Source: Chiloscyllium plagiosum
Taxonomy: Eukaryota
Reading direction: 5' to 3'
Length of the DNA: 44,839 nt
Assembly: GCF_004010195.1 (NCBI RefSeq)
Contig: NC_057752.1
Location: 9,128,503-9,173,341, forward strand
Below the pieces are notes generated by a model that was not told the origin of the DNA, did not search any database, and saw only the letters and a program-made list of their open reading frames with translations. The position numbers were made by a program, and so were the translations under genes. Positions 1-44,839 of the stretch are shown piece after piece (position 1 is the stretch's first letter; the number at the start of each line of letters is the position of its first letter).

Positions 1-42
1 TTTCAGCTCTGATCTCCAGCATCTGCAGTCCTCACTTTCTCC
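1..42. mobile_element. Partial PLE terminal-repeat module at window edge, abutting the CR1 copy
   Basis: Reverse complement ggagaaagtgaggactgcagatgctggagatcagag matches the modules at 22936 and 29344. Confidence 0.7.
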
Positions 43-512
43 TCAATTTCTTTAGTCATCCAGCATTCCCTATACCTACCAGTCTTTCCTTTCACCCAAA
101 CAGGAATATACTTTCTCTGGATTTTCGTTATCTCATTTCTGAAGGCTTCCCATTTTCCAGCCGTCCCTTTAACTGCCAACATCTGCCCCCAATCAGCTTT
201 TGTAAGTTCTTGCCTAATACCGTCAAAATTGGCCTTCCTCCAATTTAGAACTTCAACTTTTAGATTGGGTCTATCCTTTTCCATCGCTATTTTAAATCTA
301 ATAGAATTATAGTCGCTGGCTCCAAAGTGCTTTCCCACTGACACCTCAGTCACCTGCCCTGCCTTATTTCCCAAGAGTAGGTCAGGTTTTGCACCTTCTC
401 TAGTAGGTACATCCACACACTGAATCATAAAATTGTCTTGTGCACACTTAACAAACTCCTCCCCATCTAAACCCTTAACACTACGGCAGTCCCAGTCAAT
501 GTTTGGAAAGTT
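43..512 (-). mobile_element. Young CR1-clade (HER1-like) LINE ORF2 fragment
   Basis: Encodes NFPNIDW...PTREGA..DLLL...SD(H/Y)N; near-identical to 39379-39849. Confidence 0.9.
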
Positions 513-1224
513 CAATGTCTCATTGTGCTCTCCATATATATTGTATGCAAAACTGACATTTTTTTTTCATGTGAATGATATTTGTAGAGACTGTTGTCAG
601 GGCAAAACTTCGTATTCATAACCCTTTTGTTGTCCGTAGTCATGGCAATCAGTTGTCACCATGGCAGACTGTATTGAACCAAAATTAGATCATTTTTCCT
701 GAAGTGTTTTTAACTTGGTGATTAATTTGGAATTCTTATATTAAATTGTTCTTGGGATGTAGGTGGCATTCTTGACAAGGCTGGTGCTTAATGCCCATCC
801 CTCGTTGGCCAGCGAAGTGTTGGGCGTTTTTCTCGAGCCACAAATAACACTTTCAGTACAAATGAGTGACTTGCTGCATCTTGGTCTTCTGTAATGTGTA
901 TATGACTGAGTTAAGTTTGTCTTATTACATGTATGGGTAGTTGGAACACAAATGGTTATGGCATAGACAAAGGATTAGTAAATTATTTGTATTTATAAAG
1001 TTTCTTACATTTCACACTGCTAGCAGTTGTCTATGGGAAGCCATTGAGTGGGGAAATGTACAGGTGACAACATTAGTGCCAGCCAACATGACAAGTTACC
1101 AGGAAGTACGGAAGATTCAATTAAATAAAACTATTTTTTATCATTATTCAATATAACAGTGCTGTGCTTTAAATTTGATTGGGAGCTCCTAGTAATTGGA
1201 AAGAGCTGTGTTGATGGTGTTTGT

Positions 1225-1450
1225 AGGAAAATTTCTCCCAGTGACCTTGCCAACATTTATCCCTCAACAAAATTGTAAAAATAATCTCATTGTTTATTTT
1301 GATACTGTTTGTGTGGTCTTGCTGAACATAAATTGACTGCAGTATTTTCTCACTTTACAATGGTAACTACACTTCAGCAGTACTTCAATGACTTTCAATC
1401 AGCTTGGGATATCCTTGAGGGCATGAAAAGCACTATATATAAAAAATGTC
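1225..1450 (+). mobile_element. Deu-domain SINE (SacSINE1/AmnSINE-related), old
   Basis: Contains gccaacatttatccctcaac...ctgtttgtg.g.tcttgctg...actacacttca...tacttca...cactatata, matching the recalled Deu domain and L2-type tail. Confidence 0.65.
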
Positions 1451-1648
1451 TTCATTTTTTCCTTCATTAAGATACATTTTCCTTTCTTGGTCGTGTCCAG
1501 CAAAGATGTAGATAGCCCAAGATAGGTGAATTGTGTCTTTTAGAGCTATTTGACATTTCCAAACATAATTGCAATTTTTTTTTGAAATTACTAATTTGCT
1601 TGAATAGCTTTTTACTTTTTGATCTTTTCTTTTAACATTTGCCAACAG

Positions 1649-1859
1649 GAAGTTGCAGAACGTTTGAAGGACATTCTGGACAAAGTGAATTTTGCTTTGA
1701 GTCACGCAAGATTTGACCACCAACAAGTGCCCAAAATCACCTTAACCCCTGAAAAAAAGGAAAGGGAATGGTTGATAGATACAATCGCTGAATTTGCAAC
1801 TGGCAACAGCACCAAAGAGGAAATCTTAAAGTTTATTCTACAATGGCTATCAGACAGCA
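1649..1859 (+). CDS. FAM186: FAM186-like exon ([10 protein letters not shown]...LQWLSDS)
   Basis: Pyrimidine tract and cag acceptor at 1647-1648; gtatgc donor at 1860; phase 0 to 1; resembles the FAM186 N-terminal domain. Confidence 0.85.
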
Positions 1860-4800
1860 GTATGCAGTTTATTATAAACTAGTTGATCTCCATTGGCGTT
1901 ATGCATTGAATGGGGCAAATTGTAATCTAACTCACCCATTTTGAGAAGCAGAGAAGTGCAGTTGTTTGAAGTGTAAGACTTTCTGTGACGGTACAAGCTG
2001 AGGAGCTGGGTGATGTAAAAACAAGATATTTCAGCACTACAGCTGGTGGGAGGGTGTAATTACAGTAATTAATTAAAAACACACATTCATTATAAATGTA
2101 GATATATATTTATGAGAGGAATTTATGAGAGGAAAGGTTGTCATAAAAGTTTAACAAAAACTGATGAGGAAGTAAAGCTTTGTGCATAGGACATATGCAT
2201 AAATCTTAGATTTTTGGTATTATTAAAATTGGTGTATTGAATATAGAATAGTAGGAACTCAATAATCTGCATGTCCTAATAGCAATGTAAGCAAGGAAAG
2301 AGGATTTCCAGGTCATCCCATCAACCAGGATCCCATTAAACCATTTATTATATTCTCCATTACAATTCCCTTGCTTTGTGCTGGATATGGGCCAGGTCAA
2401 GTTTTGATTCAAACACTTCACCAGTGAGTATTTATGACACAAGGTGACAGTCTAAAGAACAAGGCAACACTCAATAAAAGTATGTTATCCAGTGGGTAAA
2501 GACACTGTTTTTGTACAATATACAAGCTAATATGAAACAGGTTTCATTCCAGGCCTGTGTGCATGTGTCTCACAGCATTTGTAGCACCATGACTGGATTA
2601 CTTATGAGGGCTAATCAGCCAGTGTCCTGTTGCTACTCAGCAGCTCTTGATGGAATATATTCATATCCAGTAAGAACAGCATTATAACTGAGTGGCTGAA
2701 TATCATTAATTGTCAAAAAGCTGACTGATTTTAGGAAAATACTAATTTAACAAGAGGGATACATTGAATGTAGGGTTGTTTGGCATTGGTGAAAAGGTCA
2801 GAATTTGTTGTCCATCCCAAATTGTCCTTGAAATGGGTGGCTTGCTGGGCTGTTGCAGAAGGCAGTTAAGAGCCAACCATGTCGTGGATCTGGAGTCATA
2901 AGTAGGCCAGACCAGGTAATGGCAGCAAACCTCCTTCCCTAAAGAGCATGAGTGAAATGGGTGGATTTTTACAGTAGTTTCATGGTCACCGTTACTCAGG
3001 CTCGTTTTATAATTCTAGATTTTAACAATTGAATTTAAATTCCAGCAGCTGTGGTTGGATTTGAACCCATATCCCCAGATCAGTGGTTTGGGTCTCTCGA
3101 TTACAGGTCCAATCGCACTACCACTGTACTATCACCTCTAATATTCCGATGTTTTTCATTAAACCGCATATTGGAACAATTCACGTTTTAGGCATGCACT
3201 TAATTCGAGTCAGCTGTAGGTTCCAAGGCAGGTTGTTGACTGTAGAAGTATTTGTAGGCCTAGTTTGAAGAATTATTCTCTCATGTTTATTAAATGAATC
3301 TTCATGATTTTATATTTGCGATATAACCCAACCACATTGCAACAAATTATCGAGATGTGAAAGGACTGCAGAGTAAGACTTGTATTTAATTTATAATTCA
3401 ACAATTGTATCAAAGCCAAATCTTTTCACATGAACAGAATTGGAAGTGCATCCACACATAAAGCATTTGATGATTAATATATGTTTATTGACATTTGCCA
3501 GGAACTTGAATGATGCCTTCAAGTGTGCAGTGTTGGATGAAATCAGCCCTTACAAATACCCAAAATGTGTTTCAAAAAGTTTAACAATATACTTAAAGGG
3601 GTTTAAAACGTTAGATTAAGCATTTTGGTATAGGTTCACATTACTACTGTGTACATTAACATTGATTAATCAGTCAGAACAATTTCTCACTTTCAGTGAT
3701 ATTTTACTGAACCAATACTGGGTCCTGAGTGTTCTAATAATAGGATGCTAGCGTGGAGTCAGGCATTTTGCCCTAATACCCACTGATTTCATCCACTTTG
3801 AATCTAAAATTATAATCTTCTAAAGGTGAAAAGCTAGGAACAATTGAGTTCCATTTAATAATTCTTAAAAGTAGGCCTACAAATCAGTGGCCAGATATAT
3901 AGATCATTAAAATGTCGTAAACAGGTGCTTTATTTAATCAGCAAAGCTAATAGAATGCTGATTTTCATATCAAAAAATCCAAGTACAGCAGGTCTCAGTT
4001 CAGCACCAAAAGCCCTATTTAGATCACACCAGTGAGTCGTTCTTGATAGGACACCTTAGGATACTGGCCTTGGGGGGAGTGCTGTGTGGATCTACTGAAA
4101 TGATACCTGGATGTGTTAAATTACAAGGAGAGATTACATAAACTAAGGTAGTCTTCCCTGGAATTTCAAAGGTTAAGGGGTGATTTAATCAGAGTTTTTC
4201 AAAGTATTAAGGGGAATAGACTGGGTCGAGCGAAACTAGTTCCACTGGTTGGAGAGTCAAGAACTAGGGACCATAGTCTAAAAAATTGAGCAAGACCTTT
4301 CAGGTGTGAAATTAGGAAACACACCTATGCAGAAAGGGTGGTTAAAGTTTTGAACACTCCACCACAAAAAACAATTGATACTGGAACAATTGTTCATCTT
4401 AAATCAGAGATTAATAGATATTTGCCAACCCAAAGTCTTCAGAGATTTGGGACAAATGTGGGTATATGGAGTTAGGTTGCAGATAGCATGATTTCACTGC
4501 ACAGGGAACTGACTGGAGAGACTGAATGGCTTCCTGCTGTTCTGAAAAGAGTCATTTTTAACGACATGCAAATTAAAAACATTTGGATGAGGATGAAATC
4601 TCGTTAGAAAAAAAGTGTCTGCAGAACCAACATGGTTTTGTCAAAAGAACGTTGTGTTTAGCTTATTTATTGGAGCCTTTTGAAGAAGTAACTTGTGCTG
4701 TAGATAAAGGGGGTCCAGTGAATGTATTGTATTAGATTTCCAGAAGGTATTTCATAATCAAAAGTTATTATGGAAAATAAAAGCTCACAGTGTAGGGGTA

Positions 4801-7800
4801 ACATTTTGGCTTGGATAGAAGATTGGTGGGCTAACAGGAGGCAGAGAGTAGAATAAATGAGTCTTTTTCAAGGTGGCAAGGTATCACAAGTGATGTACCA
4901 CAGATGTTGGTGCTGGGCATCAACTCTTTACAATTTCATACAATTACAACATTTAGAAGGCATCTGGATGGGTATATGAACAGGAAGGGTTTGGAGGGAT
5001 GTGGGCCTACTGCTGGCAAATGGGACTAGATTAGGTTAGGATATCTGGTCGGCATGGACAAGTTGGACCGAAGGGGTCTGTTTCCGTGCTGTCCATCTCT
5101 ATGACTCTATAAATGATTTGGATGAAGGGATGAAAGCTACAATAACTAAATTTGTTGATGACACAAAGGTAGGTACGAAAGTGAGTGTGAAAAGAACAAA
5201 AAACCTCCAAAGGGATATAGATAAGTGAGTGGGCAAAGATCTGGCAAATGGAGTACATTGTTGGAAAATGTGGAATTGTCTGTTTTTGGCAGAGAGAATA
5301 AAGGAGCATGTTATTGAAATGGTGAGAGGTTGCGGAGCTCTGAGATGCAGAGAGATTTGGGTGTCCTAGTGTATGAGTCACGGAAGGTTAGTCCTTAGGT
5401 ACAGCAAGTAGTCAGAAAAGCTAATAGAATGTTATATTTTATTGTGAGGGAAATTGAATGCAACAAAAGGGAGGTTATGTTTCAGTTATACAGGGCAACG
5501 GTGAGCCTGCGTTTGGAGTACTGTGTACAGTACTGGTCATCATATTTACAAAAGGATGTTAACGCATGGGAGGTAATTCAGAGGAGAGTCAGAGGTGACC
5601 TAATTGAAACATAAAGTATCCTGATGAAACTTGACTGGATGTTTGTGGAGAAGGATGTTTCCTCTTGTGGGAGAATCTAGAAGGGGTCATAGTTTAAAAA
5701 TAGCAGGGGGGTGTGCCCATTTATAAGAGATGAGGAAAACCTTTTCTCTGAGGGTTGTGAGTCTTTGTAATGCCCTGAAAAGGCAGTGGATGCAGAATTG
5801 TTAAATATTTTTAAGGCAGAGCTAGATAGATTCTTGATTACCAAGATGAAAGATTATCAGGGGAATACAGGAATGGAGAGTTGAGGTTAAAATCCGATCA
5901 GCCATGATCTTATTGAATGGCAGAGCAGGACCAAAGAGCCAGGTGGCCTACTCTTGTTCCTTGTTTGTATGTTTATAATTGTGAAATGTCTTCCCCAACC
6001 TCAGGACATCCTAAAACATCTTACAGCTAAAGAAGTACTTTTAAATTGTAGTCACTATTTTCACAAAGCAGGTACAGCAGGCAGTTTACCCAGAAAGCTT
6101 TCATAGACACTAATTAAGTAAATAATCAGAACATCTTTTTTAAAGATCTTGGTTTAAGGGATAAATATTAACCAGAAGTGAAAAGAATTGCAGGTTGTGA
6201 TCCCAAGATAAAGCTGGACAGTATAGCACTTTCATGTAATAAAACAGATTTTGACTTCGTCAGTTATTCAGTATCCCTGATCATGATTTGAAATCATGTG
6301 AGCCAGCCCCTGAGGCTGATGTGTTTGATGGGATAGTGTAGTGTGAGCTTTACTCTGTATCTAATCCCGTGCTGTATCTGTCCTGGGTTTTTACTGGGAT
6401 AATGTCGAGAGAGCTGTAGTCTGTATTAACCCTGTGCTGTATCAGCCTTTGGAGTGTTTGATGAGACAGTGTAGCAGGAGTGTTAGTCTGTATTTAACCT
6501 TGTTATGCCGAACTTGAGAGTGTTCAATTCTGACAATGCTCTCTGCTTAAGATGGAAAGTATTTCACAGATTAGCATTAACTTCTCAATCTTGATGAACA
6601 CAAAACAAATGCACGAGAGTAATCTGTTTCAATAAAATTTACAAGCATGATTTTATGTTAATAATGTATTTTGCAGATCAAACATTAATTGATGAAGAAG
6701 ATATCGAGGAGGATAGAGAGATAGAGAAAACGTCGGCTGAATGGATAGAGGAAGTTAATGTGAAAGTGCAATCGAGCCTGGCTTCTTCCCAAGAGTGTAT
6801 AGAAAATCTCCATAAAATATCAAAAACTCTGTTTAGCCTCCAACATGAACATATAAAGCCAAAGTCAGCAGGTACATTTACAAAAGTATTAGAGTTTGGC
6901 ATATGTCCTAATGTCCAACTTTAAAGGAGACAAAGCTGTTATCTGGGCATGCAGCTTCCTGTGCTGTATGAGCTACTGCTGATGAAGCTTGCTACCACCA
7001 ACCTCTTTTAAGCGTAGGGAGCTACAAGACCTGCTTGGTTCAGTCTGGTCAAGGAAAATCACTTCCTGGTCTAACTAGAAGAGTCTCTTGTAGTTAACGA
7101 GATATAGAGTCATAGAGATTTATGGCACGGAAACAAACCATTCAGTCCAACTCATCCATGCGAACCAGATATACCAACCCAATCTATTCCTACCTGCCAG
7201 CACCCGGCCCACATCCCTCCAAACCCTTCCTATTCATATACCCATCCAGATGCCTTTTAAATGTTCCAATTTTACTAGCCTCCACCACTGCCTGTGGCAG
7301 CTCATTCCATACACGTACCACCCTCTGCGTGAAAACGTTGTCCCTTAGGTCTCTTTTATATCTTTCCCCTCTCACCCTAAACCTATGCCCTCTAGTTCTG
7401 GACTCCCCCACCCCAGGGAAGAAACTTTGTCTATTTATCCTATCCATGCCCCTCATAATTTTATAAACCTCTGTAAGGTCACCCCTCAGCCTCTGATGCT
7501 ATCTTGGGAACTAGTCACTAGTTACATTAATATAAAAATTAGTACCAGGAATTTGAAGAGGAGCAGATATTAGGCCACATTGCTTCAAGATCTTAAACAA
7601 TTCTTCCCACATATCCATATGACAATTATAGCAAGTGGTGCTGATGGCATTCTTCAGTATAAACCCTGTTGAATCCTTTCGGATCCATACCAACATTCCC
7701 CTGCCCCCAAAGCTTTTTTTTCTCTTTTAACGTCACATATTTGTGAATATAATTACATTTACCACAACCCCATTGCCCCAGATTTCTGAGTTTACACATT

Positions 7801-10800
7801 CAAGTGTTCTGGAAGTCTTGCTGTTCTCCTGGAATGACTTCTCTTTGAACTTGGAAGACTGGTCTTCCACCTAGCAAACGACCATTGTCTTTGATTCTCT
7901 TTCTTGACAGTCTGAAGGTCCCATGATCTGGAGGAACTTTAATATTGCTTGCTGAAAAGTAATTCCTTCTTTTCAGTATCTTGAGTCTATGAAATTGGCC
8001 ATTCCGTCCTCGCGTATTATATCTTGAATCATTGGACATTGCTTCAGGAACCATGACATGCACAATCATGACAATCAAGCCAGTTCTCTCTCTGCTCAGC
8101 TTCAAGCTTTTTTGCTGAAAACTTTGAAGGAGCTAATCTCAGACACGTGACTGCTGTCATTGGTAAATGTGCATAATACCCTATACAGGACACAGTAAAG
8201 AATCCATTTCAGATGTGTTGTCTACATATTGTTACACCTTTGCTGGTGACTGAGAGACCAATCTACTAGAGGCAGCTTCTGCCTTTGCAACTTCATCAGT
8301 GCTGGAGATGAAACAATGGTAATATAATAATTGCCTGTGAGTATTAGACCTCCTTCCTCTTGATCCTCTAGTTCAATAATTTTGTTGATAAGGATGGAAC
8401 AGTTAATATGAAAGGATTGCCATGGTGGCTACACTTTTACGTAACAGCTGTTTTAGATTGTCACTTGATTTTGTTTAAAAGCTCGTGAAAATGGCTATTC
8501 TTTCACCAAGCGTAAGGAGAACAAAGTCAGATTAATAGATTTACAGTCCTAGTTTGTTCAATATTGACCATGTACAAATCTAATATGTGGCTCAGGAGTA
8601 GCATCCTTGCCTCTGAGCCAGATCCCAGGACTTGATGGTCAAGCTGTGTTCATAACTTGGACAAACAGATTATCAACCTACAGATCCTTACAATAACACA
8701 CCGCTGGTATGGTGAAAGTGGGAGAGATTCCTGGTCAGCAAATGGAATGGAAAGGAAGTTGGAGTCTTTACTATCATTGTCTCAAAGTCTCTACTCCACT
8801 GTCCACAGCCCACAACATGCATGTAAAAGTGCAAGTTGCCACAGCAACTCTGCCTCGCTGAGTGATCTGTAACATAACAAACATAATATAACCTATGACT
8901 GGACTCATTGTTAAATACTATTATGGATATACATTCTGTCAGTTTCATACTGATTTCATTTTTATGGAGGTGGATTGTTTACTGTCCTGTTTTGAGGCAA
9001 ATCTTTAATGTGACAGTCCATAACATGGACATACTACATTCAAAATATGTCCTCCGTATCCGTGTGTGGTTGGATTTCTGCTAGTTCTGTCCTCCACCAA
9101 TAATCTGTACAGCAAGCATCAATAACTCGCTATAAAAGCAGAAAAATGGTGGAAACAGCAGGTCAGGAATCATGTGTGGAGAGAGAAAACTGGGTTAATG
9201 TTTTGGGCTGATAATCTTTTATGAACGTGACACTGACTGGAAGGTAACCACAAAAAAAAATTCACATCTTGGCATGCTTAAGCTCTTAAATGCTATTACC
9301 AGATTTGTTAGCAAAACCAAATTGCTCCCCAAACTAACTTTTGGGACATGGTCAAACTAACTTTTGGAATATGGTCAGAAATGAGCTCAGTAATACTAAT
9401 GTACTAAATTACCTAACATTAATGGACAGAGTAATTGCCAAATATTTTTGTTTTTAAGCTGAATTCATATTCTCCATCTGTCATGGTAAAATTTATATTC
9501 AAATTTTCTGAATTATTAGTTCAAGCTTCTGGACTCCTAGTCCAGTAATATAACCATGATGCTTCTTTACCTGATTGCTTCTGTTACATGCTTTTCATGT
9601 CTCATGATGCCTCAAAGTATGTTCCAACTGATGATTTCTTCCCAAAGTGTTGTCCATTTTATTATCGTCAAACTTGGCAGCTACTTGGTACACAAACTGC
9701 AAAAGGATAAATGACTAGCTGGTCTGTTTGGTTGAAGGACAGGTGTTAGCTTGGATTCCAGGACGATAAATTCCCCTGCTCTTCGAAACTTTCTACATCC
9801 ATCAGAATGGAGAGTTGGGGGCTCAGCTTAATGTTTCACTAAAAGGTAGCACTCTTAACACTACAGAAGTCTCTTAGTACTGACCTACTATTGTAAGATT
9901 TTGGGTTGTATTTTATACTTGTAACACCTGAATCCATATGTGGAGCAGGGCATTTGTTGGACTGGGGCCTGGCGCCGGTGGTCAGACCATGTGCTAAGCT
10001 ACTGCTATTTGAAATTCTTTATCGGACTGTAATGTCAATGCTTTAACTATGTTCTAACTATCTTATTTCTAACTTATTTTTTAGATACTAAGTAATGCTG
10101 CTACATTTCCTTTTATTCCTCTTTTGTGTCTGAGATTTGTACCTAGATATTTGTACCTAAAATGGCACCATTAGAGGCAACCATTGTAAATAAAAACTCT
10201 CACTGTACTCCTGTACTTCTGTACTGGGGTACACATGACAATAAAGGATATTCGATTCATTCTATTCTATAGCTATAGACTGAGTTTGAGAGAGTCAATC
10301 TAAAGTTTACCAGTCCTGACTACTTACAAGACCCATTTCTGGTATAAATATGTTTTCACAATTTTTACAGAATTTATTAAGTTATTATAACAAGTACAGA
10401 AGAAATGGCACTTAATAAAATCAGTGGTTTGTAGCCTATCAATATTAGGATATCAGTTTGCAATGCTGGGTTGACTGAGCGCAGTTCCGTTCTGTTGGCT
10501 GAAGTTTTCTTCTGTCTTTGATCTTCATTGTTGCAGCGGACTGTGGAGGCCAGGTCACTGAGTGTCTCTAAGACAGAGATAGATAGCTTCTTGATTGGCA
10601 ACGGAATCAAAGATTACAGGGAAAAGGCAGAGACATAGTAGCCATGCAGAGCAGACCCCATGGGCGGAATGGCCTAATTCTGCTCCTACGTCTTATGGTC
10701 TTACAGTTATGGTCTCTCTTCTTATGCATTGAACCACTGAAACCCAAGCCTTATTTACCCTTGCTAGCCACTAACCTCCTGTGCTTGATCAAAGGCATCT

Positions 10801-13800
10801 TGTACTCTAATTGGTCTATTAGTGCATGAATGGTTCATGGTCAATCTTGGATTTGCTAGGTAAGCTCTGTCCAATTTCTGATTGTATTCTTTAAAAGTAA
10901 CGGCCTTCTTATTGACATCACTTCCGACTGACTCCTCATTCATTCTTTACCATAACAATCATTTCGTAAGAACTGATCTTTCTACAACAGCTTCTCCCTC
11001 TCAGTTTGCCAATTCCATAGATCTTTCCCAAAATAAGATGGCAGCAGTGAACCAATTAATGCATTTGCTTCGAGAATGTAATATCATCTCCTAGTGATTA
11101 ACTATCGTCCCAAATGCATCAAATGATACTCTGAGAATTCTGAGAAATCTATCAATATCCTTTGTCCTCAAGAATCATGCGTGACTTCACAATGACTTTG
11201 AGATCTATAAAACAAAGTTCAAAATAACAAAACAAAATAATACACAGGCCTGTTACATACTGTAAGTTCCCATTTTAAAATACAGTGGTATCTGAATAAA
11301 AGCTGTGTCCACTTCAAAACTATTTTCACATTTGTCAACATAAATTTACATTAGCAATAACAACCGAAATTGCTGAAAAAGCTCAGCAGGTCTGGCAGCA
11401 TCTGTAGTGGGAAATCAGAATTAATGTTTCGGATCTAGTGACCCCTCCTCAGAACTGGACCAGAAACGTTAACTCTAATTTCTCTCCACAGATGCTGGCA
11501 GACTTGCTGAGCTTTTCCAGCAATTTCTGTTTTTGTTTCTGATTTCCAGCATCCACAGTTGTTTTGGTTTTTAAGTTTGCATTAACCTGAGTTGTAAAAA
11601 AGCAACCATAAATGCCCTTACTTTTAACCTGGCCACATAGCTTCTTCACTGCAGAACATGTTTAACAACTAAGTATAGTTTAGGATAATTAAAAAGATAT
11701 AATTTGATTCTTCACTTGCTTGATTAAGTCCTAATAAAAAATAACTCAATCCTACACTCTATCAGCCTAGATTAGGTGCTCAAGTCCTGAATGGAGCTTG
11801 AATCCATGATCATCCAACAGAGGTGAGAGCGCTTTCACTTAGCCAAGCTGGCATTTAGAAAGTTGTGTTGTAAAATGTTAAAAGCAGAATGCATGGAAAA
11901 TTACATTATCCAATTTTGATTGAAAGAAAGAGAAAGACTTATATTAATATAACAATACTTTCAAAATGTTTTGGAACATAACATATAATAGCGTACAGTA
12001 ATTGGGCCTTACATTGTGATTGTTTGCAGGACCTGATGGTAAAGGTACTATTTTAAAATGGTGGAGGGAGAAAAAGATGGATCCCAAAACACTCATGCAT
12101 CTCCTGGATATGCAGCCAATGAGTACAGTGAAAATGGTGGAACCAAACATTGCAAAACAATTGGATGCTGCAGTGGGAGAGATTGATATGATACTAACAG
12201 ACATTGCAAAATCTCCTCCTTGCAAAAAAGCCCAGACAATTGCATTCAGATACATCAGGAAATTTATAGAGAATCTTCACAAAGCATTTCACATTCGGTC
12301 ACAAGAATATTTTGAGGTTGAAAATGAATTGAGAAAGTCAGATTCATTTGGCTCCCAGGGTGCTGAAGATAATCTGGTGAATGAACTAAAACATCTTCGA
12401 GAGCACAGTAGTGCACTTAAAACACGTGCTGAATTAGCAGAACACCATTACAGGGAAGCATGCAGCACCAACTACAATCTGGAAAACACCATTAAACTTT
12501 TGAGGTCCAAAGTTGCACAGCTACAAAACATTAAGAAAACAGACTCTCATGAGCAAACCACTTGTGAAAATTTCTCTGCATCTGATGAAATGCAAATAAA
12601 AACAAAACAGACACCCAAAACAAATAAAAGAACCACGCTTGTGAAAAAGTCAAGGGACAAAATCATTCCCATAGAAAGTCTCAGGGGGAAATATCCCTTC
12701 ACTAAGGAGCACAAAAATATTCTTGTTGATGGGAATGATAGACTTGATGAACAAAGGACAAAATCGAAAACAGGAAAAAATTCATTTGCAGAACCTCAGG
12801 AACAACAAACTATCCTGGAAGTATCCAAGGAAGAAAACATTCCCATAGAAAAACCTGAAGGGAATGATATTCCCACAGAAATGTCCAATGAAAGTACCAT
12901 TCCCACAACTCAGCCCAAACCGGAGAAGGATCTTACTGAAGTCATTCAATGCAAGTTGCATAAATCTGGTGCAGTAAAGAAACAGAAGACATCAGCTCGG
13001 AAAGAAGAAGCTGTGAAGACCAAGGCTAAGCAGATGGCCGTAGACTTGCTGACAGATTTTCAAACTGCTGTTTTGTATTCACTGGATCACGGATTGAGCA
13101 GTGGCAAAGAACTTTCTCCAGGTGACGTCTGTAAAGTCCAAGCTCTCCTCAAGTCTGCTGAATTAAAAAACCTTTACGGAGTGATTGAGAAAGCACTCAA
13201 AGAAATATTTGCCAAGCCAATGCAGAATGCCAAGCAAGAGCATAGTGAACAACCTATTCATTTATTGGTGCCATCAAAGGAAAACCAAGTGGAGAAATTA
13301 AAGGAGAAACAACCGGAATTTACAACTTTAGCTGAACTTCTTGAAGAAATTTTCAGATTCAGTATCATTCAAGAGATTGCACTTGATGAATTAAGTGCCC
13401 AAATTCAATATTTCATTGAAGAGGCTAAAGAGGACAAAAATATGTCCCAGGAAGAAGCCCACTTCTGTGAAAAGACCCTGGAAGCTTTGGACACAATTTT
13501 GACACTTGAGAAAATGTCCTCTCGTGCCGGAATGGACCAGTTAATCAGGATTCGAGAGGCAACCAAGAATTTATACTCTGTCAATAATGTTCTTGGGCTT
13601 AAAGGAAAGGAAATTAAACTACAGGCAGAACATTGTAAGAAGGAAGGAGTTTTTCTGTCTAATATGGCATCAGAGCCTATAGAAAGAACAATACAACCCA
13701 GAGGAAAGGTCTCTGAGGCTGCTGATACCAACAAAATTGTAGATGGATCGTATATTGTAAATGTGACATACCTAAGAACGAATTATAAAACATTGGACCA

Positions 13801-16800
13801 AGCAGTGTATAATGGCATCATTTCCAGACAACTCCATGCCATAGCAACTCATCTTATCCATCAAACGTTAACTACAGTTCAGCTTCGACTGGCTTACTTA
13901 TTCAGAAAGTACATCACTTTCCGTCATATTCAGACACTGAGGTAGATGCATATCTATCATTAAAAGATGTAGTTGATACCAATCTGACCAGACTAATTTA
14001 CTTTTCACTAAGAGTTCTTGTTGGTTAAATGGGCACAAATTTATAATAGACATCAGTACAAATACTGAATGTTTTAAAATCAGTTAGAAGTTTAAAGTTG
14101 TCAATGGGAGTGACTTAATGTGGTACCTCTAAGTCAGAAGGTTGTGATTTTGAGCCCCACTGCAGGATTTGATCATACAAACCAGTCCCAAACTCCAGTG
14201 CAGCATTGAAGGAGTTTTCCCTGTGAGAAGTGCCATCTTTCAAATGACTTCATAAAGTCAAGAATGCTAAAGATTTCATGACGTTCCTTAAAGTAAAGAA
14301 TGGTCTATTCCTGGCCAACATTCCACCCTCAACTAACAACACAAAAAAAAATCATTCACCATGACTTTGTTGCTTGTGGGGTTTTTCTATTTGCTACAGG
14401 TAAAATGGCTGCTGTGTGTAGCCACATCATGGCAATTTCTGAAATCTGTGGTGTACAATTCCTTTGGATGTTTCTGAGACCTGATAGCTGTGTAATTTCT
14501 GTAGTATTGCTGAAAAAACAGATACATTTTGTCAAAGCTTTTCATCTAATGCTTATCAGGACAATTCACACAAAATAGCAAAGTAAGGGGGAAATGACGT
14601 TTATACTGTATGATTCGTTGACAAGTAGATTCTTTTTGGAGGAGGCATTTCCATTGAGACTACCCCAGTTAATGACAACCAACAGTTAACTGCTAAGCTT
14701 TGTTTAAATTTTATGTTCTATACTATCAAATTACTATTTCTTCGAATTAGGAATACTCCAGATAATCTTCCTCAATCAGTCGCCCTCTCCTGAAAAAAGT
14801 GACTTACACTCTGTGTGGCTGCAGCAATCTTCAGACCTTCATCTATTTCTGTTTTTCACAGTGATAGTTCCAATAGAAATGACGGTAGTAAATGGATTAC
14901 CATTGACATTATTTGGAAAATCTAGTCTAGACTGTCAACAGGCTATTTAACTATGAATTACAGCCAAACCAAACCCTGTTCTTACCCAATATCTACAAAT
15001 GATTGGTATCAGGAATAAGGTCCCAGGCTGTTTCTTTCCCCTCTCATAAGTCCCAGGATACTGATCCCAGTTGTGCAGCTCTAATATTGCCCTACCTGAC
15101 ATCATCTCACTGAGCATAGATTAAATATTCAACATGGACTTTACTAGTTTGCATGGCTCAGAACCATATTGTATTTGCCCACTAAACCACTGGAGTACTG
15201 GTAATAGATGTGAGCAATAAGCTTAACTACTGTAGCAAATAAAAAATGTAATGCAAACTCTGGATTAAAATACCTCGCTAGCTTTAGGTAATAGGCTTAT
15301 GGTGTACTTGGTAATTTAGTAATGTTGGTATCTCATGCACCTGTACCATGTTTTGCTGAAAATAAATATAAGCTCACTGAATCTCTTGGTAAGTCCCAGG
15401 CAGGATAGTAAAATAAAAAGTGAAAACAATGCCAAAATTGGCCAGTATTAAAATGTGTATGAAAGAGATGAACCTCCATGGGCTTATTCCTCCACTCTTC
15501 TCATATCCATATGTTCTGTTACAATGTATTGTACAATATTGCATGGCTTAAAACAGGAAGCTCACTTGTTTTATTCCAAATATGTGCAGAGCCAGCTGAT
15601 TTCAGCCAGGATAGGTTCCAGCATGCCATACTGGACCTTGACATCCTGAGGCTAGAGAAGACAAAGGGTTAACAAAAGTTCTTGTCTCCATTGCTGAAAA
15701 ATGCATGAGGTCATGATTGCAGTCAGTTCTGGTGCTCTCCATGGTTGTACTGGAAATACCTGAGACTAAAGCCTGAGATTGGTGTCTTTGGGAGATGAAT
15801 GAAAAGAGAGCCTGGAAAATAATTTTGCAACATATCCCTGTGGATTTCATTGCCTAGTGTATGCCTAGTCTCAGTCATTTTGCCAGGAGGAAGAGCTAAC
15901 TCGATAACTTGCTGTCTTTCAGCCCAATTGTGACACAAGGTGAGGGCTCGGAACAGCCCACAGAGAGTAGCGGCAAAGGAACATCAAAGTGCAGGACCAG
16001 ATTCAGTCATTCACCTTTATGTCTTCCTTTCTCCTTTAAGAAATTATTTGAACAGCAGGATATCTGATGTCAACCGCAAGGATGAAGAAGCTGTTGAGGA
16101 TCTATACAGATTTGCGAATAGACTTGAAGCACGTGTAAAATCCAGTATGCAGCACTGGGATGCAAGACAGCAACTAGTTAATCAGAGTCGCCAAAAGCAC
16201 TTGAATCGAATGACTGACCTGTTCAATCAGGTGTGTTCTGATTTTATTGCGGTCTGTTTTGTCTAATGCTTGAGTTTTGTTTTATGTTTCTGACCCACTA
16301 ATAACCCTTGTTGGTTTTGTGAGGTGAGGGCATGTTATTTGCCCAATCACATCATCCCAAGCTACAAAGCCCCCACTGCTGTCTGGAATCCTCCCAGATT
16401 CAAGCACTTGTGTAAACTGTCAAGGAAGTAAAGAATTCAGGGATGATTTCCTCCCTCGAATATTCCTTTGTGCTTCAATGCAGCAAAAAGGTTGAATTGG
16501 GGAACTCTGCAAGTTCTATTGATTGTATCTAATATTATGATCTAATTGAGTATGAGAACAGGGTCAAAGGGTTGAATGGCTCTTGTTCTTATATGTAGAT
16601 TTTGAGGGAGATCATTTCAGATACAGTTGGGATGAGTTGTTCCCTATCCCTGTCCAGGCCCCAGTTGTTCAGTAAAATGGCTATCAGAGGCTAGATGGAA
16701 ACTGTAGAACATAACCCAACAATAATCACTATCTTGAGGAAAGAAAGTAAAAAATAAAAGTCTATTACCATTATTTATGTTCTTTTTGAAGCTTAAACAC

Positions 16801-19800
16801 CGTACTGGTCTACACTTGTTCAGTCCATTTCTGGCCAAACCACCAAATCCAAGGATTAGGAAGCAGATCGGGTCCCCTCTTCAGCCGACGTTTTTGATAG
16901 CATCCAATAAACCATGTTATCTTCATGGTCAGGGCAACTGTGCATCTTCAGCTTTTCTTAGAATGAGGTATGAGTTTAGTGTTACGGTTCTGAGATTTTC
17001 AACTGAATTATGCAAAATCAGCCTCATCTTTCTTATGGTCGGTTCGGTCACTTGAAGGAAGTTCTCTATTATTGGCTATTCATGATTGTAAGTCAAATTT
17101 TAGATTCTGCTACTCGCGTTTTCAATGAAAATGGGACAAAGACAAAGTGATCTTGGATTGACATTGGTCAACATTTAGTGGACCCATGGTCTGTTCATGG
17201 TGACTCCTCGCAGGCTTGGTCTGGGTGTTTTCAGCTTTCCTCCTTGAATCAGATTCAGCAGACCACCACTTTGCAAAATGCTGCATACTGCCCTTAAACC
17301 AAACTAAGAGAACATTAAATGTACCTAAGATTACAAATGATAGAGAATACGGCGGATGACAGAGAAATATGGCTGAGTGTGTTGGAGAAGCACACTGTAC
17401 CAAAACCTAACTGCAAAGAGTATTCAACAACCGTCCAGTTCCAGCACTGTAAATGGATCCAATCACTGATGAAATATCAAGGAGCAAGGATGAAACAGGT
17501 CGTTAAGCTGGGTATACAGTCAAACAATTCCATAATGGAAATTGAGATTCATTGCTTGAGAGCTGTTACTGGCTTATTCCTGTCCTGCTCGCTTGCTATG
17601 ATGGTGGATCTTTAGAGAAGAAAATTGGGGAGACAAGTATTTTGGGCTAAATTCGGGTGAAATTTGATGTTCAATTGAACATGAGCAGGATTGGAAGTGT
17701 AATTTCCATACGCTTTCTATTCCTCATGTTTGAGGACTTAACAACTTTAAGGTTTGGGGGGGAAAGTGTGTGATAGAGTGAGGGCAGGACTTGAGCTGAA
17801 TCACTAAGTATACTGAATCCTAAAAAGGGGTGAAGAAGACAACGTGTTATTGATTAAAGTACTTTAAGCCCTCATTTTCAATGCTCACTTTGGAATTACA
17901 GGGATCCTCTGATAGAGTTATATTATTCAGGATGTAAGCGCCTGTCTAATGAACAGGAGACCCTCAATTCGAATCTTAGTAATGCCTTGCTCAGTTCTTC
18001 CAAAACGTGGCTTTCGGTTAAAGCTGGAAGGTCTTCCAGTGCAGTGGTAGTGTCCTGATCTGTAAGCTATAATGTCTGGGTTCAAGAGGAGGAATCCTAA
18101 CATGTCCAGTTGATTAAAATAATTATGACATATCCTGGTTTATGCCGACTTCAATAAGAAGACAGTTTTTGTTACACATACAAAGAATAGGAATAAACAG
18201 GTCATTTTCTGAGTGGCAACCAGTGACTAGTGGGGTACTGCAGAGAACAGTGCTTGGACCCCAAATATTCACAAAATATGTTAATGATTTAGGTGCAAGA
18301 ATGAAATATAATATCTTCAAATTTGCAGAGGACATAAAGTTGGGTGAGAGGGTAAACTGTGAGGAGGATGCAGAGATGCTTCACTTTAGACAAGTTGAGT
18401 GAGTGAGAAAACGCTTGATGAAGTATAATGTGGATAAATGTGAGGTTATCCATTTTGGTAGCAAAAACAGGAAAGCAGATTATTAGCTAAACTGCAATAG
18501 ATTGTGAAAGCGGGGTGGGGTGCAATGAGATCTGGGTGTCCTCATACACCACTCACTGAATGTAGCTGCAGCAGGTGTGGAAATGGTATGTTAGCCTTCT
18601 AAGCAAGAGAATTCGAGTACAGGAGCAAGGGTGTCAACAGGAGCAATTGTACAAGGCCTTTGTCAGACCACACCAGGAGTAATTTGGACAGTTTGGTCTC
18701 CTTTTCTAATGAAGGATGTTCTGGCTAAGGAGGGAATCATAACAAAGGCTTACCAAGCAGATTCCTGGGATGGGAGAAAGTAAGGACTGGAGATGCTGGA
18801 CATCAGAGTAAAAAAAATGTGATGCTAGAAAAGCACAGCTGGTCAGGCAGCATCCGAGGAGCAGAAGATTTGATGTTTCGGACATAATCCCTGGGATGGC
18901 AGGACTGATATATGAAGAGAATCAGGATCAGTTAGGACTATATTCTCTGGTGTTCAGTAGAATGAGGTGGGATCTCATTTAAAAAAAACTATAAAATTCT
19001 AACAACTAGACAAGATAAACGCAGGAAGAATGTTCCTGATGACCACCAGGGTCACAGTCTAAGGATAAGGGGTAGGCCATTTAGGATTCAGCTGAGGAGA
19101 TTTTCTTCACTCAGAGAATTGTGAGCCTGTGGAATTGGAGTCATAGAGTCATAGAGATGTACAGCACAGAAACAGACTCTTCGTTCCAACTCATCCATGC
19201 TGACCAGATACCCTAACCTAATCTAGTCCCATTTGCCAGCACTTGGCCCATATTCCACTAAACCCTTCCTAGTCATATATCCACCCAGATGCCTTTTAAA
19301 TGCTGTAATTGTACCAGCCTCCACCACTTCCTCTGGCAGCTCATTCCATACATGCACCACTCTCTGTGTGAAAACATTGTCCCTTAGGTCCTTTTTAAAT
19401 CTTTCCCCTCTCACCCTAAACCTATGCCCTCCAGTTCTGGACTCCCCCACCCCAGGGAAAAGACTTTGTCTATTTATCCTATCCATGCTCCTCTTGATTT
19501 TATAAACCTCTATAAGGTCACCCTTCAGTCGCCGACGCTCCAGGGAAAACATCCCCAGCCTATTCAGCCTCTCCCTATAGCTCAAATCCTCCAACCCTGG
19601 CAACATCCTTGTAAGTCTTTTCTGAACCCTTTCAAGTTTCACAACATCCTTCTGATAGGAAAGAGACCAGAATTGCATGCAATATTCCAAAATTGGCCTA
19701 ACCAATGTCCTGTACAGCTGCAATATGACCTCCCAACTCCTTTACTTAATACTCTGACAAATAAAGGAAAGCATACCACACACCTTCTTCACTGTCCTAT

Positions 19801-22800
19801 CTACCTGTGACTCCACTTTCAAGGAGCTATGAACCTGCACTCCAAGGTCTCTTTGTTCAGCAANNNNNNNNNNNNNNNNNNNNNNNNNNNNNNNNNNNNN
19901 NNNNNNNNNNNNNNNNNNNNNNNNNNNNNNNNNNNNNNNNNNNNNNNNNNNNNNNNNACTGAAGTCCATATAGATCACATCTACTACTCTGCCCTCATCA
20001 ATCCTCTTTGTTACTTCCTGGAAGGTCAACTCTTCTTATCCTCTTATGCTGCTTGACCTGCTGTGCTTTTTCCAGCTTCACTCTTTATCCACTCTGACTC
20101 TCCACCATCTGTAACTCTCACTATCTCCAAGAGTCTGTGGAATTCTCTACCACAGAAAGTGGTTGATGGCAAAACATTAAATATTTTCAAGAGGAAGTTA
20201 GATGCAATTCTTAGGGCTAAAGGAATCAAAGGGTATGGATAAAAATGGAAACAGGGTACTGAGTTGGATTAGATTAGATTAGATTACTTACAGTGTGGAA
20301 ACAGGCCCTTCGGCCCAACAAGTCCACACCGCCCCGCCGAAGCGCAACCCACCCATACCCCTACATTTACCCCTAACACTACGGGCAATTTAGCATGGCC
20401 AATTCACCTGACCTGCACATCTTTTGGATTGTGGGAGGAAACCGGAGCACCCGGAGGAAACCCACGCAGACACGGGGAGAACGTGCAAACTCCACACAGT
20501 CAGTCACCTGAGGCGGGAATTGAACCCGGATCTCTGGCGCTGTGAGGCAGCAGTGCTAACCACTGTGCCACCGTGCCGCCCACGGTGTTCAACCATGATC
20601 ATATTGAATGGCAGAGCAGGCTTGAAGGGCTGAATGGCCTACTCCTATTTCCTCTTTTTCTATACAGGTGTCTTGTGATAGTGATGTGCTAATATGACCT
20701 GCAACATTTATTAACCATATTCCTCAGTACTTGGTGTAGTAATACATTATTTAACATAGTTTGTTGGAAATGCCTGATTTGGTCGTGCAATGATAAAGGC
20801 TGCTACTAACTGGTCTTATTATTTAAGCACCCAAAATCATAAAATATCAGTTATCCGAGATTAACCCCCCCCCCCCCCCACCCACCCACAACAAAAGCAG
20901 TTGCCTTTATTTGGAATGCATAATCATCACTAACAAAGATGTTAGAAAATCAGCCTTTAAATTATAGGAAATTCTAACTTGTTATATTGGGTGTTGTGTC
21001 CGTGGAGCAGAGGAAGCTGAAGAGGAACATGATTGAGATGTATAAAATTATGAGGGCTATAGATAGGGGAGACGGGAAGTAACTTTTCCCAATGGTGGAG
21101 GAATCAATGAGCAGGGAGCATAGATTGAAGCTAATGGTGGGAGGTCCAGAGGGTAGTGGGAATCTGGATTAAAATATTTAAGTGCTTGTTTTTGACTGGC
21201 ACATATCCAGTGGGCCAAAAGACCTTTTTCAGTGCTGTAGATCTCCCTGTATCCACGTGGATAGGCAGGAAAGTGAAGTTGAGGTAGTGGATTAGCATGA
21301 TCTTATTGAAAGGCAGGATAGGTTCAAAGAGCCAACGGGCTTAAACTGACTCCTATTTCTTATATACACACAATGAATAAATATACACAATACTTCGGAC
21401 AGAATGGATTTTCCAAATTCCACATTTTGCCTCCACTGTGCTCAGTTTTGTCACATACCTCTACTTACGCCTATATATCATTAAAAGCTTCAAGTAATTT
21501 TACTGACACACATGGGATATTTTATGTAAATCAGAAATTACTGGGTGTTTAATTTGTCATAAGTGTGGCTTTTTATGTTTAAATAAGAGACAAGTGGTTT
21601 GTTAGTCCATACTGACAATGTCAGTTTTTTAACCATGAAAGTATCCACATAAAGTCTTCTGGCCTGTATGGGGGATGGATGGTACCAATTAATCAAAAAT
21701 GGTGGTTGACAGAGAGTTATGCTTCCTGATGCCATCCAGCATACTTGTAGCATGAACCTTCAAAGAATTAAATATAAAAGAAGATGCAGGCACTCGGGGT
21801 GTAAAGAACAGTATTCTTTTTATTTCTAATCTTCAACAGTATATTAAAGCATAAATTAAAGTGCAAGATAATGAGACATAGGAGCAGAACTAGGCCATTC
21901 AGCCCTTCGAGATCATTCCGCCATTCAATGAGATCACGCCTGATGTGATCATTTTCAACTCCACTTTCCTGCCTTATCCCCATAACAATTAATTCCTTTC
22001 ATGATTTCAAATCTGTCTCACTCAGCCTTGAATATACTTAACGATGCAGCTTCAACAGTCTTTTGCGGCAAAGAATTCCACAGATTCACTACCCTTTGAG
22101 ATAAGAAAATTCCTCCTCATCTCTTCTCCTCCTCCTCTGGACTGCCTCCAATGCTCGTATATCTTTCCTTAGTTAGGGGATCAAAACTGTTCACTGTGAT
22201 ATTCCAGCTGTGATCTGACCAGCCTGATATATTTTTAGCAAGACTTCACAACTTTTTATATTCCAATCCTTTTGAAATAAAGGCCAACATTCCATTTGCC
22301 TTCCCTATTACCCACTGAACTTGGATGCCAGCTTTTTATGATTCATCCACTCAAATCCCTCTGTCCTGCTGAACCCTGCAGTCTTTCCCCATTTAAATAA
22401 TATTGAACTCTATTTTTCCTGCCAAAGTGCATAATCTCAATCTTTCCATATTATATTCCATCTGCTAAGTTTTTATTTAATCACTTAACCTATTATATTC
22501 CTCTGTAGACTCCCTGTGTCATCCTCACTACTTATCTTGCCACCTATTTTTGTGTCAGCTGCAAACTTGATGATAATATGTTCACTTCCACCATCCAAGT
22601 CAAGAATATATACTGTATATATTTCCAGGTATTCAAGAACAACTAGTCCTCAGATTCTCTTTCAACTGTTTCCAAAGATGTAGAAGGCATAGGAGATTAG
22701 TCCTGCATGCTTTATTGAATAAATATCAATTTGCTTTCTGCCTTTTTTGCATGCAAGTAGTGTGCAGAATGTGAAATGGCACAACCTCTTGTGCAGAATC

Positions 22801-25800
22801 AAGTCTGCAAATTTAATCGCAATATGAAAAGCTGAAGTCACATTAACCTGTTTTCTCCTCTTCACTGAAAACTTCTTCTTCTCAGCCTCCTTTGGCTTTT
22901 GAGGACTTACAAAACTCACCATAACTGCTGTATTAGGCGAAAGTGAGGACTGCTGATGCTGGAGATCAGAATCAAGATTAGAATGGTGCTGGAGAAGTAC
23001 AGCAGGTCAGGCAGCATCCGAGGAGCAGGAAAATCAATGTTTCGGGCAGGAGCCCTTCATCAGGATGGGCTATTGTATTGTTAACAGTACATGTCACTTC
23101 AGAGTCCTTGTTAGCTCCTCCATTACTTTAATCTATCTCACTTTTGCGAAGTTTGTCAATTGGATGTGTAGGAAGAGTATCATTTACCATTCCCATATTT
23201 TCCGAAAATGCATTTGTTCTACATCTTAAATCCTTCAAAATCCTCTTCATCTGGAGACCCTTCTGAAAATATAACAGTGTGTAACAATTTTCCTAAGCCT
23301 TACTCAGTGTTGCACATTTCATTCCAAGCACAGGCCACATTTAATTGCTTCAATGCTACATACAGATTTGAAGTTCTATATTGTGCCTACATGATTGATA
23401 AACTTCCTCATGAAATGTCTTATATAATAATATTTCATTTTTTCTGGATGACACCCTGTTAGGTTAAATCAATAGTTAACTTTGGGAGACAGGAAACTGG
23501 TAAAAATGTTGCCTTTCCCAAACTCAGATTCATGAGAATGAGCTCTACAACTGCTTCACTATCTTCAGGCTTGTCAATTTTTAAAAAATACTCTTTCACT
23601 GCAGGTGTAAAAACACGATAAAATCATTCTTGAAAAACATCTTTGTCCATCCATGCATTACCCTGGACATTGTAAATTACAGGTAACTGCAACACCTTTA
23701 AATTACTTCAGACACTGAATTTTCCAACCACCAAAAGTCTTACTTTAAGTGAGCCTGCAGCATTTGCACTCAGCTGTACTGTAAATACCTTTGTCTGTTT
23801 AAAACCAGTAGAACCAGATTCACTTGCACCAGCCAGAGTAGAGTCTGGCAAACATGCCAACATAAACCAGTTTTGTCTGTATTGTAAATTTTATGAAGGG
23901 AAATATTATGTTCTGAAATTAATTTGTTTAAAAAAAATCAAAGTATTTCTCTGCAGCATTTAATTGGCCAATTTTATTCACCAGATAGAGCTAACCTTCT
24001 AATTCTGTAACAAAGTTTAAAACATGAAAGCAGTAATTAGAAAATACATATGGTTTAGTCAATTTAATATTCTCATTAATTTTTTTTTGCCCTTTCAATG
24101 AGTATTGTGTAAGAGAAAAAAATGGGGTGTGGGGACTCTGAATATTTCAATAAAACTATGAAATACTGTCTGGGCTCATGAAGTTAGAGAGCATCTTTTA
24201 TTTGATTCAGAACTGTCAAAACACTTCAGCAATTATTCTCCTTGGCCCTAATATCATATATCATGGCTGAGCCAACAGTATATTTAAAGGAGTTGGTTAG
24301 CTCATGTGGTTGGAGGGTCAGGGGTTTGCAATGCAGAGTGACGCCAACAGAGGGATTTAATTCCCGTACTGGCTGAGGTCATTATGAAGAGTCCACCTTC
24401 TTGACTTTACTGAGATGTAGTGGCCCTCAACTTAAACTCGCCACCAGTCGTCCCTCTTTGAGAGAGCTCAACTATGGTGACTTTACCTTGAAATTCTTTA
24501 ATCAAAGCTTTCTGATTCTTGCCCTTTTCACCACATCCACAGATGTCAATTTTCTACTTAGTGTCAACGCTTTTGCACTTCTCACTCTGGCTTTTCTCTG
24601 GTTAATGGATTTATAATAGCAAGATTGGGTTTATAACTCATGTATTGGAAACATAAAGAATGTCAATGGTGGCTATGAATATGGACTGCCAGCACCTCTC
24701 ACAGAAGCTTGTCCAGCCATATCAAGGAGACTTAGGAGGTCAGCTTGATCAAATGGATCAATCACCTGAAAAATGGCAGATGAAGTTCAATCAGGATAAC
24801 TGCGAGATGTTGCATTTTGGTACAATAAGCAGAGGTAAGGCTTCTACAATTAATGGTAAGGCCTTGGATAGTGTTGTATAACAGAGAGACCTAAGGGTGC
24901 AGGTACATAATTCTTTGAAGGTTGCGTCACATAGAGGCAGGGTGGTTAAAAAGACATTTGGCACACTTGCCTTCATTGCTTAGTCTTTTAAGTGTAGGAG
25001 TTGGGATGTCATGTTGAGGTTGTACAGGACATTAGTGAGGCCTCTTCTGGAGTACGTGTCCAGTTCAGGTCACCCAGTTACAGGAAGGATATTATCAAGC
25101 TGGAGGGGATTCAGAAGAGATTTACCAGGATGTTGCCGGGTATGGAAGATTTGAGTCATATGGAAAGGTTGGATAGGCTGAGATTTTTTTCACTGTAGTG
25201 TAGGAGGTTGAGAGACGATCTGATAGAAGTTTATAAAATAATTAGAGGTATAGGTAGAATTAATGGTGCTTGTCTTTTCCCTGGAATGGGGGAATTTAAA
25301 GCCAATTGGCACATTTTTAAAGTGAGAGGAGAGAGATTTAAAAAAGACATGAGGGGCAAATGTTTTACACAGAGGGTTGTTCATGTGTGGGATGACCTTC
25401 CTGAGGAAGTGGTGAATGTGGGTACAATTACAATGTTTAAGAGACATTTGGATAGATACATGAATAGGAAAAGTTTGGAGGGATAGGGGCCAGGGGCAGG
25501 TGGGTGGGACTAGATTAGTTTGGGATTGTAATCTTCATGGACTGGTTGGATTGAAGGGTCTGTTTCCATGCTGTATGACTATGACTCTGGTCCTGGATAA
25601 CCTGAATGGCTTCCAATTGCTAAAATGAAATAGGGAAATACAGAAATTCTGGTTAGTAGAGAATTGTGGTTGGTGTAGTGCCAGACAACAAGAAGTTTAC
25701 ACTATGCAGCTGCATGTATCAGCAATGCTGTACCCAGGTTCCAGTTATTCGAGAGGACTGCTGTTGTGTGCAGCAGGTACAAGCTGAGATTCTAACAATC

Positions 25801-28800
25801 ATTCTACAATAAAGCTGATTTTCAAAAGGCACTGGGAAATCTTGAGAAGAAGCTGCCTTGAAGTCAGTTAACAGTGACAATGGGCTAGTGAAAACATCTG
25901 AAGCAATTTGCCTCATACGTACACACATAATTTATTTACAGAATATTACAAAAATAGATTCTGGACCGTTTTTATACGAAATTTACAACTCATACTCTTA
26001 AACACAATGAAACTAAAATGCATCAATGCTGAGGAGAGGCCGAGGCATCAAAAACAATAGCCTTATTAGTTCTACTTAAGTGTCTGGTTCCAAAAGGAGA
26101 AAGTCATCCTTGTCTCACAGCACAATGGTTACTTTGCATAGGTCAGAATACAGGACACAGTTTCAGGAAAGATAAAACAACAAAAAAAATCACATCAGGG
26201 CCGCTGGATTCAGTATTATTCTGAACTACTCTAAAAGGTAAAGTTGCCACAGTCCTGCTCTCTTATTAGAGAAAGACAACTGGAGATGGTTTAACCTAAG
26301 GGTCTCTTGTGCCTCAGGCAAGGGAGATGGATGAGAAGTAGAGTCCTTCATGGTAACCTCAGCCACTGTGGAAATTGAACCCATACTGTTGGCATCACTC
26401 TGTATCACAAACCAGCTGTCCAGTTAACTAAGCTAACCAACGCCTTCTCCATTATTATTCAGCACTAAAAACATAGAAAGCCCATTACTTCTCTCTGTGT
26501 GCAATTTTGGGATGCACATAGGCAGCTTTGTTGGAGGACAGAGAATTCAGTGGGTTGTAGGGAAGAGGTTATAGAGCTCAGGAGGGATGAGGCCCTGCGA
26601 GGAGTTGAACATATGGATTTGAGGTGTTCCTGGACTGGAATCCAATAATTTGGCAAGGACAGGGATGCTGGTGTAGAGGGTGGAGCAAATTAGAATATGG
26701 GGAGCAGAGCTTTGGATGAGCTCAAGTTTCAGGAGGCAATCAGGAGAACATTGGAACAGTTGATTCTGAAAGTAGCAATGATATGGATGAGGGTTTCAGC
26801 AGCAGATGTGCTAAGGCAAGGGTAGAGATGGGCAATGTGACAGGAGGTGGAAGTAGGTGGTCAGAGAGGATAAAGGGGTGAAAGCTCAGCTCCAGGTTAA
26901 ATTCAGCAGCTAGAGTGTGAACAATCAGATTCAGCCTCAGACTGTGGGCTACAGAATCACGAAATATCTGTCAATTCCCGGAATCCAACTATACAGCTAA
27001 GGACAGTGGCTCTCCACAGTTACAAAATCTGACTTGTTCACTCCAAATCTGGATCACTGGCCACACAGATTGATTATCAACCAGTAAATCCTCTATTATA
27101 CCGATGGCAGCAGTAAGTAAATGTGGGAGAGTCCCCTGACCAGCTGTGCCTGTTGTGAAATGGGGTACCTCACGCTATAACCTCCTGTGACAGGCTAGTG
27201 AGCTGTTCCAGGAAGAACCAACAGATGTTTTGCCTGTCTCTAGCCTCTCTGGGTATAGAAGGGGTAAAAAAGGATTAAAAAAAGTTGTGTGAAACAGCTC
27301 ACATTATGCTTTCCCATCATAATACAACATCAAATTTGGTTGCCACCTCAATGTTTTAACAGACAAGTGAAACATTGGGAAAAATTCCAGGGTCCAGGCT
27401 TCAGCCGACTCTTGCTGCTACTTTTTAAGTTCTTACAATTGCTGTTTGGTTAAATATTAAATGTTGCACTCCATTAGGAACTCCCAAATGTTTTCCACAA
27501 ATATTGTTGATGGGAGTTTTCCAATTGCCAAGAAGAACTCTGCTATCCCAGCTTCATTTCCAGAGACTCCGAAATTAATGACAGTGGACAGGTAAGACGT
27601 CCATTTTGTTGCTTGTTTTCTTGTTCAGTCTTTCTTGGATCCATTTCTTCATCTCATGGTCTAAAGGAACTAAGAGTGTTAATGAACTCCTAGGCTTATC
27701 CAGACAGCAGCTTGCAGTGCTAGAGTTCTGATATTCCAGAGTTTTACTTTCCCTTTATCCTGCTTCAACCAGCCACATCAAGTTTTGAGCATGGCAGTAG
27801 TCTGAAGGAATATAGATTAGGTAGCCCAGGGCAATGTGTATGGCAATGGTCTGAAGGATGTACATGGCACTAAGTGTCTTTTGCTTAGGTTAGCACATAC
27901 AAAACTATGAGCAGAATTTTAACTGGCCACAGGAGATAAGAAAAGAGGTGTGAGGGATTGAAAATGAGGTGGCTTGGCATTGGGAAAATTACCTGATTTT
28001 TCTTTTTGTGTCCTTATCAATTTCCTTTGTTTTGTATCAATTTTCTCTCTTCCTCTACAACAATCAGTGATGCCAGCAGAATTAGTTATATCAATTGAGA
28101 TTAAGTATTTGCAAGTGAAGGGCATTTATTGGATGGTTATTTGAGCACACTAGGAGGGTTTGTAGGAGGCCACCTGGTTAAGGCGATGGATTAGAAATCT
28201 GTCGGGGTTTCTCCACAAACATTTGAGTTCTACTGATTACAGTTCGATGCGTTGCTGTTTTACCCTCTTGTGGTGCATTGGTAATGTCCCTACCTCTGAA
28301 CCAGGTAGCTAGGTTCAAGTCCTACCTGCTGCAGAGGTGTGAAAGAACATCTCTGAAAAGGTTGATTAGAAAAATAGTTTTTTTGAATACATTTAAGCCC
28401 TTAATGGGCTTTTCATGTAAATTAATCAATTGGAGAACACGGATGATTTGCTGGTGGTGGTTAATAGGTGAAAAAAATACTGTGAGTGATTTGGTGATAG
28501 GGAAAAAAAAATGTTTGAGCACATATGGCTTATTGGATGTGTCTGCATTTGGCATGGTTTATTAGGGGCTCTTGTGTTTGTTATGGACCAGACCAAACCC
28601 CCTCAAAATATGTTAAGAATATAGTCTAGATGCTAACCTTTTCTTATTTTAAAGGTAAGTGTAAGGCGTTGTGTTCCAGATGCAATCCAATTGGTCAAAC
28701 CACTCGACTTTAAGCAAATGCACTTCTTTTTATACGACTGTTAAAATACAGACAAAATAAAAATAAAAGAATTGGCATAACTGTAACTCCATCGAAATGC

Positions 28801-31800
28801 TTAATCAAATAATATGTGTATTAACTATTACTAATTAAATGTTCCAGTATAGTAACATCCCATAAACACACCCTTGGCAAAGGCAAATTCAGTAAAACAG
28901 ATTCTCTCACATGCAATTCCAGCAACAGGAAGAGAACCCCAGCTTATTGCTGTAACAGAGACACCAGCAACTGCAGAAAGCTAAAAACTAAAACTCCTGG
29001 CTCTGTGGGAGCTTGACCTCACACATTAAGGCAGTTTCTATTGTTCCAACTTTAAAACAAAAACCAAGGCCTCACAAATTGTTTATTGACTTTGAGCAGA
29101 CTACTTGGTATCTCTGTCTCAACCTTTTGTTATATAAAAAAAATTAGGACAAAATACTCCTTTTAAAGCCATAGTGTTGTCACATGCTGCAGTGGTAATA
29201 TCTCTACCCCTAAACCAGAAGGTGTGGGTTAAAGTCCCACTTGCTCCAGGGAATGTGTAATTACATCTCTGAACAGGCTGATTAGAGAATATCTTGAGTG
29301 AATATCAAGAGACACTTGCTGACACAGGAATAGAGTGGAGTCAGGAGATAGTAAGGACTGCAGATGCTGGAGATCTGAGTCGAGAGTGAGGTGCTGAAAA
29401 AGCCCAGCAAGTCAGGCAGCATCCGAGGAGCAGGAGGATCAACGTTTCGGGCAAGAGCCATTCATCAGGAATGAGCATTTCTCATCTTGATGAAGGCCCC
29501 TTGCCCAAAACGTCAATTCTCCTGCTCCTCAGATGCTGCCTGACCTGCTGTGTTTCCAGCAACACGCTCTCGATTGGAGTCAGGAGATATATACCAGCAA
29601 TGTTTTACTCTGAGTACATCTTTCCAGAAGGCTGGCTCTTGGTTCTTTCTTCACCAGCTGGCTATGAGCAGTATAGCTCCCACAGCAATCTTCTAATGCC
29701 TCACACAAGTAGCTTGGTGAATGAAGCCAAGATATTGGGAAAGGTATATTTGTAAAACACTTGAGGAAAGCCTGCACTTGAGCTTTACACCTCATTTACA
29801 AGTATTTGGACAAGTAGGTGGTGTCTGCCATGATTTCACAGATAGTGGTCCTGTGGTAAGACCCAGGAATTGGCAAGCTGGAGTAGCACTGGATGATTGG
29901 AGGGAGGCAAATGTTGCTTCTCTGTTCAAGAAAGGGAATAGGGAAATCCCTGGGAATTACAGATCAGTCAGTCTTACGTCTGTGGTAAGCTAAGTACCGG
30001 AAAGGATTCTGAGAGATAGGATTTATGACTATTTAGAAAAACATAGTTTGATTAAAGATAGCTCTGTGGGGGGCAGGTCATGCCTCACAGGCCTTATTGA
30101 GTTCTTTGAGGATCTGACGAGACAAATTGACGATGTGGATGTGATGTATATGGATTCCAGTAAGGCATTTGATAAAGTTCCCCACAGTAGGCTCATTCAG
30201 AAGTTTAGGTGGTATGGGATTCAGGGAAATTTGGCTGTCTGGATACAGAATTGGCTGTCCGAAAGAAGACAGCGAGTGATAGTCAATGGAAAGTATTCTG
30301 CCTGGAGGTTGTTGACCAGTGGTGTCCCTCAGGGATCTGTTCTTGGGCCTCTGCTCTTTGTAGTTTTTATAACTGACTTGGATGAAGAAGTAGAAGGGTG
30401 GGTTAGTAAGTGTGTCGATGACACAAAGGTTGTTGGTGTCGTAGATAGTGTCAAGGGCTGTTGCAGGTGACAACAAGACATTGACAGGTTGCAGAGGTGA
30501 TATGAGAAGTGGCAGATGGGGTTCAACATGGAAAACTGCAAATTGATATATTTTGGAAGATTGAATTTGATTGCTGAATACTGTACAGGGTTAAAGGCAG
30601 GATTGTTGGCAGTGTGGAGTAACAGCAGGATCTTGGGGTCCACGTACATAGATCCCTCAAAGTTGCCACCCAGGTCGATAGGGATGTTAAGAAGGCATGT
30701 GGTGTTTTGGCCTTCATTAACAGGGGGATTCAGTTTAAGAGCTGTGAGGTTTTGCTGCAGTTCTATAAAACCCTGGTTAGACCACACTTGGAATATTGTG
30801 TCCAGTTTGCCTCATTGTAGGAAGGATGTAGATGATTTAGAGAGGGTGCAGAGGAGATTTACCAGGATGCTGCCTGGATTGGAGGGCATGTCTTATGAAG
30901 AGAGGTTGAGTGAGCTAGGGCTTTTTATACTAGAGAGAAGAAGGAAGAGAGGTGATTTGATCGCGGTGTACAAGGTAATGGGAGGCATAGATAGAGTAGA
31001 TAGCAGAGACTTTTCCCCAGGGCAGAAATGGCTGTCACAAGGGGTCATAATTTTAAGGTGATTGGAGGAAGGTTTCAGGGAGATGCCAGAAGTAGGTTCT
31101 TTATGCAGAGAGTGGTGGGTGTGTGGAATGCACTGCCAGCAGTGGTGGTAGTCAAGTCAGAGACATTAGAGACATTTAAGCGACTGCTGGATAAGCACAT
31201 GGACGGCAGTAAATTGAGGGGTGTGTAGGTTAAGTTGATCTCTATCAAGATAAATGCTCGGCACAATATCGTGGGCCAAAGGCCCTGTACTGTGCTATAC
31301 TGTTCTATGCTCTATGGAGTAGTGGTATGGGGACAGGGGTGACTGCAACAACCATAGAGCATGGGGGTCATTTTGGCATCTTGTGGTTCCACAGAAATGT
31401 TGAATCAAATAGTTTTTTGGCAATCATTTTTAGACTGCAGCAACTGTTTAAGAATTCTGAGTGAACTTCAAAATGGCAAGGTACACCTAAATGTGTATGT
31501 CTCCCCTACCTGCTCCCCATTTCTGACAGATATTTATATGCCTTAACCGTCAGTGTCGCAGCCATATATTTATGGAGGAGATGAAAATGCTCTTGAAAGG
31601 AAGGTAACTGTCTTGATCTGAAAGTATTTCAATCATTAGCCCTTTAAAATTGAAAAGGGGGTGTAGCTGTCAATGAAAATGGAAAAAGAAATCTGTATCG
31701 CTTTGATTTACAGGCCAAGAGGTGTAGAAGCTATACTAATAGTTTCAATGGTTGTTTGTTAACATTTCCTAAGGATCCTTTATGAATGCTTAGCTGATTT

Positions 31801-33567
31801 CTATAATTACAAATGTATCAGCAAGAGGATTCTAACTTTGATCGACAGATTTTAGAGTTGTATTTGATGTGGGGTTGTCGTTATGAGATTAGACAATTGA
31901 GATTTTAAAAAAGTTTTGAATGGGTTTTCATGTAAGAAAATACTTTTTAACTATCAAGTCAGTAAATTGAGAGCTATATTAAACTTTTCGAACTTCATCC
32001 TCAAATGGCTCCTAAAGTGTGCTCATGGTACTGACTGGGTGAATTGGCATGGGGGTATAAAGGGGTGTGGGTGAGATGAGTATCCATGGTTCTGTAAAGA
32101 GTCATGGAGGGCAGGTGTGAGAACTAGCTGATATGAAGGTATAAAGGGCTATAGATGTATGTTGGGGGGGATTGCCATGGTAAGGGAATTTAAGGAACTG
32201 TGGGGTGTGGGGTGGAGGTCTTGGAGAATATGAGTTTGCGTGGAAGGTACAAGCGGCCATGGAGGCACTTCAAAGAAGGTTCACTAGAATGATTGCTGGT
32301 ATGAAGGGATTGTCTTAAACAGGTTGGGACTCTACTCACTGGAATTTAGAAGAATGAGAGGTGATCTCATTGAGATATATAGGATTCTTAAAGGATGTGA
32401 CAGGGTAAATGCTGAGAGGATGTTTCCCCTCATGGGAGAGTCTAGGACCAGAGGGGCATAGCCTCAAAATAAGGGGACTCTAATTTAAGACTGAGATGAG
32501 GAGGAATTTCTTCTCTTGGAGGGTTGTGTGTCTTTGGAGCTTGCCACAGAGAGCTGTTGGGGCAGGGTTCTTGAGTATATTTAAGGCTGATATACATAGA
32601 TTCTTGATCATTCGGGGAATGAAGAGTTATGGCGAAATGCAGAAAAGTGGATATGAGGAATATCGGATCAGCCGTGATCCTACTGAAGGGCAGAGCAGTC
32701 TCGAGGGGTCGAATGGCCTACTCCTGTTCCAATTTCTCATGGTCTATTGCCTTATGATATAAGCAGTGGAGAGAGGGTGTGGGCATGTAAGGGGTGAGGC
32801 TCTATAGAGGGCCTAAAATAGACCCAGAGAAGCTTCTAGAGCCTTCTATTGAGTCCACCTTAGCACTTGGCTGGCTTCGTGACCACTTGCATTCTGCTAC
32901 CAGAGTCTGTGTCCCTGACTTTATTGCAACAGACATAAAGATTGATTCATTTCCAGTGTTGTTAGCCATACCATCTTTGTTGCAACAATCTGGGCCTAAT
33001 GCTCTCATTTACACATGGGAGGAGCTAATAGCCGATTTTAGGCAGTTGCCAGGGTTCCATAAAATTAGCACGACCAAGCAGGTCTTTCAGGTGCTATTGG
33101 GATGCAGGAAGTTGTTGCATCCATTTTATGTCCATAAACCCGGCGCACAAGGTCCAATTTACCCTCTGACCTTGAGTGGACTAATTGGCAATGGGGAAAT
33201 AGGGTTAGTAATCTCAACACCTCTTTAACCTTCTGAGTGTCAGTTTGGTGCAGTATCATATGTAGTGGTGTGATCACCAACTAAGTCATCACGGATCTCT
33301 TCATTTTGTAACTGGAACCACTTCAATATCCTTAAAAATGTATAAATACTCAATTATTTTTCTCCAGTAGTTTTGCATAAATGTGTTTCATAAATATTTT
33401 ACTTTACCAGAAAGAATTCTTTCAGAGAGATGTTGACAAAAACGCAGATAAGTATTGTTGGAGAAAGCTTGCAGACACCAATGAAGAGACTTTCCATTCC
33501 ATCTGAATCACAAGTTTTCAGTCAAAAATGTGACCTTAATCCTTGCTACATCTACAAACAAGTTTAA
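1649..33567 (+). CDS. FAM186: FAM186A/B-family protein, spliced model join(1649..1859,6677..6871,12030..13941,16041..16230,16792..16967,27478..27591,33411..33567); 5'-partial
   Basis: All introns are GT-AG with matching phases (0|1,1|1,1|2,2|0,0|2,2|2,2|stop). Total 2955 nt = 985 codons. The N-terminal ([14 protein letters not shown]...[22 protein letters not shown]) and C-terminal ([31 protein letters not shown]) blocks resemble human FAM186A/B as recalled. Paralog identity is unresolved. Confidence 0.85.
2770..3140 (-). mobile_element. tRNA-derived SINE, degenerate
   Basis: Minus-strand A/B-box-like head (cagtggtagtg...ggttcaaatcc) near 3055-3130; a related tail fragment lies at 752-810. 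Confidence 0.55.
3870..5975 (+). mobile_element. Two old CR1 LINE 3' fragments, with a young CR1 3' end nested at about 4940-5108
   Basis: RT motifs (LYRA.V...[15 protein letters not shown]) and CR1 3'UTR gaatggc...tggcctactc; the nested piece ends in a ctatgact tail. Confidence 0.8.
5975..6175 (-). mobile_element. Deu-domain SINE 3' part
   Basis: Reverse-complement similarity to 1225-1450 (gaagtactttt...tgtagtcact). Confidence 0.55.
6320..6530. repeat. Degenerate tandem repeat, about 66-bp unit x3
   Basis: Recurring gtgtttgatg.gacagtgtag...tctgtat.taacc..tgctgt. Confidence 0.75.
6677..6871 (+). CDS. FAM186: FAM186-like exon (QTLIDEED...[14 protein letters not shown]...KPKSA)
   Basis: ttttgcag acceptor; gtacat donor at 6872; 195 nt, phase 1 to 1; the EWIE motif resembles recalled FAM186B DEWIEV. 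Confidence 0.85.
7098..7495 (-). mobile_element. Young HER1-like CR1 3' fragment
   Basis: Encodes [16 protein letters not shown]...[13 protein letters not shown]; has a (ctatgact)n tail. Confidence 0.9.
7745..8325 (-). mobile_element. Possible decayed Gypsy LTR-retrotransposon integrase C-terminus and polypurine tract
   Basis: Weak minus-strand motifs (..PL....[19 protein letters not shown]) followed by a G-rich run and TGT. Confidence 0.3.
9590..9900 (-). mobile_element. Deu-domain SINE, degenerate
   Basis: Reverse-complement similarity to 14110-14500. Confidence 0.5.
9940..10270 (+). mobile_element. Rex1/Babar-type non-LTR 3' end or derived SINE
   Basis: cactgtact...gtacacatgacaataaa followed by a (tattc)n tail; the same terminus occurs at 42771-42825 on the minus strand. 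Confidence 0.55.
10515..10700 (+). mobile_element. CR1 LINE 3' end
   Basis: gtggaggcc...aagacagagatagatag...gaatggcctaattctgctcct. Confidence 0.7.
11361..11575. mobile_element. Palindromic PLE terminal-repeat module with a hammerhead core
   Basis: Inverted arms span 11366-11527; the minus strand reads CTGAGGA-G-GGGTC-ACTA-GATCC-GAAAC at 11452-11426. Confidence 0.75.
12030..13941 (+). CDS. FAM186: FAM186-like large central exon (1912 nt)
   Basis: 641-aa open frame; tgtttgcag acceptor; gtagat donor at 13942; phase 1 to 2; K/E/Q-rich middle flanked by FAM186-like blocks. Confidence 0.92.
14110..14500 (+). mobile_element. Deu-domain SINE with tRNA-like head
   Basis: Head cctctaagtcagaaggttgtg...; Deu block cctggccaacattccaccctcaactaac...aaaatggctgctgtg. 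Confidence 0.6.
16041..16230 (+). CDS. FAM186: FAM186-like exon (NYLNSRIS...RMTDLFNQ)
   Basis: cttcctttctcctttaag acceptor; gtgtgt donor at 16231; phase 2 to 0; the LY..F...W..RQ pattern of the FAM186 C-terminal domain. Confidence 0.88.
16792..16967 (+). CDS. FAM186: FAM186-like exon ([12 protein letters not shown]...AFLRMR)
   Basis: ttctttttgaag acceptor; gtatga donor at 16968; phase 0 to 2; parallels recalled FAM186B LQLEWNVHLNIP...LQMAR. Confidence 0.75.
18774..18889. mobile_element. Solo PLE terminal-repeat module (hammerhead truncated) with TSD
   Basis: Direct repeat cctgggatgg at 18764-18773 and 18890-18899. Confidence 0.75.
19137..20020 (-). mobile_element. Young HER1-like CR1 3' portion spanning the assembly gap
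   Basis: 166-aa RT C-terminal ORF; colinear with 37250-38515. Confidence 0.92.
19864..19957. other. Assembly gap (94 N)
   Basis: Run of N. Confidence 0.99.
20267..20581 (-). mobile_element. HE1-type V-SINE, full length and young
   Basis: Minus strand gggcggcacggtggcacagtggttagc (A box), ggttcaattcc (B box), V-domain tgtgtggagtttgcacgttctccccgtgtctgcgtgggtttcctccggg, (aatct)n tail; CpGs retained. Confidence 0.92.
20990..21365 (+). mobile_element. Old CR1 3' fragments
   Basis: gcagaggaagctga.gagga.catgattgagatgtataaaattatgaggg plus 3'UTR motifs. Confidence 0.65.
21865..22620 (-). mobile_element. Old CR1 LINE 3' fragment
   Basis: Reverse-complement CR1 3'UTR (taggagcagaactaggccattcagccc) and RT remnants. 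Confidence 0.8.
22936..23069 (-). mobile_element. Solo PLE terminal-repeat module with hammerhead core, inserted in the JRK-like fossil
   Basis: Minus strand CTGATGA-A-GGGC-TCCT-GCCC-GAAAC-ATT; flanked by a tgtatt direct repeat. Confidence 0.8.
24289..24490 (+). mobile_element. tRNA-derived SINE splitting the JRK-like N-terminus
   Basis: Head ttggttagctca..ggttgg...ttaattccc; tail ctatggtgactttacc; a second copy lies at 26232-26442 on the minus strand. Confidence 0.7.
24740..25588 (+). mobile_element. CR1 LINE 3' portion
   Basis: [22 protein letters not shown] and FTQRVVHVW motifs; (ctatga)n tail. Confidence 0.9.
26232..26442 (-). mobile_element. tRNA-derived SINE, same family as 24289-24490
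   Basis: Reverse-complement similarity to 24289-24490. Confidence 0.7.
26470..26945 (-). mobile_element. L2 LINE RT C-terminal fragment
   Basis: Minus-strand remnants [19 protein letters not shown]...CSN.LL...KLELIQ.SA...WIPV. Confidence 0.7.
27478..27591 (+). CDS. FAM186: FAM186-like exon ([37 protein letters not shown]), absent from the ORF track
   Basis: ccattag acceptor; gtaaga donor at 27592; phase 2 to 2; parallels recalled FAM186B SSYAIEKKTP...PDIPRLLTLD. Confidence 0.75.
28162..28241 (+). pseudogene. tRNA-Ser(AGA) pseudogene
   Basis: gtagg-aggccacctggttaaggcgatggattagaaatctgtcggggtttctcc...tactgattaca aligns with the vertebrate tRNA-Ser(AGA) sequence; anticodon at 28193-28195; T-arm and B box decayed. 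Confidence 0.8.
28263..28376 (+). mobile_element. Short (about 115 bp) tRNA-derived SINE-like unit
   Basis: A-box-like tggtgcattgg, B box ggttcaagtcc, end ggttgattagaaaa; other copies at about 8585, 18035, 28565/29185 and 34468-35135. Confidence 0.7.
28579..29184. mobile_element. Probable solo LTR (606 bp)
   Basis: TG...CA termini; imperfect 4-bp TSD tgtt/tgct; splits a SINE unit (ggggctcttg|...|gcagtggt). Confidence 0.65.
29351..29574. mobile_element. Palindromic PLE module with two opposed hammerhead cores
   Basis: Inverted arms span 29380-29573; 15-bp direct repeat tggagtcaggagata at 29336-29350 and 29575-29589. Confidence 0.85.
29880..31315 (+). mobile_element. CR1 LINE RT and 3' end, frameshifted
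   Basis: DWREANV..LFKKG...[31 protein letters not shown] and DDTK motifs. Confidence 0.92.
32265..32745 (+). mobile_element. CR1 LINE 3' fragment
   Basis: agaagaatgagaggtgatctcattga...gaatggcctactcctgttcc. Confidence 0.85.
33411..33567 (+). CDS. FAM186: Probable last coding exon ([12 protein letters not shown]...YKQV*)
   Basis: ttttactttaccag acceptor; open in the required phase 2; TAA at 33565-33567; AATAAA at 33673-33678. Homology support is weak. Confidence 0.55.
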
Positions 33568-33672
33568 TTTCTTTCAGCAGAGGTAAAGAGTTTGTTGCAA
33601 TAACAGTTGTTGTGCCTCCCAAATGCTGTACTTCACATTCCATTTTTGTTTTTGTAACTCTTTTTTTGCTTC

Positions 33673-33678
33673 AATAAA
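33673..33678 (+). promoter_or_regulatory. Candidate polyadenylation signal
   Basis: AATAAA about 105 nt after the predicted stop. Confidence 0.35.
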
Positions 33679-34467
33679 ATATAAACAACACTTACAGATT
33701 TTGATCCTTTACTTCAGCACTTTCCTTGAACTGGAGGCAGGGACAGTTTTCAGTTTTGTCTTTGTGATGACTAGTGGGTACAAGCATCTGCTGTACCAAA
33801 GCCTGAATTTGACACGATCCTTATGATTGAGCCTGTTTTGCAATCTTTCCAGATTTTCAAATGTTACTTTAGTGTTTTTTTGTTTCTAATTTTTCTGCTT
33901 ATCTCAGAAAAGGATGTCATTCCTGGGTGACCGAAGCCTTTAGTCACCCACTGCAATCATTCTGCATTTTCAGCTGTTTTACACAGTTCCAATAATGTGC
34001 AGCAGTCTCAACGCCAGGCTCTCATCCTGCACCAAGACCCATAGTGATACTGTATATGTAATCCTCTTAAAGCTGAATCATGAATAGTTGGGTTTGGGTG
34101 TATGACCTCCGAGGAAGTGGGTTGAAATACTAGCAGGCAAGCAGTACTGATTGTAATAGTCCACAGCCATTCCTGCTTCCAGTACGTTCATGTGGTCATC
34201 GTTGGGTTGATGAAGTTAGTGAAGAAAATACACCCTCTCCCTCTCTCCCTATTTCAACCCTCACCTTTGGTGGTCTGTATTGCCCTTGATGGGTCGAAAA
34301 GTGTGGCACTGGAAAAACGCACTTCACACGTAAATTAATCAATTGGAAAACAGGGATGATTTACTGGTGGTGGTCATTAGATGAAAAAATACCATGGGTG
34401 ATTAGTTGATAGGAAAAAACTGTTCAGTTGTGTGTAAGAGCACTTCTGGACATAACAGAAAGCACAC

Positions 34468-35135
34468 AGGGAGTGTCTTGTGGCGCAGTGCTAGTGTCCA
34501 TACTTCCGGGCAAGGAGGCCTGTATTCAAGTCCCAAATGCTCCAGGGGGGGTTGTCACATGTCTGGACAGGTTGATTAACAAAAAAAATTCTATAACCTT
34601 GGGGCTCTTGTGGTGCAGTGGTAGTGATCCTACCTCTGGAACAAAAGTCCTGAGTTCAACTCCCATCTGCTTTCACAGGTGTCTGATAACATGTCTGAAC
34701 AAGCTGATTAGGAAATATGTGGAGCTGTGGTTAGTAGGAGAGCTCTTGTAGTGCAGTGGTAGAGTTCTTATCTCTGGACCAGAAGGTCTGGGTTCAAATC
34801 CAACCAGTCCTGGTTTGTTGTAACACAGGTTGCTTAAAAAAATTTATAAAGTGAGTGAGGATACACTAATTCAACTGGGCAATAAACATAATATAAGTGA
34901 GTCAATAGCAGCTCTTGTGGCACAGGTTGACTAAAAATAACATAGTAGACTGAACTAAAATACCCAAGTTCTACTGGGAATATCCTGAGGGAATCTCTTG
35001 AATAGCCGCTGTAATACAAAAAAAACATAGTGCAATAGTAGTTTCATGACCTCTGGGCCAGAAGGCTGATGTTCAAATCCCACTTACTCTAGAAGTATGT
35101 CATAACATCTCTGAACAGGTTGATTAGAAAATATC
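34468..35135 (+). repeat. Tandem cluster of about 5 short tRNA-derived units
   Basis: Units start near 34468, 34601, 34739, 34910 (partial) and 35028; most carry gtgcagtgg / gttcaa.tcc / ggttgattag. Confidence 0.75.
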
Positions 35136-35231
35136 TAAAGTGAGTAAGCGTCCCTTTAAATGGCTGTTATGTTTTAATTAAAAATCATACAACACCAGGT
35201 TATAATCCAACAGGTTTAATTGGAAACACAC

Positions 35232-35260
35232 TAGCTTTCGGAGCGTCACTCTTTCATCAG
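35232..35260 (-). ncRNA. Minimal type I hammerhead ribozyme motif
   Basis: cac-CTGATGA-A-AGAGT-gac-GCTCC-GAAA-GCTA-gtg. Confidence 0.7.
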
Positions 35261-35639
35261 GTGGTTGTGGAGGGCACAATCGTCAGACACAGAATTTATA
35301 GCAAAAGTTGACAGTGTGATGTAACTGAAATTATACATTGAATAATACCTTAATTGTTTGTTGAGGCTTTCATCTGTTAGAATACTATGATAGTTTCACT
35401 TCTTTCATGTGTAAATCACAAAAGCTTTTTTTAAAAGTTGCATTCTCCGGTTAACTGTAACAATGAGTGTTAGCTAGACAATATGTTGAAGGTGTTAGCC
35501 CCCTGTGTTCTCTGTCTTTGCCATAATGTTTAGACTGATTGTAAACTAAAAAGTGAGATAACAGAGTTTTACATGAATTCAAGTAGTTTTTGAGCAAAGT
35601 ACAATGTAACTCTGCAAGTCCAAATTCACTCCACAAACG

Positions 35640-36020
35640 TATATGTATATGTGTGCGTGTGTGTGCGTGTGTTTGGGGGTTGTGAGTGAGAGAGAGAGTG
35701 TATATGTGTGCGTATGTGAGTGTAGAGTGTCTTAAGTCTGTGAGGGGGTGCATGTGTGAGTGTGGGAGTGTGTGTGTCTGTAGGAGTGTGTGTGTGTCTG
35801 GGGTGGGGGGTTGTGAGTGTCTGTGAGAGAGAGTGTATATGTGTGTGCGTGAGTGTAAAGTGGTCTAAGTCTCTGAGAGGATGCATGTGTGAGTGTGGGA
35901 GTGTGTGTGTCTGTAAGGGTGTGTGTGAGTGTCTGCGTGCGTGTCTGTACATGTGTGTCCGTGTGTATGTGTGTATAGGAGTGCCTGTGTGTGTATGTAG
36001 GAGTGTCTTGTGTGTGTGTA
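35640..36020. repeat. GT/GA-rich low-complexity repeat within the PLE 3' region
   Basis: (tg)n and (ga)n blocks with an internal duplication of about 130 bp. Confidence 0.9.
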
Positions 36021-39000
36021 GTGCAATGGTAGTCACCTGTGATGTGACATGAATCCAAGGTCCCAGTTGAGGCCCTCCCTATGGGTAGGGAACTTAGCTG
36101 TCAGCCTCTGCTTGGCCACTTTTCTCTGCTGCCTGTCCCGAAGTCCGCCTTGGAGGATGGTCACCCAAAGGTCCAAGGTCGAATGTCCTGGACCACTGAA
36201 GTGTTCCCCAACTGGAAGGAACACTCCTGTCTGTTGATTGTTGTGCAGTGCCCATTCATCCATTGCCATAGCCTCTGCTCGGTTTCCCCAGTGTACCATG
36301 CCTCCGGGCATCCTTGCCTGCAACGTATAAAATAGACAACGTTGGCTGAGTCACATGAGTAACTGCCACGTACATGCTGGGAGGTGTCCCCACATGTAAT
36401 GGTGGTATCTATGTCCACACTCTGACACATCTTGCAGCGCCTACCATGACAGGGTTGTATGGAGTTGTCCTGAAAGCCAGGCAACTTGCTACGAACAATA
36501 ATCTGTTTGAGGTTTGGCGGTTGTTTGAAAGCAAGCAGTGGAGGTGTGGGGAAGGTCAATAAAGGTTTTGTGATTTACACATGAAAGAAGTGAAACTATC
36601 ATAGTATTCTAACAGATGAAAGCCTCAACAAACAATTAAGGTATTATTCAATGTATAATTTCAGTTACATTACACTGTAAACTTTTGCTATAAATTCTGT
36701 GTCTGACAACTGTACCCTCCACAACCACCTAATGAAGGAGCGTCGCTCCAAAAGCTAGTGTGTTTCTAATTAAACCTATTGGACTATAACCTGGTGTTGT
36801 GTGATTTTTAACTTTGTGCACCCCAGTCCAACACTGACATCTCCAAATCATGTTTTAATTAGATTTGATTTGTTTTAACTGTTACTTAAAATAATGTAAA
36901 GTTAGTTAGTGGTTAGGAGGCAAAGGTCTGAAATGCTGCATCTTGTTAATAAACCTACAAAAAAGAGAAATATCCATGTCTCCCTTTGTACTTCATTATC
37001 TGGCATGGATACATTTAACACAGCAGCAGAAAATGGTTGTGTAAAAGTGAAGATTAGAAACTGCGTTTGTTTCAAGGTAGAAGTCCATAATTGGAGTTTC
37101 TTTTGAAAATGACTGAAACCAGGGTATGGTTTCTCACCATTGTTTTCTGAATATGAACCTTTTGACAAATGGAAAAGTGAAGTAGCTGTGTGAACACTGG
37201 TCATGACCCTATCAAAGATAAAAAAAAAAGGAGTGGCCTAGGACCTGTCATAGAGTGAAAGAGTCAAAGAGATGTACAACACAGAAACAGACCCTTCGGT
37301 CCAACTCATCCATGACGACCAGATATCCCAACCCAATCTAGTCCCACCTGCTCGCACCTGGCCCATATCAGTCCAAACCCTTCCTATTCATACACCCATC
37401 CAAATGTCTCTTAAATGTACATGTACATTTGTACATTTGTACACGCAATTATACCAGCCTCCACCACTTCTTCTGGCAGCTCATTCCACACACGTACCAC
37501 CCTCTGCGTGAAAAAGTTGCCACTTAGATCTCTTTTATATCTTTCCCCTCTCACCCTAAACCTATGCCCTCTAGTTCTGGACTCCCCGATCCCAGGGAAA
37601 AGACTTTGTCTGTTTATCCTATCCATGCCCCTCATTATTTTATAAACCTCCATAAGGTCAGCCCTCAGCATCCGACGCTCCAGGGAAAACAGCCCCAGCC
37701 TATTCAACCTCTCCCTATAGCTCAGATCCTCCAACCCTGGCAGCATCCTTATAAATCTTTTCTGAACCCTTTCAAGTATAACAACATCTTTCCGATAGGA
37801 AGGAGACCAGAATTGCACGCAATATTCCAACAGTGGCCTAACCAATGTCCTGTACAGCCTCAACATGACCTCCCAACTCCTGTACTCAATACTCTGACCA
37901 ATAAAAGAAAGCATACCAAACACCTTCTTCACTATCCTATCTACCTGCGACTCCACTTTCAAGGAGCTATGAACCTGCACTCCAAGGTCTCTTTGTTCAG
38001 CAACACTTCCTAGGACCTTACCATTAAGTGTATAAGTCCTGCTAAGAATTGCTTTCCCAAAATGCAGCACCTCGCATTTATCTGAATTAAACTCCATCTG
38101 CCACTTCTCAGTCCATTGGCCCATCTGATCAAGATCCCGTTGTAATCTGAGTAACCTTTTTCACTGTCCACTACACCTCCAAGTTTGCTGTCATCTGCAA
38201 ACTTACTAACTATACCTCTTATGCTCACATCCAAATCATTTATATAAATGACACAAAGTAGAGGATCCAGCACCGATCCTTGTGGCACTCCACTGGTCAC
38301 AGGCCTCCAGTCTGAAAAACAACCCTCCACCACCACCCTCTGTCTTCTATCTTTGAGCCAGTTCTGTATCCAAATGGCTAGTTCTCCCTGTATTCCATGA
38401 GATCTAACCTTGCTAATCAGTCTCCCATGGGGAACCTTGTCGAATGCCTTTCTAAAGTCCATATAGATCACATCTACCGCTCTCCCCTCATCAATCCTTT
38501 TTGTTACTTCTTCAAAAAACTCAATCAAGTTTGTGAGACATGATATCCCATGCTCTAAGCCATTGCTGACTATCCCTATTCAGTCCTTGCCTTTCCAAAT
38601 ACGTGTACATCCTGTCCCTCAGAATTCCCTCCAACAACTTGCCCACCACCGAGGTCAGGCTCACCGGACTATAGTTCCCTGGCTTGTCCTTACCACCCTT
38701 CTTAAACAGTGGACCACGTTATTCAACCTCCAGTCTTCCGGCACCTCACCTGTGACTACCGATGATACAAATATCTCAGTTAGCGGCCCAGCAATCACTT
38801 CTCTAGCTTCCCACAGAGTTCTAGGGTACACCTGATCAGGTCCTGGGGATTTATCAATTTTTATGTGTTTCAAGACATCCAGCAGTTCCTCCTCTAATAT
38901 GGAAATTTTTCAAGATGTCACCATCTATTTCCCTACATTCTATATCTTCTATGTCCTTTTCCACAGTAAACACTGATACAAAATACCCGTTTAGTATCTC

Positions 39001-39052
39001 CCCCATCTCCTGTGGCTCCACACAAAGGCCACCTTGCTGATCTTTGAGGGGC

Positions 39053-39153
39053 TGAAAATGTGTTGCTGGAAAAGCGCAGCAGGTCAGGCAGCATCCAAGG
39101 AACAGGAGAATCGACGTTTCGGGCATAAGCCCTTCTTCAGGAATGGCCTGAAA
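39053..39153 (-). mobile_element. 101-bp solo PLE module with an intact minimal hammerhead and TSD
   Basis: Direct repeat atctttgaggggc at 39040-39052 and 39154-39166; core at 39140-39113. Confidence 0.88.
39113..39140 (-). ncRNA. Minimal type I hammerhead ribozyme motif
   Basis: CTGAAGA-A-GGGC-ttat-GCCC-GAAA-CGTC. Confidence 0.75.
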
Positions 39154-39850
39154 ATCTTTGAGGGGCCCTATTCTCTCCCTTATTCTGTCCTTAATGTATT
39201 TGTAAAAATCCTTTGAATTCTCCTTAACTCTATTTGCCAAAGCTATCTCAAGTTGCCGTTTTGCCCTCCTGATTTCTCTCTTAAGTATATTCCTACTGCC
39301 TCTATACTGTTCTAAGGATTCACCCAATCTATCCTGTCTATACCTGACATATGCTTCCTTCTTTTTCTAAACCAAACCCTCAATTTCTTTAGTCACCCAA
39401 CATTCCCTATACCTACCAGCCTTTCCTTTCACCCTAACAGGAATATACTTTCTCTGGACTCTTGTTATCTCATTTCTGAAGGCTTCCCATTTTCCAGCTG
39501 TCCCTTTACCTGCCAACATCTGCCCCCAATCAGCTTTTGAAAGTTCTTGCCTAATACCATCAAAATTGGCCTTTCTCCAATTTAGAACTTCAACTTTTAG
39601 GTTGGGTCTATCCTTTTCCATCACTATTTTAAACCTAATAGAATTATGGTCGCTGGCCCTAAAGTGCTACCCCAATGATACCTCAGTCACCTACCCAGCC
39701 TTATTTCCCAACAGTAGGTCAAGTTTTGCACCATCTCTAGTAGATACACCCACATTCTGAATCAGAAGATTTTCTTGTACACACTTAACAAATTCCTCTC
39801 CATCCAAACCCTTAACACTACGGCAGTCCCAGTCTATGTTTGGAAAGTTA

Positions 39851-40296
39851 ACAACAAGCAAAACTAATGTCATTTACAAAATACTGTGCAAGAACTGTAA
39901 CAAACACTACATGGGACAAACAGGCAGAAAACTAGACACCAGAATATTTGAACATCAACTAGCCACAAAATGACATGACCCTCTCTCACACGTATCCTTA
40001 CATACAAATAAGGAAGGACACCACTTCGACTGGACAACACGTCCATCCTCGGACAAGCCAAACACAGACACAGACAAGAATTCCAAGAAGCATGGCATTC
40101 CAACCAGAACTCTATCAACAAACACATCGAGTTAGACCCCATCTACCACCCCCTAAGAAAAAGAACAGGAAATGACATCACCACAGGAAATCGCATCACC
40201 AACCCAAAGAAACCCACACGTACAAATAGAAAGCAGGAATCAGCTGTGCTTCACCTGGAGGCCCACTGAAGATGTTACCTAGTAGGGTGACAAAAC
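39851..40296 (+). mobile_element. Penelope/Poseidon-type PLE GIY-YIG 3' fragment
   Basis: Encodes NVIYKILCKNCNKHYMGQTGRKLDTRIFEH...GHHFDW...EAWHSNQNSINKHIELDPIY. Confidence 0.88.
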
Positions 40297-40956
40297 AATC
40301 CCAATAAGGTGAACATGCCTTTTTTATTTCTCAGTTCCACCCAAGTAACCTCCCTGGATGTATTCCCAGAAATATCCTCCCTAAGTACAGCAGTAACTCT
40401 ATCCCTTATCAAAAACACCCCCCCCCCCCCCCCCCACTTTTTATCCTTCCTGGAGCATTTGTATCCTGGAATATTAAGTTGCTAGTCCTGTCCATCCCTG
40501 AGCCATGTTTCTGTAATTGCTATGATATCCCGGTCCCATGTTCATAACCATGCCCTGAGTTCATCTGCCTTCCCTGTTAGGTTCTTGCACTGAAGTAAGT
40601 GCAGTTTAATTTATCAGTCCTACCTTGTTCTCTGCTTTGTCCCTGTCCACCCTGACTGTTTGACTCGCTCCTTTTCCCAACTGTACCAGTCCCAGATTGA
40701 TCTCTTTCCTCACTATTTCCCGGGTTCCCCCCCCACCCCCCACAACCTTACTAGATTAAATCCTCGTGAGCAACTCAAGCAAATCTGCCAGCCCAGTATA
40801 TTAGTCTCATTCCAATTCAGGTGCAAACCATCCTGCTTGTACAGCTAACTTCTACCCCAGAAGACATTCCAATGATCCAAAAATGTGAACCCTTCTCCCC
40901 TGCACCAGCTCCTCAGCCATGCATTCATCTGCTCTATCCTCCTATTCCTACCCTCA

Positions 40957-42648
40957 TGACGGTACTTGGAAGTACTCAAGGATGTCCTCATAAGAACAGG
41001 GTACGATGCTCAACTCACCGATCGCCAGTTCTGATGTGCCACAGCGAAAAAATGTAATGACCTCCACAGGAGACAGACACAAGCTGCAAACAACAGGGTA
41101 CCCTTCGTTGACCAGTACTTCCCAGGAGCTGAAAAATGACGCCATGTTCTTTGCAGCCTGCAACACATCAATGAGGATAAGCACCTTGACAAGACCTTCC
41201 CCACGCCTCCACTTCTCACCTTTAAATAACCACCAAACCTCAAACAGATCATTGTTTGCAGCAAACTGCCCGGCTTTCAGGACAACACTATACAACCCTG
41301 TCATGGTGGACACTGCAAGATATGTCAGATCGTCGACACGGATACCACCATTACACATGGAGACAACACCCACCATGTACGTGGCAGGTACTCATGTGAC
41401 TCAGGCAATGTTGTCTATCTTGTACACTGCAGGCAAGGATGCCCTGAGGCATGATACATTGGTGAGACCAAGCAGAGGCTACGGCAACAGATGAATGGGC
41501 ACCGCACAACAATTAACAGACAGGATTGTTCCCTCCCAGTCAGAAAACACTTCAGCGGTCCAGGACATTCAGCTCGGACCTTTGGCTGATCTCCCTCCAA
41601 GGCAGACTTTGGTACAGGCAACAACACAAAGTGGCTGAGCAGAGGCTGGTAGCCATGTTCGGTACTCATGGGGATGGCCTCAACTGGGACCTTGGGTTCG
41701 GGTCACACCACAGGTGACCCCACTGCACTACGCATACACTCCAACACTCCCATACACTCACACAGACTCTCTCTCAGACGCTCAGACATACACACCCACA
41801 CATGCACCCTCTCACAGATGTATCCCTCTTTTCACTCACCACTCACACACACGCACATATACACACACTTTCTCACAGACACTCATAACGCCCCCCCCCA
41901 CACACACACACACCTCCACATGCGCACACACACACATATGATTTGTGGGGTGAATTTGTACTTGCAGAATTACATTTTATTTTGCTCAAAAACATGAATC
42001 CATGTAAGATTCTGTAAATCCCTTTTTTAGATTAGAATCAGTCTGAACATTGGGGCACATACAGCCTCACACAGGCACCTCACACCTTCAATGCATTATC
42101 TGAGCTGACATGGCACCTATTGTTAAAGTTCACTTGAGAATGTAACTTTAAAACAAAACATTCTGGATATATATATGAAATAACTGAAACCAACATGGTC
42201 ATTCTAAAAGATGAGAGACTTCACAAACAATCCAGGTCTTTTTCAATATTTAATTTCAGTTGCATCACACTGTAAACGTTTGCTATAAATTCTGTGTCTT
42301 ACGATCTTATACTCCACAGCCACCTGATGAAGGAGCAGCGCTCTGAAAGCTAGTGCTTCCCAATAAACCTGTTGGATTATAACTTGGTGTTGTGTGATTT
42401 TTAACTTAAAAGGTCTGGGATTTACATATTAATGAACCGAAACCTGCAACCCATTCTAAAAGATGAAAGACTCAACAGCCATCGAGGCTTGTTTAATTTA
42501 TTGTTTTAATTGCATGACACCGTGATCTTTTGCTATAAATTCTGTATCTTATGAACCTGTCCCACTAGTTACCTGATCAAGGAGCAACGCTCTGAAAGCT
42601 AGTACTTCCAAATAAACTTGTTGGACTATAACCTGTTGTGTGATTCTA
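40957..42648 (+). mobile_element. Penelope-like element (Neptune-type) 3' part with two tandem terminal repeats
   Basis: PCHGGHCKIC...NVVYLVHCRQGCPEA*YIGETKQRL; (CA)-rich tract; two repeats of about 250 bp, each with a hammerhead core. Confidence 0.9.
42324..42352 (+). ncRNA. Minimal type I hammerhead ribozyme motif
   Basis: cac-CTGATGA-A-GGAGC-agc-GCTCT-GAAA-GCTA-gtg. Confidence 0.75.
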
Positions 42649-42770
42649 AAATGTGTATACCAAACAGTATAAGCAGCAAGTGTTAGAGGTAAATGATCCC
42701 ACAACTAATGGATCAGATCTAAGCTTCGCAGTCCTGCCACATCCAGTTGGGAATGGTGCTGGATAATTAG

Positions 42771-43310
42771 ATCAATTGATTGATTGATTTATTGTCATGT
42801 GTACTGAAGTACAGTGAAAAGCTTTGTTTACCAACAGTACAGGCAGATCATTGTAAGCAAGGAAAAACAGATCAGAGGTTGTAAAAAGACTTAGACAGGG
42901 GTATACAAGGTTACATTGCACAGGGCATGCACTAGGTGAGATCACCGTTATCAAGATCAGCATTTCTTGAGCTTAGAGAGTCCATTCATCAGTCTAATAA
43001 CGGCCAAGAAGAAGCTGATCCTGAACCTGCTGGTGCGTGTGTTCAGACGTCTGTGTCTTCTGCCTGATGGAAGAGGTTGTAGGAGAGCATTACCGGGATG
43101 AGATGGATCTTTTATGATGTTGGTGGCCTTTCCGTGGCAGTGGGCAGTGTAAATAGGGTCCATGGATGGAAGGTTGGCATCCGTGATGGTCTAGACTATG
43201 CACACAACCATCTGTAGTTTCTTACAGTCCTGGACAGAGCAGTTGCCATACGAAGCCGTTATGCACCTGGACAGTTGACTTTCAATGGTGCATCTATAGA
43301 AGTTGGTGAG
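42771..43310 (-). mobile_element. Rex1/Babar LINE 3' fragment
   Basis: Encodes IIKDPSHPG..L.QPLPSGRR.R...TRTSRFR.SFF..VIRLMN; (aatc)n tail. Confidence 0.85.
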
Positions 43311-44010
43311 GGGGAGGAGGTGGCCTCACAAATATCCTTCATTAATGAGGAGGCCCAGTACATCAATGCAAAAGAAAAGGCTGAAGCATTTATAAACACT
43401 TTCAGCCAAAAGTGCTGTGTGGACGATTCATTTTGGCCTCCTGTTGAGATCCCCAGCATCACAGATGCCAGCCTTCAGTCAATTCAATTCACTTTGTGAT
43501 ATCAAGAAACATTGGAAGGCATTGGATACTGCAAAAACTATGTGCTCTGATAACATTCCAACAACAGTACAAAAGACTTGTGCTCCAGAACATGCCACGC
43601 GTCTAGCCAAGCTGTCACAGTGCAGTTACAACATTAGTGTCTACCTGATGTGGAAAATTGTCCAGGATGTCCTGCCCACAAAAAGCAGGACAAATCCAAC
43701 TTGGCCAATTACTGCCCCTTCAATCTATTCTCAAACATCAAAGTAATCAATGGTGCTATCGAACAGTATCTACTCAATACTAACCTGCTCACTGATGCTT
43801 AGCTTGGGTTCTGTCAAGCCTATTCAGTTTCTGACCTTACTACATCCTTGGTCCAAACATGGACAGAAGAGTTGAAGTCAAGAGGGAACATGAGGGTGAA
43901 CTGCCCTTGACAGCAAGGCCCCTTTTGACTGCGTATGGTATCAAGGAGCTCGAGCAAAACTGGAGTCAATGGGAATCGGGGGGAAACTCTCCACTGGTTG
44001 GGATCATACC
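43311..44010 (+). mobile_element. Old jockey-group LINE RT N-terminal fragment
   Basis: KEKAEAF..TFSQK, ALDTAK...DNIP..V.KTCAPE.A..LAKL, HKKQDKSN.ANY.P. Confidence 0.75.
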
Positions 44011-44235
44011 TTTCTTTCATACATTCTTTTCTCTTCAGTTGCTTGTGCTTATTCAAATCCCTTTTGAAAGTTCTGATTGAATTGGTCTCCACCACACTGT
44101 CAAACAGCATTTTCCAGCGCTTCCCTAACCACCACATACTGCACAGAAGAGGCCCTTTGGCTCATTGTGTCTTTGTTGACCTATCTACAGTAATACAACG
44201 TTCCAGTACTTGGTCCATAGCCTTGAATTTCAAGT

Positions 44236-44839
44236 TCTGGATTAGTGGTGCTGGAAGAGCACAGCAGTTCAGGCAGCATCCAACGAGCAGCGAAATCGAC
44301 GTTTCGGGCAAAAGCCCTTCATCAGGAATAAAGGCAGTGAGCCTGAAGCATGGAGAGATAAGCTAGGGGAGGGTGGGGGTGGGGAGAGAGTAGCATAGAG
44401 TACAATGGGTGAGTGGGGGAGGAGATGAAGGTGATAGGTCAGGGAGGAGAGGGCGGAGTGGATAGGTGGAAAAGGAGCTAGGCAGGTTGGACAAGTCCGG
44501 ACAAGTCAGGGGCACAGTGCTGAGCTGGAAGTTTGAAACTAGGATGAGGTGGGGGAAGGGGAAATGAGGAAGCTGTTGAAGTCCACATTGATGCCCTGAG
44601 GTTGAAGTGTTCCGAGGCAGAAGATGAGGCGTTCTTCCACCAGGCGTCTGGTGGTGAGGGAGCAGCGGTGAAGGAGGCCCAGGACCTCCATGTCCTCGGC
44701 AGAGTGGGAGGGGGAGTTGAAATGTTGGGCCACGGGGCGGTGTGGTTGATTGGTGCGGGTGTCCCAGAGATGTTCCCTAAAGTACTCTGCTAGGAGGTGT
44801 CCAGGCTCCCCAATGTAGAAGAGACCGCATCGGGAGCAA
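44236..44839 (-). mobile_element. Penelope-like element 3' end (GIY-YIG C-terminus and terminal repeat), running off the window
   Basis: Encodes YIGE...AQHFNSPSHS.EDM.VLGL...RRL.EERLIF.LGTLQP.GINVDF, followed by a hammerhead-bearing repeat. Confidence 0.9.
44298..44325 (-). ncRNA. Minimal type I hammerhead ribozyme motif
   Basis: CTGATGA-A-GGGC-tttt-GCCC-GAAA-CGTC, downstream of a GIY-YIG ORF on the same strand. Confidence 0.78.

Follow-up and report, generated by a model that had tools for sequence, protein, structure and literature searches.

We find that the 44,839-nt stretch of the Chiloscyllium plagiosum genome analysed here (the window) almost certainly carries a dead copy of a Tigger (pogo-superfamily) DNA transposon. 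It is one of at least 16 dispersed broken copies of a family that lies within the clade of turtle, alligator and coelacanth "jerky homolog" proteins and mammalian JRK. We read the sequence as a transposon rather than as a JRK pseudogene because there are 15 other broken copies, because the decay shows no codon-position bias, and because short elements bounded by terminal inverted repeats (TIRs) have the same ends as this one. The copy in the window cannot encode a transposase and is likely functionless today. A sequence-only reading had offered two accounts of this DNA, a relic of a mobile Tigger lineage or a dead JRK-like gene; the trees, which place the family in JRK's clade, bear out the former, and the TIRs, dispersed copies and even decay speak against the latter.

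The broken reading frame was aligned with a frameshift-aware aligner tolerating long insertions, written for this analysis, with the 591-aa turtle transposase P0005 as reference. Residues 6-541 of P0005 align to window positions 24601-22729 with 253 of 494 residues identical (51%), 15 frameshifts and 6 stops. The score of 777 compares with a mean of 37 and a maximum of 43 for 30 shuffles, 40 for the reversed sequence and 38 for the plus strand. Among seven references, the turtle protein is followed by two coelacanth proteins (718 and 674), an alligator protein (701), marsupial JRK (550), a bamboo-shark gene (455) and mouse JRK (398). Judged by these alignments, the likeness to JRK is genuine and the reptile and coelacanth proteins are nearer. 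All 13 peptides quoted in the sequence-only reading occur once each on the minus strand, in collinear order between 24553 and 22783, and the similarity to JRK does continue into the C-terminal tail as it had claimed. P0005 bears the Pfam domains CENP-B_N, HTH_Tnp_Tc5 and DDE_1 and is collinear with the window frame across residues 6-541, so that the frame has the domain order of a Tigger. The family consensus has a DD32D triad, within the DD29-36D range of Tiggers, and the window copy keeps only the first Asp.

Comparison of the flanks with those of other copies places the element from ~25702 to ~21648 on the minus strand, with a TA just outside its 5' end; without insertions its pieces total ~2116 nt. 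The element had previously been placed at 22720-24610 with two insertions. Both insertions are recovered, also independently by the aligner (211 nt at 24493-24283 and 145 nt at 23082-22938), and the full element is longer, interrupted by four insertions: two LINE ends, one short dispersed repeat and one 134-nt module. As to a target duplication, the window copy has a TA at the 5' end alone, the 3' TIR being damaged and without one. The parts, in 5' to 3' order of the element with nested pieces in place, are:

25679-25704, minus strand: decayed 24-nt 5' TIR (25702-25679) with the TA target dinucleotide at 25704-25703; matches the TIR motif at 17 of 24 positions (34 wrong-orientation controls reach at most 16) and aligns to the 5' ends of other copies.
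25589-25678, minus strand: 5' subterminal element sequence, common to copies L110 and L117.
24744-25588, plus strand: nested insertion 1, a LINE 3' end; matches 32 loci at ~70-74%, and a related copy adjoins an RVT_1 stretch within the window.
24602-24743, minus strand: remaining 5' untranslated part, followed by the decayed beginning of the reading frame, from alignment to other copies.
22729-24601, minus strand: broken transposase gene, residues 6-541 of turtle P0005, with 15 frameshifts and 6 stops; the second and third catalytic Asp are lost.
24283-24493, plus strand: nested insertion 2, a dispersed, SINE-like short repeat, from frameshift-aware alignment and repeat matches; its tRNA-like head is seen by eye only, with no Rfam match.
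22936-23069, strand not assigned: nested insertion 3, a very abundant 134-nt module, from an alignment gap, repeat matches and very high read depth, with no Rfam match.
22626-22728, minus strand: end of the coding region together with the 3' untranslated part, from flank comparison with other copies.
21871-22625 (boundaries approximate), minus strand: nested insertion 4, an older LINE 3' end, from flank comparison and repeat matches.
21648-21870, minus strand: 3' terminal part of the element, whose TIR at ~21665-21648 is damaged (~6 nt missing, no intact TA); aligns to the 3' ends of copies L110, L111, L115, L116 and L123.

By their motifs, insertion 1 is a putative CR1-type LINE, insertion 2 a putative SINE and insertion 3 a putative Penelope-type (PLE) terminal module. 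The second is a dispersed repeat with 40 matches including itself (40 scored among 685 candidates), and the 134-nt module has matches at 37 retrieved loci. Neither a tRNA nor a hammerhead turned up when 21000-26500 was scanned with Rfam, the sole match being a chance mir-194 (E=0.54), and a Pfam search of eight repeat-derived frames gave two RVT_1 matches and no GIY-YIG support for the Penelope label. Of the earlier labels "SINE" (24289-24490) and "PLE module" (22936-23069), the dispersed and abundant nature of the inserts holds, and the class names themselves are putative. In one single-cell run, sampled at ~2%, reads fell on the nested high-copy repeats only, which carries no weight either way on expression.

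The family was traced by a DNA search with the transposase core across the 3.56-Gb genome (one intact gene of which matches a Chiloscyllium punctatum protein at 96% identity), with two end queries added; the copy counts are lower bounds from these limited searches. The core search gave 17 matches, spread over 13 places of which 12 lie outside the window, with the longer matches 65-72% identical, and the end searches added 3 places. There are thus 15 other transposase-bearing places, all of them broken and none with a whole frame. The sequence-only reading had held that a single syntenic copy would favour a pseudogene; at least 16 dispersed copies point the other way.

The ends of these copies are those of a transposon. 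The family has a short 24-nt TIR starting CAGT, within the 40 nt that Tiggers allow. Of 32 family ends, many of them truncated, 8 match the TIR at 17 or more of 24 positions, a score that none of 34 wrong-orientation controls reaches. L146 has a TA at each end, L111 and L144 at one end only. Searching with the TIR pattern at one mismatch returned 7 further sites, and the reversed pattern returned 0. For four of the 7, a putative inverted partner lies at a distance of 327-1217 nt, scoring 19, 18, 18 and 16 of 24 (16 being the level of the controls), and three of these four have terminal DNA of the element in common. No clear transposase remnant was found within 1.5 kb on each side of the 7 sites. 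The partnered sites look like non-autonomous derivatives.

The decay of the copies is that of sequence free of coding constraint in its codon positions. Mismatches between copies and consensus are even over codon positions 1, 2 and 3 (0.265, 0.233 and 0.262); in the intact relative L018, differences from the consensus are concentrated at third positions (0.354, 0.229 and 0.648). Distances of each copy to a leave-one-out consensus are 0.25-0.39 (K2P), with the window copy at ~0.25. The window insertion, including its ends and nested pieces, is common to contigs from three other organisms at ~96-98% identity (four of the 24 listed runs examined). Because the window copy stands ~0.25 from the consensus and these contigs are ~96-98% identical, we infer that the insertion has many times the age of the split between the organisms sharing it.

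To place the family we used its consensus, which has a median depth of 10 and exists in four versions that agree only to 90-94%. The first, guided by reptile and coelacanth proteins, gives these identities: coelacanth P0146 76%, turtle P0005 75%, alligator P0004 73%, marsupial JRK 63%, mouse JRK 54% and L018 55%. Consensuses rebuilt with mammalian JRK, a shark gene and outer relatives as guides give identities 2-4 points lower in the same order (P0146 73-74%, P0005 72%, P0004 70%, marsupial JRK 60-62%, mouse JRK 51-52%). Trees were built as a quick 74-row tree and as careful 30-row and 23-row trees, the subsets being picked by hand, and named JRKL, TIGD2, TIGD5, TIGD7 and CENPB proteins are absent from them. 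In all three, the shark family joins coelacanth B, turtles and JRK (support 98/91 with 30 rows and 97/98 with 23). Within this group the turtles are sister to JRK (99/98 and 98/98), and no firm order was obtained among shark, coelacanth B and turtles plus JRK. A DDE tree had been suggested as a check on the JRK affinity: the consensus does fall within the JRK clade, with turtle elements nearer to JRK. In the 30-row tree, an alligator element branches off outside the group of coelacanth B, shark, turtles and JRK, so that the gene tree departs from the species tree; this fits several invasions without proving horizontal transfer.

Could the sequence instead be a pseudogene whose parent was either a JRK orthologue domesticated in sharks or L018, the intact JRK-like gene of this genome? 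The similarity to JRK that reaches the C-terminal tail is what such a pseudogene would show, and this genome does hold an intact JRK-like gene. Gao et al. 2020 (PMC7386202), in the parts accessible to us, derive JRK from Tigger and report JRK "pseudogenes" in cartilaginous fish, coelacanth and frogs. A JRK pseudogene is at odds with a family of at least 16 dispersed copies that have TIRs and decay evenly, and a JRK orthologue with the turtle elements being the sister of mammalian JRK. L018 is no better a parent, as the consensus is only 55% identical to it and the AU test rejects a tree in which the shark family is forced to join L018 and the whale-shark gene (AU p=0.002). The TIRs, dispersed copies, even decay and tree together largely refute a pseudogene of either kind, which we consider very improbable.

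Hardly more probable is a direct descent of JRK from the shark family, which would then be nearer to it than any described transposon; direct ancestry had been implied by the sequence-only reading. The family does sit inside the same supported clade as JRK, in which it may branch either before or after coelacanth B. The turtle elements, and not the shark family, are however sister to JRK, and a constraint joining shark and JRK alone is 23 log units worse (AU p=0.021, under one model and tested after the first tree had been seen). Marsupial JRK is likewise 71.5% identical to turtle P0005 as against 60-63% to the shark consensus. We conclude that the shark family is a collateral relative of JRK's ancestor and not the ancestor itself.

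The sole neighbour gene identified at the locus is a FAM186A/B-like gene on the plus strand (exons 6598-6924, 12020-13945 and 15934-16266), which is not known to be among the neighbours of human JRK; this may count against a JRK pseudogene. The recognised exons end near 16230, and the last of them seems to finish at a splice donor. No later FAM186-like exon was found: PF20865 matched the two known exons only, and 69 short frames had no FAM186 match. Splice-site candidates for later exons were uninformative. Given the apparent splice donor and the lack of any recognised exon beyond it, the element may sit either inside an intron of this gene or downstream of it; the claim that it lies in an intron is not confirmed.

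Elements of the pogo and Tc1/mariner groups move by cut and paste: the transposase binds the TIRs, excises the element and inserts it at TA. By analogy with them, we propose that an active transposase of this family would have bound the 24-nt TIRs through two helix-turn-helix domains, and that its DD32D centre would have excised the element and inserted it into TA sites. The same enzyme would also have mobilised short non-autonomous elements with matching ends. The family subsequently became extinct in this shark lineage, and the window copy decayed neutrally and acquired four retroelement pieces. A wider history is possible, though we think it improbable: the lineage that was the source of JRK would have entered sharks very long ago and passed by horizontal transfer among cartilaginous fishes, coelacanths, reptiles and early mammals with its ends nearly unchanged, and sharks would now hold a parallel to JRK and Tigger15a in the scattered TIR-bounded short elements and in L018, which may still bind them.

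The closest described elements are the Tig1-like(1) transposons of turtles and crocodilians (Gao et al. 2020, PMC7386202; Diaby et al. 2022, PMC9219625, Table S1), whose 24-nt TIR starting CAGTAAAAG(C) is matched by the shark TIR. In the accessible rows of Gao Table S1 (PMC7386202), Chpi-, Chmy-, Mate- and Pesi-Tig1-like1 and Apsp-, Tetr-, Almi- and Alsi-Tig1-like have whole reading frames, a TA site and a length of ~2.3-2.7 kb; most turtle rows are DD32D, as is the shark consensus. The transposase lengths listed there (591, 597 and 586 aa) are those of P0005, P0004 and P0007 of the same species. Subterminal DNA is alike at both ends, by eye, and the shark family has both the TIR and the clade of the Tig1-like1 transposases. 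Unlike these elements, the shark family is far more decayed, no whole frame was found, and its consensus protein is 25-30% different. The coelacanth "jerky protein homolog" proteins (P0006/P0146 and P0003 clusters) include the top identity to the consensus, P0146 at 73-76%; clustering at 90% identity gives them 5 and 15 members, spread across several contigs, which suggests a younger multi-copy transposon, and in contrast to the shark family they retain whole or near-whole frames. The expectation that multiple copies would allow the ancestral transposase to be reconstructed holds in that the copies are many and a consensus is computable, but the shark family is a poor route to it because turtles, alligators and coelacanth retain whole, closer frames.

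Mammalian JRK has the domain order and clade of the shark family, but it is a conserved host gene whereas the shark element is dead and multi-copy. In the accessible parts of the Codebook reports, JRK binds Tigger15a terminal repeats (PMC13538051; PMC11601254; bioRxiv 2024.11.11.622097), and Tigger15a is its best Dfam match by TBLASTN; these reports name Tigger15a as the family that JRK derives from or stands close to (PMC13538051; PMC11601254); our likening of the shark family to Tigger15a is by description, not sequence. Kojima 2018 (PMC5753468) lists Tigger15a, in the part available, with no link to JRK. The novelty implied earlier is weakened, as elements with the same TIR stand in Gao Table S1 (PMC7386202) and Tigger15a is already named. 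Our search, confined to the literature, found no description of the shark family in the accessible text. Among the tabulated cartilaginous-fish transposons, the shark TIR occurs in neither the sole one of Gao Table S1 (PMC7386202), which bears a different TIR, nor any of the five Tiggers of Diaby Table S1 (PMC9219625). The present family thus extends the JRK-source Tigger clade to cartilaginous fishes, for which these two whole-element surveys list none with this TIR, and adds an old branch for dating the lineage and for asking whether the DNA-binding preference of JRK predates mammals. Our findings suggest that JRK-like sequences outside mammals comprise both transposon copies and host genes of separate origin from JRK, and not JRK pseudogenes. 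Apparently undescribed in the two Tigger surveys, the shark family is yet a side branch of a lineage known from better-kept reptile copies.

Two further loci of the shark genome carry whole jerky-like frames. In the first example, L018 (862-2523; G000:C8:107363962) holds a JRK-like gene encoding 553 aa, and its product is 96% identical to a Chiloscyllium punctatum protein and 85% identical, over 73% of length, to a whale-shark protein. A scan for terminal inverted repeats (TIRs) within 2.5 kb of L018 returned nothing exceeding the control level, and in the tree L018 and the window's transposon family form separate branches. We propose that L018 is probably a host gene retained from a related Tigger. 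Among other JRK-like proteins, one from a turtle (P0010) and one from a caecilian (P0042) have an additional KRAB domain (PF01352); these two (n = 2) lie on different tree branches.

Coelacanth entries named "jerky protein homolog" form two clusters at 90% identity, spread over several contigs:
Cluster of 15: P0003, P0121-P0134
Cluster of 5: P0006, P0145-P0148
These are likely young transposon copies entered as genes. The window family's TIR is absent from the coelacanth rows examined in Gao 2020 (PMC7386202) and Diaby 2022 (PMC9219625).

Four short, putatively TIR-bounded elements carry ends like those of the window's Tigger family, and a copy of a different repeat is nested inside L144:
L144: 636 nt
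L146: 675 nt
L147: 327 nt
L150: ~1217 nt

Within the window we observed:
6598-16266 (+): FAM186A/B-like gene, with an open frame of 641 codons at 12020-13945
22936-23069: abundant module with, by eye, a hammerhead-like core; further copies at 18802, 29371, 39043 and 44228
11350-11543 and 29400-29555: inverted pairs of module copies with a 14-nt gap

In the second example, L026 (871-2661; G000:C4:39073444) encodes 597 aa, with counterparts in Chiloscyllium, Stegostoma, Carcharodon and Scyliorhinus at 72-96% identity; one NCBI record names such a sequence MTERF3. L026 resembles the whale-shark sequence in the JRK table of Gao 2020. The text of that survey describes shark JRK sequences as pseudogenes, whereas L026 appears conserved across sharks.
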